A DNA stretch of 64,000 nucleotides from Escherichia phage vB_EcoM_Maryam. Made by a program: the position numbers and the translations under genes. The stretch is taken from the sequence record PQ799574.1; one strand, written 5' to 3'. Shown here in pieces: positions 1 through 64,000 of this stretch. Under the pieces are notes generated by a model. That model saw nothing but the letters and a program-made list of their open reading frames with translations. It was not told the DNA's origin and searched no databases. How positions within the stretch are numbered: the first letter of the stretch is position 1; each line of letters starts with the position of its first letter.

Positions 1-78
1 CATGAAAATGAATAAAGCCGGAAAAATATTATCGAAAAACCATTCAATAAATGTAAAAGCACTGCGTTTACGCTTCAT
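1..78 (-). CDS. hypothetical hydrophobic protein, N-terminal part only (gene runs off window start)
   Basis: ATG at 76-78 preceded by GAGGAAAAT RBS; reading frame open to position 1. Confidence 0.3.
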   Translation of the reverse strand, partial: MKRKRSAFTFIEWFFDNIFPALFIFM

Positions 79-85
79 ATTTTCC

Positions 86-199
86 TCACATAAATCCAAA
101 GTAAACGTTTAATACATCAATCATTAAAACGATTGGGAATATACTCAAAACAACTAAAATTATAATTATATTCCATATAGCTTTAATAATCTTTTTCAT
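86..199 (-). CDS. small hydrophobic protein (37 aa)
   Basis: Internal ATG of the 82-aa track ORF (which begins with TTG); GGAGG RBS 8 nt upstream; early promoter at 228-257. Confidence 0.4.
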   Translation of the reverse strand: MKKIIKAIWNIIIILVVLSIFPIVLMIDVLNVYFGFM

Positions 200-227
200 T
201 TTGTGTTCCTCCGTGGTTGATAGGGTA

Positions 228-257
228 ATAATACCACAGAGGAACAGTCTTGTAAAC
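228..257 (-). promoter_or_regulatory. T4-type early promoter (GTTTACA-N17-TATTAT)
   Basis: Reverse complement reads GTTTACAagactgttcctctgtggTATTAT. Confidence 0.45.
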
Positions 258-463
258 AACTTTTTTAAAAATATTCGTAATAAATGTGAATACCAATCAC
301 TACTGCCGAAACTTGCGCAACCCACCACGCACAAGCAATAAGTACAGAATTAAAAATTTTCATAATAACCTCATCACAAAAGTAAATGTTAAACAAATTA
401 CTGGAATACTAATTAACCAAACAAAACACCACCACAATGAACTCATAGTTCAATCTCAGCGAT

Positions 464-518
464 TTTCATTTTATTCTCCAAATCTGTATCAGTAGTTGAT
501 AGTTGTATAGTACCACGG
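464..518. repeat. 55-nt repeated promoter/leader cassette, copy 1 (identical copy at 27672-27726)
   Basis: Exact match by eye over about 55 nt. Confidence 0.7.
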
Positions 519-538
519 TCCTTGTGGTATGTAAACCA
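509..538 (-). promoter_or_regulatory. T4-type early promoter with palindromic spacer (PeSL-like)
   Basis: GTTTACAtaccacaaggaccgtggTACTAT on the minus strand. Confidence 0.5.
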
Positions 539-551
539 TTTTGTGAAATTT

Positions 552-1109
552 TTAAATGGAAAGATACCATCCATTGTAGTTGCTTTTTCTTACAACCTTA
601 CGAAGGTCTTCTCTATCACCGATGAACTTCGGAGTGTACTGGATGACACCTGGATGAATTTCTTTAGTGTTGAATATAATTATACAGTCCGCGACCTGGT
701 GATTTAGAATGGGCCCTAGATTTATTCCAGAACCATATGGATACTCTCCGCTGCATCCTGTTGTTACAGAAATCCAACGTGAGTCAGTTTGATGTGTCTT
801 AACTTCTACACGGAGCCCGCAATATTTTGGATGTGCTAAAACATCCCATGCATATGTGTACGGATCATTGACATCTTCTTGGCCTTTATTGACATATCCG
901 CTTAGCCAATCTGCTACAAAAAACTCTGCGTACACAGCGATACGGCATCTTTCGATAACTTCTGTCTTATCCTGATTTGGGTTTTGTTTTAAAGAGTATC
1001 TTGCAGTATCAGCAATTTTGACCTTCATTTCACCAGTCAAGTCACTGTTCGATAGGGTAAATGTCGGAATCTGAAATAGTCTCTGTAGCCCCGGATTCGT
1101 TTTCTGCAT
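552..1109 (-). CDS. denB: endonuclease IV (DenB-like), 185 aa
   Basis: Length and position downstream of rIIB match T4 denB; recalled sequence similarity. Confidence 0.7.
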   Translation of the reverse strand: MQKTNPGLQRLFQIPTFTLSNSDLTGEMKVKIADTARYSLKQNPNQDKTEVIERCRIAVYAEFFVADWLSGYVNKGQEDVNDPYTYAWDVLAHPKYCGLRVEVKTHQTDSRWISVTTGCSGEYPYGSGINLGPILNHQVADCIIIFNTKEIHPGVIQYTPKFIGDREDLRKVVRKSNYNGWYLSI

Positions 1110-1156
1110 TTAAACTTTCCTTTATGTCGGAATCACTGATATTCATATAATAAATC

Positions 1157-1181
1157 ATAAAACAAAAGGGCCGAAGCCCTT
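1157..1181 (-). terminator. intrinsic terminator (UUCG-loop hairpin plus U-run)
   Basis: AAGGGC-UUCG-GCCCUU followed by UUUGUUUU on the minus-strand RNA. Confidence 0.55.
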
Positions 1182-1184
1182 ATT

Positions 1185-1379
1185 TTATTTGAATTGTGCA
1201 ATTCTTTTCTCTAGACATTCAGCATAAGATTTCATTGAGATGAACTGTGAAAGCAGCAGTTCTTGCTCAACTGCACTAACCGTTAGAAACTTTGTGCTTT
1301 CTAAAAATTTGCTCAGTGCATTAATTTTGAGCATTAATTGATCGTATTCTTCTTTTACTCGTGCTTGATAACCTAACAT
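1185..1379 (-). CDS. hypothetical protein (64 aa)
   Basis: ORF with RBS between rIIB and denB. Confidence 0.45.
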   Translation of the reverse strand: MLGYQARVKEEYDQLMLKINALSKFLESTKFLTVSAVEQELLLSQFISMKSYAECLEKRIAQFK

Positions 1380-1407
1380 AATTTTCCTTAGTTAAGGGCC
1401 GAAGCCC

Positions 1408-2346
1408 TTATTTAAATTGTTCAGTAACGTCTTCAACTACTTCATATTGGCAGGTACGCATTTTAGCATCATTGTAATCAATCGGAATTGATACTACATC
1501 ACGTGGATGTACTTTAACTTTTACAACTCGGCTGGTTGAACTGCCAAAGTGACGAATATAAGATTTAGAACACACATGCAGACCACGAGAACAAGTTTGT
1601 GTATCATCGTCATTCACACGAGTACGCGGCATTTTAACTACTTTACCAGGACTGTTATCAAAGGTATTTGAGTGACAGTCAAAGTAATTGCTGCGAACTA
1701 CTTTCCAAGCATAGAAGTAACCATCTTCTGTAATTTCAATATCGTTTGCTACCAAGAAATCAAAAAGTCGAGATACCGCTTTCTGGCTTGGGTTTTCCAG
1801 CAGATTTTCCAAGAACGGAAAATAAAATTCAAAGTTTTCGCCTTTTTCCATCGAATCAAGAATACGATCAACCAAACCAGACCGCAATTCAATATTTTGA
1901 TAGAATAAGCTTCCACCTTCAATTCGAACATCGCCGGAAATATATTTTTCAACAGCACGACGAACATTAATTTTTTGTGCCGCTTCTTCCAGCTTATCTG
2001 CTACAAGCAGATTAAGAATTTCCTGGAAGTTTGAATGAGTATTAGGAGTTGCGTTATAAGTTACACCGTCAACAGTAATTGAAATGAATTTTTTAGATGC
2101 ATTCCAAATAATGTCAGATTTAGCAACTGGAGCAATAACTGCATCGCTATTAACTTTAACTGTAATATCACCGCTAATAGTAACTTTAGAGCGTTTAGCT
2201 TCTTCAGCATTTTTCAAAACACGACGGATTGTGTCAACCGATACATCCTTCCAATAAGCTAATTCCTGCTGAGTGTAATTACCACTTGAATACAGTTTAA
2301 CAATTTCAGCTTGTTCGTTTTTGGTCAGGCATTTAATATTGTACAT
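1408..2346 (-). CDS. rIIB: rIIB membrane-associated protein (312 aa)
   Basis: Length identical to T4 rIIB; lies immediately downstream of rIIA. Confidence 0.85.
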   Translation of the reverse strand: MYNIKCLTKNEQAEIVKLYSSGNYTQQELAYWKDVSVDTIRRVLKNAEEAKRSKVTISGDITVKVNSDAVIAPVAKSDIIWNASKKFISITVDGVTYNATPNTHSNFQEILNLLVADKLEEAAQKINVRRAVEKYISGDVRIEGGSLFYQNIELRSGLVDRILDSMEKGENFEFYFPFLENLLENPSQKAVSRLFDFLVANDIEITEDGYFYAWKVVRSNYFDCHSNTFDNSPGKVVKMPRTRVNDDDTQTCSRGLHVCSKSYIRHFGSSTSRVVKVKVHPRDVVSIPIDYNDAKMRTCQYEVVEDVTEQFK

Positions 2347-2357
2347 AATTTTCCTTA

Positions 2358-4535
2358 TTAGGCCGCAAGGGCCTTCATAGTTTTAGCGATTTGGGAAACT
2401 TCATCATCACTTAAAGAGTTGCGATATCCGATGAAGTCGGAAACAATACGGAATTTCTTGGTAAACTCAGCAACCATTTTATCACTGTTTTTTGAAGCAT
2501 TATTTGATAATACATCAAAAAGATTAGTTACTGTCCAGATGTCATGACCGATGGTATCTTTTCCACCATTAAAATATACACCGCGCAATGAACTAACTAT
2601 ATTAGCGAGTCGTGTATATTCTTCAGAAACTTCATCTGTACTGAAGTACTTCATCATAAAATCTAGTTCAGGATACTTGATAATTTTATCAATATATCGT
2701 TGAGCTGAACTTGAATAACCTACATACTTATCATAATCTACATCATCAAAAGCATCTACATATAAATCACGCAAAGCTTCAAAAATACATTGGCACTGAC
2801 CGAGTTCTTTTACCTTTTTCTGTAAAAGCGGACGAATAACATAAAATTCATTAATGCCAATAAGATTAGCCATACGAATCAAAATATTCATAGATGGATG
2901 ACAAAGAGATGTAGTACCATCCATAGAGAAAATATCAGAACGATGCATATACGCTACATAACCAGTAATTTCATCTGCTTCTGATGTGAGCGTAAATAAT
3001 TCCTCTTTTTCCCATCGCCCATCTTTAATTTCAAACTTAAATGCTGTAGCAGCTTTAGGACGAGGAGCTTTACTTTTAACTACCTTTGGAATATAGCTTT
3101 TAACTAAAGCTTCAATTTCTGACAAATAATGAATGTTAACTTCATCACTTTCAAACATCGCCATAATATCAGGAAGTAAATCAATCTGCGATTCTACTTC
3201 CGGATTAATAAACAGAAGACGCTCATTGTGATGAATATTCAAAGTGTTATTAAATTCACTATCATCTAACGCGTGTGCTAATCCACGGACAATATTAACA
3301 CGATTTTTAATATTATCAATAACGATATTAATTTTTGTTGCATTAATACCAAACAGACGATAACTTGATGCAACGGCTGAAGTTTCATGACTTTGCTTAA
3401 TGCGCTTCAGTCGAGGGTCAAGATTTACTTCATACACAACTCCTGCATTACATAACTTACTATCAGGTTCAAACATGCTTTGCATCTTCTTATATGACAG
3501 ATTTTTAGTCGTAAATTTGACTGAATTACTAATCATATAATCTCGAGCAGAATACCCCATCTTCATCAATTCACGATATGTATGACGGGGAGATGTGGAT
3601 TCTTTAAATCGTTTTACATCTTCATTAAATGCTTTCTCACTGAGTTCTTTAACTCGTTCAATGATATTTTTACGAGTGCGATCATCTAGTGAAAGAGCCT
3701 CGCGAGATGGAGCAATATCAAGTGAACCCATTGGAAACTTAATGTAATTCACTTCATTGCGAATGCTTAGCCAGTTACGGTCTCTAATAACACCATCGAT
3801 AGGATAAACAATACCGCCATAGATAGCATATAATCCACCACGATCAGGCCAGTATCTTTCTGGATTTACACCATAATAATCATCAAAATCCGGAAAATAA
3901 TCAATTTCACGGTCAAGACCATTAATGATAGCCAAATCTTTGAACGGTCGCATGATATAAGAAACTTCATAAGCAAAGTTTCTAAAGTCTTTTTCTTCAA
4001 CTGGAACTACGATTTCAATACCAGTTTTATCATCTGGACCCATTTCTTTTACGAATGTAGGTTTAATCTGTGGACCATCACCATCCATGTAAGCTACATA
4101 ACCACGAATTTCACCTTTATGATACGAAGTAATACTAAACGTATCAGTATAACTAAACGGAGATTTAGAACCTAAACCAAATCCGCCAATAAAGTCATTA
4201 GATTCAGCTTTAGATGAACTGAAGTATGAATTATACAACCCAGGAGAATTATCATCACCTTGAATATCAAAATCACTCATACCCGGACCAAAATCTCGAC
4301 AAACAAATCGCGGGTCTAAACGTCCAGGAACTTGTATGATAAATTTCTCTGGATTTCCATTAAGTGCATGAGCATCAATCATGTTAGTAATCAATTCACG
4401 GACTACTGCGCGAATCTTGTTTGTATACAAATCAGACGACAGAATTTTAAATACTTTAGGAGATGCTGTGATGCTAAATGCTTTCGATTTAGAACCATTA
4501 CCAAGAATTGTTTCTTTTTCAGTGGTGATAATCAT
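2358..4535 (-). CDS. rIIA: rIIA protein (725 aa, GHKL-type ATPase fold)
   Basis: Length identical to T4 rIIA; N-terminal ATPase motifs; synteny. Confidence 0.9.
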
Positions 4536-4545
4536 AATTTCCTCA

Positions 4546-4749
4546 TTAATTCATATTACGCTTAATAACTTCAGCAACTTCTAGTAGTTCATCTTTAGTT
4601 GCGGTGTCGGATTGAATTTTATCTCTAATATCTTTAAAGCGGTTTTTAAATTCTTCAGCTTCTCCCATATCGAAAAAGCGTTGAATGATTCTATATTCTC
4701 GATGAACTGCTTTATCAAAAAGTTCTAAATTTACTTTATATGATTTCAT
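4546..4749 (-). CDS. rIIA.1-like small protein (67 aa)
   Basis: Small ORF between gene 39 and rIIA as in T-even phages. Confidence 0.55.
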
Positions 4750-4774
4750 TTCAATATCCTCATTTGCCCAATTA

Positions 4775-4804
4775 ATTATACCACATCCTTGTGGTAAAGT
4801 AAAC
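4775..4804 (-). promoter_or_regulatory. early promoter upstream of rIIA.1/rIIA
   Basis: GTTTAC-N17-TATAAT with palindromic spacer CCACAaggatGTGG. Confidence 0.5.
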
Positions 4805-6624
4805 TACTGGCTCATCCATTCTTTACGAAGGTCAGCATTATCTCCCATGAGCATTTCAAAAAGCTCTTTCCAGTTCTCAGGAAGTTTAACAACATCATAT
4901 ACTGGGTTTTGAATCATCTCACGATATTCAGATTTTTCCAAAGAGCCAAGTCCCTTAATATAACGGATGCTATGTTTAGGTAGAGCATCTTTGGCACTCT
5001 CATATTCAGCGACTGTATAAAACCATTCTTGTTTTTTACCGACCTGAGCGATGATTACAGGAGTTTTGACAAAGCGAATTCGTCCTTGCTCAAACAATTC
5101 TGGCCAATTACTAAAAAATCCAAGCAGAGAAGGATAAATGCTTCCTAGACCATCATGGTCAGCATCAGTCATAATAGCAATATTATGATAATTCAAGTTT
5201 TCAGCTTTTTCACCGAGAACTAATCCAGTGATTGCGCAAATATCAAATAGTTCTTTGTTTTTAAGCATATCAGCATATGACATACCCCAACTATTAAGAA
5301 CTTTACCACGCAATGGATAACCACCATGAAGTTCTTTATCACGAACATCAATAAGATATCCGATAGCCGAATCACCCTCAGTCAAGAAAAGAGTCGTGTC
5401 AGCATCTTTACCACAAAGATTCGCTTTAATATGTTTATGAACCTTAGCTTTAGAAGCCTTTTTAGCTGCTTTTGTTTCTGCTGCTTTTTCTGCTGCCAAT
5501 TTACGAGCCAAAGCAGCTTCAATAATCGGCATTAGAATTGCTTCATTATTTAGAATAGCACGTGAAATCTTTTTAGCATCAAGCTGAATATGACTACGGA
5601 TTTCACCAAATGGAGAAGTCAAACGCTCTTTAGTTTGAGAATCAAATCGCATGTTTTTCATATCACGAACAAACATAACGATAGTCAAACATTCTTTAAC
5701 ACGTGCTTTAGTTACATCAATTTTGAATTTACGTTTGATTTGTGGAATAAGGTCTTCACAAATATCATCCATAACACAGTCAATGTGATGGCCACCATTC
5801 TTAGTGTGAATGTTATTCACATAAGTTAATTGACGAAATCCATCCGGTGAACGACCAACCGCAATAGAACAATTTTCTTGTTCTTGAACAATAGCATGTT
5901 CATCATACTGTCGTGCATATTTCTTAAAATTGCCCTGAACCTTTTTACCATTAAAGGTAAATTGAATATCAGGATAAACAACAGCAAGTGTCTGGAGACG
6001 ATCTAGTGTAATATCAAGATAAACTTGGGACAGCTCATTAGTTTCAAATGACATAAAATCAGGAATGAAAGTAACACGTGTTCCTTTCCATTTTCCAGGA
6101 ATATCTTCCCATGATTTATTTTCCATGCCATTTGAACAACGAACTACAATATTATTTTGACCATCACCCGTTTCACCAACAAACATCACAGAAAAAATGT
6201 TTGTCAAACTAGAACCAACACCATTCATACCGCCGGTGACACGTTCTTTATCATCACCAAAGTTACCACCCGCTTTTGGAATAGTCCAAGCAGCAACTGG
6301 ACCAGGAATTTCTTCACCGGTAGGTGTTTTAACCATCGCTTGTGGAATACCACGACCGTTATCTTCAACTGTTACTTGATTGTTTTTAATAGTAACATTA
6401 ATTTTATTTGCGAATTTAAACTTAGTACGAATACCTTCATCGACTGAGTTATCGATAATTTCATCAATAAGCTTAACAAGACCAGGTACATACTGAACAC
6501 TTTCCCATTTACCAAACAGAAAGCGCTCATGCATTTCATTAGCAGAAGAGCCAATGTACATGCCACTACGCTTTTTGATATGTTCAATATCGCTCAGAAT
6601 TTTAATTTCATTCTTAATCATCAC
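4804..6624 (-). CDS. 39: DNA topoisomerase II large subunit (GyrB-like ATPase plus Toprim), uninterrupted 606 aa
   Basis: GHKL ATPase and Toprim motifs; about 605-aa fused form as in T2/T6, no gene 60 split. Confidence 0.9.
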   Translation of the reverse strand: MMIKNEIKILSDIEHIKKRSGMYIGSSANEMHERFLFGKWESVQYVPGLVKLIDEIIDNSVDEGIRTKFKFANKINVTIKNNQVTVEDNGRGIPQAMVKTPTGEEIPGPVAAWTIPKAGGNFGDDKERVTGGMNGVGSSLTNIFSVMFVGETGDGQNNIVVRCSNGMENKSWEDIPGKWKGTRVTFIPDFMSFETNELSQVYLDITLDRLQTLAVVYPDIQFTFNGKKVQGNFKKYARQYDEHAIVQEQENCSIAVGRSPDGFRQLTYVNNIHTKNGGHHIDCVMDDICEDLIPQIKRKFKIDVTKARVKECLTIVMFVRDMKNMRFDSQTKERLTSPFGEIRSHIQLDAKKISRAILNNEAILMPIIEAALARKLAAEKAAETKAAKKASKAKVHKHIKANLCGKDADTTLFLTEGDSAIGYLIDVRDKELHGGYPLRGKVLNSWGMSYADMLKNKELFDICAITGLVLGEKAENLNYHNIAIMTDADHDGLGSIYPSLLGFFSNWPELFEQGRIRFVKTPVIIAQVGKKQEWFYTVAEYESAKDALPKHSIRYIKGLGSLEKSEYREMIQNPVYDVVKLPENWKELFEMLMGDNADLRKEWMSQ

Positions 6625-6690
6625 TTATCCTCGTTTGGTTTCGGGAATATTATACTCCGGTAATCATAAAGCTAAAGGCCCGAAGGCCTT

Positions 6691-6960
6691 TTATTTAAAA
6701 CGAATAGTTGAATCCTTAAAGAACAGCCCAGAACATACTGTTCCTTCTACTTTCTGCCCGGTAGGTCCAATAGCACGAAATCCAGTATGTTGGAAATCAT
6801 TTTCAGAGCAACCGAACCAGTTATATCCAGTGATTTCAATATTCGTAAAACCACTTGATGATAAAATTTTAGTTGCATTATCAGCATCAGTACATCCTAC
6901 TAAAGATACTGCTAATACTAATGCTGCAATAGAACGATTAATATATTTCATAATTTTCAC
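6691..6960 (-). CDS. putative lipoprotein (89 aa)
   Basis: Signal peptide with lipobox LVGC. Confidence 0.45.
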   Translation of the reverse strand: MKIMKYINRSIAALVLAVSLVGCTDADNATKILSSSGFTNIEITGYNWFGCSENDFQHTGFRAIGPTGQKVEGTVCSGLFFKDSTIRFK

Positions 6961-7328
6961 TTAAATTTAATGGCTTGAAGAAGACTAATAACTCTCAAGC
7001 GACTTCTTTCATCTTTAACTGTAAAGGAAAGAGGGTCACCAGATTTCATAGTGATAGTGCATCCAAAATCAAAATTTTCGGGAACTTCTTTGAAGAAGTC
7101 AAATTCTTCATCATAAATTAGAACATTACTCTGACAACTATGAAGAATTTTTCCATCATTTCCAGATGCTGTACTAATCATTGTAACATTATGACCTTTC
7201 ATATCTTCAACGATAAATTCACTAGTCAATATTACAGCATTAATAGAACTATTCCTATTACTAGCAGAAAGTAGAAATTTCTGTTCTTCACCTTCACGAA
7301 TGCAATATTTCTTACCAATTTTAAACAT
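6957..7328 (-). CDS. hypothetical protein (123 aa)
   Basis: ORF overlapping neighbour by 4 nt (translational coupling). Confidence 0.45.
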   Translation of the reverse strand: MFKIGKKYCIREGEEQKFLLSASNRNSSINAVILTSEFIVEDMKGHNVTMISTASGNDGKILHSCQSNVLIYDEEFDFFKEVPENFDFGCTITMKSGDPLSFTVKDERSRLRVISLLQAIKFK

Positions 7329-7330
7329 AA

Positions 7331-7507
7331 TTACCCTTTAAGTAAATCGTAAAATCCACCATTCACATGCTTAGGAGCAGAAGGCCGACGAGTAGACAAA
7401 CGATGACATTTAGGGCAAACATCATTTTCTCGTTCAGAAATCTTTTTAATTTTTTCATATTCATGCCCGCAGTCTTCAGATTGGCATTTATAATCATACA
7501 TTGGCAT
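7331..7507 (-). CDS. small zinc-ribbon protein (58 aa, two CxxC pairs)
   Basis: My own translation of an ORF below the track cutoff; CQSEDCG and CPKC motifs. Confidence 0.35.
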   Translation of the reverse strand: MPMYDYKCQSEDCGHEYEKIKKISERENDVCPKCHRLSTRRPSAPKHVNGGFYDLLKG

Positions 7508-7509
7508 AA

Positions 7510-7935
7510 TTATTCCTTAAAGTGTGCTTTCAGCATTTGATACAAGGACCATGCCTGTTCATTATTTTCAATAGTAACTTTCATGACAGGAAATTCTGTG
7601 AAATCTTCTATTTGTTCTTGCTCTTTCTCTTCCTGCTCTTGCTCTTCAGCTGCCTGATATGGATTTTCCACTTCATCAAAGAACTCGGCTTCGTTAGTAG
7701 AGAGCCAGATAAAGTTTTCGTCAAGGATATCACCATGTGTTGCATATCCAATTGTGCCAGTAAATGACATAATTTTAGTAGGACGACCAAGATGGTCAAC
7801 ATCTAAAATTTTAAAAGGATGCATACCTAAACGTCGTGCATAAATTCCGTTATCAGTATGGTCTTTAATAAAAGCTTCTTGAGCTTGTTTATTTTTAAAT
7901 TGATACCATTTATTAACTTCAAATTTAATAGCCAT
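7510..7935 (-). CDS. hypothetical protein (141 aa), possibly GoF-like
   Basis: Size and position match T4 goF; acidic repeat region. Confidence 0.4.
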
Positions 7936-8150
7936 TAATAAATTTCCTTCCAGTAAGTTGTGCCATCTTCAGTAATTTCACGAAATACACCGTAAATTGG
8001 TTGTTTATCACCAACCTTTTCATACACATAAACCGAAGTCAAGTGAGTAAACTTAACGGTATGTTCCTTTTGAACCACTACCAAATCTGGATCAAATAAT
8101 ACATCTTCAAATTCGTCATTAGTGCAATTCTGAACAATTTTACGTTTCAT
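7935..8150 (-). CDS. hypothetical protein (71 aa), possibly Cef-like
   Basis: Size and position only. Confidence 0.35.
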
Positions 8151-8163
8151 TACAATTTCCTCA

Positions 8164-8445
8164 TTAATTAAACATTGGAGCGATACGTTTCAGAAGAGTA
8201 GCAGCACCTTTAGCGAATTTTACATCATGAAAAACAGTTTCTTCTTCTGTAACAACTCGAACTTTAATATTTTCACAATCCCAATTTTTACGAACAATCT
8301 TCAAAAGCTGCAGTAAATCTTTACATTCAGCAATATCGATAACACATCCACGAGAATCTTCCATTATCGCACGATAACCGTAAGCCATACCATAATCGTT
8401 GAAAGATTGCTCGATGATAATTAAGTTTTCCATTTTATTCTCCAA
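8164..8445 (-). CDS. hypothetical protein (93 aa)
   Basis: ORF with GGAGAATAAAATG initiation region. Confidence 0.45.
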   Translation of the reverse strand: MENKMENLIIIEQSFNDYGMAYGYRAIMEDSRGCVIDIAECKDLLQLLKIVRKNWDCENIKVRVVTEEETVFHDVKFAKGAATLLKRIAPMFN

Positions 8446-8484
8446 GTTGTTTTCTGTATCAGTAGTTGATATTGATATAGTACC

Positions 8485-8513
8485 ATAATCAACTACTGAT
8501 GTATATAGTTTTA
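8485..8513 (-). promoter_or_regulatory. early promoter variant (TATACA-N17-TACTAT)
   Basis: Shares the leader sequence family with 509-538 and 27717-27746. Confidence 0.4.
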
Positions 8514-8530
8514 TGAAAAAATTTTAAACT

Positions 8531-9022
8531 TTATGCATAGCGAGCTTTGCTGTAGTGTTTAATCCAACTTTCAGGAATGACTTTGTATGTTCCTAAAAAT
8601 ACCGCGTTGTATAACTTAACGCCATCTTCTACCCATTGATCAGTAATGTATGCACACATAGCGCGAGTACGGTTAACAACACCTTCCTCACCTTCAGTAA
8701 ATTCAAACTCATAAGGAGCAACGAACTTGATAGCTTGACCGAGTTTCCACTTAAAGTCTACACCTACATGCGAAGTATCAATCGTTTCAATTCCTTTAGC
8801 GGGAACAGCTTTCAAAAACGCAGGCTCAAGAAATTTCCATCGAACATAACCAAACTGAGGTTTAGACATTCCATCTTTAGGAATGATACGCACTTTTACT
8901 TCAGAATCTTCATCTTTAACACCATGTTTAAGCTGAATGCTTACGACTTCAACCAATTTTCCTGCTGCTTTAGAACGGGATTTATCAGATACACGAGCAA
9001 TTTCACCGATATTAATATTCAT
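8531..9022 (-). CDS. MotB-like protein (163 aa), paralogue of 9096-9596
   Basis: Size and position match T4 motB; C-terminal motif ITDQWVEDGV shared with the adjacent ORF. Confidence 0.45.
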   Translation of the reverse strand: MNINIGEIARVSDKSRSKAAGKLVEVVSIQLKHGVKDEDSEVKVRIIPKDGMSKPQFGYVRWKFLEPAFLKAVPAKGIETIDTSHVGVDFKWKLGQAIKFVAPYEFEFTEGEEGVVNRTRAMCAYITDQWVEDGVKLYNAVFLGTYKVIPESWIKHYSKARYA

Positions 9023-9095
9023 AATTATCTCTCACTTGTTAAAAAGATTTTATACTCCGCAGGACCATTATACTCTGGTCCCAAGAGTTTGTAAA

Positions 9096-9596
9096 CTAGC
9101 TTACACGAACATTAATCACTGCGCTGCGAGGAACTACGGAGTACTCTCCAGCATGAACTACGTTCAGAAGTTCAACACCATCTTCAATCCACTGATCAGT
9201 TACCCAACCGCCAATCGGATTCGCGAATGGACGACGAATATAAACTGCCTTACACAACAAATCAGTCGGGTCTTCAATTTTTTCAACTGGTGTTACATAC
9301 ATAGAAACTAAATCCATATCAATATGGGATTTTTCTTGTTCTTCTTTTTCAATTTCTGTCAATAAATTGAAATCTTCTTCATAGATGATGAATGATGATA
9401 CCCTTCCATAATAGTTTCTAATTTCCATGTACACTGTACCAATGAGAATTCCGCTATTAACACTAATAACAGTAAAAGGATATCCGCCAGTTGTACCAAG
9501 AAGTTCCCAAAACTTGCTATCAGTCGTATTCGACATTGTCTGGAAATCAATTTCAGATGGTTTTTTCATTTGATACGTAGTATTAATTTTAATCAT
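9096..9596 (-). CDS. MotB-like paralogue (166 aa)
   Basis: C-terminal motif VTDQWIEDGV shared with 8531-9022. Confidence 0.45.
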   Translation of the reverse strand: MIKINTTYQMKKPSEIDFQTMSNTTDSKFWELLGTTGGYPFTVISVNSGILIGTVYMEIRNYYGRVSSFIIYEEDFNLLTEIEKEEQEKSHIDMDLVSMYVTPVEKIEDPTDLLCKAVYIRRPFANPIGGWVTDQWIEDGVELLNVVHAGEYSVVPRSAVINVRVS

Positions 9597-9605
9597 AATT
9601 TTCCT

Positions 9606-10118
9606 TTAATCTAAGGTAATAAAGCCTTTTAATTCGGCATGCGATTTGCGAAACATTACTTGATGCCCACCAATGATAACTTGATCATCTGGCACTTCAT
9701 AAATCGCAATGTACATTCCACGATCTTTTAAGTCTTCACGCTCTTCTCGAGTAAACCATCTCATTATATCATATTCACTAGCGAAAGCAAAATGATATAA
9801 TGCAATAAACCACAATGGAATATAATTTTCAATTCGTGAATAATCTTTATTCCATTTAGTTTTAATAGCATCATTAGCATTTTCAACTAATAACTTATCA
9901 TCGTGTGGAATAGGAATACTTTCATGACTTTCATAATCATTGCTATGATGATGAAATGATGATGAATTAATACCGCAAAATTTTAGCCAAGTTCGAGTTT
10001 TCATAGAATCAAATCCACGATAAGGAGTTGATTGAACACATAACTCTTGCCTAATTTTCATTATACCACTATCATCATTTAATGCGCTAAACGATGATTC
10101 AACACGATAAATTTTCAT
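9606..10118 (-). CDS. hypothetical protein (170 aa)
   Basis: Start moved to internal ATG (10116-10118) with GAGGA RBS; the track start overlaps a promoter. Confidence 0.45.
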   Translation of the reverse strand: MKIYRVESSFSALNDDSGIMKIRQELCVQSTPYRGFDSMKTRTWLKFCGINSSSFHHHSNDYESHESIPIPHDDKLLVENANDAIKTKWNKDYSRIENYIPLWFIALYHFAFASEYDIMRWFTREEREDLKDRGMYIAIYEVPDDQVIIGGHQVMFRKSHAELKGFITLD

Positions 10119-10145
10119 TTTATTATCCTCAGTAGCTATGGTGTT

Positions 10146-10175
10146 ATAATACCACAACTAACCGAGGAAGTAAAC
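10146..10175 (-). promoter_or_regulatory. early promoter (GTTTACT-N17-TATTAT)
   Basis: Consensus hexamers; leader CTACTGAGGATAATAAAATG follows. Confidence 0.45.
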
Positions 10176-10181
10176 AACTTT

Positions 10182-10865
10182 TTATCGTTTTGTTGGAAGA
10201 GATAGAGGATCGCACTCTTCCTCTGATGGAGCGTCTTCAAGACCCATCGCATAGCGCAAAGCATACTTCATCATCAGGATGTCTTTCGCACAGTCATGAA
10301 TAGAATCATGCGCAACGAATCCATCTAAAGTTCCCTTTGGAAGAGGACATGTGGTCATATCACGAACAAGCAGAAGTGCTTCAATTCTGGTACGAATATC
10401 ACGCTGATTCCAGAATTTACATGGTTCTAACTTAAATGTGTCAAGCTCATTCTCAGATACACCATTAAGGCGTTGAATATCACGAATGAGATCGACTAAA
10501 ATTGGAAAATCAAACGACATTCCACGGCACCAGCCTTGAGATTTCCAAGGATCGATATTATGTGCATTGATGTAATCATTAAATTTCGCAATACCGTCGA
10601 TAGTGCTTACATCTTCATCGGACGGTGCAATATTTTTTCGAGCTTCAGGAGACTGATTTTTCCACCATTCGATAGTGCTTTTAGTAAAAAGACGGTGTCC
10701 TTTTTGGCTTTTTAAATCAAATTTGATTTTAATGCCGCGTGAAACTAATTCATCAAATGTTTCAACTACTTCTGGGTTAGGGTCAAAAGCAATTACAGCT
10801 AAATCAATAACAGCTGCTTTTTCACCACTTCCCATTGTTTCAAAATCTATAATAAAATCAAACAT
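10182..10865 (-). CDS. dexA: exonuclease A (DnaQ-like 3'-5' exonuclease), 227 aa
   Basis: Length identical to T4 DexA; DnaQ-like exo I motif DFETMG. Confidence 0.8.
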   Translation of the reverse strand: MFDFIIDFETMGSGEKAAVIDLAVIAFDPNPEVVETFDELVSRGIKIKFDLKSQKGHRLFTKSTIEWWKNQSPEARKNIAPSDEDVSTIDGIAKFNDYINAHNIDPWKSQGWCRGMSFDFPILVDLIRDIQRLNGVSENELDTFKLEPCKFWNQRDIRTRIEALLLVRDMTTCPLPKGTLDGFVAHDSIHDCAKDILMMKYALRYAMGLEDAPSEEECDPLSLPTKR

Positions 10866-11122
10866 TAAATTTTCCTTGCTAAATCGCGAATTTGACCTAC
10901 AGTATAATCTTGGATATAAACTTTATTAATAGGCTCATCAATAAATTTTGACATAGATTCAATATCTTTTTGTATCTCTTCAAGACTGTATACTATCTTT
11001 AAAGCTTTTTCGCGAATAGTAATATTTTCAGGACCCTGATTTTCTTCAATGACAGCTTTAACATTTGTCATAAGAGATTTAAATTGGTACCAACTTAATT
11101 CAATCATTAATAATCGCCTCAT
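10865..11122 (-). CDS. hypothetical protein (85 aa), one of three tandem similar ORFs
   Basis: Overlapping tandem ORFs with related sequence. Confidence 0.4.
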   Translation of the reverse strand: MRRLLMIELSWYQFKSLMTNVKAVIEENQGPENITIREKALKIVYSLEEIQKDIESMSKFIDEPINKVYIQDYTVGQIRDLARKI

Positions 11123-11360
11123 AAAGATAGCTAATTTCGCCTAAAACATAATCATTAATTGTAACAGTTTTCACTTCACCGCAAAAGAATTCTAACGCAA
11201 TTAAATCTCGTTCAATTTCTTCTAATTGAAGCATCAACTTATTAGATTCAATTTTTACAGTTTCACGATTTTTACCATGAGCAATTTCATAAATTTCGCT
11301 AATTTTATCCTGAAGAAGATAAAACTGATCTTTAGTTATTTCCACGAATAGCTTCCTCAA
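11100..11360 (-). CDS. hypothetical protein (86 aa), tandem paralogue
   Basis: Similar length and motifs to 10865-11122. Confidence 0.4.
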   Translation of the reverse strand: MRKLFVEITKDQFYLLQDKISEIYEIAHGKNRETVKIESNKLMLQLEEIERDLIALEFFCGEVKTVTINDYVLGEISYLYEAIIND

Positions 11361-11592
11361 ATTTAATTAGTAATTTACAGACACTTTCATCTAGTGTAAT
11401 TACCGTATCTGTATTACTGTGATATGATTGTTTTTCAATTCGTTTAATTGCTAATATAGTATCACTTATAAGATAAAGCTTATGAAGGAGCTCAGCTCCT
11501 GTTACCATAACATTAAGATTATCTTGCTTATTAGTATGCTTCCTTATACCATCTATTAGACGATTTAAATATTTTGAATTGATGTTAATCAT
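11332..11592 (-). CDS. hypothetical protein (86 aa)
   Basis: Tandem overlapping ORF. Confidence 0.4.
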   Translation of the reverse strand: MININSKYLNRLIDGIRKHTNKQDNLNVMVTGAELLHKLYLISDTILAIKRIEKQSYHSNTDTVITLDESVCKLLIKFEEAIRGNN

Positions 11593-11598
11593 ATATCC

Positions 11599-12918
11599 TC
11601 ACACATAAAATACGTCATAACGACCACGGGTAACACCAACATAAAGAAGTTGTTGAGCCAATTCAGCATCTGCATAATGAATACAAGGCGTATAAATGAA
11701 AGCACGGTCTACAGACATACCCTGAGCTTTATGGAATGTTGATGCAGGAAGTGCTTTCACTTTACTGAACTGCGATTTAGCATCCCAAAAATCACTCCAT
11801 GGAGCTTTTCCGCCTTTGTTCCAATTTTTATAAGTTTCTGCCGTTTTACCTAAAAATAGGTTAAACTTATACAATTCTTCATCAGATGAAATTATTTTAA
11901 TCTTTTCACGATAATATTCATCATCGCCATAAGTTTCTACTGTTAAATCCCAATGACGAATTAAGTATTCCCCAGAAACACCACGAGCTTTAACAAACGT
12001 TGATGTATACTCTGCTTCTATAATACGAACTAATTGTCCGTTATTAAAAATAATTTCTGACACAGGCTTTCCATCAATTTTATATGTTTTAATTAATGGT
12101 TCCTGCATTACAATAATTTCACCGACAATAAAATCTTTATCAGTTTCAAAAATCTTTTTACGAATGATGTTATTTAACTTGTCAACAGATTTATTCGTAA
12201 ATGCCATTACGCGATTTTCAAACAAATCATCTAGTGATTTTACGATTGAAAAATAATTTACCATAAAATCGCGTAAAGCGGTATCACCAGTAAATCCACG
12301 TACTCCATGCCCGTCAACAACTTTATCATAAATCCACTTACCGTTGCGAACATCAGTAGCTACATCAATAATAGGAGCATTACTGCGTTTAACTTCAGTG
12401 AGTTCACACTGATAAAAATCTTTGTGTGTAAAGAATGGACTGATATAAGCAGTATTTTCTCCTGGGTCAACAGGTCTAATTTGCTTATTATCGCCTATTC
12501 CAATTATAGTACACCACGGCGGAATAGTTGAAAGCAGAATTTTAAACAGCTTTCTATCATACATTGACACTTCGTCACAGATTAATACTCTGCATTTAGC
12601 TAAATCTGGTACTTCCTTCTGCTCAAAGAGGACATTTTCTTCATATGTTACCGGGTTAATTTTAAGAATGCTGTGAATAGTACTCGCTTCTTTCCCTGAT
12701 AGTTTTGAAAGAATCTTTTTAGCTGCATGAGTAGGAGCTGCTAAAATAATACCAGTTTCACCCGTAGATATTAGGGCTTCAATGATGAATTTTGTAAGAG
12801 TAGTCTTACCAGTACCAGCAGGTCCATTAATAGTTACATGATGTTTCTTTTCTTTAATAGCCTTCATAACAATGTTAAAGGCATTTTTCTGGCCTTCTGT
12901 CAAATCATCAAATGTCAT
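11599..12918 (-). CDS. dda: Dda DNA helicase (SF1B), 439 aa
   Basis: Walker A GPAGTGKT; length identical to T4 Dda. Confidence 0.9.
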   Translation of the reverse strand: MTFDDLTEGQKNAFNIVMKAIKEKKHHVTINGPAGTGKTTLTKFIIEALISTGETGIILAAPTHAAKKILSKLSGKEASTIHSILKINPVTYEENVLFEQKEVPDLAKCRVLICDEVSMYDRKLFKILLSTIPPWCTIIGIGDNKQIRPVDPGENTAYISPFFTHKDFYQCELTEVKRSNAPIIDVATDVRNGKWIYDKVVDGHGVRGFTGDTALRDFMVNYFSIVKSLDDLFENRVMAFTNKSVDKLNNIIRKKIFETDKDFIVGEIIVMQEPLIKTYKIDGKPVSEIIFNNGQLVRIIEAEYTSTFVKARGVSGEYLIRHWDLTVETYGDDEYYREKIKIISSDEELYKFNLFLGKTAETYKNWNKGGKAPWSDFWDAKSQFSKVKALPASTFHKAQGMSVDRAFIYTPCIHYADAELAQQLLYVGVTRGRYDVFYV

Positions 12919-13226
12919 CGGAAAGTCCCTGCAATTGGAATACTAACAATACGCCCAGTATCTAGAATTCGTTGATATAATCTTTGTGTATCTACATCAG
13001 GCTTAACATGTTTAACTTCTATTTTATTAAACCAAAATTTACGTGGGGTCTCAACTAATCTTGGAATTCCCTTACCTAAAGCTAGTTTATATTGGTCTTT
13101 GAGAGTAGTAAAAACTCTATCAGCAATCTCTCTTTCAAAAAACACAGCAGGACGATGTTCATCAAGTGGAACTGGCGCCGTAAATCCGTCTTTGTCTCGG
13201 TAAACTATCGCATATACATAAACCAT
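12915..13226 (-). CDS. Dda.1-like protein (103 aa)
   Basis: Position downstream of dda; 4-nt overlap. Confidence 0.5.
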   Translation of the reverse strand: MVYVYAIVYRDKDGFTAPVPLDEHRPAVFFEREIADRVFTTLKDQYKLALGKGIPRLVETPRKFWFNKIEVKHVKPDVDTQRLYQRILDTGRIVSIPIAGTFR

Positions 13227-13227
13227 A

Positions 13228-13983
13228 TTATCCTCGGATAAGTTTAAAAATTGAACAATTTAGCGGGTATCCTCTTTTCAGTTTAAGTTTATCAATAAAA
13301 GACAAGTTTTGATACCGCTCTACACCTTGAATAATTTTATCACACATATCATATTGCATTTCTGCTTCTGACAACTTTTTCACAATTTTCCAATCCGAGC
13401 CTTTAAGAAGAACGTTCAGTTTAACAACTTCAGCGCCTTCTGCTATGCGAGAACCATCAATACGAGCTTTAAGTGCTATAATCTTTAGCTTAATGTCAGA
13501 GGTCTGTTTTGATTTAGAAAGCTGAGAAATGTGTTCAATTCGATTTTCACGTTTTTTCTGTATAGCTTTAATTTGATTATAAGTCTTTTTGATTTTAGCC
13601 CATTTCTTTTCATCTAAATTTAGTTTATGAACTTTTTTCGCAGATGAACGACCAATTCGCAAAGCAAATAAATCCCGTTTTTCAATCAACTCTTCTAAAG
13701 TATAATCAGAACGAAATGTATTATACTTTTTCTTTACTGCAATAACATTCCCTTTAATGTATCCAATGTTATTATCAAAACGTTCTAATGATAATTTCTC
13801 TCCTTCAATACGATTATCAAAAGGTTCTCCCGAGTAAGCACAAACTTTTTGATCTAAAATGTTCTTAATGTAATTGAAGTCTAAGTTAAAATCTTTAGAA
13901 CGTCTTTTTGCAGATGCCTGAGTATGCTCTAAACGACGTTTAATTTTACGAATTTGATTATTAGACATATTATGCAGTTTCAT
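13228..13983 (-). CDS. srd: Srd-like protein (251 aa)
   Basis: Size and position between dda.1 and modA; basic N-terminus. Confidence 0.5.
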   Translation of the reverse strand: MKLHNMSNNQIRKIKRRLEHTQASAKRRSKDFNLDFNYIKNILDQKVCAYSGEPFDNRIEGEKLSLERFDNNIGYIKGNVIAVKKKYNTFRSDYTLEELIEKRDLFALRIGRSSAKKVHKLNLDEKKWAKIKKTYNQIKAIQKKRENRIEHISQLSKSKQTSDIKLKIIALKARIDGSRIAEGAEVVKLNVLLKGSDWKIVKKLSEAEMQYDMCDKIIQGVERYQNLSFIDKLKLKRGYPLNCSIFKLIRG

Positions 13984-14018
13984 ATTTTTCTCACATCTTA
14001 CGGACGATTGACTACTAT

Positions 14019-14048
14019 ACTATAACATTTTTACCTTGGCTTGTAAAC
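14019..14048 (-). promoter_or_regulatory. early promoter upstream of srd (GTTTACA-N17-TATAGT)
   Basis: Consensus hexamers 36 nt upstream of the srd ATG. Confidence 0.45.
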
Positions 14049-14060
14049 AATTTTATGAAA

Positions 14061-14087
14061 AATGCTTTAAAAATTTCATGGTATAAT
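14061..14087 (+). promoter_or_regulatory. MotA-box middle-promoter-like element on the strand opposite the genes
   Basis: aaTGCTTtA, 12-nt spacer, TATAAT. Confidence 0.35.
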
Positions 14088-14104
14088 GAATCTAAGTCCT
14101 TCCA

Positions 14105-14707
14105 TTATAGATTAAATCCTTCAAAATCAAGAGTATAGATAGTGTATGTTGAGTACTTTTTGTACTCATATCTATCTGCAATTCTAAATACACTTCCAGC
14201 TGGTATCATTACTTCTTGTTCATCTGAAACTAATTCCATATTACGATAACGATGACTATCCGGAAACTTAAAGTTTGGATTGTATTCTTTACAGCGTAGA
14301 GCTTTTATAGCATACTCCTGGAAATTGAATACCATAGGAGCTTTGAATTCAAAAATAACTTGTGTGTTATACTCTAAACCAGAAGCAAAATGTAGAGCTA
14401 TATTTTTATCATATGAAGCTGATACGACTTTATCAAATGTAATAATATCAATTCCTTGATTTAATACTTGTTTAGTCTCAGCTGGAACACCTCTCCAAAG
14501 AGGTTTATCGTTTGGAACCAAACGAGATTTGATTATTTCATTTAACCAAGAATGATCGTCTGGTTTATTAGTAATACAATGAATTAAAAGTTCAATTTCA
14601 GATAAATTAAACCCTTCAGAAAGTAATTCTTCACGAATAGAAGCACGCACCGATGCATCCATTGATTTTATTTTAAAATCTTTTAGTTGCATTACCGAGT
14701 ATTTCAT
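14105..14707 (-). CDS. modA: ADP-ribosyltransferase ModA (200 aa)
   Basis: R-S-E type ART motifs (LWRG); T4 length and position. Confidence 0.7.
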   Translation of the reverse strand: MKYSVMQLKDFKIKSMDASVRASIREELLSEGFNLSEIELLIHCITNKPDDHSWLNEIIKSRLVPNDKPLWRGVPAETKQVLNQGIDIITFDKVVSASYDKNIALHFASGLEYNTQVIFEFKAPMVFNFQEYAIKALRCKEYNPNFKFPDSHRYRNMELVSDEQEVMIPAGSVFRIADRYEYKKYSTYTIYTLDFEGFNL

Positions 14708-15327
14708 TCAACTACCTCAATATCATAAACTTTAAATGTTCCAAATGAATCGTGTAATTTTTCTTTTGAAATAGAAGTTATTCTATACTTTCCAATTGGA
14801 ATCATCCATTCCTGTTCACGCACAATCATCATTAAGTTATCAGTACGCTCTGAATCTAATCCATCAGTATCTTCATACGTGTACTTAAACTCAGTATTAG
14901 GAGAAGAAAGTATAATATCGCTGATATGGTCAGAATAATTAAAAGCTTTATTAGTTTTTAAGCGAAGTATTATTTTAGTAAAATATTCAGCGTAAGAAAA
15001 AGAACATGCTGTGAGCAAACTAGTAGTAAATGAATCTACTCTATTCGTTGAAAACACTTCTCCAACTTGTAAATCTTTAATAAGTTCTTCTGTTGATTTT
15101 GATATACCACGATATAACTGATAAGGTGATTTAGTTAAATGCTTTTTAATGATTTTATTCAACTGCCGATGAAGAGCTTCATTCTTTTTGGCTTCCATAC
15201 ATTGCCAAAGAACTGACTGCTCAAAGTCAGTAAATTTTTCACAGACCTTTTTATACATATCATATTGAAAATCGACGCTTTCAGCTTTTATAGATAACTG
15301 TTCAACATCTGCAAGATTAATAATCAT
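14704..15327 (-). CDS. modB: ADP-ribosyltransferase ModB (207 aa)
   Basis: ART motif (YRG); T4 length and position. Confidence 0.7.
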   Translation of the reverse strand: MIINLADVEQLSIKAESVDFQYDMYKKVCEKFTDFEQSVLWQCMEAKKNEALHRQLNKIIKKHLTKSPYQLYRGISKSTEELIKDLQVGEVFSTNRVDSFTTSLLTACSFSYAEYFTKIILRLKTNKAFNYSDHISDIILSSPNTEFKYTYEDTDGLDSERTDNLMMIVREQEWMIPIGKYRITSISKEKLHDSFGTFKVYDIEVVE

Positions 15328-15394
15328 GATAGCCTCCGTATACTTCAGAAGCTATCATATCATCGTTAGAAAGGAAAGTAAACAACTTTTTGAA

Positions 15395-15577
15395 TTATTT
15401 TGCCCAGGGAGCCCAGGGCGGAGGGTCAAGATGGTATGAAGCTAGTTCTTCTAGAAGAGCATCTGGGGCTTCAATTCCATAATTCTGTAATACTATACGG
15501 TACTCTTTCTTATAATCACTAGAATCATTCTGGATATTCGTAGAATGATTATCTTCTAACATCTCAAATAAATCCAT
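15395..15577 (-). CDS. hypothetical protein (60 aa)
   Basis: ORF only. Confidence 0.35.
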   Translation of the reverse strand: MDLFEMLEDNHSTNIQNDSSDYKKEYRIVLQNYGIEAPDALLEELASYHLDPPPWAPWAK

Positions 15578-15585
15578 ATTAATTC

Positions 15586-16056
15586 CTAGCGATAAAAACC
15601 AAAATGACGATTAGCTTCAGCAATCTTTCTTTCTTCTTCGGACATTCTCCATCGTAGTCCAACATCAAAATGAGCCCAGACCATCCTAACAAATGCATTT
15701 ATATCTTTAATATCTTCAATAATGAATGTTTTACTTTTAGAAGGTTGACTCGCTAATTTAACTTTATCGTCTTCAAACATGTCAAAAAGACCATATTCAT
15801 GAGCTCTTTTATAGCCTTTAATAGTTAAAGCTTCAGAAGAAGAAAATGGTGAATCTGTATTCTGCAAAATATCTTCAGTATGCTTTATAATTAGAATAAT
15901 ATTTTCTGGATATTTTCTTTCTTTTATATCTTTAATTAAAATATCCGGATTTTCTGCTAAAGGAATAATTAATGAGCATTTTTTATCAAGTGTATTTACT
16001 GATTTACCTTCTTTAGACATAAATTCTATTGAATAATGTTTTGCTACTTCAATCAT
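15586..16056 (-). CDS. hypothetical protein (156 aa)
   Basis: ORF in the mod/mrh region. Confidence 0.45.
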
Positions 16057-16209
16057 GGGATTTCCTTTTGCCTACTAATGGACCATCGGGAATTTTGTTT
16101 TCCTGGATATATTTCTCATTTTCTTCCATCATTTTACTGCCAATTTTAAGAAGCAAATCCAGTGCTTCATTTGCTTTAGCTTTAGCCTCTTCCAGCGTCA
16201 TATCTTTGT

Positions 16210-16413
16210 TCACGATTTATCCCCATAGATGTCTCTCATCAATTTAAGCGCTGAGCGTTCTAATTTCTTTTCTTTCTCAGCACTAATCATTGATTTCATC
16301 CATTCTTCCGATTCGTTCTGCATTTCTTTATTTGCTTGTTCAACCCAACCATCATCAATGTACATTGAGTTTGGTCTATTGAACCATTCAAGAATCTTCT
16401 TGAGAGCTTTCAT
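16210..16413 (-). CDS. hypothetical protein (67 aa)
   Basis: ORF only. Confidence 0.35.
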
Positions 16414-16885
16414 TTATTTTACCTAAAACAATAGTAGGAGCATTGTCAAATTTATGAATTTTTAGCAAATTTGGATTTAAATTATTCCATAAAGAGGTAA
16501 TAAAATATGATAGCGCACTTTCGTCCGTAATTATAAATTTATTTCCTTTATCTATTTTCCAATCATATATTGAATCATATGAATAGAAGGATAACGGTTT
16601 ATTATTATAATATGCTTCAGCAACATCAATATAGTTAGATTTAGTAAATGCTTGAATTGCCATAAATGGAGAATTTTGTACAGTTTCAATAATTCCGATC
16701 TTTTTAAGTTTTATTTCAACATCTTCTGGAATTGGCATTGAAATAAAATCTTCTACTAGATACATGTTATTGTCATATCTTTTATCAATCATTACTGCTA
16801 CTGTAATTGGAACATCCTTGACAAACGCCATACTAATGCTATTGATAGACATTTCAAACAAAATTGCTTCCATAATTTTCCTCAA
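16388..16885 (-). CDS. hypothetical protein (165 aa)
   Basis: ORF only. Confidence 0.45.
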
Positions 16886-17223
16886 TCACAAGATGTAGAT
16901 GAACAACTAGAATCACAAGAACTTCCACATGAATCGCCCGTCCATACATAAACAGGAACATTTGTATCATATGAATCAGAACTAGACTGTGTTTTCTGTG
17001 CATTAGATGATGTAGTAGGTGTTGACCAGCGCCAAGGATTTTTATAATATTCTTGGGCTTCTTCATAAGTCATAGTAACTGCTTCTACTGTTCCATCTCC
17101 CATATAAACATACTCAACTACAGTTAAAGGAAGGTAGTCATTTGAAATAGGAACTACACCTTCTCCAGGAGTCGTAGAGAAAAAATCCGTAAAGAAACTT
17201 TTAAACCAATTAAAGATAAACAT
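16882..17223 (-). CDS. hypothetical protein (113 aa) with Cys/Ser-rich C-terminal tail
   Basis: C-terminus [18 protein letters not shown]. Confidence 0.45.
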
Positions 17224-17429
17224 TACAAAAAGCCTCTTTTGAATTCAACTTGTTTATCGCCATAATCATATCGAATTTCTGCATTAAATTCAACAGAACC
17301 ATCTGCGTACATCATAAATGAATGAACAACAACTTCTGTAGACCATGGTTGCAGTTCATATTTCTTCATTACATGCCGTGAAATGATAATATCTAAATCT
17401 TCATTTGGTTTAATCCAACGATTTAACAT
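17223..17429 (-). CDS. hypothetical protein (68 aa)
   Basis: RBS; consensus early promoter at 17456-17485. Confidence 0.45.
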   Translation of the reverse strand: MLNRWIKPNEDLDIIISRHVMKKYELQPWSTEVVVHSFMMYADGSVEFNAEIRYDYGDKQVEFKRGFL

Positions 17430-17455
17430 AATGCTCTCCTCTATAAGATAATTCT

Positions 17456-17485
17456 ATTATACCATACTCATTTTGGAAAGTAAAC
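17456..17485 (-). promoter_or_regulatory. early promoter (GTTTACT-N17-TATAAT)
   Basis: Perfect -10 and 17-nt spacing. Confidence 0.5.
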
Positions 17486-17490
17486 CGGTA

Positions 17491-17520
17491 AAATGAAAAA
17501 AGGACTCCCGAAGGAGTCCT
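17491..17520 (-). terminator. intrinsic terminator after soc
   Basis: 8-bp stem AGGACUCC with UUCG loop, then UUUUUUCAUUU. Confidence 0.7.
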
Positions 17521-17525
17521 TGAAA

Positions 17526-17771
17526 TTATTCACCAGTTACTTTCCACAAATCTTCGTTTGCAGTAATCCATTCAGTACGTTGATTTTCTTCATATACTGT
17601 AGAATATGCTGCTTTTTCTGAAGGGAATATCTGATAATGAGCTCCAGAAATTTTGTGAACGTCAGAATAAAGAGGGAAAGCTACAGAAATTTCCTTTCCT
17701 TCAATTTTCTTATTTCCATCTAATTTCTGCTCAAACGTTTTGATATTAACATAACCGCGAGTACTAGCCAT
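17526..17771 (-). CDS. soc: small outer capsid protein Soc
   Basis: 81-aa ORF of T4 Soc size; late promoter TATAAATA upstream; terminator downstream. Confidence 0.85.
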   Translation of the reverse strand: MASTRGYVNIKTFEQKLDGNKKIEGKEISVAFPLYSDVHKISGAHYQIFPSEKAAYSTVYEENQRTEWITANEDLWKVTGE

Positions 17772-17801
17772 GTAATTCTCCTTTTATTTAAATTACATGA
17801 T

Positions 17802-17809
17802 TATTTATA
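17802..17809 (-). promoter_or_regulatory. late promoter TATAAATA for soc
   Basis: Forward tatttata about 30 nt upstream of the soc ATG. Confidence 0.5.
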
Positions 17810-17993
17810 ATAAATTCTCACGGAACGTTAAAATACCCAATTTTAGTTAATATAACAATATCGCCGTTAATAATTACCGGAGAATAATCGGCTGGAGCAT
17901 TAAATTTTCAATGGGCTCTAATATTATATCCATCAGAACCAAATGCTCGACTAGCCGGTCTCCCGGCTTTTTGCCATGCATAAAAATCAAATT

Positions 17994-18200
17994 TCATTTT
18001 GAATGCTCTATAATTAATTTTAAGGCTTCTTCACGCACCAACTTGCCTAATGGTATATGACCAGTTTTAATTGTGTAAGCTTTGTGGAGCTGATTAGATA
18101 AGAGCTCGTATGTGAGCTCTTTGTCATAATTTTTAAATAGCTGGTCAATACGTTTCTTGCGGGCTTTCTTAAGCTGGCGTTTATTTAAACGAGCCATCAA
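17994..18200 (-). CDS. hypothetical basic protein (68 aa)
   Basis: ORF between 56 and soc. Confidence 0.4.
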   Translation of the reverse strand: MMARLNKRQLKKARKKRIDQLFKNYDKELTYELLSNQLHKAYTIKTGHIPLGKLVREEALKLIIEHSK

Positions 18201-18715
18201 TAACCTCGGTCTTGACGAGCGAAGTTTTCAGCATTTTTCAGATAATAAAGTTTAAAGATTTCTTCAGCTGACATTCCAAGAGCAATGAATTTATTCATGA
18301 AAAAGTGAAATTGGTCAATCAGTTCAAATTTAATTTCAAGCTGATCTTCAGGAGATAAGTCTTGAATTTTCTTGGATTGCATTTCAGAATAACGTTTCTT
18401 CCAAGGTTTCCATACGGCAGAAGCTTCTTTTTCACCATTACTCATACCACCAAGAGAAGTATATAGCTCGCGAGTTTCATCTGCGATATAATCGTCTTGG
18501 TTTCGCAGCCAAGTAAGAACTTCTCCTGCAGTTTCAAGTGAATCGGGATGACGATTTGTTTCTGGTTTATCATTAGCCAAACGAATCTGTAAATGCCGCT
18601 GCATATCAAGCATAACCTGCAGTGGGTCAATATTGTGCATAATATTCTCAGCATATGCACGATTTGCTTTATCAACACCTTCGATCAAATGAGCGCATTC
18701 ATTAAAGTGAGCCAT
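18197..18715 (-). CDS. 56: dCTPase / dUTPase (gp56), 172 aa
   Basis: Start taken at internal ATG (MAHFNE) with RBS; length then matches T4 gp56. Confidence 0.8.
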   Translation of the reverse strand: MAHFNECAHLIEGVDKANRAYAENIMHNIDPLQVMLDMQRHLQIRLANDKPETNRHPDSLETAGEVLTWLRNQDDYIADETRELYTSLGGMSNGEKEASAVWKPWKKRYSEMQSKKIQDLSPEDQLEIKFELIDQFHFFMNKFIALGMSAEEIFKLYYLKNAENFARQDRGY

Positions 18716-18786
18716 TATTTTTCCTTTCAATTCATGAGTTAGTAGATTAATTATACAATAAATATATAAAGCAATAAGGAGGACAT

Positions 18787-18987
18787 ATGGTACAAAAATT
18801 AATGGCACTTGTTAATGCCATCAAAGGTAATAAAAAGCGTATAGCTTTTACTATTTCTGCTATGGTAGGAATTTTACTCTGGAACTTTATTCTATCACCT
18901 GTTGCAATTGCACATGGTATTAATATTCCAGTAGTTACTCTTGATACATTCGTAGATTTAGCATTTGCTTTAGTTGGGTTAATTTAA
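18787..18987 (+). CDS. small hydrophobic protein (66 aa) on the opposite strand to its neighbours
   Basis: Strong RBS AAGGAGG then ATG; hydrophobic segments. Confidence 0.5.
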   Translation: MVQKLMALVNAIKGNKKRIAFTISAMVGILLWNFILSPVAIAHGINIPVVTLDTFVDLAFALVGLI

Positions 18988-20012
18988 ATCTTAGCATATT
19001 TAGATAACCGCATTTTAGCCATCAACCCCTGGGCAATATTATTTTTCATATATTCCATAATTTGTTCAGGGGTTGCACCTTCCTTTCTAATCATATCATT
19101 AACATCTTTTGATTTCCAGGGAGATTTATCCCAAAACATAACCCTTTCTCCTGCATCAACTAATTTAGTCATTCGCTTAATAGTGTCAGGATGACGAGGT
19201 TCATTATCTAAAACCCACACTCGTCTATCTTTAAATGGAACAACTTCTAGGTCTAATTGACCACCCGTAATAGCTATACCATTTTCAATAAAAAGTGAAT
19301 CTATAGGTCCTTCTAGAACATATACATCACCATCTTTAACTCGTTCGACTCCATATATTTTTGTTGCCTCAGGATAAGCTTTAATGGTGATATATTTTTG
19401 AGGAGCATCTTTCTTTAATGCACGTCCTTGAAAAGACTCAGCTTTTCCATTAGCATTATAAATTGGAATAACAAGACGAGGCTCAGAAATTTCCTTTTTG
19501 TATGTTCCCGGTGCTATGCTATTAACTAATTTAGGCCATTCGGTTGTAAACCAAAGATATTTCCATTTATCCTTTGGAATACAACGAGCTTTTACATATT
19601 TTATAATTGGATGGTCTTCCGCCAGTTTATCTAATCTAACACATGACGGAAGAGATTTAATTATTTTCTTCTCAGGTTGCTTAGGAAGTTCTTTAGGTTT
19701 TTCTACTGGACGACTTTTACCTTTTTCTTTTCTTATTTCAAAGATATACTCACGATATAAATCAGGTTCAAACTCCTTTAAATATATTCCGATTGGTGCA
19801 TGATAATTACAGTTATAACAATGAATATTTCCTTCATTATTATCACCATAATACCATCCACGAGCTTTATTCTGGTCGGTTTTTGAATCTCCACAAACAG
19901 GACATCTAAACCGCAATTTAAAAGTTGAACTATTATTTACTTGTGTGAATTTAGGTAAATGAGCCAATGCACGATACGCAAACTCATTATCAATCCAAGG
20001 TATTGATGACAT
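18984..20012 (-). CDS. 61: DNA primase (gp61), 342 aa
   Basis: Zinc-ribbon CPVCG...CYNC; length identical to T4 gp61. Confidence 0.9.
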   Translation of the reverse strand: MSSIPWIDNEFAYRALAHLPKFTQVNNSSTFKLRFRCPVCGDSKTDQNKARGWYYGDNNEGNIHCYNCNYHAPIGIYLKEFEPDLYREYIFEIRKEKGKSRPVEKPKELPKQPEKKIIKSLPSCVRLDKLAEDHPIIKYVKARCIPKDKWKYLWFTTEWPKLVNSIAPGTYKKEISEPRLVIPIYNANGKAESFQGRALKKDAPQKYITIKAYPEATKIYGVERVKDGDVYVLEGPIDSLFIENGIAITGGQLDLEVVPFKDRRVWVLDNEPRHPDTIKRMTKLVDAGERVMFWDKSPWKSKDVNDMIRKEGATPEQIMEYMKNNIAQGLMAKMRLSKYAKI

Positions 20013-20014
20013 TT

Positions 20015-20179
20015 TTACTCTTCTTTTTCTTTAGATTCCTCTTTTTTCTTTTTAGGAATCTGTTCAGGACCTTTATTTACTACAGCACCTGATGTTGTTC
20101 CAGTAGAGATATTTTCAGGATTACCACCTGAATCTCCAGCGACCATATCTTCTTTAATAAATTCTTTATATGTTTTCAT
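20015..20179 (-). CDS. small acidic/lysine-rich protein (54 aa)
   Basis: My own translation (below track cutoff); TAATATG coupling to upstream ORF. Confidence 0.35.
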   Translation of the reverse strand: MKTYKEFIKEDMVAGDSGGNPENISTGTTSGAVVNKGPEQIPKKKKEESKEKEE

Positions 20180-20225
20180 ATTAACCTCTATTCATAAAAG
20201 CATTAAAAATTTGGTCATCAATAGA
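20177..20225. repeat. 49-nt direct repeat at the 3' end of a 61.x-cluster gene, copy 1
   Basis: 46 of 49 nt identical to 20535-20583. Confidence 0.7.
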
Positions 20226-20537
20226 TGGCGCAGTAATATTTTCTGCATCATTTAGCAAATCATTAATTTCATCAGATAGCATAACACATGTACCTTTATT
20301 TCCTGTAATTGTTACTGCACAATTACGAACGTTTTCTTTATCAAATTTTAGGTTAATATTTTCGTAGTGAAAATCCTTTAATGCCGAATATATCTTTAAA
20401 ATGAAATTGTCTTTTACTACAATAAACCCAACCTCACTATTAAAACGCGGTTCATGGAAACTGTAATAAACCTTTTCATCTATAAAATCGTATGAAATTT
20501 TTTCCATTTTTAAATATGAAAATTCAGAACTATACAT
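20181..20537 (-). CDS. hypothetical protein (118 aa); C-terminal 16 aa duplicated from the next gene
   Basis: Shared C-terminus SIDDQIFNAFMN(R/K)G and 49-nt DNA repeat. Confidence 0.5.
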   Translation of the reverse strand: MYSSEFSYLKMEKISYDFIDEKVYYSFHEPRFNSEVGFIVVKDNFILKIYSALKDFHYENINLKFDKENVRNCAVTITGNKGTCVMLSDEINDLLNDAENITAPSIDDQIFNAFMNRG

Positions 20538-20583
20538 ATTAACCTTTATTCATAAAAGCATTAAAAATTTGATCGTCAATAGA
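20535..20583. repeat. 49-nt direct repeat, copy 2
   Basis: 46 of 49 nt identical to 20177-20225. Confidence 0.7.
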
Positions 20584-21180
20584 AACTTTTACTTTAGGCT
20601 GTTCTTCAAACGGTAATTCATATCCACATATTACAATTTTGTGATCGATACCAAAATACACAGAAGCAATATTATTAATATTATTTTCAGTGAAATCTAA
20701 ATTAACATCAATATCTTTTTGACTAACGCTCAAAGGATAATTAATACGAATAATTCGATTATCTTTAACAAAGATTCCACCGACATACTCTGTGCTGCGT
20801 TTAAAGTTTACACGTTTCCTAAATGAAAAATATTCAGGTTCTTTATGGGCTCGACTCATAGGGCTTAAAGTGTATTCCGAATATGAAATATCAAATCCTA
20901 CACCTTCAATATGAGCCAAAGTGTCATGATTAAACCAATTATAATCGTATGCCAAATCCATTAAATTGTAATATGTGAAAGGCACCGGATTAACATCATG
21001 TGTTGTACCTTTAAAATCTGCCCAGGCAACGATTTCGTTATCTTTAACAATTACAAAAATTGTGTCAATAAGATATCCACGGTTATTTTCATCAGGCGTT
21101 ATATTATAACATTGTGCATCAGGAAATTTACCGTATTTAAACGGCGGATTTTTGTGCATATAATAAATCATATTATTCAC
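20539..21180 (-). CDS. hypothetical protein (213 aa), 61.2-like position
   Basis: ORF; shares 3' end with 20181-20537. Confidence 0.5.
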   Translation of the reverse strand: MNNMIYYMHKNPPFKYGKFPDAQCYNITPDENNRGYLIDTIFVIVKDNEIVAWADFKGTTHDVNPVPFTYYNLMDLAYDYNWFNHDTLAHIEGVGFDISYSEYTLSPMSRAHKEPEYFSFRKRVNFKRSTEYVGGIFVKDNRIIRINYPLSVSQKDIDVNLDFTENNINNIASVYFGIDHKIVICGYELPFEEQPKVKVSIDDQIFNAFMNKG

Positions 21181-21466
21181 CTGTGATTTCGGTTACGATA
21201 TTTTTGTTATTAAAGTTTTTATCGCAATACAGAACATAATTATACTGCATTACACCACCAGACTTAAGTTGTTTTTGCACTTCAGCTTTCATTTTAGGAC
21301 GATCGCGCTCAACGATATTCATAATATCCGCTTCAATTTGAGTTTCAACTTCAGTCTGATCTGCAGTCATAGACCATTCACACAAATCTTTATCATATCC
21401 TGCCATAGCAGGCTGAGCAGCACAAGAAGCCAAAGTAAAAATTGTAGCAAAAATAAATTTTTTCAT
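21173..21466 (-). CDS. sp: Spackle (Sp) periplasmic protein, 97 aa
   Basis: Signal peptide; T4 Sp length and position in the 61.x cluster. Confidence 0.65.
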   Translation of the reverse strand: MKKFIFATIFTLASCAAQPAMAGYDKDLCEWSMTADQTEVETQIEADIMNIVERDRPKMKAEVQKQLKSGGVMQYNYVLYCDKNFNNKNIVTEITGE

Positions 21467-21526
21467 GATAATCTCCTCAGTAGTTTATGTTTATATAGTA
21501 TCTCAATTTCCAACAAAAGTAAACAG

Positions 21527-21826
21527 CTATTTTAAAACTTCTGCGTAATCACATGTTACAAACTGTTTCTCTAGCTTAACGATTTTACGAAAATACCTTT
21601 TATACTGACGAATCTGCCTCTTCGTAGGACGTACAGCAAACTTAATAAATTCCACTCGACCAAATGGAGGACTTTCTTCTGCTGGAATATCTAACACCAA
21701 TTCCCACGTATCTGCAATAAGTGCTTTGAATTGAGTATTTTTCCTGACGTTATACGGAGTAGGTTTAAATAAAACAATATGCATATTATCCTCGGCAATC
21801 CACTTCGCACACTTTCTTGTCATCAA
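21527..21826 (-). CDS. hypothetical protein (99 aa), 61.4-like
   Basis: ORF and position. Confidence 0.4.
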   Translation of the reverse strand: MMTRKCAKWIAEDNMHIVLFKPTPYNVRKNTQFKALIADTWELVLDIPAEESPPFGRVEFIKFAVRPTKRQIRQYKRYFRKIVKLEKQFVTCDYAEVLK

Positions 21827-21968
21827 TGAAAGCTTTAACTAATGCTTTATTAACTTCAGCATATTGAGTAGTAGCCCATTGAACGTCATCTTTCATCATT
21901 GTGATTTCTTTAGTAAACATGCTTTCATTCTTAAACCACCCCATAAAAACTACCTTTACCAATTCCAT
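21786..21968 (-). CDS. dmd: Dmd-like protein (60 aa), antitoxin against RnlA/LsoA-type toxins
   Basis: 60 aa and position immediately downstream of gene 41, as T4 dmd. Confidence 0.55.
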   Translation of the reverse strand: MELVKVVFMGWFKNESMFTKEITMMKDDVQWATTQYAEVNKALVKAFIDDKKVCEVDCRG

Positions 21969-22026
21969 AACAATCTCCTCATTTAACCAACAAGACTACT
22001 ATACCATAGTCTTGTCAGCTTGTAAA

Positions 22027-23454
22027 CTAAAATTTTAATTCATTTGCCAAAGCATCTAACTGAGCTCGAGCTGATTCGTTTCTTTGATAGCGATTCTGTT
22101 CAGCCTGAATCTGTTGTGAACCTGCTACTTCACTCACTTCGGTTGGAGTAGAATCTTGTTCAATTTCTACCCATTTTTGATTTCCTTTTTGAACACCCAT
22201 CAAAAACTTATTCCACTTATTCTTATCACCATATCGTGATTTGATTTGCTTAATAAGTTGTTGTTCAGCAGCTGCTAGCTCCTCAGTTTCAATGACCGCA
22301 AGCATAAAATCAGCTGTTGCTGGAAGACCAGCAGATTCTGCAATATCGCTCATGTTAACATCGGAAGAGTCCCAAGCTTGTTTACCGACCTGTGCTGCAG
22401 TCCAAAGAACAGTTTCGGTTTCAACAGCCAGAGCACGCAATTCCTCTGCGATAGCTTTAACAGTTGTGTAACTATTTTCTGAATAAACTCGGATGCGACA
22501 AGATTTACAAATACCCAGATAGTCGACAATAATGATTGTTGGAACAAAATTCTTTTTGAGCTTCAATTCATTCAAGAGAGACCTGAATGTATTAGCATCT
22601 GCTCCACCAGTAGGGTACTGTTTAACGATTAAACGACCAAGAGTAGATTTCTCACGCCATTTTTCCATTTTTCCTTTATACTCAGCGTAAGAAATATGTC
22701 CATCATCAATATCGTCAAGAGAAACATCGAGCATGTTAGCATCAATACGTTTAGCACAGACTTCTTCGGCCATTTCCATGGAGATATAAAGAACGTTATG
22801 ACCAAGCTGTAAATAATCCGCTGCTAATGAACACAATCCTAATGACTTACCAACGTTAACGCCAGCCATTAAAACGTTCAGTGTTCCTGTTTCAGCTCCG
22901 CCTTTTGTAATTTTATTCAAAATACGAAGTTTAAATGGAACTTTACGAGCTTTATTCATATAAGATAGCCAGCGTGCTTCGTAGTCATCCATCCAATCAT
23001 GACCAACGTAGCTATCAAATGAAATTGATAATGCTTGGCGCATGATGTCAGGAATAGCACCAACATCCGGCATTTTCTTATTTCGTTTTTCCGGAGGAAG
23101 CTCAGCATTAGTTTGAATTTCGATTATTTTAGACGTAGCATTAAACATCGCCCTTTGCTGAACATATTTTTCTGTTTCTTTTACTAACCAGCTGTGGTCT
23201 TCCGGAGAATCAGCCAGTTTTGAAATAAGTGTTTTTACACCAGAATATTCTGTTTCAGTAAATGAACTATTTTCTAATGCAACATTTAACGCATTAATAG
23301 ATGGAACGCTATGGTACTCATTAACATGAGATTTAATTAATTTGAATGTATTTTTAGCTGGACCACTTTCAAAATATTCTGAATCCATATATGGCCAAAC
23401 TTTTGAAAAATAAGCTTGATCAAATATAAGATGAGAAAGAATAATTTCTACCAC
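22027..23454 (-). CDS. 41: replicative DNA helicase (gp41, DnaB-like), 475 aa
   Basis: Walker A GVNVGKS; length identical to T4 gp41. Confidence 0.9.
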   Translation of the reverse strand: MVEIILSHLIFDQAYFSKVWPYMDSEYFESGPAKNTFKLIKSHVNEYHSVPSINALNVALENSSFTETEYSGVKTLISKLADSPEDHSWLVKETEKYVQQRAMFNATSKIIEIQTNAELPPEKRNKKMPDVGAIPDIMRQALSISFDSYVGHDWMDDYEARWLSYMNKARKVPFKLRILNKITKGGAETGTLNVLMAGVNVGKSLGLCSLAADYLQLGHNVLYISMEMAEEVCAKRIDANMLDVSLDDIDDGHISYAEYKGKMEKWREKSTLGRLIVKQYPTGGADANTFRSLLNELKLKKNFVPTIIIVDYLGICKSCRIRVYSENSYTTVKAIAEELRALAVETETVLWTAAQVGKQAWDSSDVNMSDIAESAGLPATADFMLAVIETEELAAAEQQLIKQIKSRYGDKNKWNKFLMGVQKGNQKWVEIEQDSTPTEVSEVAGSQQIQAEQNRYQRNESARAQLDALANELKF

Positions 23455-23463
23455 ACTTACTCC

Positions 23464-23826
23464 TTAAAAGAATTTAAACTTTTTCTTTGACCTTTTATTA
23501 AATGCATCTTGTAGTTGCATTGTAATACATTTTTCTACATGAGGAGCTAACTCAGCTTTTCTTTCTTGGTCAAGAACAGCAAAGTCCATTACAACCTTTC
23601 CATCAACCCAATCCAGTTTAGTTACATACACTATATGTGTAGAACCATCTTCTAGTTTAATGACAATCTCCTGGATAACATTTTCCATGGCAGATTTAAT
23701 TATCTTAAGAGATTCATTAAAAAGACGTTCTTTTCTTTCTTCTTCCCCCTCCGAAGAGGGGGATTCATCGATAATTTCTAGATCTAAATCTAAATCATCT
23801 TTATTCATTAAATTCTTCCATATCAC
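23464..23826 (-). CDS. 40: gp40-like protein (120 aa)
   Basis: Position between uvsX and 41. Confidence 0.5.
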   Translation of the reverse strand: MIWKNLMNKDDLDLDLEIIDESPSSEGEEERKERLFNESLKIIKSAMENVIQEIVIKLEDGSTHIVYVTKLDWVDGKVVMDFAVLDQERKAELAPHVEKCITMQLQDAFNKRSKKKFKFF

Positions 23827-24982
23827 TTAACTGCTCGAGGTCAGTTTCTAAATCAGCAGCTGATTTACTTTTACTTTCTGAAGATTTAAATTTTTCAACT
23901 TTTGAGTTAATCAATTCATCAACTTCAGCTTCAACAATTTCATTACTATCAATAGCACCTAACTGATAAGCACGTTTAATAGCATCTCGGAATGGTTGAT
24001 GCTTAAATAAAGGACCCCAGAATGTAGTGCAGTTGGTATCTTTTGCACGCCAAGATTTTTCTTCGCGAATCATCTCGCCGGTTTCTTCGTCAAGAAATTC
24101 ACGCGCATACCAACCATTTTTAGGTTTTACTACAAATCCTAATTCTAGAGCCATATCTAACAATCCAGAATAAGGATCAATACCACCGTCAAATTTAACA
24201 TCAATAAAGAATTTACTTTTTTCTTTAACGGTACGAGATTTTTCTACATTTAGAACAAATTGATACCCCTGAAGATCAGAACCATCTTTAATCTGACGCT
24301 TACCGATAATGAATACTGTATCAGCCGAATACATTACGCCTGTACCACCTGTCATCACGGTTTTACTAAACATTTCAATTGTTTCAATTGTATGGTTAAC
24401 CGCAACACATGGAATATTTTTAATGCTAAAGTAAGGAGTAACGATACGGAATAATGACTTCAGTGATTTAGCACGAGTCATATCTGCCACAGATTTTTCA
24501 TTTAAGGCATCTTCCGTTTCTTTCTTAGAAGCCATATTACCGATTGAGTCGATGAATACAATAACCTTTTCACCACGCTCAATAGCTTCAAGCTGATTCA
24601 CCATATCAATTTTCAGCTGTTCAACTGACTGAATCGGCGTATGAATTACTCGTTCCGGGTCAACTCCCATGGATCGCAAATAAGCTGGAGTAATACCAAA
24701 TTCACTATCATAGAATAGACAAACCGCGTCAGGATATTTGTTCAAATATGCCGCAACCATAGTCAAAGACATATTTGATTTAAAGTGTTTAGAAGGCCCT
24801 GCGAAAATAGTTAAACCAGACTGCATACCGCCATCAATCGCACCAGAAATAGCGATATTAAGCATTGGGATTTTTGTGCGGATTACATCCTTTTCATTAA
24901 AGAATTTAGATGTAGTCAGTTCAGCAGTCATTTTAGAAGTGGAAGCTTTAATCAAACGGGATTTTAAATCTGCAATAGACAT
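23801..24982 (-). CDS. uvsX: UvsX recombinase (RecA-like), 393 aa
   Basis: RecA-fold Walker A GPSKHFKS; T4 UvsX length and position. Confidence 0.9.
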   Translation of the reverse strand: MSIADLKSRLIKASTSKMTAELTTSKFFNEKDVIRTKIPMLNIAISGAIDGGMQSGLTIFAGPSKHFKSNMSLTMVAAYLNKYPDAVCLFYDSEFGITPAYLRSMGVDPERVIHTPIQSVEQLKIDMVNQLEAIERGEKVIVFIDSIGNMASKKETEDALNEKSVADMTRAKSLKSLFRIVTPYFSIKNIPCVAVNHTIETIEMFSKTVMTGGTGVMYSADTVFIIGKRQIKDGSDLQGYQFVLNVEKSRTVKEKSKFFIDVKFDGGIDPYSGLLDMALELGFVVKPKNGWYAREFLDEETGEMIREEKSWRAKDTNCTTFWGPLFKHQPFRDAIKRAYQLGAIDSNEIVEAEVDELINSKVEKFKSSESKSKSAADLETDLEQLSDMEEFNE

Positions 24983-25059
24983 TCATTTTTTCCATAGGCA
25001 TCATTATATTTTCCTCACTGGTTAAAGATAGAGTAATTATAACATAATAAATTTAGGCA

Positions 25060-25908
25060 TTAATCAACTGCTATTGGATGAATAGCATTAAACTTATGAA
25101 ATGCTTCTGATTTTTCTTTGCGCGAAACGCACATGCGAAGAACCTTTAATGGCTCGTCTTCTTCACCCAACGATTTTCGTTTTTCAATATTAGAAGTTTT
25201 CCAACGAGCTTGCTCTGGAAACTCTCTATTGATTTGCTCAAGCGCTCTATTATGTTTAGAATTACTACGAATTGAACTACACCCGCCAGGAGCTTGTGCT
25301 TTTCCAGATACAACCAGATATTTGAACAAGGCCAAATGCGGATAACCTTGATTAATTAAATTGAGAAATGCATACATATCTTCGCACAAATCAATTTTTC
25401 CATACCCAATTTGTTCTGTCGTAAGTTTTCCGAGGTCATACCATGTATTCGTGAATCCATATGAATTTTCACGATAATTACCCCAAGATGAAGTAATTTT
25501 AAAAATTGGTAGGCGAGCATGACCGTGATAATACCCGCAATCCATGGCATCTTCAACGTATTGAATCAATTCATAGAACTGTTCACGGGTTAATTGATTG
25601 ACTTTATCTACACAACGACGGTCATCTCTTTTTCGCATTGAACTCATACGAATAGTAGTATCATCGTCAATCATCCAGATTCGTTGACCTGCATACATAT
25701 CAGTAATTGCTTTACGAGTACCGGCAATTCCGTTTACATCATCAGGAATAGTTATAATTTTAGCTCTAGACCCATAGGCATCATAATAAGCTTTTTCTTC
25801 ATGTTCACGCACTACAATATGGGGTTCATAATCAGTCGGAAACATATCAAGGGCAGAAACTGCCCCGACACGCTGATAACTTGGAATTACGAATTGAATC
25901 ATTTCCAC
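25060..25908 (-). CDS. glycosyltransferase at the beta-gt locus (282 aa), candidate DNA glucosyltransferase
   Basis: DxD-like motif IWMIDDD; sits between uvsX and 42 where T4 has the 351-aa beta-gt. Confidence 0.5.
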   Translation of the reverse strand: MEMIQFVIPSYQRVGAVSALDMFPTDYEPHIVVREHEEKAYYDAYGSRAKIITIPDDVNGIAGTRKAITDMYAGQRIWMIDDDTTIRMSSMRKRDDRRCVDKVNQLTREQFYELIQYVEDAMDCGYYHGHARLPIFKITSSWGNYRENSYGFTNTWYDLGKLTTEQIGYGKIDLCEDMYAFLNLINQGYPHLALFKYLVVSGKAQAPGGCSSIRSNSKHNRALEQINREFPEQARWKTSNIEKRKSLGEEDEPLKVLRMCVSRKEKSEAFHKFNAIHPIAVD

Positions 25909-26639
25909 TCACCGTTATAATCTTTTTTCACAATATGAGTTTCGCCAGTATTCCACCAATGATCAACCAAGTAAAAATGACGAGAATATACATGAAGACT
26001 TCCAACATTCCATATAATAGAACCTGCTTTATACTGACGAGTTGAATCGCCGGCATTCAAATCAGATACTAATTTATCTAATACGTATTTTTGCCATGCA
26101 TAATCATTACGGAATCCGAAGACCACGTCATTTGAGCGCATGCTTACTACTGCATTGACTTTCTTATCACGAATCAGGTACTGTACTGTATTAGTACACA
26201 TGAAATCTGACATACCATCTTTATTGTAGTCAAATTGCATGGATGGACGAGTATAAATCATGATACCACGTCGAGAATCAGGATTTTGACCAAGTTCAGC
26301 TAAACACATATCATACTGGGCATAGTTATCTTCTGACCAAATAGCCCAACCATAATTCGAGTTAATTTCGCCTTTAGAAGATGCTACCTGCTGCCAAATC
26401 TTTGGTGTTTCGCCTGGAATATCTTTAACAAACAAGCTCTTAGATTTATACCATTCAAGTTCACGCTGAATGTATTCATCATTAAGAGCGCCAAAAATAA
26501 AGGGTTCATCTGCTACAAATGATGCGCCAATAATTTCAATAGTTTTAACGCCAGTTTTATCAACTACGAAATCTTTTTCCTTTAATGCAGTTCCCAAATA
26601 AAAACGGATTTCTTCAACTGTCATAGAGTCATTAATCAT
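25899..26639 (-). CDS. 42: dCMP hydroxymethylase (gp42), 246 aa
   Basis: Length identical to T4 gp42; thymidylate-synthase-like fold. Confidence 0.9.
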   Translation of the reverse strand: MINDSMTVEEIRFYLGTALKEKDFVVDKTGVKTIEIIGASFVADEPFIFGALNDEYIQRELEWYKSKSLFVKDIPGETPKIWQQVASSKGEINSNYGWAIWSEDNYAQYDMCLAELGQNPDSRRGIMIYTRPSMQFDYNKDGMSDFMCTNTVQYLIRDKKVNAVVSMRSNDVVFGFRNDYAWQKYVLDKLVSDLNAGDSTRQYKAGSIIWNVGSLHVYSRHFYLVDHWWNTGETHIVKKDYNGEWK

Positions 26640-26646
26640 TTAAACC

Positions 26647-26796
26647 TCAATTGATACATTCATATTTAACTTGTAACAGTAATAAACCCCAACCTAAAAT
26701 AATAGTCGGAATCATAAGAGGAACCGTTACACTATAGTATATACTTATTATAATCATCAAGATTAAAAGCAACACTTCTATAATTTTGCTTTTCAT
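26647..26796 (-). CDS. small hydrophobic protein (49 aa)
   Basis: ATGA overlap with imm stop; GAGAGAAGGA RBS; own translation. Confidence 0.3.
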   Translation of the reverse strand: MKSKIIEVLLLILMIIISIYYSVTVPLMIPTIILGWGLLLLQVKYECIN

Positions 26797-27044
26797 TCCT
26801 TCTCTCTGATGATAATTACTTGATTTGGCTGTGCAGACTTTTTAGTTTCACCCGCAATTGACCAAATAAATGTAATAAACCAACCAATAATTGACCAGTT
26901 AAACAGCAAAGACGTGAAAAAGATTCCTACTGTCGATTTTGACCCACGCATCAAGGCGATAAACCATGGAAGCATGTATATAATAATAGCCAACACACCT
27001 GAAACTAAAACCATAAAAATTGAACCTGCTACTAAAGTTTCCAT
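26793..27044 (-). CDS. imm: immunity protein Imm (superinfection exclusion), 83 aa
   Basis: Two-TM membrane protein; T4 Imm length and position. Confidence 0.8.
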   Translation of the reverse strand: METLVAGSIFMVLVSGVLAIIIYMLPWFIALMRGSKSTVGIFFTSLLFNWSIIGWFITFIWSIAGETKKSAQPNQVIIIREKE

Positions 27045-27051
27045 GTTTTCC

Positions 27052-27432
27052 TCACTTAGTCAAATTTTTTACGCATGAATTATAAGAATTCACTACATAC
27101 TCCATCGGAGCATTTTTACCGGTACGCCATTGGTAATTATTAGCCCAATTTGCCCAAAGCTCGGCGCAGTAGTTTTCAATTTTTTCTTCGCGTGTAATTA
27201 CATCCGAATTACGATATGCTTGAGCAGATTCATCTGGACGAATAGCTTCGTCAAAATTTGCCTGCATTTGTTCTACTGTTTGCTTTGGAGCTTCTTTATA
27301 ACACTTGACATTAGGATTATAAAACTTGCTTGAACAGTTTACAATTTTTCCTACATCAGACTGATTTACTACCGGTCCTTGAGCCACACAACCAGTAAGA
27401 CCTAATGCAATAACCAAAATAGCGATTTTCAT
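27052..27432 (-). CDS. putative lipoprotein (126 aa)
   Basis: Signal peptide with lipobox LTGC. Confidence 0.5.
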   Translation of the reverse strand: MKIAILVIALGLTGCVAQGPVVNQSDVGKIVNCSSKFYNPNVKCYKEAPKQTVEQMQANFDEAIRPDESAQAYRNSDVITREEKIENYCAELWANWANNYQWRTGKNAPMEYVVNSYNSCVKNLTK

Positions 27433-27442
27433 AATAATTTCC

Positions 27443-27679
27443 TCAAATGCAAGTAGTAATTACTCCAGTAGTGCTTATGCAGGTATTACCCATTTGCACA
27501 CCTAAAGATCCATTTGTATTCACATGAAGATTATCATCAATTTTAACTGATATTTTACCATTAGTGTGAATAACGGTGCTAGATTTAATCACAGGTTGAG
27601 TATCATTTTCAACACTAATAAATGGAACTGCTACTAATGCAACTAAACAAACTGCTAAGCATCCCATAACAATTTTCAT
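27443..27679 (-). CDS. small secreted/membrane protein (78 aa)
   Basis: ATG with GGAGAATAAA RBS; N-terminal hydrophobic segment; repeated promoter cassette upstream. Confidence 0.5.
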   Translation of the reverse strand: MKIVMGCLAVCLVALVAVPFISVENDTQPVIKSSTVIHTNGKISVKIDDNLHVNTNGSLGVQMGNTCISTTGVITTCI

Positions 27680-27726
27680 TTTATTCTCCAAATCTGTATC
27701 AGTAGTTGATAGTTGTATAGTACCAC
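27672..27726. repeat. 55-nt repeated promoter/leader cassette, copy 2
   Basis: Exact match to 464-518. Confidence 0.7.
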
Positions 27727-27746
27727 AGAAGAACAGTCTTGTAAAC
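27717..27746 (-). promoter_or_regulatory. early promoter (PeSL-like), second copy of the repeated cassette
   Basis: GTTTACA-N17-TACTAT; 55-nt repeat shared with 464-518. Confidence 0.5.
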
Positions 27747-27823
27747 AGTTTTGTGAAAATTTTTTAGGGAATTCTAAAGGTCCAGAATCATCTGTTTTTC
27801 ATAAGTATAGATTTATATTACTT

Positions 27824-27850
27824 GTATGAAAAAGGGACCCGGAGGTCCCT
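27824..27850 (-). terminator. intrinsic terminator after gene 43
   Basis: GGGACC-UCCG-GGUCCC plus U-run. Confidence 0.7.
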
Positions 27851-27862
27851 AGATTTATTCTA

Positions 27863-30558
27863 TCAGCCAAACAGGAAGTCTAACGAAGCTTTTTCTTCAT
27901 AGTCCATACCAGCCGATTCACACATGCCTGCAAGCGGTTTAACAAACGATTTTTGGAACAAAGTTGAGTAGTCAATCCAAGATAGTACATCAGAACGAAT
28001 TTCTTTTGGAAGTTCTGTACCCGACGGCCAAGCAATGCACTTGTCGCCAAATGGATTTCCTTCACGTAATGGAAGAACCATTACCTTATTTCCATCCAAA
28101 ATTGGAGCTACACCCAGACCACTAACAGCTCGACGATAAGTTAGCACACCACGAATATGGAACGGGCATTTAAATCCTGGCCAACCTTTATCATCATATT
28201 TCGCTATATCGTTCGCAGTTTTTACTTCAGCAATAACTTTATAGTCAAGTTGACGATATTCTTTCTCGAAGTTCTTGTAATATTCTTGGACAGACTCTTC
28301 ACCTTCCTGAAGAATACGACGAATACTTTCTTCAAGAGCTTCTTGAACTGCTTTAGGCGTTGAACTTTGCTGAGTTTCCATACCCATGATTTTTAGATGC
28401 GGTTCAGCAAAACGCTTATCTTCCATATCATATACGTTCAGAGCATAACGCTTTTTCGCTTTCCAAAATCCACCAACGCCCTTTGAACCAAGTGGAGGGC
28501 AAGAAATAGCTTCACGGTCCATATGCATCAGATGCTCGCGGTTATTCATATAATCACATAACTCACGATATGCAACATCAATCATAGGTTCCATCTTTTT
28601 CTTACCGAACTGATTCATGAATTCAACTAAATCGTTCTGCTCTTTGAATCGGTCAAGACCAACTTTTTCAATAACTTTATCTACACAAACATATACCGAA
28701 TCAGTATCACCTGCTGCAATGAAATCTTCGCCATTAGTTCCGCACACTTTATTCAGATACTCATTAATTTTACGAGCAATCCACTGAATACCAACTTGGC
28801 CGAAAATTGTGATAGCAGTAGCATTTCGCAAATCATAGTAACGGAAATGAATATTACCAAGAGCACCGTAAAGGCTGTTAATAAGAATTTTACGGTTCAG
28901 CTGATTTGTATTAGCAAGTGTAGCCGCTTTTTCACATTCTTCAATCAAACTATTGAGAACAGATTCAGTATAATTCGATAGTTCATTTAAGAAATCATCA
29001 CTGAACTTAACATATCGTTCAACTTCAGGTTTAGTTGAACAAGACCCTGCGCCTTTCATAATAATCTTTTTAATAGCTTCGGCATTCATTTCTTCAGCGA
29101 ACATTTTCTTTTTCCAATCTTTACGCTGGAAAAATACTTTAGCGATTTCCTTTGGAATGATACCTTCTTGATGCTTATCGTACATCCATCCATTCGGAGA
29201 ACAAGAATATTCATCACTCGGTTTAGGAGCTGTTCCTGCGATATATTCATGAATTGGATGAACTTTAAACTGACCACGAATAGTCTCAGGACTAATGTTA
29301 ACCTGACGAATAATGCTCGGATACAGAGACGTCAAGTCAAAACTCATAATATATCGACGAGCAATTGGTTTAGGTTCAAATACAAATGCACCCGGAAAAC
29401 TCTGTTTAACGTGCGAACCTTGTTGAGGAATAACCTTATGTTCACCTTTCAATGAGTTAAAAATAATAGCATCCCAGGTTTTAATAGGACTCATTACACC
29501 AGAAAAAGGCATTTTAGCGTAATAAGACATACTTAAAACTAGATCGATAAACCCGCGAATTTTATCAATTGCTTGAACTGATTCTACGTCAATGATGTTA
29601 TAACTAATGTATCGTTGATGATTAGTCTCACGAAGTTTATTAATAGGACCGTCGTATGGTAATTTACCTTTTTTGGTTTCATGCTGAGCAACTGATTCCA
29701 AAGAGAATGACGGCAAATTAGTAAATGCGAATTTCTTATACAAATCTAAATAATCAAGAATAGATACGCCATCAATAGAATAAATTTCTTTGCTACCGTA
29801 CATATTTTGGATAAGTTTAGATTTTACTCGACCGATTGGAGAGAAGCGTTTCATACTACGTTCACCGAGAACCATTTTAACGCGATTCATGATATACGGA
29901 ACGTCAAATCCCTCAATATTCCAACCAGTAAAAATAGCAGGTCGTTTCTGTTCCCAGAGATTGATATATTCCATGAGCATATCACGCTCATTATCGAATG
30001 GCATATAAATTACTCGGTCAAGAATTTCTTGAGGAACTTCATCACCACCTTCACAGTCAAGCTTAGCAGCTAACTTTGCATCCCATTTTGATACTGAACC
30101 ATACATTGAATTCAAAAGGTCGAAAACATAAAAACGATCATCAATTGAATCGTAATGAGTGATAGCATCAATTTCATATTCAGCTTTCATTGGGTCAGGA
30201 AATTTATCACCAGTAACCTCAATGTCACAGTTAGCTACACGAACAAATTTTCGGTCATAAACAATTTCTGAACCGTATGTATCACTGATAAAGCGAGTTT
30301 AAAATCGTTCATACCGAGAGCTTCGAGACCGATGTCTTCCATTCGTTTCATCCAATCTCGAGCATCTTTCATTGATGGAAATTTTTGAGGAGCGCAGTTT
30401 TTACCATAGATGTCTTTGTACTTTGACTCTTCCTTACAATGCCTAAACATAGTTGGAAGATATTCTACTTCACGAGTACGTTCCTTTCCATTTTCATCAA
30501 TATAACGTTCAACAATATTATTTCCGACTGTTTCAATAGAGATATAAAATTCTTTCAT
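27863..30558 (-). CDS. 43: DNA polymerase gp43 (family B), reading frame broken by an apparent 1-nt deletion near 30289
   Basis: 107-aa N-terminal ORF (30235-30558) plus 775-aa ORF (27863-30190); the frame of the large ORF stays open upstream to about 30290; fragments sum to the 898 aa of T4 gp43. Confidence 0.85.
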
Positions 30559-30606
30559 AGATATTCCTTAGTTTATAGCCCGAGTTATTAGGCTCTTGAT
30601 ATATTA

Positions 30607-30635
30607 TACTCCAAATAAGGGGCCGAAGCCCCTTT
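30607..30635 (-). other. stable UUCG hairpin in the leader of gene 43 (possible terminator or regulatory structure)
   Basis: AGGGGC-UUCG-GCCCCU; weak U-run. Confidence 0.35.
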
Positions 30636-30638
30636 GCT

Positions 30639-30875
30639 TTAAATTTCTATTGTACGACGCGATATAACGGACTTGCCATCTGTATTTGTGGTTTTGATAA
30701 TCGCATGAAATGCGCGTTGGCGTGGGTAAACTAATCGTTGGAATTCTTTTTGGAATTCTATTTGTTTATCTTCCGGGAGGTCAAAAACCAGTTGGGTAGA
30801 AGACAGACCATATGTTTGTTTTAGATTTTCGAATATTAGAAAAGCTTCGGTAAACTGAATCTCTGATTGTGTCAT
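30639..30875 (-). CDS. hypothetical protein (78 aa) between regA and gene 43
   Basis: Internal ATG with RBS; the track ORF start overlaps regA. Confidence 0.4.
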   Translation of the reverse strand: MTQSEIQFTEAFLIFENLKQTYGLSSTQLVFDLPEDKQIEFQKEFQRLVYPRQRAFHAIIKTTNTDGKSVISRRTIEI

Positions 30876-30885
30876 ATAATTTACC

Positions 30886-31254
30886 TTAATTACCAATCGT
30901 ATATTTAGGAACGAGTTTCCATTCATGTTTTTGTTTAAAAGAAATAACTCGGAAGTTATTAGTTAAATCTTTCATAAAAGTTCTTTGACCAGGAACGATT
31001 TCAATCAGTCCCCAATCTTCTAACAACCATGCAATCGAATCACGACGAACTTCATCTTCTTCTGTCATTTCAACTTGGCGACCATCCATACGAAGCATTT
31101 CTTTAAAATGAACGATATAGTATAGTCCTTTTTTCTGAAGAATATGACAGGACTGATACAGAACTTTATCTTTATTATTAGCAATTCCCATACGAGTCAA
31201 AGTTTCTTTTACTTTCAGAAAATCTTCAGGTTTTTTAAGAGTAATTTCAATCAT
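30886..31254 (-). CDS. regA: translational repressor RegA (122 aa)
   Basis: Length identical to T4 RegA; position upstream of 43. Confidence 0.85.
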   Translation of the reverse strand: MIEITLKKPEDFLKVKETLTRMGIANNKDKVLYQSCHILQKKGLYYIVHFKEMLRMDGRQVEMTEEDEVRRDSIAWLLEDWGLIEIVPGQRTFMKDLTNNFRVISFKQKHEWKLVPKYTIGN

Positions 31255-31255
31255 T

Positions 31256-31801
31256 TTACCATTCCAATGCTAGTTTTTTGAGTTGTTTCTGTTCTTTTAC
31301 GTTCTTAGTCACTTCTTTCAAAAAATCATCCGTGACTAAACCTTTTAGTTCTTTTAATACTAAAGGAAGTTTTCCATTTTTAGTAAGAATTGATTTATAG
31401 TTAATTGCATCATTTGTATTAACTTGATACCACTTAGCAAGTAACTTAATAATCAATACTTCGGTGGAATCTTCAACCAGTTTTGCCCATTTACCGTATC
31501 TTTTACCACGAGGAACTGCAGCCATTAGATAATTAAAATGAGCTTCATCACTTAAGCCTGATCCAATTAAATTCATAGCATATACAGCTGGCATGCACTC
31601 TGGAAATTGTGATAATGCATTTTCAACCATGAATTTTGAATAATCTTTTTGAGCAATAGAGCATTTAGTTTTATTATTGATAGCTCCAATTATTTCAAAA
31701 AATTCATTTTCAGCTTTTTCTTTAAAAGAATCAGCAGCGGATTGGACAGCTGTCCAATCTTTTGAATACCAAGCAAGTAGGAAAAGATTATGTATGCCCA
31801 T
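31256..31801 (-). CDS. 62: clamp-loader subunit gp62 (181 aa), 5' end possibly altered
   Basis: Position next to regA; about 6 aa shorter than T4 gp62 as I recall it; in-frame TAA directly upstream of the ATG. Confidence 0.75.
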
Positions 31802-31909
31802 TTAGTTCTCCGGTAAATGGAATGCTAAAACCTGCTTTACGCGATCTTTATATTGCGATGAACGAAGAAATGATAAAAGAATTAAAACGTCAACTGAAGG
31901 TGATTTAAT

Positions 31910-32128
31910 TTGGCCAGGGAAATTAATTCAAAATCCGATTATTTTAATTCTCTCAATGATAAAGATAAAAATCTAATACGGCATTTTATTGTTGAGATGG
32001 GATATACCGATACACGCGATTTAAGAGAACATATATTTGAATGTGGTGTAGCTAAAAAGTTTTCATTCACATGCAAATGTTTGAGAGAGGTAATTCAGCA
32101 CTATGAACAATTTAGTCGCAAAACATAA
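31910..32128 (+). CDS. hypothetical protein (72 aa by track, TTG start)
   Basis: ORF only; start codon uncertain. Confidence 0.35.
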   Translation: MAREINSKSDYFNSLNDKDKNLIRHFIVEMGYTDTRDLREHIFECGVAKKFSFTCKCLREVIQHYEQFSRKT

Positions 32129-32211
32129 TTTTAATAAAGCTTCTGTTCATAAGGATAAGAAGAAAGCGTTTAAAGAATCTAATCGCAAGCAGAAACATAA
32201 GGGGAAGGTCT

Positions 32212-32490
32212 ATGATTATTGATTCTCAGTCTGTGGTTCAATACACAATCAAAATTGATATTCTAGAAAAGCTATATAAGTTTCTACCAAATTTATACCA
32301 CTCAATTGTTAATGAATTAGTTGAAGAACTACATCTCGAGAATAATGATTTCTTGATTGGAACTTATAAAGACCTCTCAAAAGCAGGATATTTCTACGTA
32401 ATTCCAGCACCAGGAAAAAGTATTGATGATGTATTAAAAACTATAATGATTTATGTCCATGATTATGAAATTGAAGATTATTTCGAATGA
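32212..32490 (+). CDS. arn: Arn anti-restriction protein (inhibitor of McrBC), 92 aa
   Basis: T4 Arn length; adjacent to asiA; GGGGAAGG RBS. Confidence 0.7.
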   Translation: MIIDSQSVVQYTIKIDILEKLYKFLPNLYHSIVNELVEELHLENNDFLIGTYKDLSKAGYFYVIPAPGKSIDDVLKTIMIYVHDYEIEDYFE

Positions 32491-32639
32491 GTCATAATCT
32501 TGAAAAAGTAATCGAGCATAATGTAGCTCAGGAACGTAAGTCGTTCAAGGAATTCGTAGAAAAAATTTTTGAAGAAAATAGCACAGACCAGTTTACAAAT
32601 CAAACGTCTGATGATATTATAACAAAGTCAACTAATTGA
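32487..32639 (+). CDS. small protein (50 aa), asiA.1-like
   Basis: ATGA overlap with arn stop; own translation. Confidence 0.35.
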   Translation: MSHNLEKVIEHNVAQERKSFKEFVEKIFEENSTDQFTNQTSDDIITKSTN

Positions 32640-32651
32640 GTGGTATAGTTA

Positions 32652-32924
32652 ATGAATAAAAATATTGATACAGTTCGTGAAATTATTACTGTTGCGTCTA
32701 TTTTGATTAAATTTTCCAGAGAAGATATTGTTGAAAATCGTGCTAATTTTATTGCATTTCTGAATGAGATTGGAGTAACGCATGAAGGTAGAAAGTTAAA
32801 TCAGAATTCATTCCGTAAAACTGTTTCTGAATTAACTCAAGAAGATAAGAAAACCCTCATCGACGAATTCAACGAGGGTTTTGAGGGTGTATATCGATAT
32901 CTAGAGATGTATACGAACAAATAA
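32652..32924 (+). CDS. asiA: anti-sigma-70 factor AsiA (90 aa)
   Basis: T4 AsiA length; convergent with holin t. Confidence 0.85.
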   Translation: MNKNIDTVREIITVASILIKFSREDIVENRANFIAFLNEIGVTHEGRKLNQNSFRKTVSELTQEDKKTLIDEFNEGFEGVYRYLEMYTNK

Positions 32925-33581
32925 TTATTTAGCCCTTCCTAATATTCTGGCCGCCTGAGCACATATTGATTCAAGGCGGTCATTACTTATATGATCATTT
33001 CTATACCAGTACATGGTTATCGTTCCAGCATAGATATTATCCAAATTAAAATATGGACAACTGTACATGTAGTTTATTTCAGGAGTAGGCTTTTTAGTTG
33101 GTAAAAAAGCAAATTTTGAGTTGGAATAATAATGACGTCCATTTAAATGAACTGCATATTCATCCATAGTTTTATCAACAGGATATCCTCCAAGTGATTT
33201 TTCACTTATTGTTGAAGGTAATTTTCCTTCATATGCTATAATATCAACAAAATAGTTTAAGTTTTTAGGGCGGAAAGAATACACCGCACTAAAGTCTGCC
33301 TCAGATGATATATGAACTATCTGGAGTTGTTCCAGGGCGACAGATTCAAAGCGTGCATTTCTTTCCTTTTCAATAATTTCACTGTATGTTTCATACTTTG
33401 ATTGCTTATAGTACTCAAAGAAACTATCTCCCCTATACCAAACAATCGCCATCATAAATAAAAGAATTACGACAGCTACACGGGAAGCAAGAACTTTCCC
33501 GGTAGCGTTATCTTTGAACAAGCGATCTAGAACACCAAATAGAATATCAGAGGGCGAAAATGATATTCTAGGTGCTGCCAT
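32925..33581 (-). CDS. t: holin T (218 aa)
   Basis: Length identical to T4 holin; single N-terminal TM segment; follows gene 38. Confidence 0.9.
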   Translation of the reverse strand: MAAPRISFSPSDILFGVLDRLFKDNATGKVLASRVAVVILLFMMAIVWYRGDSFFEYYKQSKYETYSEIIEKERNARFESVALEQLQIVHISSEADFSAVYSFRPKNLNYFVDIIAYEGKLPSTISEKSLGGYPVDKTMDEYAVHLNGRHYYSNSKFAFLPTKKPTPEINYMYSCPYFNLDNIYAGTITMYWYRNDHISNDRLESICAQAARILGRAK

Positions 33582-33611
33582 AGACCCTCCTTTTAAGGAT
33601 ATTTATTCAAA

Positions 33612-34388
33612 TTATACTCTTGGACCATATATTGCTCCAACATTTTGCCACGTTGGAGAAGACCCTATAACAGCATATCCAGAATCGCCGCCATTGTATT
33701 CAGATCCTTGACCACGAATATTACATCTACCTCCTGCGGCGCCTACCTCACCACCGCTTCCGCCATTATAGATACCGTTCACGGACCCCGATCCAGGCGC
33801 ATAAAGAGTACCAGCAGTTGCGCCTGATTGCATATCAATAGATCCGCCAGGTGCACCAAACGGACGCCCACCACCACCACCAAAGGTTAATCTCATTTGT
33901 GAAAAAGGAGAATAATACCCACCGCCACCACCGCCACCACCGGCAGCAATAGCTCCGCCATTATTAATTCTTAGTCTCCCACCAATATCGTTTTGAATAC
34001 AATGACCTCCAGCTGAGCCAGGACTATTGCTACCGCCATTACCTCCACGACCATACATCGTTACGCCGTGTATATTTAACTGAACATATTCATTTGGTGT
34101 ATCTCCGTACATAAAGAATAAAGGAACATCTTTAGAATATGATACTAAATCACCTGTAATATTAAACACTATAGGTGCACTACCTGCCTCAAAACATCTA
34201 TCTCGGAACCATTGACCATTGAAGTTATGGTCTGCTCCAAGCGTGTGAATTATTTCAACAGATCGACCTATCATATTACTCATCCAAAACGGAACGCCCA
34301 TTCTTAATCTTGCGGCTGCTCCTGCCATCCAATGGTCTCCAGTCTGTGCCAATGCAGAAGTTCCTATCCACGGTCCTGCTACTGCCAT
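33612..34388 (-). CDS. 38: gp38 receptor-recognising adhesin (T2/Ox2/K3 type), 258 aa
   Basis: Poly-glycine segments flanking variable loops; GGAGG RBS before ATG at 34388; follows gene 37. Confidence 0.8.
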
Positions 34389-34398
34389 ATAAACCTCC

Positions 34399-34416
34399 AA
34401 GGGGCCGAAGCCCCTC
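34399..34416 (-). other. intercistronic UUCG hairpin between genes 37 and 38, next to the gp38 RBS
   Basis: GGGGC-UUCG-GCCCC directly upstream of GGAGG. Confidence 0.4.
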
Positions 34417-34419
34417 TTA

Positions 34420-37400
34420 TTATTTTAACAATGATTTAACTAATGCTTTAAGTTCTTCGATTTCTGATTTAAGTTCTGCAATTTCTGCAGTATGCTCATT
34501 GATTGCAGCTGTATTTAAACCAATTACACCGTTATAGTTCAAACGAAGTAAAGCTTCGCCATCAGGGTCACCTTCAACTAATTCTGGTAAAATAGCTTGA
34601 ACTTCTTGAGCAATTAAACCGGCGTTAGGTTCCCATTTCTGATTGCCTTCTTCATCTAGGCCTCGCTTCTGCATATAAGTGTAACCGTTAATTTTGGAAA
34701 GCTTCTCAGAAGCATTTTCAAATTTAACAAGGTCTTTTTTAACACGAATATCAGAACGGACATAAACATCTCGAACAAATGTGGAATAGGCATCGCTCTG
34801 TTGGACTAAATGACCAAAAGAAATAATAGCTCTTCCTTGTTCAGTCCACAAAGCACCAGTGGTATCCCAAAGACCTTCATGGAGATGGTAAGCGGACGAC
34901 CATGAAGCAATATGCATTCCATTTGCAACCATATTAATTCGCCCATCACCGCCATGAACTAATCCAGTATCATTATCACCAATAACAAGACATGGTCCAG
35001 TCCACACCGGGTCACCACCGCCAGCTGATAATCTTGCTCCGGTTTGAACCATGTTAGGAACATACAGAACTCCAGTGTGGTGGAATTCATAGATAGCTTG
35101 TGGGTCAGAACCGTTTTCCTGGTTACCTACACGAATAATACCTTGTGCCCAGTTATTAGTAATGCGACGCATACCAAAATCAACGCTAGATATGTATCCT
35201 TCATTCGTAATAGCAGATTTTCCTTTAATAATAGGATAATAACTATCATTACCAACATTACCAAAATCTACAAATATCGGAGCTTCTTGTCGCCATTGGT
35301 TTCCCCAATCGCCAGCCTGGTGCGCAGTCCATTGTGTACCGTTTATATGAAGGCGGTCTCTATTAAAATTAAATGTTCCTTGACCTTGAGGAGAAAGCGA
35401 TATTTCGCCGTTATTTGTTATGTATACACCACCCTGTGTAATGTAACTGTAAAAACCTAGACCGTTGTCGCCGCCACCTTTGCCTATATACCAGTTATTT
35501 GTACCACCTACATCACTACGGATATGTGATGAAGCACCTCCGCCAGCAGTTAAAACGAGAGCATCATTGCCTGCTGATAAAGTCAATTTACCAGTCATCG
35601 TGTCGCCTTCTTTAGAAACACGAGTAGCTATTGCATCGCGAATATTTGTGGTTTCTCCCGCAGAAGTAAACGATTTCCAAATATCTGAGAAAATATTACC
35701 ATTACGAGCAATAGTAGCTTCACCGCCGCCGACTTGAACGTTATCGGGGAAATTAACTGTACCGTCTTGATTAAAACGAGACGTATGGCCTTGTGAACCA
35801 TCTTCTTTTAAATGATGTAAAACAAATGTACCCGAATTAATTTCAGTACCTAAAGACCAAACAGCTTTACTGTTTAAAAACTTCTGTTTAACAATAGGAT
35901 AATATTTACTTACTGCGTCATCATCGATTTCCTGGAAAATAGGAGCTGCTTGAACATATTGAATATCATAACCACCAGCGCCAGCGCCGTGACCAGTAAA
36001 TTTAATATATCCGTTTGCTGCGAACGTATTGTAACTTGATTGTAAATCTGGAATAGTAACTTTACCAGTATCTAAAGCCATACTAAACGGGCGAAGTGGA
36101 CCGATATCACCATGTTTACCTTCACCATAAGCAGTTGGAATAATATGAAGACTGCCTTCTGAACGTCTAAAAATAGCTCCATAATCTGCGTTCCAAATGC
36201 GAAGAGCATTCACTGCTCCAGATGAAATTTCGCCTGTTGTGTGAACTCCTCTATTTCCAGCAGTAACACCAGATGATTCAAATGAACCGTTAACGTTCAT
36301 TTCTACTTCACCTGTTGTAAGTCTTTGAATATAGCTCATCCAGCTAGTTGCATCGGAAATTTCCATGACATTTTTGCGATTACCTTCACTAGGAATAGTA
36401 AATGTATTACCCCACACGGAAATTGTCATATTATCAACTGAACTACTACCAGTTGTGTTACCTCTAAACATCAGTGTAGAAGCATTATTTCTACCATCGA
36501 TATTAACAGAACCACCAATAACGTCAATATTACCAGGAGTAACTAACAAACCGCCATGAGTATTAATGTTTGTGGTACCCTTGCCGCGGAAATAATGATG
36601 ATAGTTACCGCCTTGATAATATCCTAAAAGAGTCTGACCATCTCCAAACGCGTTATTATCGTGATATGTCACGACAGTAGCAAGAGCATAATTTTCAGTT
36701 GGAGGAGTAGTTAAATCGGTTCCGTTAGTAGAATATCCAGCTACAAATTTTCTTAGGCTAGTTGTTTCGCTAGGACTAAATAAAAACGTTTTTGTTCCAT
36801 TATTAACGCTAAAATAATATCCATCTTGATGCCATTTAAATCCAGTATCATTATCTCCTAAAGCAATACTAGATTGTCCTAATATTGAATAATCTTTATT
36901 ACCAGGTGTTAAACCAATAGAAATTGAGTGACTTGATTTAATTCCGCCGCTCCAAGTAAATGACCAAAGATAGGTGTCAAGTCCATCACCTGCATACCAA
37001 GTTATTCCATCATTATCTTTAACTTCATGGAAAATACCAGAACCAACGGCATTACGCATGACACGAAGATGATTAATAGCAGTAGTGCTTTCAGACAATG
37101 GAACATTGTCTGCCATCGAATAGATGTCATAATCACCCGTAGATTTATTATTAGTAATGACTTTGTTGGTCAGAATTTGTGGAGACGAAATAGATTTCCA
37201 TGCTGATACTTCAGGTGAAGTAAATAGTCCACTGCCTGAAAATGCATAAGTGCTTTCGCTACCAGCGGCGTAGTCTTGAACCCTGATATTAAGTACTTGT
37301 GTAGTTAAACCATCATTAGCCGGGGCATAAATGATTCCGCGTTCGCGACTATTGTTATCGAAAAAACGAACATGCGCTGTACCTGAACTTTTTGTAATAA

Positions 37401-37731
37401 GTTCTCCGCCTTCAGTCATAATCTGCCCAGCGGAAATAATATCGCGAGTTACTCGAGCAATACCAATTAAATTAAAATTACCAGTCTGAGTGAAGACGCC
37501 ATTTAAAGTATAATCGCCAGTTTGGTTATAATTGCCTGTATGAATAACATTCCCGTCAATACTACCGCCTTTAGCAAAACCCAGATCAATAATATTTCCT
37601 TGGTCATCTTTAGTAAAAAGTACACGGTCTTTTAAGTTTATAGCCAATTCACCTTCGGCTAATACTGAAGCGGCAGGACGTGCTCCTGCAGTTTTGCTTC
37701 TTTTAAATTGTATTTGTTTTAAAGTAGCCAT
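34420..37731 (-). CDS. 37: long tail fibre distal subunit gp37 (1103 aa) with C-terminal chaperone-like domain
   Basis: Size and synteny 34-35-36-37-38; C-terminal SDIRVKKD motif and coiled coil. Confidence 0.9.
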
Positions 37732-37739
37732 AAGTCCTC

Positions 37740-38396
37740 TTAATAATAGCCGAAATCTTGAACAGAATCCTTAATAACAATTTGGTCAAATCGTGGAACA
37801 TGCGAGGGTTGAGATGCAGGATTCTGTGAAAAAAGGTTTGGCGCAGTTAAATTTCCTGTCATAGTGTCTCCAGAGCGTAATACCCTAGAGTTTGCGTTTG
37901 CTGTAACAATATTTATTGCTCCATCAACATAATCTTTCCGCGTAAGGTCATAATTATTTACTGGTGATAACGAAGTTACACGGATTTGTGATGCTTCAAT
38001 TACGCCCTTTGAGCTAATATCTCCATTTCGTGTGTTAATTACTACAGTTCTACCTGCTGTTCCTTGTGATGATTTAAAACCAATACCATACCACGAAACA
38101 ATATCCATATTTGTAGTATCATACGTGGCACTATCACCAGGACCAGCAAAAATACCATTATCGCCTGACCCTGCGCCAGGAACAGTCATTCCTTTATTAA
38201 AAATTACTTTATTTAAATAAGTACCACCATTAGCTTTAGAAACGAAATCGTTATCTGCAGCTTGTGGTTTATTATATTCTGAATATATTTTAAATGATTT
38301 ATAGAGTACATCGTCACCGGCTGGATTCAATGGAAAATTTCCTTGATGCCAAATGACAGAGCCTCCGGTTGTTGAACCTACTTTTAAATCAGCCAT
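37740..38396 (-). CDS. 36: long tail fibre hinge protein gp36 (218 aa)
   Basis: Synteny and size; late promoter upstream. Confidence 0.8.
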   Translation of the reverse strand: MADLKVGSTTGGSVIWHQGNFPLNPAGDDVLYKSFKIYSEYNKPQAADNDFVSKANGGTYLNKVIFNKGMTVPGAGSGDNGIFAGPGDSATYDTTNMDIVSWYGIGFKSSQGTAGRTVVINTRNGDISSKGVIEASQIRVTSLSPVNNYDLTRKDYVDGAINIVTANANSRVLRSGDTMTGNLTAPNLFSQNPASQPSHVPRFDQIVIKDSVQDFGYY

Positions 38397-38419
38397 TGTA
38401 TGCCCCTTTATTTTAATAG

Positions 38420-38427
38420 TATTTATA
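38420..38427 (-). promoter_or_regulatory. late promoter TATAAATA upstream of gene 36
   Basis: Forward tatttata between the gene 35 terminator and the gene 36 start. Confidence 0.5.
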
Positions 38428-38454
38428 AAGAAAAAGGGAACCCGAAGGCTCCCT
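38428..38454 (-). terminator. intrinsic terminator after gene 35
   Basis: Hairpin with UUCG loop plus UUUUUCUUU. Confidence 0.65.
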
Positions 38455-38458
38455 CAAT

Positions 38459-39574
38459 TTAAACTTCTCTAAATTCCTGTCCAAACACTTTACCAGTTTT
38501 AGACGATGCTTGCGTAGGAAGTACCATTATATCCGGAGGTGAAGCAGATTCACAGATATAATTAACTCGAATACCATTGACGCCAAACTCAGCAGGTTTT
38601 GAAATGCCACCATTTCTTGACACTTCAGAAAAGCTTAAATTTCTCATACCGCCTTGACCCGCTTGTGCAGTTCTCTGTGCGTATATCGTAAATCCAACTG
38701 CATTTTCTGGAACAACTACATAATCTTCTTTTAATTCCCAAGACCCAGCTTGTCCGGTAAACTCAGCATGTGTTGAAGAAATATATCCATCCGATTCATT
38801 ATAAAATCTAATGGATATATTCGTAGTTCCAAGAGCAAGTAAATCGGCATCAGCATATAGTTGTGCTTTAAGATAAAGAACATCGCCAGGAATTAAATTG
38901 TAGTCAGAAAGTTTACTTATCGCGGATGAAGTTGGTAGACGTGCAATTTCGTTATTAGTTCCACCAACCGCTGACATAAACTGCTCAACGCTTTCATATG
39001 TTCTTCTTGGAAACCCGGTAGCTCCAACGTCTTCTAAACTGTCAAATACAACATCTAAAATAGTTTGATAATCATCAGTGCTTTTTCTGTTGCTCAGTTT
39101 AACATGCTCTAATGCGATAGCTCTTTTAGAAGAAGTGTAAAAAGAAGCATATGATACATCAAATCTTGACAATACAGAGTCAGATGGAAAAGCAGACGTT
39201 CCTGCTGTTCTTAGCCAAGATACTACTTCAGGAGGAAAATTAACCTTTCCGCTAGTTAATATAGCAACAATTCTATTATTCGTCAAAGAATTCATGAAAC
39301 TAACAAAAGCAGCTGATGTAGTATCATTTGAAGTAGAAAAAGCATATGACTTACTATCAACTAATGCTCCTGTAGAAGGGTCAAAAACTCTTAAATGAAG
39401 ACCTGCGCTAAATGTTTGACTTCCTACAGGATTATCCTGAAATTTAACATATGGTCCTGCTGTAGAAAGCGGGCAAGAACCCGCTATACTTATTTTGTAT
39501 CTTACTGAATTACTTTCCGATAAAAATGGCGTTTGGACGTATCCTTGTCCAAACTCTGCCATAAATTTTTCCAT
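38459..39574 (-). CDS. 35: long tail fibre hinge connector gp35 (371 aa)
   Basis: Synteny and size. Confidence 0.8.
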   Translation of the reverse strand: MEKFMAEFGQGYVQTPFLSESNSVRYKISIAGSCPLSTAGPYVKFQDNPVGSQTFSAGLHLRVFDPSTGALVDSKSYAFSTSNDTTSAAFVSFMNSLTNNRIVAILTSGKVNFPPEVVSWLRTAGTSAFPSDSVLSRFDVSYASFYTSSKRAIALEHVKLSNRKSTDDYQTILDVVFDSLEDVGATGFPRRTYESVEQFMSAVGGTNNEIARLPTSSAISKLSDYNLIPGDVLYLKAQLYADADLLALGTTNISIRFYNESDGYISSTHAEFTGQAGSWELKEDYVVVPENAVGFTIYAQRTAQAGQGGMRNLSFSEVSRNGGISKPAEFGVNGIRVNYICESASPPDIMVLPTQASSKTGKVFGQEFREV

Positions 39575-39582
39575 AATACCTC

Positions 39583-42500
39583 TTATTCAACCCATTCAAA
39601 TTTAACAGTTTTATTCACTGGGTCAGGAATAATACGAACATTACCAATTCGCAAGAAATCACGAATAGTAAGATTACCCATTATAGCATTATCAGATGGT
39701 AAAGCACCGATATCAGATGGCTGAGGAGGGTTACCTCCGTCAAATACCTGAACAAAACTTGACCAAGAGTTTTTGGTTTTCTGCCATGTGCGTGTCCAAC
39801 GAGTGGTACGCGCTTCTGGTGTTGTTGGATAAGTAATCCAATCTTGGTAAAGCGAATCAAGTGTGTTACCAAACTGAGTCAATGTACCAGGAGATTTAAC
39901 TTCTTCGCCACGTTCTAAGTATGGAAGTCCAGTCACTTCATTAGTTTTTTCAACCATTTTAAAATAACCAGGGAATTGATTATAAGTGGCTGAATCGTTA
40001 ATATCAATTGACCAGAATCCTACTGTATCAGTTGTTGGTGCGCGGGTATATAAATCAGATGTTTTAGTGCCCTGAGAACGAATTCTCGAGTTAACAGTCA
40101 AACCGCCTGAATTTATAGTAGCACCTTTGGCAATAATTAAGCTTTCGCCAATCGTTACTTGGCCAGATGCATTATTAATAGCTAAAGGACGTAATCCATT
40201 AAATCCACCAGTCTGATCACCCGATGCAGTAAGCATAAAATTCGTTACTGATCCATCATTGCGAACAATGAAACCATAATTTCCGTTAATAGCACGGAAA
40301 GCATTTGCGCTTCGAGAAATAATTTCACCAGTTGCAGTGACTGAATTACCAAATGTTGCTACACCATTTGCATTCAATGTTCCTGAAGCATTAACATTTA
40401 TAGGTGTTACTGTACCGTTGATATTAAATGTTATATTTCCGGCTTTATTGCGCTGAGAATAAAAATGACTAGATGTTTCATCACTAACTTCAAATACGGT
40501 AGAACGTGTTGTATCTAATTCCCCACTAAATTGATTTCCCCACACTCTAACAGTCATCGTTTGGGCTGGGTTTGTTCCAGTTTGAGGTCCTTTCTCAAAA
40601 ATCAATCGAGTTGCTGTTCCAGTATTAGAAATAGTTAATGTACTATTTGCTGAAACTGATCCACCGAACGTAGCAGTACTAGATGATACAAGAGGGGCAC
40701 TCAGATTCGTTTGTTGGGTTAAGGTTAGTGAACCATTAACTGTCTGCGCAATGTCCCTACGAATGAACTGAGATGAATCTAGACCATCCAATAAATTACT
40801 ATCTACAGCTTTTGCTTTTAATGGCAAATAATTTGCTAATACACGGTTTAATTCATATGGTGATACTGCATAACCATTTTTCTCATATGATTCTAATGGC
40901 TGTGTTGAACCTACCGTATCATTACCAACAAACGTTAATGAACCAGAAGAAGTTTTAACAAAGCCCCTTATCGCAGTAGTTGCTGCCCAAGTAGATTCGC
41001 TCTGCACAATCCATTTTAAATTTTTTGGAGATACAGCAGTATTTGCTGACGTTCCAGTCACAGTTTCAGACTGAGTTGCAACTTTAATAACACCTTCTTG
41101 TGCTTCAGTAGATTTAGTACCTAAAAGCTTTTTAGGAGTTATTAAAACATTATCTAATGTTCCTGCAGCAGCTTCGACCTGTGTAGCTACACGAAGTGTA
41201 CCACGCTGTGTCTCATTTGCTTCAAGAATATCAAGGGTATAATGGTCCCAGAGAGTTCCTGATTCAACTAATCCAGATAGAGCAACAACAGAAGTACGAT
41301 CAGTACTATTAAATCTGGTTTTAATTTTTAATGGTGTAGAGATACGAGTATCGTCGACGCCTGCGTCGAATTCAACCTGTGTAGCAATTTCAGCTATACC
41401 ACTTAAACTTTCAGTTGCTCTACGGTCATTTAAAGTTTTAGGAGTGACTGCACGAGTATAGTCAGTTCCTGTGTTAACTTCACTTTGCGTAGCAATTTCA
41501 ATTAAACCAATTCTTGCATCAGTTGATGTCTTTTTATGTAACGTTTCTGGCGTTACAACCGCATTTGCCCATCCTTCTTGGCTTTGTCCAGCAATTACTT
41601 CACTTTCAACTGCTAAAATTACTGCGCCTTGTTGCGTTGGAGTAGCTTTATACTGATCCAAAGCTTTAGGTGAAACAACTAAATTATTAGTGTTTTTATT
41701 ATAAACATTCGTACCATTTAATTCACGACTAGAAGCTGGAGTAGCACCTGCAGTAGATACAAAGGTTACAATACCAGATAATGATTCAGAACCTTGACGA
41801 GCTTGAAGCTTTTTAGGAGTGATGATTGTAGTATCATCGGTTCCTGCATTAGTTTCTTGCTGCGTAGCAATTTCTGCGACACCTCTACGAGTTTCTGTAG
41901 CAGTTCTTTCATTCAGCTTTTTAGGAGTAATGATAAGGTCATCTGCAAAAGAGAATGTGGTGTTCTGATTCACTTGAGCAGTAGTTGCTATTCTTGCAAT
42001 ACCTCTACGAGTTTCTGTAGCAGTACGATTAGCTAACGTTTCTGGAGTAATTGCCAATTCTTTTTGTGGAGAATTTTCTAAATCAGCATTAGCTTGAGCT
42101 TGTGTAGCTAAAGCAATTACACCTAATCTTGCTCTAGTAGAATCATTTAAAGAATCTACTCTTTCTACGGTTGGAACATTTTGCTGTACAACCCAATATT
42201 TTCCGTCAGAATCTTCTATATAAGCAAGCTCTAAAACTGGAACATAATTAGTTTCACCGTTAAAAACTAATTCTTGAACTGTAACCCACTCAGCTTCAGG
42301 TGGATATTCTGAGCGTTTTGGGAATTGCAGCAATTGAACTGAAGAAGCAATTTTATCTTCACCTGCAGCTTTGATTTTAACCGTTTGTCCTTTTCTCATG
42401 TAATTCATAGAAATTTTGACAGTATCACCAACAGAAATATCAGTCGGAAGCTGAAGTTCAATTGTTTGGGTTGTTCCATTATTCGCGCCAAATACCATGA

Positions 42501-43452
42501 CTTCTTCGTTTGGACGAATATTAGAATTAGTTGTTATAATGCGTAAACGTGCTTTACTATCCCCGTCAAACAATCTCCACAATTTCTCATTATCATCAAA
42601 CATCAAGAAACCGTCAATCGATGTACGGCCTTCAATGGAATGAGTTCCAACTTCTTGTACTGAAGTTGTTTCATCATATGTAGTAACAATTGTGTGATAA
42701 AGAGGATTTAATTTATCCAAATCAACGAAATTAATAATATCGCCATGATTGGCAAATCTTGGAAGTTTAATATTAATTGCTGAAGCAGAAGTAAATCTAC
42801 GTACGATAAAATCGTTTGATTGTGCCTGATAGAGACTCGCAGGAGTTACAACTACAGCTTCTCTACTATAATCAGCAACATACATTTGCCACAGACGATT
42901 ACTAAAAATTAAAACTATCTGTGATTTTGGATGAGTCATTAGTACTGAACGTACTTGCTGACCTCTAAAATTTACAATGCTTTGTACCGGAGCTGTAATT
43001 AAAACTTGATTAACTCCAGGTTTTCCTCCAATATCTTGGAGAACGATGGTATCACCATCAATTGGAGAAGATGGTAAAGTAAATGTAATGTCATTACCAG
43101 CTGCAGTATCAACTGAAATTGATTCGCCCGATTTTAATTGATAAGGTCCTGATGAAACAGTTGTCCAGTTTGCATCAGTACGTAACGCTCTCCATCGTAC
43201 GCTATTAAAAGCTCCTGCTGGTTTTGGAATATCATTTATAGCAGCCCAAAAGCGGTTATCATAAATGATTACAAAATCTTTTAAATATCCACGAGTTGGA
43301 TCATATTGTTGAACTGTGTTTTCTTGAATTAAGTAATCAACGTTAACGCCGTCAGTTCCTACGGCACGATCAGCTAAAGCTACGTTGATTATTTTATCAC
43401 CACCTGCGTCCAGACCATCTTCTGCTCTGAACTTTCTTTTAATCTCGGCCAT
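39583..43452 (-). CDS. 34: long tail fibre proximal subunit gp34 (1289 aa)
   Basis: Length identical to T4 gp34; internal ITPKKL-type fibre repeats; late promoter upstream. Confidence 0.9.
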   Translation of the reverse strand: MAEIKRKFRAEDGLDAGGDKIINVALADRAVGTDGVNVDYLIQENTVQQYDPTRGYLKDFVIIYDNRFWAAINDIPKPAGAFNSVRWRALRTDANWTTVSSGPYQLKSGESISVDTAAGNDITFTLPSSPIDGDTIVLQDIGGKPGVNQVLITAPVQSIVNFRGQQVRSVLMTHPKSQIVLIFSNRLWQMYVADYSREAVVVTPASLYQAQSNDFIVRRFTSASAINIKLPRFANHGDIINFVDLDKLNPLYHTIVTTYDETTSVQEVGTHSIEGRTSIDGFLMFDDNEKLWRLFDGDSKARLRIITTNSNIRPNEEVMVFGANNGTTQTIELQLPTDISVGDTVKISMNYMRKGQTVKIKAAGEDKIASSVQLLQFPKRSEYPPEAEWVTVQELVFNGETNYVPVLELAYIEDSDGKYWVVQQNVPTVERVDSLNDSTRARLGVIALATQAQANADLENSPQKELAITPETLANRTATETRRGIARIATTAQVNQNTTFSFADDLIITPKKLNERTATETRRGVAEIATQQETNAGTDDTTIITPKKLQARQGSESLSGIVTFVSTAGATPASSRELNGTNVYNKNTNNLVVSPKALDQYKATPTQQGAVILAVESEVIAGQSQEGWANAVVTPETLHKKTSTDARIGLIEIATQSEVNTGTDYTRAVTPKTLNDRRATESLSGIAEIATQVEFDAGVDDTRISTPLKIKTRFNSTDRTSVVALSGLVESGTLWDHYTLDILEANETQRGTLRVATQVEAAAGTLDNVLITPKKLLGTKSTEAQEGVIKVATQSETVTGTSANTAVSPKNLKWIVQSESTWAATTAIRGFVKTSSGSLTFVGNDTVGSTQPLESYEKNGYAVSPYELNRVLANYLPLKAKAVDSNLLDGLDSSQFIRRDIAQTVNGSLTLTQQTNLSAPLVSSSTATFGGSVSANSTLTISNTGTATRLIFEKGPQTGTNPAQTMTVRVWGNQFSGELDTTRSTVFEVSDETSSHFYSQRNKAGNITFNINGTVTPINVNASGTLNANGVATFGNSVTATGEIISRSANAFRAINGNYGFIVRNDGSVTNFMLTASGDQTGGFNGLRPLAINNASGQVTIGESLIIAKGATINSGGLTVNSRIRSQGTKTSDLYTRAPTTDTVGFWSIDINDSATYNQFPGYFKMVEKTNEVTGLPYLERGEEVKSPGTLTQFGNTLDSLYQDWITYPTTPEARTTRWTRTWQKTKNSWSSFVQVFDGGNPPQPSDIGALPSDNAIMGNLTIRDFLRIGNVRIIPDPVNKTVKFEWVE

Positions 43453-43486
43453 TCTCCCGGGCTCCTATTGTGTTTTCAATAATAAG

Positions 43487-43494
43487 TATTTATA
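43487..43494 (-). promoter_or_regulatory. late promoter TATAAATA for gene 34
   Basis: Forward tatttata 35 nt upstream of the gene 34 ATG. Confidence 0.55.
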
Positions 43495-43497
43495 CTT

Positions 43498-43527
43498 GTT
43501 TACTTTAAGATTTGGATGGTATATAAT
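43498..43527 (+). promoter_or_regulatory. early promoter for rnh (GTTTACT-N17-TATAAT)
   Basis: Divergent from the gene 34 late promoter. Confidence 0.55.
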
Positions 43528-43556
43528 AGAAATCTCACTAATTGAACGAGGTTCAT

Positions 43557-44474
43557 ATGGATTTAGAAATGATGTTGGATGAAGATTACAAAGAAGGAAT
43601 TTGCTTTATTGACTTTAGTCAAATTGCGCTTTCAACTGCTTTGGTAAACTTCCCAGATAAAGAAAAAATTAATTTATCAATGGTTCGTCATTTGATATTG
43701 AACTCAATTAAGTTTAATGTCAAAAAAGCAAAAACGCTTGGATACACTAAAATTGTACTGTGTATTGATAACGCGAAATCTGGATACTGGCGTCGTGATT
43801 TTGCGTATTATTACAAGAAAAACCGTGGAAAAGCACGAGAAGAATCTACTTGGGACTGGGAAGGTTATTTTGAATCCAGCCATAAAGTTATAGATGAATT
43901 GAAAGCTTATATGCCATACATTGTTATGGATATTGATAAGTATGAAGCAGATGACCACATTGCTGTTCTTGTTAAAAAGTTCTCTTTAGAAGGACACAAG
44001 ATTTTAATCATTTCATCGGATGGTGACTTTACTCAACTTCACAAATACCCAAATGTTAAGCAATGGTCACCGATGCACAAGAAATGGGTTAAAATTAAAA
44101 GCGGTTCTGCTGAAATTGACTGTATGACTAAAATCCTTAAAGGCGACAAAAAGGATAACGTTGCTTCAGTTAAAGTACGATCTGACTTTTGGTTTACCAA
44201 AGTTGAAGGTGAACGAACTCCTTCAATGAAAACTTCAATCGTTGAAGCTATTGCTAATGACCGTGAGCAAGCTAAGGTGCTTCTCACAGAATCTGAATAT
44301 AATCGTTATAAAGAAAATTTAGTTCTAATTGATTTTGATTATATTCCTGATAATATTGCTTCAAACATTGTGAATTACTATAATTCATATAAATTACCAC
44401 CGCGTGGCAAAATTTATTCATATTTTGTAAAAGCGGGTCTTTCTAAATTAACTAATAGCATTAATGAATTTTGA
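43557..44474 (+). CDS. rnh: RNase H (FEN-1-like 5'-3' exonuclease), 305 aa
   Basis: Start at ATG after GAGGT RBS (track ORF starts at TTG); T4 RNase H length; divergent from gene 34. Confidence 0.85.
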   Translation: MDLEMMLDEDYKEGICFIDFSQIALSTALVNFPDKEKINLSMVRHLILNSIKFNVKKAKTLGYTKIVLCIDNAKSGYWRRDFAYYYKKNRGKAREESTWDWEGYFESSHKVIDELKAYMPYIVMDIDKYEADDHIAVLVKKFSLEGHKILIISSDGDFTQLHKYPNVKQWSPMHKKWVKIKSGSAEIDCMTKILKGDKKDNVASVKVRSDFWFTKVEGERTPSMKTSIVEAIANDREQAKVLLTESEYNRYKENLVLIDFDYIPDNIASNIVNYYNSYKLPPRGKIYSYFVKAGLSKLTNSINEF

Positions 44475-44482
44475 GGTGAATA

Positions 44483-44752
44483 ATGGCTAAAAAAGAAATG
44501 GTTGAATTTGATGAAGCTATCCATGGCGAAGATTTGGCTAAATTTATTAAAGAAGCATCTGATCATAAACTGAAAATTTCCGGTTATAATGAACTGATTA
44601 AAGATATTCGAATTCGTGCCAAAGATGAACTTGGTGTTGATGGCAAGATGTTTAATCGTCTGTTAGCTTTGTATCATAAAGATAACCGTGATGTGTTTGA
44701 AGCTGAAACTGAAGAGGTAGTTGAACTTTATGACACAGTTTTCTCTAAATGA
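44483..44752 (+). CDS. dsbA: dsDNA-binding protein DsbA (89 aa)
   Basis: Size and position between rnh and 33. Confidence 0.75.
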   Translation: MAKKEMVEFDEAIHGEDLAKFIKEASDHKLKISGYNELIKDIRIRAKDELGVDGKMFNRLLALYHKDNRDVFEAETEEVVELYDTVFSK

Positions 44753-45068
44753 TATTCGTCCGGTCGATGAGACCGGTCTTTCAGAAAAAGAACTTTCCCT
44801 TAAGAAAGAAAAGGATGAAATTGCAAAGCTTCTTGATCGTCAAGAAAATGGATTTATCATTGAAAAAATGGTAGAAGAGTTTGGAATGAGTTATCTTGAA
44901 GCTACGACAGCATTCTTGGAAGAAAACTCTATTCCTGAAACTCAATTTGCTAAATTTATTCCTTCGGGTATAATTGAAAAAATTCAGTCAGAAGCTATTG
45001 ACGAAAATCTTTTGCGTCCTTCTGTTGTTCGTTGTGAAAAAACTAATACATTAGATTTTCTGCTATGA
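44730..45068 (+). CDS. 33: late transcription co-activator gp33 (112 aa)
   Basis: Start at MTQF; length then equals T4 gp33. Confidence 0.8.
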   Translation: MTQFSLNDIRPVDETGLSEKELSLKKEKDEIAKLLDRQENGFIIEKMVEEFGMSYLEATTAFLEENSIPETQFAKFIPSGIIEKIQSEAIDENLLRPSVVRCEKTNTLDFLL

Positions 45069-45718
45069 TTAAACTCCGCATGCCTGCTGGTGGTGAAAGA
45101 TACATTGATGGTAAATCAGTTTATAAATTATACTTAATGATAAAACAGCATATGAATGGAAAGTATGATGTTATTAAGTATAATTGGTGCATGCGGGTGT
45201 CTGATGCCGCTTATCAAAAGCGAAGGGATAAGTATTTTTTCCAGAAGTTATCAGAAAAATATAAATTAAAGGAACTTGCTTTAATCTTTATAAGCAATTT
45301 GGTTGCTAACCAAGATGCTTGGATTGGTGACATCTCTGACGCTGATGCACTTGTGTTTTATCGTGAATATATCGGACGCTTAAAGCAAATTAAATTTAAG
45401 TTTGAAGAAGATATTCGCAATATTTACTATTTTAGTAAAAAAGTTGAAGTTTCTGCTTTTAAAGAAATCTTTGAATATAATCCAAAGGTTCAGTCAAGTT
45501 ATATTTTTAAACTTCTGCAATCGAACATAATTTCGTTTGAGACGTTTATCTTGCTTGATTCGTTTTTAAATATAATTGATAAACATGATGAACAGACTGA
45601 TAATTTAGTCTGGAATAATTATTCTATAAAGTTAAAGGCTTATAGAAAAATTTTAAATATTGATTCACAGAAAGCTAAAAGTGTTTTCATTGAAACTGTG
45701 AAATCTTGCAAGTATTGA
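45065..45718 (+). CDS. 59: helicase loader gp59 (217 aa)
   Basis: Length identical to T4 gp59; synteny 33-59-32. Confidence 0.85.
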   Translation: MIKLRMPAGGERYIDGKSVYKLYLMIKQHMNGKYDVIKYNWCMRVSDAAYQKRRDKYFFQKLSEKYKLKELALIFISNLVANQDAWIGDISDADALVFYREYIGRLKQIKFKFEEDIRNIYYFSKKVEVSAFKEIFEYNPKVQSSYIFKLLQSNIISFETFILLDSFLNIIDKHDEQTDNLVWNNYSIKLKAYRKILNIDSQKAKSVFIETVKSCKY

Positions 45719-45719
45719 T

Positions 45720-46352
45720 ATGAATATAGTATATTGGTTTACATTTGAAGACCGTGTCAAAAATAAGACTCCACCGTACTACTATATCGGTAGTAAATTA
45801 AATTGCTCATTTGAGAACGGAATAATATATGACTCTTCCGGAAAGGAATACTGGAGCTCATGTAAACAAAAAAGATTTTTGAATGCGCTAATGCTTCAAA
45901 AACCGAGCGTTAAAATAATTCAAATTGATGATGACTTGGATGTTATTGAAGCAGAACGAAAATACCAACTTGAAGTAAATGCCAGAGATAATCCAGACTA
46001 TTTTAATCTGGTATATGCTGGTGGTGGATTTGGTGTGAGTGGTGAAACTCATCCAGCCAAAGACCCGGAAGTTAGAGAGCATATGAGATTGGCTAATTAT
46101 ATGAACCGTGACGATTTTAGACCTTGGAAAACATCACGAGCTAATATAGAGTCTTGGAAATTATCTCATATTGCTTACGAGAATTATGTGTTATTATTAT
46201 CCTCTAATCTGTACGGTAAAACTCCTGGATGGCGAAGAGTTAAAGGTAATATAAATATAACTGATACAACTGCTAAATCGATGGTAAAGTATTTCAACTC
46301 AGGTTGGATACCTCTCGAAGACCCAGAGTATTGCAAATTATGCCAGCTATGA
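45720..46352 (+). CDS. GIY-YIG family endonuclease (SegG-like homing endonuclease), 210 aa
   Basis: VYW...YYYIG...R...E...N pattern of GIY-YIG domains; lies between 59 and 32. Confidence 0.5.
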   Translation: MNIVYWFTFEDRVKNKTPPYYYIGSKLNCSFENGIIYDSSGKEYWSSCKQKRFLNALMLQKPSVKIIQIDDDLDVIEAERKYQLEVNARDNPDYFNLVYAGGGFGVSGETHPAKDPEVREHMRLANYMNRDDFRPWKTSRANIESWKLSHIAYENYVLLLSSNLYGKTPGWRRVKGNINITDTTAKSMVKYFNSGWIPLEDPEYCKLCQL

Positions 46353-46406
46353 GGTAAAGTGTCATAGCACCAACTGTTAATTAAATTAAGTTAAAAAGGA
46401 AATAAA

Positions 46407-47312
46407 ATGTTTAAACGTAAATCTACTGCTGAACTTGCTGCGCAAATGGCTAAACTGAATGGCAATAAAGGTTTTTCTTCTGAAGATAAAGGCGAGTGGA
46501 AACTGAAACTCGATAATGCGGGTAACGGTCAAGCAGTAATTCGTTTTCTTCCGTCTAAAAATGATGAACAAGCACCATTCGCAATTCTTGTAAATCACGG
46601 TTTCAAGAAAAATGGTAAATGGTATATTGAAACATGTTCATCTACCCATGGTGATTACGATTCTTGCCCAGTATGTCAATACATCAGTAAAAATGATCTG
46701 TACAACACTGACAATAAAGAGTACGGTCTTGTTAAACGTAAAACTTCTTACTGGGCTAACATTCTTGTAGTAAAAGACCCAGCTGCTCCAGAAAATGAAG
46801 GTAAAGTATTTAAATACCGTTTCGGTAAGAAAATCTGGGATAAAATCAATGCAATGATTGCAGTTGATGTTGAAATGGGTGAAACTCCGGTTGATGTAAC
46901 TTGTCCGTGGGAAGGTGCTAACTTTGTACTGAAAGTTAAACAAGTTTCTGGATTTAGTAACTACGACGAATCTAAATTCCTGAATCAATCTGCGATTCCA
47001 AACATTGATGATGAATCTTTCCAGAAAGAACTGTTCGAACAAATGGTTGACCTTTCTGAAATGACTTCTAAAGATAAATTCAAATCGTTTGAAGAACTGA
47101 ATACTAAATTCGGTCAAGTTATGGGAACTGCTGTGATGGGCGGTGCCGCTGCAACTGCTGCTAAGAAAGCCGATAAAGTTGCTGATGATTTGGATGCATT
47201 CAATGTTGATGACTTCAATACAAAAACTGAAGATGATTTTATGAGCTCAAGCTCTGGTAGTTCATCTAGTGCTGATGACACGGACCTAGATGACCTTTTG
47301 AATGACCTTTAA
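46407..47312 (+). CDS. 32: single-stranded DNA-binding protein gp32 (301 aa)
   Basis: Length identical to T4 gp32; zinc-binding Cys/His cluster; acidic C-terminus. Confidence 0.9.
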
Positions 47313-47334
47313 TAGATTATATTACTAATTAATT

Positions 47335-47362
47335 GGGGACCCTAGAGGTCCCCTTTTTTATT
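47335..47362 (+). terminator. intrinsic terminator after gene 32
   Basis: GGGGACC-CUAGA-GGUCCCC plus UUUUUUA. Confidence 0.75.
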
Positions 47363-47384
47363 TCAAAAATTTTTTCACAAAACG

Positions 47385-47414
47385 GTTTACATCCTTGTCC
47401 TTCCATGGTACTAT
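47385..47414 (+). promoter_or_regulatory. early promoter (PeSL-like) downstream of the gene 32 terminator
   Basis: GTTTACAtccttgtccttccatggTACTAT. Confidence 0.5.
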
Positions 47415-47457
47415 ACAACTATCGGCAATACTGCTAATAATTAAAGAGGAAAATAAT

Positions 47458-47685
47458 ATGGCTAAAGTTGATATTGATGTTGTTGATTTTGAATATATTG
47501 AAGAAATTATTCGTAATCGTTATCCTGAACTTAGTATCACAAGCGTGCAAGATTCTAAGTTTTGGAGTATTCAAATCGTTATTGAAGGTCCTCTTGAAGA
47601 CCTCACCCGCTTTATGGCTAATGAATATTGTGATGGCATGGATTCTGAAGACGCAGAATTTTACATGGGACTGATTGAACAATAA
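47458..47685 (+). CDS. hypothetical protein (75 aa)
   Basis: ATG with AAGAGGAAAA RBS; early promoter at 47385-47414. Confidence 0.45.
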
Positions 47686-47731
47686 TTATCAAGGGGCTCT
47701 ATCAAGCCCCTATCAAAATGAGGAAACCGTA

Positions 47732-48097
47732 ATGTATATCGGCAAAAAGTATGAGCTTGTTCCAAGACTTATTGATACATTTATTAATTATCGCCCACGT
47801 TCTAATTCATCAATAGTTAAAATTATTCAAGAAAACGGCGGATGGTTTGAAGTTAAAGAAGCTTTCTTTGTTGATGGATTTAGAGTAATAAAACACATTG
47901 AATGCGCAAATGGAAAGCATTTTTACTTTAACGTTTGTGAAGACGAATTTCATTGTTTTCGCGAGTATAAAGAACCGACTTCTGAAGAAGATGAAGTCAA
48001 AGACAAGGTTTCTGGCGTAACAAAAATTCACTGCATTGTAGATGAAAACAATGTAGACGAAATCATTGAACTTTTGCGAAAAACTTTTAAGGCCTAA
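47732..48097 (+). CDS. hypothetical protein (121 aa)
   Basis: ATG with GAGGAAA RBS. Confidence 0.45.
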   Translation: MYIGKKYELVPRLIDTFINYRPRSNSSIVKIIQENGGWFEVKEAFFVDGFRVIKHIECANGKHFYFNVCEDEFHCFREYKEPTSEEDEVKDKVSGVTKIHCIVDENNVDEIIELLRKTFKA

Positions 48098-48098
48098 T

Positions 48099-48359
48099 AT
48101 GACTAAAGATGATTTCCTGGATGCGGTAGAAAAAGCTAGTGAGAAATTTGAAGTGATGGGTGTACGGGTCCATAAAGACAGAAATTACGGGCTCGATATT
48201 CAAACGTATTCATTATGGCTTGTGGGTGAACACAGTCTTGTAACCAGTTTAGTTATGGGTGTCGATACCTATCCTCTATTGGTTAAGTTCAGAAGTATGG
48301 AAAAGGCTACTAAAGAAATGATTAAGCTTGGTAAGTGGCTCGATAAAATTCAAAAATAA
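48099..48359 (+). CDS. hypothetical protein (86 aa)
   Basis: ORF; ATG start chosen over TTG. Confidence 0.4.
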   Translation: MTKDDFLDAVEKASEKFEVMGVRVHKDRNYGLDIQTYSLWLVGEHSLVTSLVMGVDTYPLLVKFRSMEKATKEMIKLGKWLDKIQK

Positions 48360-48361
48360 TT

Positions 48362-48391
48362 GTTTACAACAGGGTAGTAGTGTGATACTAT
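48362..48391 (+). promoter_or_regulatory. early promoter (GTTTACA-N17-TACTAT)
   Basis: Inverted repeat agggta...taccct spans the -10 region. Confidence 0.5.
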
Positions 48392-48419
48392 TACCCTATC
48401 AACTACTGAGGAGAATAAA

Positions 48420-48662
48420 ATGAGATTACAACGCCAGAGCATCAAAGATTCAGAAGTTAGAGGTAAATGGTATTTTAATATCATCGGTAAAGATTCTGAG
48501 CTCGTTGAAAAAGCTGAACATCTTTTACGTGATATGGGATGGGAAGATGAATGTGATGGATGTCCTCTTTATGAAGACGGAGAAAGCGCAGGATTCTGGA
48601 TTTACCATTCTGACGTTGAACAGTTTAAAGCTGATTGGAAAATTGTGAAAAAGTCTGTTTGA
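48420..48662 (+). CDS. hypothetical protein (80 aa)
   Basis: Early promoter and GGAGAATAAAATG initiation region upstream. Confidence 0.5.
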   Translation: MRLQRQSIKDSEVRGKWYFNIIGKDSELVEKAEHLLRDMGWEDECDGCPLYEDGESAGFWIYHSDVEQFKADWKIVKKSV

Positions 48663-48672
48663 GGAAAATAAT

Positions 48673-49028
48673 ATGTCTGACATTCGTGTAGCTGGAATTA
48701 CTCGAGTAAGTATTCGTTGCCAACTTAAAACTGCACCCGGGACGGCTTATATTAATTTATCACACGACCTATGTTCTAGTGAAAGACCATTAACTGGTGT
48801 AATTACGTTTTACGCTGGAATTGGCGGAAACGAATTTACTGTAGGCGAATTTGTTGGCTGTAAATTAAAAGTTCAGAAGAACGTATTAGAACTTTTTAGC
48901 GATCTTTATGGTGATATTGATGAAGTTTTTGATGAAATCGCACAAGCAGTTAACAGAGGAATGGTAACTTTAGTTAAAATGATTAAAGATAGCGGATTTG
49001 CTTCTAGCTCTTTTCAGTGGGAGGTAAT

Positions 49029-49032
<4 letters not shown>
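48673..49032 (+). CDS. hypothetical protein (119 aa)
   Basis: ORF with RBS. Confidence 0.45.
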
Positions 49033-50057
<1,025 letters not shown>

Positions 50058-50058
<1 letters not shown>

Positions 50059-51934
50059 TGAAACAATACCAATTTTTAATTAAAGATATCCTGGAAAATG
50101 GCTACGAAACCGATGACCGAACAGGCACAGGAACAATTGCTTTGTTCGGTACTAAATTACGCTGGGATTTAACTAAAGGTTTTCCTGCAGTAACAACTAA
50201 GAAGCTCGCCTGGAAAGCTTGCATTGCTGAGCTAATATGGTTTTTATCGGGAAGCACAAATGTCAATGATTTGCGATTAATTCAACATGATTCGTTAATT
50301 CAAGGCAAAACAGTTTGGGATGAAAATTACGAAAATCAAGCAAAAGATTTAGGATATCATAGCGGTGAACTTGGTCCAATTTATGGAAAACAGTGGCGTG
50401 ATTTTGGCGGTGTAGATCAAATTATAGAAGTTATTGATCGTATTAAAAAACTGCCAAATGATAGGCGTCAAATTGTTTCTGCGTGGAATCCAGCTGAACT
50501 TAAATATATGGCATTACCGCCTTGTCATATGTTCTATCAGTTTAATGTGCGTAATGGCTATTTGGATTTGCAGTGGTATCAACGATCAGTAGATGTTTTC
50601 TTGGGTTAATTGAGGCCTGAGTATAAGGTGACTTATACTTGTAATCTATCTAAACGGGGAACCTCTCTAGTAGACAATCCCGTGCTAAATTGTAGGACTG
50701 CCCTTTAATAAATACTTCTATATTTAAAGAGGTATTTATGAAAAGCGGAATTTATCAGATTAAAAATACTTTAAACAATAAAGTATATGTAGGAAGTGCT
50801 AAAGATTTTGAAAAGAGATGGAAGAGGCATTTTAAAGATTTAGAAAAAGGATGCCATTCTTCTATAAAGCTTCAGAGGTCTTTTAACAAACATGGTAATG
50901 TGTTTGAATGTTCTATTTTGGAAGAAATTCCATATGAGAAAGATTTGATTATTGAACGAGAAAATTTTTGGATTAAAGAGCTTAATTCTAAAATTAATGG
51001 ATACAATATTGCTGATGCAACGTTTGGTGATACATGTTCTACGCATCCATTAAAAGAAGAAATTATTAAGAAACGTTCTGAAACTGTTAAAGCTAAGATG
51101 CTTAAACTTGGACCTGATGGTCGGAAAGCTCTTTACAGTAAACCCGGAAGTAAAAACGGGCGTTGGAATCCAGAAACCCATAAGTTTTGTAAGTGCGGTG
51201 TTCGCATACAAACTTCTGCTTATACTTGTAGTAAATGCAGAAATCGTTCAGGTGAAAATAATTCATTCTTTAATCATAAGCATTCAGACATAACTAAATC
51301 TAAAATATCAGAAAAGATGAAAGGTAAAAAGCCTAGTAATATTAAAAAGATTTCATGTGATGGGGTTATTTTTGATTGTGCAGCAGATGCAGCTAGACAT
51401 TTTAAAATTTCGTCTGGATTAGTTACTTATCGTGTAAAATCTGATAAATGGAATTGGTTCTACATAAATGCCTAACGACTATCCCTTTGGGGAGTAGGGT
51501 CAAGTGACTCGAAACGGTAGACAACTTGCTTTAACAAGTTGGAGATATAGTCTGATCTGCATGGTGACATGCAGCTGGATATAATTCCGGGGTAAGATTA
51601 ACGACCTTATCTGAACATAATGCTTCCATTTAATATTGCATCATATGCTGCGTTAGTTCATATTGTAGCTAAGATATGTAATCTTATTCCGGGAGATTTG
51701 ATATTTTCTGGCGGTAATACTCATATCTATATGAATCACGTAGAACAATGTAAAGAAATTTTGCGTCGTGAACCTATGGATTTATGCGAATTACAATTAA
51801 AATTTCCAGATGAATTTGATGAATGGAACACAGAATCGCAGGTATTTTGGTTGAGTCAATTTGCAAAGCCTCATAATTTTGTTCTTAACAACTATGAATC
51901 ACATCCTCCTATTAAAGGAAAGATGGCGGTGTAA
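50058..51934 (+). CDS. td: thymidylate synthase, split by a group I intron (exon 1 50058-50606, exon 2 51623-51934; 286 aa spliced)
   Basis: Exon 1 ends ...VDVFLG and exon 2 continues LPFNIASYA... in frame; spliced length equals T4 TS. Confidence 0.9.
50607..51622 (+). mobile_element. td group I self-splicing intron (1016 nt) carrying the I-TevI homing endonuclease ORF
   Basis: Intron starts UAAUUGAGGCCUGAGUAUAAGG and ends ...GAACAUAAUG between td exons; 1016 nt as in T4. Confidence 0.85.
50738..51475 (+). CDS. I-TevI GIY-YIG homing endonuclease (245 aa), intron-encoded
   Basis: GIYQIKN...YVGSA motif; zinc finger; inside the td intron. Confidence 0.9.
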   Translation: MKSGIYQIKNTLNNKVYVGSAKDFEKRWKRHFKDLEKGCHSSIKLQRSFNKHGNVFECSILEEIPYEKDLIIERENFWIKELNSKINGYNIADATFGDTCSTHPLKEEIIKKRSETVKAKMLKLGPDGRKALYSKPGSKNGRWNPETHKFCKCGVRIQTSAYTCSKCRNRSGENNSFFNHKHSDITKSKISEKMKGKKPSNIKKISCDGVIFDCAADAARHFKISSGLVTYRVKSDKWNWFYINA

Positions 51935-51954
51935 TTTTATTATTGCGAGGATAT

Positions 51955-52218
51955 ATGATTTTACGATTTAAAGATACTTCTGGTGTAGTTCTTTTTACAC
52001 TTCCTAATCCAAGTGAGTTAGAAGTTCCAGGACCAAATCAGCCTATTATCATTTATGGCAAAAAATATTATACTCATAAAATGACTCGTGAGTATTTTGA
52101 TAATAAAATTTCCACAGTTAAAACTTCTTCTGACTGTTACTACGATATTACTGTTTTAACGGAAGAACAATATGAACACTTACAACCGCGCAGGCCGTAT
52201 ATGCCGAGTAGTGAATAA
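51955..52218 (+). CDS. hypothetical protein (87 aa)
   Basis: ATG with GCGAGGA RBS (track ORF starts at TTG). Confidence 0.4.
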
Positions 52219-52498
52219 ATATAAATCCGACTTTGATGTTAATATTCACCGTGGTACATTTTGGGGAAATTACGTCGGTAAAGATGCTGGCAGCCGGGAG
52301 GCTGCCATTGAATTATTCAAAAAAGATTTTATACGTCGAATTAAATCCGGAGAAATAACTAAAGCACATTTAGAGCCTTTACGTGGAATGAGGCTAGGAT
52401 GCACATGTAAACCAAAGCCGTGTCATGGTGATATAATAGCTCATATAGTTAACCGATTGTTTAAAGACGATTTTCAAGTTGAGGACTTATGCAATTAA
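52172..52498 (+). CDS. hypothetical protein (108 aa)
   Basis: ORF overlapping the nrdA start. Confidence 0.4.
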
Positions 52499-54753
52499 TT
52501 AATGTTATCAAAAGTAGTGGTGTTTCTCAGAGCTTTGACCCACAAAAAATTATTAAAGTTTTATCTTGGGCAGCTGAAGGAACATCAGTAGATCCTTATG
52601 AATTATATGAAAATATTAAATCTTATCTCCGTGATGGAATGACAACTGATGATATTCAGACTATTGTCATTAAGGCCGCTGCGAATTCTATTTCGGTTGA
52701 AGAACCTGATTATCAATATGTAGCTGCACGCTGTTTAATGTTTGCTCTTCGTAAGCATGTTTATGGGCAGTATGAACCACGTTCATTTATTGACCATATT
52801 TCTTACTGTGTAAATGAAGGTAAATATGACCCTGAATTATTGTCAAAATATTCAGCAGAAGAAATTACATTTTTAGAATCAAAAATTAAGCACGAGCGGG
52901 ATATGGAATTTACTTATTCCGGGGCGATGCAATTAAAAGAAAAATATCTCGTTAAAGATAAAACCACTGGTCAAATTTATGAAACTCCACAGTTTGCATT
53001 TATGACTATTGGAATGGCATTGCATCAAGATGAACCTGTTGACAGATTAAAACATGTTATTCGTTTTTATGAAGCAGTATCTACTCGACAGATTTCATTG
53101 CCAACTCCTATTATGGCTGGTTGTCGTACTCCGACTCGACAGTTTAGTTCATGTGTTGTTATTGAGGCAGGTGATTCGCTGAAGTCTATCAATAAGGCTT
53201 CCGCTTCGATTGTTGAATATATCTCTAAACGCGCTGGAATTGGTATTAACGTTGGTATGATTCGTGCCGAAGGTTCTAAGATTGGCATGGGTGAAGTACG
53301 CCATACTGGGGTTATTCCTTTTTGGAAACATTTTCAGACTGCTGTTAAATCATGCTCACAGGGTGGAATTCGTGGCGGCGCTGCTACTGCTTATTATCCT
53401 ATTTGGCATTTGGAAGTTGAAAATCTTCTCGTTTTGAAAAATAACAAAGGTGTAGAAGAAAACCGCATTCGTCATATGGATTATGGTGTTCAGCTGAATG
53501 ATTTGATGATGGAACGATTCGGAAAGAACGATTACATTACTTTGTTCAGTCCGCATGAAATGGGTGGCGAGCTTTATTATTCTTATTTTAAAGACCAAGA
53601 CCGTTTCCGTGAATTATACGAAGCAGCAGAAAAAGACCCTAATATTCGTAAAAAGCGTATTAAAGCCCGTGAACTATTTGAATTGCTCATGACTGAACGT
53701 TCAGGAACAGCAAGGATTTATGTACAGTTCATTGATAATACGAATAACTATACTCCGTTTATTCGTGAAAAGGCACCTATTCGTCAGAGTAACTTGTGCT
53801 GTGAAATTGCTATTCCAACAAATGATGTGAATAGTCCTGATGCTGAAATTGGCTTGTGCACGTTATCTGCATTTGTGTTGGATAACTTCGATTGGCAAGA
53901 CCAAGATAAAATTAATGAATTGGCAGAAGTTCAAGTTCGTGCTCTTGATAATCTTTTGGATTACCAAGGATATCCAGTTCCTGAAGCAGAAAAAGCTAAA
54001 AAGCGTCGTAACCTCGGTGTAGGTGTTACTAACTATGCAGCTTGGCTGGCAAGTAACTTTGCTTCTTATGAAGATGCTAACGATTTAACACATGAACTAT
54101 TTGAGAGATTACAGTATGGACTCATTAAAGCATCCATTAAGCTCGCCAAAGAAAAAGGACCTTGCGAATATTATTCAGACACTCGTTGGTCTCGAGGCGA
54201 ATTACCTATCGACTGGTACAATAAAAAGATTGACCAAATCGCAGCTCCAAAATACGTTTGTGACTGGTCGTCGCTGCGGGAAGACCTTAAGCTCTTTGGC
54301 ATCCGTAATAGCACATTATCAGCACTTATGCCATGTGAGTCATCTTCCCAAGTTTCTAACAGTACAAACGGTATCGAGCCTCCACGTGGACCAGTCTCTG
54401 TTAAAGAATCAAAAGAGGGCTCCTTTAATCAAGTCGTGCCCAATATTGAGCATAACATAGACCTCTATGATTATACATGGAAATTAGCTAAGAAAGGTAA
54501 TAAACCTTATCTTACGCAGGTAGCTATTATGCTGAAATGGGTGTGTCAATCAGCTTCAGCGAATACATACTATGACCCGCAGATTTTTCCAAAAGGAAAG
54601 GTTCCAATGTCAATAATGATTGATGACATGCTATACGGATGGTATTATGGCATTAAAAATTTCTATTATCATAATACCCGTGATGGTTCTGGTACTGATG
54701 ATTATGAAATAGAAACTCCAAAAGCTGAAGATTGTTCATCCTGTAAATTATGA
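52489..54753 (+). CDS. nrdA: ribonucleotide reductase large subunit (754 aa)
   Basis: Length identical to T4 NrdA; ATP-cone N-terminus. Confidence 0.9.
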   Translation: MQLINVIKSSGVSQSFDPQKIIKVLSWAAEGTSVDPYELYENIKSYLRDGMTTDDIQTIVIKAAANSISVEEPDYQYVAARCLMFALRKHVYGQYEPRSFIDHISYCVNEGKYDPELLSKYSAEEITFLESKIKHERDMEFTYSGAMQLKEKYLVKDKTTGQIYETPQFAFMTIGMALHQDEPVDRLKHVIRFYEAVSTRQISLPTPIMAGCRTPTRQFSSCVVIEAGDSLKSINKASASIVEYISKRAGIGINVGMIRAEGSKIGMGEVRHTGVIPFWKHFQTAVKSCSQGGIRGGAATAYYPIWHLEVENLLVLKNNKGVEENRIRHMDYGVQLNDLMMERFGKNDYITLFSPHEMGGELYYSYFKDQDRFRELYEAAEKDPNIRKKRIKARELFELLMTERSGTARIYVQFIDNTNNYTPFIREKAPIRQSNLCCEIAIPTNDVNSPDAEIGLCTLSAFVLDNFDWQDQDKINELAEVQVRALDNLLDYQGYPVPEAEKAKKRRNLGVGVTNYAAWLASNFASYEDANDLTHELFERLQYGLIKASIKLAKEKGPCEYYSDTRWSRGELPIDWYNKKIDQIAAPKYVCDWSSLREDLKLFGIRNSTLSALMPCESSSQVSNSTNGIEPPRGPVSVKESKEGSFNQVVPNIEHNIDLYDYTWKLAKKGNKPYLTQVAIMLKWVCQSASANTYYDPQIFPKGKVPMSIMIDDMLYGWYYGIKNFYYHNTRDGSGTDDYEIETPKAEDCSSCKL

Positions 54754-54804
54754 TATAATTTGACTCACGGACGAGTCACTATCTATTAACTAAGCGGAAA
54801 ATTT

Positions 54805-55983
54805 ATGAGCACAGTTTTTAATACAAATCCAGTTGATGTTTTAAAAGAACCTATGTTTTTTGGTTCAGGTCTTGGTATTGCGCGTTATGATATTCAACGG
54901 CATCGAGTATTTGAAGAACTTACAGAGAAGTCCTTATCATTTTTCTGGCGCCCGGAAGAAGTAAACTTAATGATGGATGCTGCACAGTTTAATAAGCTTC
55001 CTCAGTATCAGCAAAATATTTTTACTAATAATCTGAAATATCAATCACTTTTGGATAGCATTCAGGGTCGTGCGCCGTCTGCTGTACTTATGTCATTAAT
55101 TTCAGACCCAAGTCTTGACACATGGGTTGCTACATGGACTTTTAGTGAAACTATTCACAGCCGTTCATATACACATATCATGCGAAATCTTTATACTGAT
55201 CCATCGAAGGTATTTGATGAAATTGTATTAGATGAAGCTATTATGAAACGTGCTGAATCCATTGGACGTTATTATGATGATGTTCTGATTAAAACTCGTT
55301 ATTGGGAAAACGCTAAAGCTGATATCGAATACCAAAAAGAAATTAATGCAGACGAAGACGTTATTGAAGATGCTATTGAGCATGAGACATATTGGAAGCG
55401 TGAGCTAATGAAATCTCTTTACCTCTGTTTGCATGTAATCAACGCATTGGAAGCTATTCGTTTTTATGTATCTTTCGCATGTACCTTTAACTTCCATAAA
55501 AACATGGAAATCATGGAAGGTAATGCCAAGATTATGAAGTTCATTGCACGTGATGAGCAGCTTCACCTTAAAGGCACCCAATATATTATTCGTCAACTTC
55601 AGCTTGGCACTGATGGTGATGAATGGGTTAAAATTGCTCAAGAGTGTGAACAAGAAGCAGTTGATATTTTCATGGAAGTTAACCGCCAAGAAAAAGATTG
55701 GGCAGTTCATTTATTTAAAGATGGCGATGTTCCTGGATTAAATACAAATAGCATGTGGAGCTTTATTGATTACTTAACTGTATCTCGTATGAAACAGTGC
55801 GGTCTTCCATGCCCAATTACCGATGCTCCGGTTAAACATCCATATCCTTGGATTCGTGAATATCTTAATTCTGATAATGTTCAATCCGCGCCACAAGAAG
55901 TAGAACTGTCATCTTACCTTGTTGCGCAGATTGATAATGATGTTGATGATAAAGTTATGATGAGTTTTAAAAAATATTTTTAA
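54805..55983 (+). CDS. nrdB: ribonucleotide reductase small subunit (392 aa), no intron
   Basis: Continuous ORF; ferritin-like diiron motifs; synteny. Confidence 0.9.
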   Translation: MSTVFNTNPVDVLKEPMFFGSGLGIARYDIQRHRVFEELTEKSLSFFWRPEEVNLMMDAAQFNKLPQYQQNIFTNNLKYQSLLDSIQGRAPSAVLMSLISDPSLDTWVATWTFSETIHSRSYTHIMRNLYTDPSKVFDEIVLDEAIMKRAESIGRYYDDVLIKTRYWENAKADIEYQKEINADEDVIEDAIEHETYWKRELMKSLYLCLHVINALEAIRFYVSFACTFNFHKNMEIMEGNAKIMKFIARDEQLHLKGTQYIIRQLQLGTDGDEWVKIAQECEQEAVDIFMEVNRQEKDWAVHLFKDGDVPGLNTNSMWSFIDYLTVSRMKQCGLPCPITDAPVKHPYPWIREYLNSDNVQSAPQEVELSSYLVAQIDNDVDDKVMMSFKKYF

Positions 55984-55988
55984 GGAGT

Positions 55989-56010
55989 GGGCCGCAAGGC
56001 CCATTTTATT
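55989..56010 (+). terminator. intrinsic terminator or attenuator after nrdB
   Basis: GGGCC-GCAA-GGCCC plus AUUUUAUU. Confidence 0.55.
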
Positions 56011-57598
<1,588 letters not shown>

Positions 57599-57601
57599 GC
57601 T

Positions 57602-57631
57602 GTTTACAAGTCCCTCGTGTTGTGTTATAGT
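57602..57631 (+). promoter_or_regulatory. early promoter upstream of alc
   Basis: GTTTACA-N17-TATAGT. Confidence 0.45.
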
Positions 57632-57659
57632 AGTCTTACTGACATAACATGAGGACTTT

Positions 57660-58166
57660 ATGATGGATTTGCAGCTTATTACTACTGAAATGGTCGTTGA
57701 AGCATACGGTGATACTACAGATGGGATTTCTGTATTCAAAGGAAATCGTCGAGTTGGATATATCACCGATCTTAAGAAAGATTTAGCTAAGCAAGTCAAG
57801 CGGAAAACGACCATTAAAGAATATCGAAATCGTCGTCTTGAGCAAGCCCGTGATATGCTTCCTGATGCGGTTGAGGAGATGAAAGTCTTTTTAGAAAATC
57901 AACTCGCTAAGTATGAGTGCGAAGTATTCATTAATCAGACTCAGCCTAATGTTCATATCAATAGCTGCAAATGCTATATCATCGTTAATCCTTTGACTGG
58001 AAAGCATCGTCTTGGAATTAGTAATCCAAATCGTAGTGCATCGGATATGGCAGAAGATGTTGAGGCATGCTTTAAAATTTCTAAATCTCCGGCTGAACAT
58101 CATATTTTAATTAACGGTCTTTCTCAAGACGATATTATAGAGGTTATTAAAACTTTATGCATGTAA
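57660..58166 (+). CDS. alc: Alc-like protein (168 aa)
   Basis: Size and position between 63 and pseT; early promoter upstream. Confidence 0.5.
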   Translation: MMDLQLITTEMVVEAYGDTTDGISVFKGNRRVGYITDLKKDLAKQVKRKTTIKEYRNRRLEQARDMLPDAVEEMKVFLENQLAKYECEVFINQTQPNVHINSCKCYIIVNPLTGKHRLGISNPNRSASDMAEDVEACFKISKSPAEHHILINGLSQDDIIEVIKTLCM

Positions 58167-58510
58167 GTAATACGACAGCAGGCTTGTTATTAATTGTAAT
58201 TGCATTGGGCGGAACTTCTTTAATTTTAAAAAATAAAATTGAAAGATTAGAAACGTCTGTTGTAGAAATTACAAAAACGGCCAATGAAAACGCCTTAGCA
58301 TTAAATGATTTAAAAAATCAATATAATTATATTGATGCGATGAATAATAAAAATCGTGAGGCGATTGCTGCTATTGAGCGTGAAAATGAAAAGCTGCGCA
58401 AAGACGCAAAGAAGGCGGATGTGGTGGCTCATAAGCCAGGATTGGTTGAAAAACAAATCAACAACTCCTTCAACAAGTTCGCAGAAGACATCCAGGACCT
58501 TTCTAAATGA
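58157..58510 (+). CDS. membrane-anchored coiled-coil protein (117 aa)
   Basis: N-terminal TM segment then coiled coil. Confidence 0.45.
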   Translation: MHVSNTTAGLLLIVIALGGTSLILKNKIERLETSVVEITKTANENALALNDLKNQYNYIDAMNNKNREAIAAIERENEKLRKDAKKADVVAHKPGLVEKQINNSFNKFAEDIQDLSK

Positions 58511-58806
58511 TTAAACTATCAGCAGTAATATTATCTATTGGTCTTCTAGCTGGTTGTTCGACAAAGCCTCTAGAAGTAAAGAAAGAAACAGTTCATCCTA
58601 ATTGGCCTGTACAAATAAAGTCATATGACGAAGCTAAACTATCTTGGCAAGTTAAAGTTATTGATGGTAAAGCTTGGGTAGGTATGCCATTTGAAGATTC
58701 TCAGGAATTTCGTATTTGGCTTAATGATGTAAAACGATATGTACATGACCAGAAAACTATGATATGTTATTATCGTCAAGAGCTAAAAGAGGATAAATGT
58801 AAATGA
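58507..58806 (+). CDS. putative lipoprotein (99 aa)
   Basis: Lipobox LLAGC. Confidence 0.5.
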   Translation: MIKLSAVILSIGLLAGCSTKPLEVKKETVHPNWPVQIKSYDEAKLSWQVKVIDGKAWVGMPFEDSQEFRIWLNDVKRYVHDQKTMICYYRQELKEDKCK

Positions 58807-59029
58807 TTTCATGGTATCAATTTGAACATCTAAAAGGATTAATTTATGAATCCGAGATGGCTGCAATGATTTATGGACGACAGATTCAACGATTAGAATC
58901 TTTACCTCCAACTAATGATGTTTTATTAGCTCAATCACGCGCTAATCTCAAAAATGAATATCAAAATAAGTGGGGTAAAGCATCTAAAGACCTGCATGAT
59001 TATATTCAATCATTGGTTGAGAAAAATAA

Positions 59030-59033
<4 letters not shown>
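58803..59033 (+). CDS. hypothetical protein (76 aa)
   Basis: Overlapping coupled ORF. Confidence 0.45.
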
Positions 59034-60233
<1,200 letters not shown>

Positions 60234-60234
<1 letters not shown>

Positions 60235-60431
60235 TGGCTTTGCATCATGAAACTTGGGCTATTATTATTGTAAATAGTGGTTTAGTCGGTACTAGTAATG
60301 GGCAATTTTGTGTATTCACTAGTGAAAATAGAGCATGGGAGGAATGCCTTAAATTAAGAGAAAAGAATCCTGATGTTGAACTAACAGTAAAGAAAACTAA
60401 ACTGCCTTTACCATGGAAAACGTATGAATAA
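60234..60431 (+). CDS. hypothetical protein (65 aa)
   Basis: TAATG overlap with pseT stop; GGAGA RBS. Confidence 0.4.
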
Positions 60432-60624
60432 CCTAGAAAAGATTTATCGTCTTTGTGATAAAATTGAAAAAGAAAAGAAATATCTATTTTGTCTATGGCC
60501 TATTGTTGACGGAAGAGTAGGCCTAGATGTTCTTGATTATGAAACAGAAGACAAAGTAGATGGCGCAACTTTTGATAACGCTTTGGATGTTATTGATTGG
60601 CTCGAAGAAAATTATGTGAGGTAA
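60424..60624 (+). CDS. hypothetical protein (66 aa)
   Basis: ORF only. Confidence 0.4.
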   Translation: MNNLEKIYRLCDKIEKEKKYLFCLWPIVDGRVGLDVLDYETEDKVDGATFDNALDVIDWLEENYVR

Positions 60625-60626
60625 AT

Positions 60627-60902
60627 ATGTTTCCGACTTACTCTAAAATCGTAGAAGTAGTGTTTAGCCAAATTATCGCTAATAACATGTTTGAAAAGCT
60701 TGATAATGCAGCTGAACTTCGAATCCATGCTCAAGTGACTCATGTATTAAACACTTTGCTTCCAGACCAGGTGGATTCTGTTGCCATTACGCTGTATCCA
60801 GGTTCCGCGCATATCATTGTCGTATTCGGTCTTGATGCTGAGTTAGTTATCAAAGGCGACATTCGCTTTGAATCTCAAACTGCGGAATTCAAAGCGATTT
60901 AA
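60627..60902 (+). CDS. hypothetical protein (91 aa)
   Basis: ATG with GAGGTAAAT RBS. Confidence 0.45.
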   Translation: MFPTYSKIVEVVFSQIIANNMFEKLDNAAELRIHAQVTHVLNTLLPDQVDSVAITLYPGSAHIIVVFGLDAELVIKGDIRFESQTAEFKAI

Positions 60903-60905
60903 TGG

Positions 60906-60935
60906 TTTACTTTACGGTAGAGTTGTGATATTATA
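60906..60935 (+). promoter_or_regulatory. early promoter (GTTTACT-N17-TATTAT)
   Basis: Consensus hexamers. Confidence 0.45.
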
Positions 60936-60963
60936 GCTCTACCAAACAAATGAGGAAAACAAA

Positions 60964-61200
60964 ATGCTAAGTGAAAAACCAATTACTGTTAAAGAATTCC
61001 AAGAAAAAGTTAAACTATTTGCTCAGGAATTGGTAAATAAGGTTTCTGAACGATTTCCTGAAACATCGGTTCGTGTTATTACCGAAACTCCTCGTTCAGT
61101 ATTAGTAATTGTGAATCCAGGTGATGGCGATCAAATATCGCATCTTAAACTGGATTTTGATGGATTAGTTGAAGCACAAAGGGTGTATGGCGTACTATGA
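60964..61200 (+). CDS. hypothetical protein (78 aa)
   Basis: Early promoter at 60906-60935; GAGGAAAA RBS. Confidence 0.45.
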   Translation: MLSEKPITVKEFQEKVKLFAQELVNKVSERFPETSVRVITETPRSVLVIVNPGDGDQISHLKLDFDGLVEAQRVYGVL

Positions 61201-61535
61201 TGAATTTAACTGATATAATTGATAATTGTCTTGAAAATGATACTGGCGATCATAGAGCGCTTGACTCTGAAACAGCACAGTTCATTAGAATAACTTTAAT
61301 GAATGACACTCTAGTAAATAGTATTCATCCTTCTGTATATGATGCTATTATTGTGACGAAGTATCCAGTTGAGCTTCACAAAAAGATGGTTGGCGCAATT
61401 TTTATTGATAAGAAAAACCGCTTTAAAGACGGACAGAATATAATTAGTTCTGTTATTAAAAGTATAACTAAACTTCGTCATGAAATTTATCGTGTTGAAA
61501 CTGCTAAATCTGCTTATCTGGTGATTATGAAATGA
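61197..61535 (+). CDS. hypothetical protein (112 aa)
   Basis: Coupled ORF. Confidence 0.45.
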   Translation: MMNLTDIIDNCLENDTGDHRALDSETAQFIRITLMNDTLVNSIHPSVYDAIIVTKYPVELHKKMVGAIFIDKKNRFKDGQNIISSVIKSITKLRHEIYRVETAKSAYLVIMK

Positions 61536-62113
61536 AAGCGAGTACAGTACTTCAAATTGCATATTTAGTATCACAAGAATCAAAATGTTGCTCCTGGAAG
61601 GTAGGAGCAGTAATTGAAAAGAATGGACGTATTATTTCTACTGGGTATAACGGTTCACCCGCAGGAGGTGTGAACTGTTGTGATTATGCCGCTGAGCAAG
61701 GTTGGTTGCTGAATAAACCTAAACATACTATCATCCAAGGCCATAAGCCTGAATGCGTATCATTTGGTTCAACTGATCGCTTTGTCTTGGCGAAAGAACA
61801 CCGTAGCGCTCACTCTGAATGGTCGTCTAAAAATGAAATTCATGCTGAACTAAATGCAATTTTGTTTGCTGCACGAAATGGTTCTTCTATTGAAGGTGCT
61901 ACTATGTATGTAACACTTTCTCCTTGCCCAGATTGTGCAAAAGCGATAGCTCAATCTGGTATTAAAAAGCTGGTTTATTGTGAAACATACGATAAAAATA
62001 AACCTGGCTGGGATGATATTCTGCGAAATGCAGGTATTGAAGTGTTTAATGTTCCTAAGAAAAACTTGAATAAGTTAAACTGGGAAAATATCAACGAATT
62101 CTGTGGTGAATAA
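61532..62113 (+). CDS. cd: dCMP deaminase (193 aa)
   Basis: Zinc-binding HAE...PCxxC deaminase motifs; T4 Cd length. Confidence 0.85.
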   Translation: MKASTVLQIAYLVSQESKCCSWKVGAVIEKNGRIISTGYNGSPAGGVNCCDYAAEQGWLLNKPKHTIIQGHKPECVSFGSTDRFVLAKEHRSAHSEWSSKNEIHAELNAILFAARNGSSIEGATMYVTLSPCPDCAKAIAQSGIKKLVYCETYDKNKPGWDDILRNAGIEVFNVPKKNLNKLNWENINEFCGE

Positions 62114-62349
62114 TGAAATTTCGTTTGGTAAAGCTCATAGCAATTAGTTCTTATTCTAACGAGAACATCTCATTTGCTGTAGAGTATAAGAAATATTTTT
62201 TCTCTAAATGGAAACAGTATTATAAAACTGATTGGACTAGTATTGATAGACCATATAGTTGGAAATCTGATTTAGAAAAATGCCAAAAATTACTTTCCAC
62301 CCTTAAAGAACGTGGAACAACTCATATTAAAACTGTGATAGGTAAATAA
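62113..62349 (+). CDS. hypothetical protein (78 aa)
   Basis: Coupled ORF. Confidence 0.45.
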   Translation: MKFRLVKLIAISSYSNENISFAVEYKKYFFSKWKQYYKTDWTSIDRPYSWKSDLEKCQKLLSTLKERGTTHIKTVIGK

Positions 62350-62658
62350 ATGAAACTGACAACTGAGCAGAAAGTAGCAATTCGTGAAATTTTGAAAACT
62401 AAACTGTCCATGGGTGTTTCAAACGTAGTTTTTGAAAAGTCTGATGGTACTATTCGTACTATGAAAGGTACGCGTGATGCAGACTTTATGCCAACCATGC
62501 AAACTGGTAAATTGACTGAATCTACTCGGAAAGAATCTACTGACATGATTCCAGTATTTGATGTTGAACTTGGTGCATGGCGAGGTTTTTCTATTGACAA
62601 ATTGATTTCTGTTAATGGTATGAAAGTTGAGCATTTACTCCAATTTATTGGTAAATAA
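62350..62658 (+). CDS. hypothetical protein (102 aa)
   Basis: ORF only. Confidence 0.45.
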   Translation: MKLTTEQKVAIREILKTKLSMGVSNVVFEKSDGTIRTMKGTRDADFMPTMQTGKLTESTRKESTDMIPVFDVELGAWRGFSIDKLISVNGMKVEHLLQFIGK

Positions 62659-62714
62659 ATGCTTTAAGAATTATTTGTTATTATTAATTCATCTGTTAAC
62701 AAAAAGGAAAAACG

Positions 62715-63050
62715 ATGTCTGAAGTACAACAGCTACCAATTCGTGCTGTCGGTGAATATGTTATTTTAGTTTCTGAACCTGCACAAGCAGGTGATGAAGA
62801 AGTCACAGAATCAGGACTTATTATCGGTAAACGTGTTCAAGGTGAAGTTCCTGAACTGTGTGTAGTTCACTCTGTCGGTCCTGATGTTCCTGAAGGTTTC
62901 TGCGAAGTTGGTGATTTGACTTCTCTTCCAGTTGGTCAAATTCGAAATGTTCCGCATCCTTTTGTAGCTCTGGGTCTTAAGCAGCCAAAAGAAATTAAAC
63001 AAAAATTCGTTACCTGTCACTATAAAGCTATTCCGTGTCTTTATAAGTGA
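62715..63050 (+). CDS. 31: co-chaperonin gp31 (GroES analogue), 111 aa
   Basis: Length identical to T4 gp31; position next to rIII. Confidence 0.85.
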
Positions 63051-63196
63051 TATAAATAATAATATGAATTGGGTGTCGGAATAATAAGTTAACCGAACAA
63101 TTTATGTGGTAGTCTACAACTGAGAGATCTGTCGAAAGAAGATGAAATTCAGAAGAACGTGACTACCGAGTTTTAATCTCTAACGAGAATTTTTAA

Positions 63197-63445
63197 ATGA
63201 TTAAACAATTACAACACGCTCTTGAACTGCAACGAAACGCATGGAATAATGGTCACGAAAACTATGGCGCATCTATTGATGTTGAAGCCGAAGCTCTTGA
63301 AATCCTGCGTTATTTCAAACATCTGAATCCTGCTCAAACTGCATTAGCCGCTGAGCTCCAGGAAAAAGATGAGCTTAAATATGCTAAGCCTTTGGCTTCT
63401 GCTGCACGAAAAGCAGTTCGTCACTTTGTGGTAACACTGAAGTAA
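63197..63445 (+). CDS. rIII: rIII lysis-inhibition accessory protein (82 aa)
   Basis: Length identical to T4 rIII; synteny. Confidence 0.8.
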   Translation: MIKQLQHALELQRNAWNNGHENYGASIDVEAEALEILRYFKHLNPAQTALAAELQEKDELKYAKPLASAARKAVRHFVVTLK

Positions 63446-63564
63446 TTATGTTGACGAGGTTTATGGTTATCCTGTCGGTAAATATTCAAAACCTAAGTAC
63501 CCCTTGAGGGCTTGCGCAGGCAATGCCAATAAGTCCTGCATTTTCATTTAAAAGAGAATTTATA

Positions 63565-63741
63565 ATGGCAAAACAAGCTAAAGCAAAGAAAGCAGTTGAA
63601 AAGAAAGTTGGTGATTCTAAACGCGCTGGCTACAAGCGTGGGTCAAACTCTCGTATTAATCAAACTGTTGAGAAGATCATGCGTCGAGCACGTGCGGTTC
63701 TTCGAGATGATGCTTCTCGTTTTGGTAAGCAGAAAGCATAA
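63565..63741 (+). CDS. small basic protein (58 aa)
   Basis: ATG with RBS; terminator follows. Confidence 0.4.
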   Translation: MAKQAKAKKAVEKKVGDSKRAGYKRGSNSRINQTVEKIMRRARAVLRDDASRFGKQKA

Positions 63742-63746
63742 GTTGA

Positions 63747-63775
63747 GGACTCCTTCGGGAGTCCTTTTTTATTTT
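63747..63775 (+). terminator. intrinsic terminator
   Basis: GGACUCC-UUCG-GGAGUCC plus UUUUUUAUUUU. Confidence 0.75.
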
Positions 63776-63794
63776 CCAAAGATTGCACAAAGTT

Positions 63795-63824
63795 GTTTAC
63801 AGTACGGTTCCTTTGTGATAGTAT
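63795..63824 (+). promoter_or_regulatory. early promoter (GTTTACA-N17-TAGTAT)
   Basis: Consensus -35; weaker -10. Confidence 0.4.
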
Positions 63825-63850
63825 TATCTTACACAAACAAAGGAGAATAA

Positions 63851-64000
63851 AATGAAAACGATTAATCTGAACGCTACAGTTAAAACTAAATGCTTCAATG
63901 GTAAATATGATGAAACTATGTGGTTCTTAATGGCAGTTGAAGGTGATATTATTGAAGTAGAAACAACAGAAGGTATGGGAACAGATTTCACCTTTACAAT
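63851..64000 (+). CDS. hypothetical protein, N-terminal part (runs off window end)
   Basis: AAAGGAGAATAAAATG initiation region; early promoter upstream. Confidence 0.45.

Follow-up and report, generated by a model that had tools for sequence, protein, structure and literature searches.

Background

The closest described counterparts of the locus studied here are the intact gene 43 copies of Tequatrovirus phages such as RB51, KRT47, wV7 and T4, which encode the family B polymerase gp43 and lie between imm.1/43.1 and regA. Amber (DNA-negative) null mutants of T4 gene 43 are expected to carry out no phage DNA synthesis without suppression or complementation. T4 encodes all proteins that are essential for its own DNA replication (PMC3012046). 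The operator of gene 43 has been described and gp43 represses its own translation (PMC3014915), and residue D112 of the enzyme is essential for the exonuclease (PMC2018640).

Interrupted versions of gene 43 are also known. In the Aeromonas phages 25 and 44RR the gene is split into 43A and 43B (PMC2988022), where an insertion, either an untranslated segment or a seg endonuclease gene, separates two parts that are both complete and whose products assemble. Programmed -1 ribosomal frameshifting, on overlapping frames of which the downstream one is at -1, occurs in E. coli dnaX and in the IS3/IS911 transposases.

Here we describe gene 43 in a 64-kb stretch of DNA (the window) of Escherichia phage vB_EcoM_Maryam (PQ799574.1), a T-even phage of the genus Tequatrovirus. 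Like phages 25 and 44RR (PMC2988022) the window has its polymerase coding sequence in two ORFs, like the T4 ambers it has a premature termination in an essential replication gene, and like dnaX and IS3/IS911 it has two overlapping frames of which the second lies at -1, with one heptamer of the required pattern in the overlap. Compared to the intact Tequatrovirus genes, which have equal length save one base, the A at nucleotide 269 is missing and the frame is broken; compared to 43A/43B, the window loses 34 residues, among them exonuclease motif I, and has no translation start signal for its second part. The ambers are conditional nonsense mutants propagated on suppressor hosts, whereas the window carries a frameshift in a wild-type-like T6/RB51-type background. 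Unlike dnaX and IS3/IS911, the window has slippery motifs of weak classes, lacks a Shine-Dalgarno or structural stimulator and shares its frameshift with no relative, and its heptamer also occurs in the intact relatives, in another reading frame. To our knowledge there is no suppressor system, and no recorded strain, for such a gene 43 frameshift.

Gene 43 reading frames

Gene 43 is located on the minus strand of the window, from an ATG at 30558 to a stop codon at 27865-27863, and appears in the ORF listing as a 107-aa ORF (30235-30558) and a 775-aa ORF (27863-30190). Its features are given below in window coordinates.

30292-30558, minus strand: codons 1-89 of gene 43 in the native frame, ATG at 30558-30556; 100% identical to residues 1-89 of T4 gp43 (tblastn)
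30290-30291, minus strand: missing-base site, the two remaining Ts of the Tyr90 codon T(A)T; sole gap relative to KRT47, RB51 and a panel of eight relatives
30235-30291, minus strand: out-of-frame tail of the 107-aa ORF, 18 foreign codons (LSVIHTVQKLFMTENLFV) followed by TAG at 30237-30235
27863-30289, minus strand: codons 91-898 of gene 43 and the stop codon, in frame -1 as counted from the ATG at 30558, without further lesions
30218-30226, minus strand: codons D112-I113-E114 of exonuclease motif I, located between the break and the first ATG (30190) of the 775-aa ORF
27863-30190, minus strand: 775-aa ORF that starts at Met124 and misses the first part of the exonuclease domain

The earlier note had described the 107-aa ORF as ending in 18 out-of-frame residues and being followed by the 775-aa ORF, and these coordinates were borne out. 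In the downstream frame, residues 90-898 were 99.5% identical to T4 with zero stops (tblastn), and the frame aligned to the T4 polymerase chain 9e5y_A (PDB, 898 residues) from residue 90 to residue 898. The two parts indeed add up to a full-length enzyme once one base is restored (89 + 809 = 898), as had been proposed, and together the frames are collinear end to end with the T4 polymerase. Both DNA_pol_B_exo1 (PF03104, 75 bits) and DNA_pol_B (PF00136, 88.8 bits) were found in the downstream frame above the Pfam cut-off of 23. The downstream frame was said to stay open to about 30290; it is open, but the limit lies further upstream, at 30298, where it is bounded by an in-frame TAA (30301-30299).

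Neither of the two ATG-initiated products contains D112 or E114, as residues 90-123 are encoded by neither of them. In line with this, the DNA_pol_B_exo1 match within the 775-aa ORF covers only profile positions 138-242 of 242. A GGAG-like element or Shine-Dalgarno sequence was not found in TAAATTTCCTGACCCAATG, the stretch upstream of the ATG at 30190. A single uninterrupted frame for a full-length gp43 that includes exonuclease motif I is absent, the break being at codon 90. The break precedes the D-I-E motif (D112-I-E114, 30226-30218), in agreement with the suggestion in the earlier note that no functional polymerase is encoded. As written, the window encodes no intact gp43: ribosomes starting at the usual ATG would stop once 89 native and 18 foreign residues have been added, without yielding a functional polymerase.

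The missing base

The one-base deletion at Tyr90 precedes exonuclease motif I and does not represent a chance pattern but one defined indel. In a MAFFT alignment with the gene 43 sequences of KRT47 and RB51, the gap was located between 30291 and 30290, inside the interval 30288-30291 that had been indicated beforehand. The absent A is gene nucleotide 269, the middle position of the Tyr90 codon TAT (GCTTATATCAG becoming GCTTTATCAG). The ATC that was expected at codon 91 is found in the closest relatives; T4 itself reads ATA. The gene 43 region measures 2,902 nt in all 40 relatives listed against 2,901 in the window. The alignment to relatives that had been proposed as a check could have revealed phages with the same nucleotide count and an intact frame; instead, the relatives carry the extra base.

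The lost A was a lone base with a T on either side (TTATAT to TTTAT), outside any homopolymer, which weakens the idea of an error in an A/T run. Moreover, all homopolymer runs in gene 43 (18 of 18, counting A/T runs of at least 5 and G/C runs of at least 4) are intact. We therefore rejected a homopolymer run-length error as the source of the deletion, given the TTATAT setting of the lost A and these 18 intact runs.

State of the repaired gene

Restoring the A yields a gene of 2,697 nt, corresponding to 898 aa and a stop codon. The repaired product is identical to RB51 gp43, with 20 synonymous and 0 nonsynonymous codon differences between the genes, and the comparison to T4 gave 62 synonymous and 3 nonsynonymous differences (protein identity 99.5-99.7%). 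Similarly, 8 of the 8 differences from KRT47 past the break are synonymous. At the nucleotide level, Shigella phage KRT47 shares 99.6% identity with the window across the gene 43 region; for RB51, RB68 and wV7 the value is about 99%. The region in front of the gene is intact as well.

30559-30628, minus strand: stretch in front of gene 43 that holds the translational operator hairpin (GAGCC-UAAUAACUC-GGGCU) and the ribosome-binding site, intact

The 70 nt 5' of the gene 43 ATG are 100% identical to those of T4 and RB51. Between positions 25300 and 31776 we counted five differences in 6.5 kb that are private to the window relative to the eight relatives; the deletion is the sole private indel in this region and, within this panel, the sole private change within gene 43.

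An old or decaying pseudogene was rejected, there being one lesion and nonsynonymous to synonymous ratios of 0/20 (RB51) and 3/62 (T4). Because the repaired protein is identical to RB51 gp43, the allele must be extremely young if it is real. Judged from these codon comparisons, the lesion is either extremely young or not real.

Search for the deletion in other genomes

We searched for the deletion with a 40-mer centred such that every 28-base seed must cross it, and found no match in 50,697 GenBank phage records; the repaired 41-mer matched 466 GenBank phage records, 108 of which were identical across all 41 bases. The exact deleted 28-mer had no match in IMG/VR, the GTDB genomes or the JGI metagenomes, and both the 107-aa and the 775-aa product were unrecorded in a gene-position index of public assemblies (153 billion positions). 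The strain itself was equally hard to find elsewhere: a window-specific 46-mer from the start of gene 43 had no match in IMG/VR, the exact gp37 had none in a collection of 15 billion proteins, and a match to the whole window was lacking among GenBank phage records, complete E. coli genomes and plasmids. Phage ECML-134, in which the site is annotated as 'hypothetical protein', was considered as a precedent for a broken gene 43 and rejected, the gene being an intact 2,697-nt ORF.

Quality of the record and genome context

According to a blastn map to T4, the left part of the window corresponds to T4 166552 through 168903/1 to 30862 and holds ndd, denB, rIIB, rIIA, 39, dda, 61, 41, uvsX, 42, 43, regA and 62, while the right part corresponds to T4 162031 down to 130105, inverted, and holds arn, asiA, t, 38-34, rnh, 32, td, nrdA/B and onward to gene 31. 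When about 100 T4 proteins were compared to the window (tblastn), about 90 had a counterpart, and gene 43 alone was frameshifted; the other genes that were flagged are cut by the window end or by the junction described below, or are variable (37, 38 and the fused 39/60). A generally noisy assembly was rejected in view of the roughly 90 other intact genes and the low density of private differences.

Several features of the T4 genome are missing or different in the window. T4 dam has no counterpart, T4 16846-17625 being absent between gene 56 and the gene 61 region (window 18755-18776), and segF, segA, mobE, nrdB.1, 60.1 and the T4-type b-gt are absent too; a 282-aa ORF at 25060-25908 stands where b-gt would be. 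At window 5139-5204, T4 2794-3910 is absent (60.1, mobA and the 3' part of gene 60 including the 50-nt translational bypass), so that a single topoisomerase subunit gene seems to combine genes 60 and 39, as it does in phages that lack the mobA insertion. The T4 nrdB group I intron (about T4 138458-139057) is absent (window 54749-55481). The td region (50057-54749) is contiguous with T4 across the td intron and I-TevI, and this intron appears to be present. SegG is present and 99.5% identical to T4. In the stretch 33612-37731 (minus strand), gp37 (1,103 aa) is just 34% identical to T4 gp37, T4 gp38 has no match in the window, and a 262-aa ORF at 33612-34400 matches 'receptor-recognizing protein' genes on two E. 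coli chromosomes (84-90%), which indicates a putative T2/T6-type adhesin.

An inverted join next to gene 43

We also found a second anomaly close to gene 43, an inverted junction that the earlier note did not mention.

31776-31777: blunt inverted join between gene 62 on the minus strand, present from codon 15, and arn.2 on the plus strand, present from about codon 48

On the blastn map this join connects T4 coordinate 30862 to 162031, with the orientation reversed. Gene 62 of wV7 is homologous up to 31776 and arn.2 of vB_Eco_CP and T4 from 31777 onward, and a base-level comparison with wV7 and vB_Eco_CP revealed no microhomology at 31776/31777. A 6-nt BLAST overlap at the join was rejected as microhomology, as it reflects extension over mismatches and the join is blunt. 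The junction sequence had no match in IMG/VR, the GTDB genomes, the JGI metagenomes or the GenBank phages.

The join is located 1.5 kb from the deletion and truncates both arn.2 and gene 62, which encodes an essential clamp loader. On the circular map it corresponds to inverting either about 38 kb or the complementary 131 kb, in which case a second junction would be expected about 4.5 kb beyond the left end of the window. It looks like the product of mis-joined segments or of a very large inversion, and most simply like two segments abutted in the wrong orientation. Whichever way the join arose, the record as written holds two independent lethal lesions inside 1.5 kb, with every other gene checked intact. 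The join lowers the trust that can be placed in single bases and in the large-scale order of the record.

A 181-aa ORF at 31256-31801 (minus strand) spans the join and would encode a chimeric gp62 in which eight foreign residues (MGIHNLFL) are followed by LAWYSKDW and onward. Its ATG at 31801 lies within antisense arn.2 with a GGAG 6 nt upstream, and the exact chimeric protein had no match in the collection of 15 billion proteins. Codon 130 of gp62 (31430-31432, minus strand) reads TGG (Trp), compared to CGT in wV7 and likewise Arg in T4 (R130W). The first-position change in this codon (31432) is private relative to all eight panel relatives, and compared to wV7, what is left of gene 62 has no nonsynonymous difference other than R130W.

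Discussion

The most likely explanation, inferred with fair confidence, is that the record is at fault and that the missing A is not a property of a replicating phage. A base-call, consensus, polishing or editing error may have removed the base, perhaps in connection with weak support for the sequence close to an assembly break. In that case the actual phage would have an ordinary intact gene 43, with a product identical to RB51 gp43. Since gp43 is an essential phage-encoded part of the replisome, a null allele of gene 43 presumably cannot be the consensus of a propagating stock. A record defect is further favoured by the lack of decay past the break, the intact operator and ribosome-binding site, the uniqueness of the deletion and the presence of a second anomaly nearby. 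The site outside a homopolymer and the high base quality elsewhere argue against it, in that a run-length error typical of a sequencing platform would be ill-fitting here; the non-homopolymer site is the strongest objection to a simple platform error. Base-calling of glucosyl-hydroxymethylcytosine DNA on Nanopore can yield indels outside homopolymers. Of the three origins proposed in the earlier note (an error, a lethal or conditional mutation, an engineered lesion), the analysis narrows the choice, the first being the most likely in the form of a defect of the record.

The main competing explanation, which we consider less likely, is that the deletion is real and constitutes a very recent frameshift null of gene 43 in a genome that does not replicate autonomously. 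Such a genome could be a defective variant in a mixed population, an assembly from environmental DNA, or a laboratory or engineered mutant that receives gp43 in trans. The same high base-level quality and a lesion that is not of the run-length type speak for this explanation, and the truncation of gene 62, which belongs to the same replication gene cluster and also has the private R130W change in its product, could mean that the genome is truly defective or engineered. Nevertheless, two independent lethal lesions amid about 90 other undecayed genes would be hard to maintain in nature, the identity of the repaired protein to RB51 gp43 would leave such an allele extremely little time, and the deletion was found in no other assembly. 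Engineering scars, for instance cassettes or restriction sites, are not visible around the site.

It is very improbable that the deletion is real and is tolerated through a ribosomal -1 shift within 30298-30237, with the loss of autogenous repression boosting the yield. This 61-nt zone, in which a -1 shift restores the frame, holds one heptamer of the X_XXY_YYZ type.

30244-30250, minus strand: A_AAT_TTG, the only X_XXY_YYZ heptamer in the 61-nt zone, a chance motif

A -1 shift at this A_AAU_UUG (30250-30244) would give a gp43 with about 15 altered residues. The deletion moreover turns CUUAUA into CUUUA, and a shift at the resulting C_UUU_A, with the Leu-tRNA slipping from UUA to UUU, would produce a gp43 that differs only by Y90L. 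A shortage of active gp43 would, by inference from the known autorepression (PMC3014915), derepress the mRNA. The two slippery candidates, A_AAT_TTG and U_UUA, both belong to classes that are weak in E. coli, where unstimulated Z_ZZN tetramers shift at about 0.15% (background 0.11%), U_UUA exceeds background only 1.8-3.6-fold when a strong pseudoknot is present, and unstimulated heptamers stay within about 10 times their background of 0.055% (PMC4066793). A stimulatory structure was not found, the downstream 70-nt folds having z-scores of -0.10 (after the heptamer) and +1.17 relative to shuffled sequences. The expected yield of slippage is well under 1% of normal, and with autorepression lost it would still fall far short of normal. 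A restart at Met124 is not usable either, as it would lack a Shine-Dalgarno sequence and its product would miss D112, E114 and the first part of the exonuclease domain. A_AAT_TTG and all surrounding bases are identical in the intact genes of KRT47, RB51 and T4, so nothing here has evolved for this purpose, and the two-frame arrangement is conserved in no relative (0 deleted in 50,697 records, 466 intact). Programmed frameshifting as an evolved feature was rejected for want of a window-specific slippery site, a stimulator or conservation.

Still more far-fetched is the combination in which the deletion and the join are both real and the phage is viable by means of slippage at CUUUA (Y90L), lost autorepression and the chimeric 181-aa gp62; if true, this would mean that a T-even phage can live despite a frameshifted replicase and an inverted segment of about 38 kb. 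A natural two-piece polymerase, assembled into an active enzyme from the 107-aa and 775-aa products, has a negligible probability: split gene 43 variants do exist and their products co-purify with polymerase activity (PMC2988022), but here the catalytic residues D112 and E114 are, with the rest of residues 90-123, in neither product, the 775-aa ORF has no ribosome-binding site, and the split is a 1-nt deletion instead of an inserted intercistronic segment and is shared by no relative. The absence of residues 90-123 from both products excludes such an enzyme and effectively refutes a split gene of the 43A/43B type.

If the missing A is an artefact, the record misannotates or loses the replicative polymerase and a correction is needed. 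If the deletion is real, it is a lethal null of a well-understood gene that would be useful merely as a strain marker. Under either origin, a record defect or a null allele, nothing new is implied on T4-type polymerases; a viable phage rescued by slippage would hold lessons on recoding and on the minimal gp43 need of T-even phages.

Follow-up and report, generated by a model that had tools for sequence, protein, structure and literature searches.

Organization of the Locus

The window, that is, the entire analyzed stretch of 64,000 nucleotides from Escherichia phage vB_EcoM_Maryam (PQ799574.1), consists of Tequatrovirus DNA with 95-99% identity to hundreds of records of Escherichia, Shigella, and Yersinia phages. 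The genes form two collinear blocks that meet at 31776|31777 (Table 1). In a whole-window blastn comparison with the closest reference, MZ234018.1, block 1 matches positions 54671->22645 (97.4% identity over 31.3 kb, in one HSP and a short one) and block 2 matches from ~59530-59535 up to 89971, in ten collinear HSPs and inverted relative to block 1, with no second breakpoint. The first-pass annotation of this DNA, which was made from the sequence alone, had described gene 62 as abutting the arn/asiA region in inverted orientation, and the comparison with a reference that it had called for confirms a single breakpoint. A simple deletion, which that annotation had already dismissed, can be rejected given that the two blocks are oppositely oriented. 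The best references differ by block (MZ234018 for block 1, others for block 2), which is normal mosaicism and speaks neither for nor against an origin of the two blocks from different phages.

Table 1. Coordinates of the two blocks, of the junction and of the features around it
Feature	Position	Strand	Description
Block 1	1-31776	-	rIIB downstream, rIIB, rIIA, 39 ... uvsX, 41, 42, imm, 43, regA, 62'
Block 2	31777-64000	+	arn.2', arn.1, arn, asiA (+), t, 38, 37, 36, 35, 34 (-)
Block 2, continued		+	rnh, dsbA, 33, 59, 32, frd, td (with intron), nrdA, nrdB ...
Gene 43, 5' part	30235..30558	-	cut off by a 1-nt deletion at 30290/30291
regA	30886-31254	-	ORF map; small ORF between gene 43 and regA
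gp62-like ORF, 181 aa	31256-31801	-	ORF map
Gene 62 body (clamp-loader A/clasp subunit)	31256..31776	-	native codons 16-187; Pfam PF16790 Phage_clamp_A, 1.6e-76
Perfect 20-bp palindrome	31740..31759		GATTGGACAGCTGTCCAATC; inside gene 62, 17 nt from the junction
Junction	31776..31777		gene 62 nt 44 (antisense) to arn.2 codon 50; blunt in three-way and 13-way comparisons
New 5' end of the fusion ORF	31777..31801	-	ATG 31799-31801 and 8 codons from antisense arn.2
arn.2 3' remnant (Phage_T4_Y16C family in relatives)	31777..31908	+	codons 50-92 and stop; no start codon
arn.1-like ORF	31910-32128	+	identical to the Y16B ORF of related contig L005
arn	32212-32490	+	Pfam DM_Arn, 4e-54
50-aa ORF	between arn and asiA	+	ORF map
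asiA	32652-32924	+	Pfam AsiA, 7e-42
Terminator-like hairpin	32850..32882	-	14 pairs and T-run; downstream of t
t, 38, 37	right of asiA	-	ORF map

Within each block, gene content and order are those of the canonical Tequatrovirus replication cluster and t-asiA-arn region, respectively. The order 45-44-62-regA-43, given at first pass as typical of T-even phages, is annotated in seven references, and those references and related contigs that were examined for the other region show 37-38-t-asiA-arn-arn.1-arn.2-...-motA-52. In every reference examined, however, the two regions have the same orientation and lie ~36.9 kb apart along the short arc, whereas in the window they are fused head-to-head, with gene 62 nt 43/44 joined to arn.2 codon 49/50. 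The distance of about 130 kb between the two loci that was given at first pass holds on the linear map; on the circular map, it is reduced to the short arc. No counterpart of genes 46, 45, or 44, or of the initial 43 nt of gene 62, is detected in the 64-kb window, in agreement with the earlier report that genes 44 and 45 are missing.

On the other side of the junction, the plus-strand arn.1-like ORF, arn, and asiA are located as initially described. The ~110 nt of non-coding sequence that had been placed between gene 62 and these genes are not non-coding: the ~108 nt from the fusion ATG to arn.1 belong to the remnant of arn.2. In relatives, arn.2 is a 98-aa Y16C ORF, and homologous ORFs in ten contigs carry PF26819. 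The translation of the remnant, which ends with KVI and the stop, is identical to residues 50-92 of the Y16C ORF of the related contig L008. Apart from genes 43 and 62, all block 1 ORFs of at least 90 aa are intact, and the same holds across the 64 kb for the other ORFs of at least 90 aa that have a reference counterpart; td, which carries the usual intron-sized insertion, is the only split ORF. A scan of the window against Rfam produced no match at gathering thresholds.

Structure and Uniqueness of the Junction

The join is located with single-base precision. When positions 30800-31900 were used as a megablast query, ~500 records aligned through 31776 and none further, and with positions 31200-32500, ~590 records aligned from 31777 on. 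The left side, which contains regA and the gene 62 body (30800-31776), shows DNA identity of up to 99.3% to Tequatrovirus records, and the right side, just past the join, is ~98% identical to public phages. An alignment with 13 relatives, examined base by base, puts the join at 31776|31777. The relatives read ...CCAAGCAA|CTTGATG on the gene 62 side and ...AAAAGCT(T/C)|GTAGGAAAAG on the arn.2 side, and neither the three-way nor the 13-way base-level comparison revealed inserted bases or true microhomology. An AAGC/GCTT tetramer is common to both sides but is displaced by 2 nt from the join. A 6-nt microhomology, implied by some BLAST matches that begin at 31771, was rejected because it reflects extension across two mismatches. 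The join costs gene 62 its first 43 nt (residues 1-15) and arn.2 its first 49 codons, which places the junction inside the 5' end of gene 62, as anticipated in the first-pass annotation.

The layout of the two blocks is consistent with one end of a ~36.9-kb inversion of the segment 22645-59534 of MZ234018.1, which includes 62', regA, 43 ... rIIA, rIIB, ndd, 52, motA, arn.4, arn.3, and arn.2'. The reciprocal end of such an inversion is predicted to lie outside the window, ~4.9 kb beyond its left end, and is expected to join gene 44 and gene 62 nt 1-43 to antisense arn.2 codons 49-1.

One candidate mechanism is homologous or site-specific recombination between inverted repeats, as in the Mu G and P1 C segments, or recombination between repeated early-promoter cassettes. 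Genomes of the T4 type do carry dispersed intergenic repeats of ~80 nt, four copies of which are present in the window. However, the nearest copy is ~4 kb away from the breakpoint, both breakpoints fall within coding sequences, and the breakpoint regions have only chance 5-6-mers in common in either orientation: comparison of the canonical +/-200 nt at both breakpoints detected no inverted homology beyond these. With respect to Gin/Cin/Hin-type inversion, there is no repeat or invertase-type site at the breakpoints, and the flanking ORFs are the ordinary T4 regA, 62, arn.1, arn, and asiA. The Mu (G/Gin) and P1 (C/Cin) segments resemble the present case in that phage DNA is inverted beside tail-fibre genes, but they are 3-4 kb long, bounded by inverted repeats, and flipped by a serine recombinase, whereas here ~37 kb would be involved, with no repeat and with breakpoints inside genes. 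Given the lack of homology, repeats, inverted repeats, and inserted bases, neither homologous nor site-specific recombination explains the join; this origin is extremely improbable and is effectively refuted by the breakpoint comparisons.

The arrangement is confined to this sequence. The same order throughout the family, which the first-pass annotation had named as grounds for abandoning the breakpoint, was not found: none of 592 phage records examined with megablast contains both halves of the join in one place. The 24- and 29-mers that span the junction do not occur in IMG/VR, JGI metagenomes, or GTDB genomes, and a 751-nt junction-spanning query matched nothing at all when run against complete E. 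coli genomes. Look-ups of the exact fusion gp62, gp38, and gp37 proteins found none on record, and phage-specific 22-32-mers from gp37 and gp38 identified no sibling genome. By contrast with these null results, look-ups of exact gp36 and rIIA retrieved 15 related contigs, with DNA identity of only 94-98%. The canonical order extends through arn.2 in all ten contigs with an identical gp36 and in both of the contigs that reach that far among the five with an identical rIIA; in the ten gp36 contigs, the alignment with the window ends exactly at 31777, running rightwards. A literature search on inversions in T4-like genomes found nothing relevant.

The privacy of the arrangement has some bearing on the possibility of a deliberate rearrangement, either in an engineered phage or by in silico editing such as a misoriented paste at the rotation or finishing stage or a constructed test sequence. 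Such a manipulation would be compatible with a perfectly blunt join that lacks homology and involves no loss or gain of bases other than the missing segments, with the absence of the exact gp37, gp38, and fusion gp62 from every collection searched, and with the occurrence of two independent disabling lesions within 1.5 kb (see below for the second one, in gene 43). Nevertheless, there is no scar, restriction-site logic, recombinase site, selection marker, vector sequence, or foreign base, and the cuts inside gene 62 and arn.2 serve no evident design purpose. The in silico misorientation variant, moreover, overlaps with the explanation that is favored below and does not compete with it. Altogether, deliberate rearrangement appears quite improbable.

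The Palindrome and the Gene 43 Lesion

The palindrome inside gene 62 (Table 1) is one of only two in the 64 kb with arms of at least 10, compared to 0.03 in shuffled sequences, and is also present in MZ234018.1 and KMB23. A random break would fall this near to either palindrome ~0.2-0.3% of the time, a figure that pertains to a post hoc observation. The palindrome is a possible break-prone site that may be linked to the join; given its proximity, a break provoked by DNA structure in an actual molecule, whether in vivo or in vitro, is somewhat favored over an arbitrary in silico cut.

A second, lethal-looking lesion is found 1.5 kb from the junction, where the essential replication gene 43, encoding the DNA polymerase, is frameshifted after about codon 90. 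The responsible 1-nt deletion is private to the window, with a T in the respective column in 7 of 7 references. Poor local sequence quality was considered and rejected, as the density of private variants and substitutions is not raised near the junction; the gene 43 frameshift alone stands out. With this frameshift, the sequence as written cannot be the error-free genome of a viable phage.

These features could be accommodated by a real but non-viable recombinant that arose in an infected cell or lysate and was assembled in place of the majority arrangement. Under this scenario, a single inverted join within the replicating or packaged concatemers of the T4 type would yield a genome that is defective and carries inverted arms. 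An unselected illegitimate event would be expected to look much like this join, which is blunt and free of homology, cuts through two genes, and deprives gene 62 of expression signals. The nearby palindrome suggests a structure-provoked break, and the gene 43 lesion fits a defective lineage. However, a minority molecule should not win the consensus at a normal phage sequencing depth, and the remaining part of the window resembles a clean majority consensus, so a recombinant of this kind is very unlikely to be the source of the sequence.

State and Expression Context of the Displaced Gene 62

The ORF created by the join encodes a protein of 181 aa, compared to 187 aa for T4 gp62, and differs from the latter in the first 9 residues, as read in the first-pass annotation. 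The T4 gp62 chains in the PDB (8uh7_A and 3u5z_A, 187 aa) match this protein at 1e-111 but only from T4 residue 14-16 to 187. Thus, homology covers the folded body, with both Trp17 and Trp111, whereas the native N-terminus MSLFEDDIQLNEHQV, together with the native start codon, is swapped for MGIHNLFLL encoded by antisense arn.2, and the position directly behind gene 44 in the 45-44-62 unit is lost. The TAA that had been noticed immediately upstream of the ATG is located at 31802-31804, and a GGAG motif is found at 31808-31811, 6 nt upstream of the ATG. Both the ATG and the GGAG pre-exist by accident in antisense arn.2 of the relatives. In a simulation with 20,000 random positions of a reference genome as partners of the gene 62 body, 3.8% of the joins provided an in-frame ATG accompanied by a Shine-Dalgarno-like tetramer. 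Trp17 is retained only two residues past the join. In deep mutagenesis of T4 gp62, Trp17 and Trp111 were the two most sensitive residues, and the protein was otherwise tolerant (PMC8121543).

In the seven annotated references, gene 62 begins one or two bases past gene 44, inside the 45-44-62 unit; the displaced gene is deprived of its start codon, residues 1-15, adjacency to gene 44, and the transcription unit shared with genes 45 and 44. Scans of the upstream region on the gene 62 strand detected neither a late promoter (TATAAATA) nor a complete MotA-type middle promoter (there is one loose TGCTT...TAnnnT match at 32385), and yielded two weak sigma-70-like matches (9 of 12), no commoner than in shuffles. 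These results agree with the first-pass annotation, which had seen no promoter ahead of gene 62 in its new position. The strong terminator-like hairpin downstream of t would halt late transcripts short of gene 62. Furthermore, gp62 is needed before DNA replication, and late transcription of T4 depends on replication; therefore, late-gene read-through could not rescue the gene.

These findings have to be weighed against the leading, albeit unlikely, alternative, namely that a genuine ~36.9-kb inversion, produced by illegitimate, homology-independent breakage and rejoining, exists in a viable Tequatrovirus. The inverted segment would extend from gene 62 nt 44, through regA, 43 ... rIIA, rIIB, 52, and motA, to arn.2 codon 49, and could have been generated, for example, by subunit exchange of a type II topoisomerase or by two double-strand breaks that were joined to each other, with the gene 62 palindrome close to one of the break sites. 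Gene 62 would then survive as MGIHNLFLL followed by residues 16-187, thanks to the accidental ATG and GGAG in antisense arn.2. The two blocks are arranged precisely as they would be at one end of a simple inversion, the 64 kb contain a single clean breakpoint, the surrounding assembly is clean, and arn.2 is a small accessory ORF, the loss of which is plausibly tolerable; the retention of the two critical tryptophans in a protein that otherwise tolerates mutation (PMC8121543) also is compatible with a functional gp62. On the other side, no Tequatrovirus record among those examined contains the same or a comparable inversion, gene 62 in its new place lacks a usable promoter and lies behind a terminator even though gp62 is required prior to replication, the coupling to gene 44 is gone, and the frameshift in gene 43 would still need to be a sequencing error. 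In its complete form, a viable T4-like phage with a ~37-kb inversion of the early/replication region beside a palindrome, saved by a fortuitous start and ribosome-binding site of gene 62, is improbable.

Precedents for homology-independent joins in T4-type coding sequences do exist. Classical illegitimate recombination in T4 yields deletions and tandem duplications that end at very short or no homology, and recombination mediated by the T4 topoisomerase takes place in vitro. The classical deletions and duplications, however, affect non-essential parts of the genome, for instance rII, whereas in the window the essential gene 62 is cut. No large inversion that cuts an essential replication gene is known to us, and the records searched contain none.

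The Junction as a Probable Chimeric Artefact

The explanation that is best compatible with the totality of these observations is that the junction is an artefact: two genuine fragments of one T4-like genome were probably joined end-to-end, and the arn.2/gene 62 join is most probably not a real biological feature. We infer an in vitro or in silico origin for a join whose anatomy, uniqueness, and damage to the affected genes are directly observed. The join would have been made outside the replicating phage, and two routes are possible. A chimeric library molecule, formed by blunt ligation or as an amplification chimera, might have been carried into the consensus, or else a segment or contig might have been misoriented during assembly or finishing. 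The order in the real phage would then be ...43-regA-62-44-45... and ...37-38-t-asiA-arn-arn.1-arn.2-arn.3...motA..., with both gene 62 and arn.2 intact.

Several lines of argument favor an artefactual join. No other record or contig examined has this arrangement; an essential early gene is left with neither its start nor any promoter and is uncoupled from gene 44; there is no sign of decay or adaptation in the flanks; and the second disabling lesion, in gene 43, lies within 1.5 kb. The remnant of arn.2 is identical to its counterpart at the protein level and the flanks are 98-99% identical to those of relatives; therefore, the event is either extremely recent or non-biological. We estimate that structural errors affect deposited phage genomes far more often than large inversions arise in the rigidly collinear genus Tequatrovirus, and this preponderance, along with the documented formation of inverted chimeras, also speaks for an artefact.

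The formation of inverted chimeric junctions has been documented for library preparation by amplification as well as by ligation (PMC1855051; PMC13141652). Among MDA chimeras, more than 85% are inverted and lack the intervening sequence, and more than 70% show 2-21 nt complementarity at the junction, which leaves ~30% without it (PMC1855051). Like the MDA chimeras (Lasken & Stockwell 2007, PMC1855051) and the inverted chimeras induced by ligation in nanopore libraries (PMC13141652), the join in the window is inverted and lacks the intervening DNA, and like library chimeras in general, it is private to one data set and has breakpoints that bear no biological signature. It differs from most MDA junctions in the absence of the 2-21 nt complementarity, which is not a strict requirement, and it differs from library chimeras in that the latter normally are minority reads and should not reach the consensus, whereas this join stands in the consensus.

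Because no sequence longer than 6 nt is common to both loci, a misjoin by the assembler at a repeat is unlikely. A misjoin in a de Bruijn graph normally needs a shared repeat of k-mer length, and the lack of such a repeat argues for a chimeric molecule or for a manual or scaffolding error as opposed to graph collapse.

A few observations go against an artefact and keep a true inversion alive. There is no repeat or microhomology at the junction, unlike in a typical misjoin or MDA chimera, and the remaining part of the window is of high quality. The fusion also has a fortuitous ATG and GGAG, available with only a small fraction of random partners, and keeps Trp17, exactly as a viable inversion would need. 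Finally, the palindrome lies close to the break, although this was noted post hoc and is given modest weight. A natural inversion is nonetheless ranked below an artefact because several improbable things are needed for it. The first-pass annotation had listed a natural inversion, an assembly chimera, and an engineered construct without ranking them; the present evidence makes an artefactual chimera the most likely of the three and a natural inversion a possibility, and offers no positive support for engineering.

Implications for the Tequatrovirus Genomes

In the case of an artefactual join, the source record is structurally wrong and probably also carries a frameshift error in gene 43. The record would then be unfit as evidence of genome plasticity, and its gene calls for 62, arn.2, and 43 would be wrong.

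If, in contrast, the arrangement is true, it would be without precedent as a large inversion in Tequatrovirus genomes, which otherwise are rigidly collinear, and would overturn the expected fixed gene order in T4-type phages. It would follow that the phage can dispense with residues 1-15 of gp62, with the coupling between genes 44 and 62, and with the usual relative orientation of early region and late genes. Such a phage would provide a ready-made test of the importance of the clamp-loader operon organization and of the direction of early versus late transcription for viability.

Broken and inserted genes

In addition to gene 62, truncated at the inverted junction with arn.2, only gene 43, encoding the DNA polymerase, is broken among the ORFs of at least 90 aa that have a counterpart in the reference within the 64 kb. 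A 1-nt deletion that is present in none of the seven references splits this gene into two pieces, shifting the reading frame after approximately codon 90, before the ExoI motif is reached. This deletion is either a consensus error or the mark of a defective genome.

Two segments of the window are missing from the closest reference, MZ234018.1. The first, an insertion that interrupts td, represents the group I intron known from td of T4-type phages; its 245-aa ORF resembles the T4 intron endonuclease I-TevI, and the Rfam scan at the gathering threshold yielded no match in the insertion. The second, a 210-aa ORF, is matched by an ORF of equal size at the corresponding position in three related contigs (L009, L011 and L014). 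This ORF, for which no Pfam match was detected, possibly encodes a mobile endonuclease of the seg type.

Features of the window, with positions in window coordinates
Feature	Position	Strand	Remarks
rIIA	2358-4535		725 aa
Gene 43, two pieces	30235-30558 and 27863-30190		Split at 30290/30291
Insertion in td	50610-51619		About 1 kb; ORF at 50738-51475
210-aa ORF	45720-46352		Between genes 59 and 32
Genes 38 and 37	33612-37731		Tail-fibre adhesin region
Palindrome GATTGGACAGCTGTCCAATC	31740-31759		Perfect, 20 bp; within gene 62, with the junction 17 nt away
Second perfect 20-bp palindrome	58317-58336
Terminator-like hairpin	32850-32882	minus	14 pairs and T-run; strong; in the asiA 3' end, opposite strand
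Intergenic repeats, four copies	469-548, 8452-8528, 27679-27759, 47351-47468		About 80 nt; 78-86% identity

Palindromes, hairpin and repeats

The palindrome inside gene 62 contains a PvuII site and is one of only two perfect 20-bp palindromes in the window, compared with 0.03 in shuffled sequences. The terminator-like hairpin is so placed that it could end late transcription of the convergent gene t. The dispersed repeats, none of which lies near the junction (31776|31777), are similar to the reference sequence upstream of motA and look similar to the repeated early-promoter/stem-loop cassettes of T4-type phages.

Divergent and conserved genes

Genes 38 and 37 make up a distinctive tail-fibre adhesin region: the closest public DNA is 94% identical, and exact-protein look-ups of gp37 and gp38 returned no record in any collection searched. 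These collections thus contain no close sibling of the source phage. A separate observation concerns PV654520.1, a record of 142 kb that bears the name "Pseudomonas phage vB_PSGBLB0006" but is 95.5% identical to the Tequatrovirus sequence of the window across 25 kb; this record is probably mislabelled or contaminated.

The RIIA protein is the same in five public contigs (L015-L019), the rIIA genes of which differ from that of the window at 38-43 sites, nearly all of them third codon positions. Identity of the protein despite these DNA differences indicates that rIIA is under strong purifying selection.

Follow-up and report, generated by a model that had tools for sequence, protein, structure and literature searches.

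The question raised by this locus was whether its gp38 is a receptor-recognising adhesin that caps a processed gp37, or a folding chaperone as in phage T4. The window analysed was the whole stretch of 64,000 nucleotides from Escherichia phage vB_EcoM_Maryam (PQ799574.1). Within it, positions 33612-34752 span the gp38 coding sequence, a 31-nt intergenic spacer, and the final 110 codons of gp37 plus the stop codon.

Gene order and expression signals

Gene 38 (33612..34388, minus strand; 258 aa plus stop) was assigned to the T6-type receptor-recognising adhesin gp38 from its open reading frame, Pfam and PDB matches, AlphaFold2 model, and Foldseek results. Gene 37 (34420..37731, minus strand; 1103 aa), the precursor of the distal subunit of the long tail fibre, was identified by its open reading frame and the Pfam families Peptidase_S74 and Gp34_trimer. 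Gene t, encoding the holin (32925..33581, minus strand; Pfam Phage_holin_T, 5.9e-117), lies directly downstream of gene 38, and genes 36 and 35 are located at 37740..38396 and 38459..39574, respectively. The order 36-37-38-t is the canonical T-even order. Between genes 35 and 36, a pattern search found TATAAATA (38420..38427, minus strand), a late promoter box of the T4 type; with promoter function carried over from knowledge of T4, the box is the likely start of a 36-37-38(-t) late transcript.

The start codon of gp38 is ATG, preceded by a GGAGG Shine-Dalgarno sequence 5 nt upstream (34394-34398). The list of open reading frames placed the start at a TTG four codons earlier, within the region of the Shine-Dalgarno sequence and a hairpin. 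This intercistronic C(UUCG)G tetraloop hairpin (GAGGGGC-UUCG-GCCCCUU; 34399..34416, minus strand) was obtained by RNA folding and lies between the gp37 stop codon and the gp38 Shine-Dalgarno sequence. It is identical in vB_Eco_CP, T4_ev151, FL23, and RB27, and T2 retains it with a shorter stem (GAGGGC-UUCG-GCCCUC). An Rfam scan of the whole window gave no families at the gathering score, and the hairpin belongs to no curated family.

Two irregularities were observed outside the fibre genes. Gene 62 and an open reading frame of the arn region are cut short by a breakpoint at 31776/31777, which lies 1.1 kb past gene t, and gene 43 is frameshifted by a 1-nt deletion at about 30291. They raise the possibility of errors in the source assembly, but both fibre genes, 37 and 38, are intact. 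The clean breakpoint and the deletion would also fit a locus that stems from a chimeric or defective assembly and does not represent a functioning fibre module, but positions 31777 to 38000 are collinear with many complete phage genomes and genes 34 to t are complete and have normal signals, which makes such an origin very improbable.

The class and domains of gp38

The Pfam profile GP38 (PF05268) matched gp38 over aa 45-258 (8.8e-71, 238.7 bits, cut-off 25) and Gp38_N (PF21721) matched aa 1-40 (1.7e-19, 70 bits, cut-off 25). A sequence search of the PDB matched gp38 to the adhesin structures of PP01 (9v85) and S16 (6f45_D), at 1.7e-79 and 5.6e-49, respectively. The AlphaFold2 model (pLDDT 90.5) had strands in the central region and three short helices at the N-terminus, and in Foldseek it matched 9v85 at 1.3e-26 (9v85_C, TM-score 0.88, target-normalised) and 6f45_D at 6.1e-23 (TM-score 0.82, query-normalised). 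The resemblances of gp38 and gp37 to curated families and solved structures, with E-values from 1e-12 to 1e-79, are not due to chance. The receptor-binding domain of PP01 gp38 (PDB 9V85, 2026) was the top match in both sequence and structure, with 66% identity. PP01 recognises OmpC on E. coli O157, and its hypervariable segments differ throughout from those of the gp38 studied here. S16 gp38 aligned end to end, with three tryptophan prongs, a beta-helix, and a polyglycine sandwich in common; the tip complex of S16 gp37 and gp38 (PDB 6F45; Dunne et al. 2018) has the same two-protein architecture.

These matches bear on the T4-type reading, in which gp38 would serve as a folding chaperone only and be missing from virions, while receptor binding would fall to the C-terminus of gp37. 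The gene names and order are as in T4, and some homologue records carry the label "distal long tail fiber assembly catalyst", a name inherited from T4. The full-length matches of gp38 are, however, to adhesin families and solved adhesin structures; its Pfam matches are adhesin families only, with no tail-fibre-assembly family at E<=0.01. Likewise, the C-terminus of gp37 is an S74 domain, predicted to cleave itself, and not a T4-like needle tip: its Pfam matches are S74 and Gp34_trimer only, and a PDB sequence search (E<=0.1) gave no match to the T4 gp37 tip structure. The T4-type arrangement is thus improbable in the extreme, and the earlier note was right to call gp38 an adhesin and not a chaperone, a distinction that the two Pfam families, the homology to S16 and PP01, and TM-scores of 0.82-0.88 all uphold.

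As an adhesin, gp38 is predicted by its model to fold into three domains, the last of them a polyglycine-II sandwich. The N-terminal attachment domain (aa 1-44; 34257..34388, minus strand; Pfam Gp38_N) contains Trp7, Trp20, and Trp35, which are conserved in 42, 41, and 34 of 42 aligned adhesins, respectively. [quoted passage not shown] The attachment domain is not of the T6 type: it equals that of T4_ev151 and is 75-80% identical to the Ac3, wV7, and FL08 types. Within this subtype, strict lock-and-key co-variation between the gp38 N-terminus and the gp37 tip was considered and rejected at fine scale, as RB27 combines a tip like the one in the window with a gp38 N-terminus like that of vB_Eco_CP; N-terminus and tip variants are probably interchangeable.

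The central beta-helix region (aa 45-112; 34053..34256, minus strand) has strands in the model, the domain names following the S16 structure (PMC6851490). Of the seven Tequatrovirus-type cluster representatives with which it was compared, five were 97-100% identical; identity was 87-93% for T6, FL08, and wV7 and 43% for T2. The specificity domain (aa 113-258; 33615..34052, minus strand), a predicted polyglycine-II sandwich with receptor-binding loops, was resolved by an entropy profile into glycine-rich motifs (GRM1, aa 113-119; GRM2, 127-157; GRM3, 170-178; GRM4, 209-219; GRM5 plus the C-terminus, 233-258) and hypervariable segments (HVS1, aa 120-126; HVS2, 158-169; HVS3, 179-208; HVS4, 220-232). 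Runs of eight and five glycines occupy aa 150-157 and 170-174, and glycine makes up 32% of aa 115-258. In an alignment of 119 sequences, the five glycine-rich motifs were conserved (mean column entropy 0.14-0.94 bits) and the four hypervariable segments were variable (1.60-2.41 bits), a contrast that bears out the proposal that polyglycine stretches separate variable segments. Compared with S16, the specificity and attachment domains are 48% and 55% identical, and the gp37 tip has a 12-residue insertion here.

The gp37 tip and its C-terminal domain

The distal tip of gp37 (aa 914-992, ending in FVRDVYVR; 34756..34992, minus strand) is homologous to the crystallised beta-helix tip of S16 gp37 that docks gp38. 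A phmmer search matched S16 6f45_A over aa 914-1103 at 7.6e-43, the insertion lying within this alignment. The tip is followed by a C-terminal intramolecular chaperone domain of 111 aa, predicted to cleave itself (aa 993-1103; 34423..34755, minus strand), in which Pfam Peptidase_S74 (PF13884) matched aa 993-1052 with 48.5 bits (cut-off 22). The earlier note had read the last 110 or so residues as an intramolecular chaperone ending in a coiled coil; the S74 match, the homology to S16 6f45, and the Foldseek matches to 7dc3, 3gw6, and 3gud agree with this.

The domain was modelled as a 118-aa fragment (pLDDT 80.5), and the model, a monomer prediction from a shallow alignment of 12 sequences, gave the fold of the chaperone domain, with its alpha/beta body, beta-hairpin, and long C-terminal helix, when the structure of the gp37 C-terminus was checked in this way. 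Residues 81-117 of the model form a single long alpha-helix (aa 1066-1102; 34426..34536, minus strand), in keeping with the proposed coiled-coil-like ending and one heptad longer than in more distant homologues. Given that the chaperones of T5 and K1F have a central trimeric coiled coil (PMC4690869), the helix of this monomer model would be expected to form one too. Foldseek matched the model strongly to the eukaryotic MyRF ICA domain (7dc3; 8.2e-6, probability 1.00) and weakly to K1F endosialidase (3gw6; 3.7e-2, 0.96) and the GA-1 protein (3gud; 8.7e-2, 0.90). The homologue search with the 118-aa fragment returned 16 short proteins and no full-length gp37, hence the shallow alignment and the weak matches to 3gw6 and 3gud. 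K1F endosialidase (3GW6), the GA-1 neck appendage (3GUD), T5 pb1 (Garcia-Doval 2015), and the MyRF ICA (7DC3) share the Pfam family and a Ser-x4-Lys dyad with gp37. In these relatives, as here, the domain directly follows a trimeric beta-helix and consists of a mixed alpha/beta body and then a long C-terminal helix. They differ in what the departing chaperone uncovers: an enzymatic spike or a tip that itself binds the receptor in the relatives, and here, as proposed, the docking face for a separate adhesin.

Residues 992-999 of gp37 are RSDIRVKK, the codon of S993 occupying 34753-34755 and that of D994 starting at 34752. The dyad consists of Ser993 at the domain boundary and Lys998 five residues on; among the ten homologues covering the site, the serine was conserved in nine and the lysine in all. 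The S16 motif xxxxS^SDRRIKK aligns with DVYVR^SDIRVKK here, and T2 gp37 has the same motif, VYIR-SDIRLK. S16 gp37 autocleaves at DLNVS^SDRRIKK, exposing the dock for gp38 (PMC7917993), and T5 cuts Thr1263^Ser1264 by means of Ser1264 and Lys1269 (PMC4690869). As the catalytic serine departs with the chaperone in both S16 and T5, the scissile bond is predicted to be R992^S993, before the serine, which would yield a mature gp37 of 992 aa and a freed domain of 111 aa. Both autoproteolysis and the exact bond are thus assigned by homology. Processing near residue 993, as predicted earlier, agrees with the S16 and T5 sites and with the processing of T2 and T6 gp37 reported in PMC3157838; the cut drawn between S and DIRVKKD probably lies one residue too far.

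The C-terminal domain could also be kept in the mature fibre or be removed by another protease. This was judged very unlikely: both residues of the Ser/Lys dyad are present at the right spacing, a retained chaperone would block the face on which gp38 docks in S16 (PMC7917993), and PMC3157838, citing Drexler 1986, describes T2 and T6 gp37 as proteolytically processed and then capped by gp38. Among the relatives compared, the gp37 proteins of FL23 and vB_Eco_CP have the same length (1103 aa) and the same chaperone domain, and that of vB_Eco_CP is 82-100% identical by block. T2 gp37 is 1341 aa long, with 16-62% identity per 100-residue block, and is reported to undergo C-terminal processing and capping by gp38 (Drexler, Riede and Henning 1986; Riede et al. 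1987).

Receptor assignment and the working of the fibre tip

The comparison set for gp38 comprised T2 (AP018813), T6, M1, and S16 (the last from the PDB alignment), the adhesins of K3 and Ox2 being left out. Aligned with this set, gp38 had a specificity domain closest to that of T6: identity over aa 113-258 was 91% to T6, 69% to the OmpA binder M1, and 49% to T2. T2 uses FadL/OmpF as receptors. Its attachment and specificity domains are 48-49% identical to those of gp38 here. The likening of gp38 to the adhesins of T2, Ox2, and K3 holds for the class; the specificity domain is like that of T6, not like those of T2 or M1. S16 binds Salmonella OmpC, and the adhesin here is T6-like.

An exact look-up of the gp38 sequence matched no record; about 40 phage records have a gp38 at least 90% identical, the nearest at 96.1%. 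Whole-protein identity was 92.2% to FL23 and FL44, 90.0-90.4% to FL04 and FL15, and 90.7% to RB27. Deletion of tsx abolishes infectivity of FL23, FL44, FL04, and FL15 (PMC12032242), and RB27 is counted among the T6-like Tsx users (PMC3157838). The specificity domain is of the type common to these Tsx adhesins (T6, RB27, FL23, FL44, FL04, FL15; Trojet et al. 2011, Lutz et al. 2025). Across the hypervariable segments, gp38 is separated from the Tsx-dependent FL23 and RB27 by three residues at most. As the loops are of the T6 type, the predicted receptor is Tsx and not the receptors of T2, K3, or Ox2; judged by sequence, the primary receptor of gp38 is most probably this nucleoside channel.

Against the tested Tsx phages, gp38 has L195/Y196 in HVS3 in place of I/S, A149 at the start of the long polyglycine helix, and other scattered substitutions. 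The HVS3 variant might direct the adhesin to a receptor other than Tsx, or to Tsx together with another protein, for example OmpA: PST, three residues away from T6, gains recognition of OmpA and of Yersinia (PMC3157838), and type 1 OmpA adhesins are phylogenetically near the Tsx adhesins. On the other hand, HVS2, HVS4, and most of HVS3 match those of T6, RB27, and FL23 with little or no difference, the PST-type substitutions in HVS2 and HVS3 were looked for in gp38 and were absent, and in both surveys like adhesins went with the same receptor. A non-Tsx or dual receptor was accordingly considered rather unlikely, and Tsx remains the preferred assignment. Two or three substitutions in the hypervariable segments are enough to alter or broaden specificity (Trojet et al.; PMC3157838). 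It is conceivable, if distinctly unlikely, that the particular allele, with L195/Y196, Ala149 shortening the central polyglycine helix, and a non-T6 attachment domain, has a receptor range shifted or broadened relative to the tested T6-like adhesins, for instance towards Tsx variants of other enterobacteria or towards Tsx plus OmpA as in PST. If true, this would be a natural case of loop-level retargeting.

Taken together, the locus very probably encodes the distal, receptor-binding part of a T2/T6/S16-type long tail fibre from a Tequatrovirus. This part would work as follows. Gp37 would be synthesised as a precursor of 1103 aa, of which the 111 residues S993-K1103 would act as a trimeric S74 intramolecular chaperone that nucleates the triple beta-helix of the fibre tip and sets its register. 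After this helix has folded properly, the dyad of Ser993 and Lys998 would cleave the R992-S993 bond and the chaperone trimer would depart, exposing a flat tip that ends in DVYVR. One gp38 monomer would then cap this tip through its N-terminal three-helix attachment domain with Trp7, Trp20, and Trp35, the 3:1 stoichiometry of gp37 to gp38 being assumed by homology. The C-terminal polyglycine-II sandwich, built on five glycine-rich motifs, would turn the hypervariable loops towards the cell surface, where loops of the T6 type would most probably recognise Tsx as the primary receptor. The prediction that the gp38 loops set the host range is acceptable for the primary protein receptor and too simple for host range overall.

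The capping of a self-processed gp37 by an adhesin is already known, having been set out for T2 in 1986-87 and for S16 by the structure of 2018. The receptor-binding tip is of the ordinary T-even type and adds nothing conceptual to this system. The value of the locus is practical only: its T6-type assignment gives a testable receptor prediction, Tsx, for the phage, and the placement of the cut at R992^S993 would mark the end of the mature tip for the engineering of chimeric fibres.

Adhesin class and predicted receptor of gp38

Gp38 (258 aa; gene 38, 33612..34388, minus strand) belongs to the T2/T6/S16 class of adhesins. The Pfam domains GP38 (aa 45–258, 8.8e-71) and Gp38_N (aa 1–40, 1.7e-19) were matched, and comparison with PDB sequences returned the receptor-binding domain of PP01 gp38 (9v85, 1.7e-79) and S16 gp38 (6f45_D, 5.6e-49), the latter matched end to end. 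The AlphaFold2 model (pLDDT 90.5) was superimposed on 9v85 with a target-normalised TM of 0.88 and an rmsd of 2.3 Å, and on 6f45_D with a TMq of 0.82. Glycine accounts for 32% of aa 115–258, the longest runs being 8 and 5 residues. In a 119-homologue alignment, mean column entropy was 0.14–0.94 bits in the five glycine-rich motifs and 1.6–2.4 bits in the four hypervariable segments (HVSs) between them, a layout that is the architecture given by Trojet et al. 2011. The tryptophans at 7, 20, and 35 are conserved and are counterparts of the gp37-docking tryptophans of S16. A 303-aa database protein from an E. coli-labelled contig (P0073) has both Peptidase_S74 and GP38 domains, and is probably a gp37 C-terminus joined to gp38 via a frameshift or a gene-calling artefact.

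The earlier note had assigned gp38 to the T2, Ox2, and K3 type. The adhesin class was retained, and the subtype was revised: over the specificity domain (aa 113–258), gp38 is 91% identical to T6 and 93% to the large cluster represented by the database protein P0002, versus 69% to the OmpA binder M1, 56–57% to the FL08 and wV7 types, 49% to T2, and 48% to S16. Whole gp38 is 96.1% identical to T4_ev151, 92.2% to FL23 and FL44, 90.7% to RB27, and 90.0–90.4% to FL04 and FL15. The gp38 attachment domain (aa 1–44) is not of the T6 type: it matches that of T4_ev151 completely and is 75–80% identical to the Ac3, wV7, and FL08 types, an ordinary case of modular shuffling. Deletion of tsx in MG1655 abolishes the infectivity of FL04, FL15, FL23, and FL44 (PMC12032242), and Tsx is the receptor of phages with T6-like adhesins, RB27 included (Trojet et al.). 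HVS2 and HVS4 match the segments of these Tsx-using relatives exactly or almost so, as does most of HVS3, and gp38 lacks the three PST-type substitutions that confer additional recognition of OmpA and Yersinia. Because the domain is T6-like, the tested relatives need Tsx, the HVSs are nearly shared, and the PST-type substitutions are missing, Tsx is predicted from sequence to be the receptor, with fairly high confidence. RB27 combines a gp37 tip of the window type (aa 954–992) with a gp38 N-terminus of the vB_Eco_CP type (aa 1–44); the gp37 and gp38 partners thus do not strictly co-vary within this attachment subtype.

C-terminal chaperone and predicted processing of gp37

Gp37 (1103 aa; gene 37, 34420..37731, minus strand) ends in an S74 intramolecular chaperone. 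Peptidase_S74 ('Chaperone of endosialidase', Pfam) was matched at aa 993–1052 with 48.5 bits (cut-off 22), and aa 914–1103 were aligned to the S16 gp37 chain of 6f45 (7.6e-43), a match that takes in the chaperone as well as the beta-helix tip. The motif RSDIRVKK holds Ser993 and Lys998, spaced like the T5 pb1 dyad (Ser1264/Lys1269), and both residues are conserved in the homologues covering the site. The K1F endosialidase has the same conserved catalytic residues as T5 pb1 (PMC4690869). In the AlphaFold2 monomer of aa 986–1103 (pLDDT 80.5), a hairpin and a terminal helix of 37 residues accompany a small alpha/beta body. The best PDB fold matches of this model all come from the S74 chaperone family: 7dc3 (MyRF ICA domain, 8e-6), 3gw6 (K1F endosialidase chaperone, probability 0.96), and 3gud (GA-1 chaperone, probability 0.90). 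The terminal coiled coil proposed earlier is recovered as the predicted helix, and the corresponding helix of T5 and K1F builds a central trimeric coiled coil (PMC4690869).

In S16, the last 113 residues of gp37 are autocleaved (DLNVS^SDRRIKK) and the gp38 docking surface is exposed (PMC7917993), and in T5 the Thr1263-Ser1264 bond is cut, so that the released chaperone retains the serine, which is also the case in K1F (PMC4690869). By alignment with S16, the scissile bond of gp37 is predicted to be R992^S993, so that mature gp37 would be 992 aa and the released domain 111 aa long. The position suggested in the earlier note, near residue 993, agrees with this, while its S|D bond is one residue off, as the S16 and T5 cuts precede the serine. 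T2 gp37 carries the same motif (VYIR-SDIRLK). According to PMC3157838, which cites Drexler 1986, the gp37 of T2 and T6 undergoes proteolytic processing and is then capped by gp38. Tryptic peptide mapping is unable to prove gp37 autoprocessing because the P1 residue is arginine.

Elsewhere in gp37, aa 448–550 (approximately 36082–36390) matched the trimerisation domain of gp34, the proximal fibre protein (Pfam Gp34_trimer, 4.8e-8; PDB entries 4uxe and 5nxf, approximately 1e-12). This gp34-like segment reflects the sharing of modules that is known among long-tail-fibre genes. Residues 701–800 (approximately 35332–35631) are 95% identical to vB_Eco_CP and just 50–62% to FL23, T4_ev151, and RB27, to which most other gp37 blocks are 83–100% identical; such a mosaic block is typical of recombinational shuffling of the fibre shaft.

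Gene order, transcription signals, and integrity of the window

The window is a genome segment of a T4-like (Tequatrovirus) phage. Genes 34 (39583..43452), 35 (38459..39574), 36 (37740..38396), 37, 38, and t (holin, 32925..33581) are on the minus strand. The ATG of gene 38 has a Shine-Dalgarno sequence (GGAGG) 5 nt upstream and gp38 homologues begin MAV.GPW; the TTG four codons before it, from a mechanical ORF list, falls within the Shine-Dalgarno/hairpin region. The span 33612–34752 consists exactly of gene 38, the final 110 codons and stop of gene 37, and 31 nt of spacer between the two, with D994 of gp37 starting at 34752 and S993 at 34753–34755. A late-promoter box, TATAAATA (38420–38427, minus strand), is located between genes 35 and 36; it fits a late transcript of 36-37-38(-t), which is presumed by analogy with T4.

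A stable hairpin with a C(UUCG)G tetraloop (34399–34416, minus strand) lies between the gp37 stops (TAATAA) and the Shine-Dalgarno sequence of gp38. Four close relatives carry it unchanged, and T2 retains it with a differing stem (GAGGGC/GCCCUC). The hairpin probably stabilises the mRNA or serves in its processing, like elements known between the cistrons of T4. It matched no Rfam family; the scan of the whole window (1–64000) returned no family at gathering score, and neither a group I intron nor any other curated RNA turned up in the 64 kb, nrd genes included.

A clean breakpoint is present at 31776/31777. To its left (1–31776), rIIA...43-regA-62 are in standard orientation and collinear with T-even genomes, and 26000–31776 is 99.5% identical to Shigella phage KRT47. 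To its right, the sequence is inverted, from inside an arn-region ORF via asiA, t, 38, 37, 36, and 35 to 34; the arn-to-34 region is approximately 130 kb away in related genomes. Gene 62 (clamp loader) loses its first codons at the junction, and an arn.2-like ORF is interrupted there. The junction shows no obvious microhomology and is spanned by none of the 991 matching phage records. It is either a real large inversion/rearrangement, probably lethal, or an assembly/concatenation artefact. In gene 43 (27863..30558, minus strand), a 1-nt deletion at approximately 30291 splits the polymerase into 107-aa and 775-aa ORFs; relative to KRT47 (plus strand), GATATAAGC is changed to GATAAAGC, outside any homopolymer. 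The cause is a sequencing error or else a mutation that inactivates this essential gene. At approximately 30783 (ORF 30639..30926, minus strand), a 1-nt A-run insertion (GGTCAAAAACC versus GGTC-AAAACC in KRT47) looks like a homopolymer error. It may lengthen a small ORF: between 43 and regA, a 95-aa ORF overlaps regA, and KRT47 annotates just a 38-aa ORF. The breakpoint and both indels suggest that the assembly is imperfect or rearranged, although the fibre genes are intact.

Database spread and proposed fibre assembly

By megablast, 742 phage records matched the locus, and for 121 of these the match extended over 80% or more of its length. Gp38 was covered to at least 80% in 386 records, approximately 40 of these being at least 90% identical. 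The exact-sequence look-up found no database record of this gp38, which therefore represents a new allele within a system that is already known, and nothing at the gp37/gp38 locus would be surprising to a specialist.

By homology to S16, T5, K1F, and T2, the C-terminal chaperone would assist trimerisation of the gp37 precursor, correct folding of the beta-helix would trigger Ser/Lys autoproteolysis, the chaperone trimer would come off, and a gp38 monomer would dock on gp37 through its Trp prongs. The HVS loops on the gp38 polyglycine sandwich would then bind Tsx, as their near-identity to those of the tested phages suggests.
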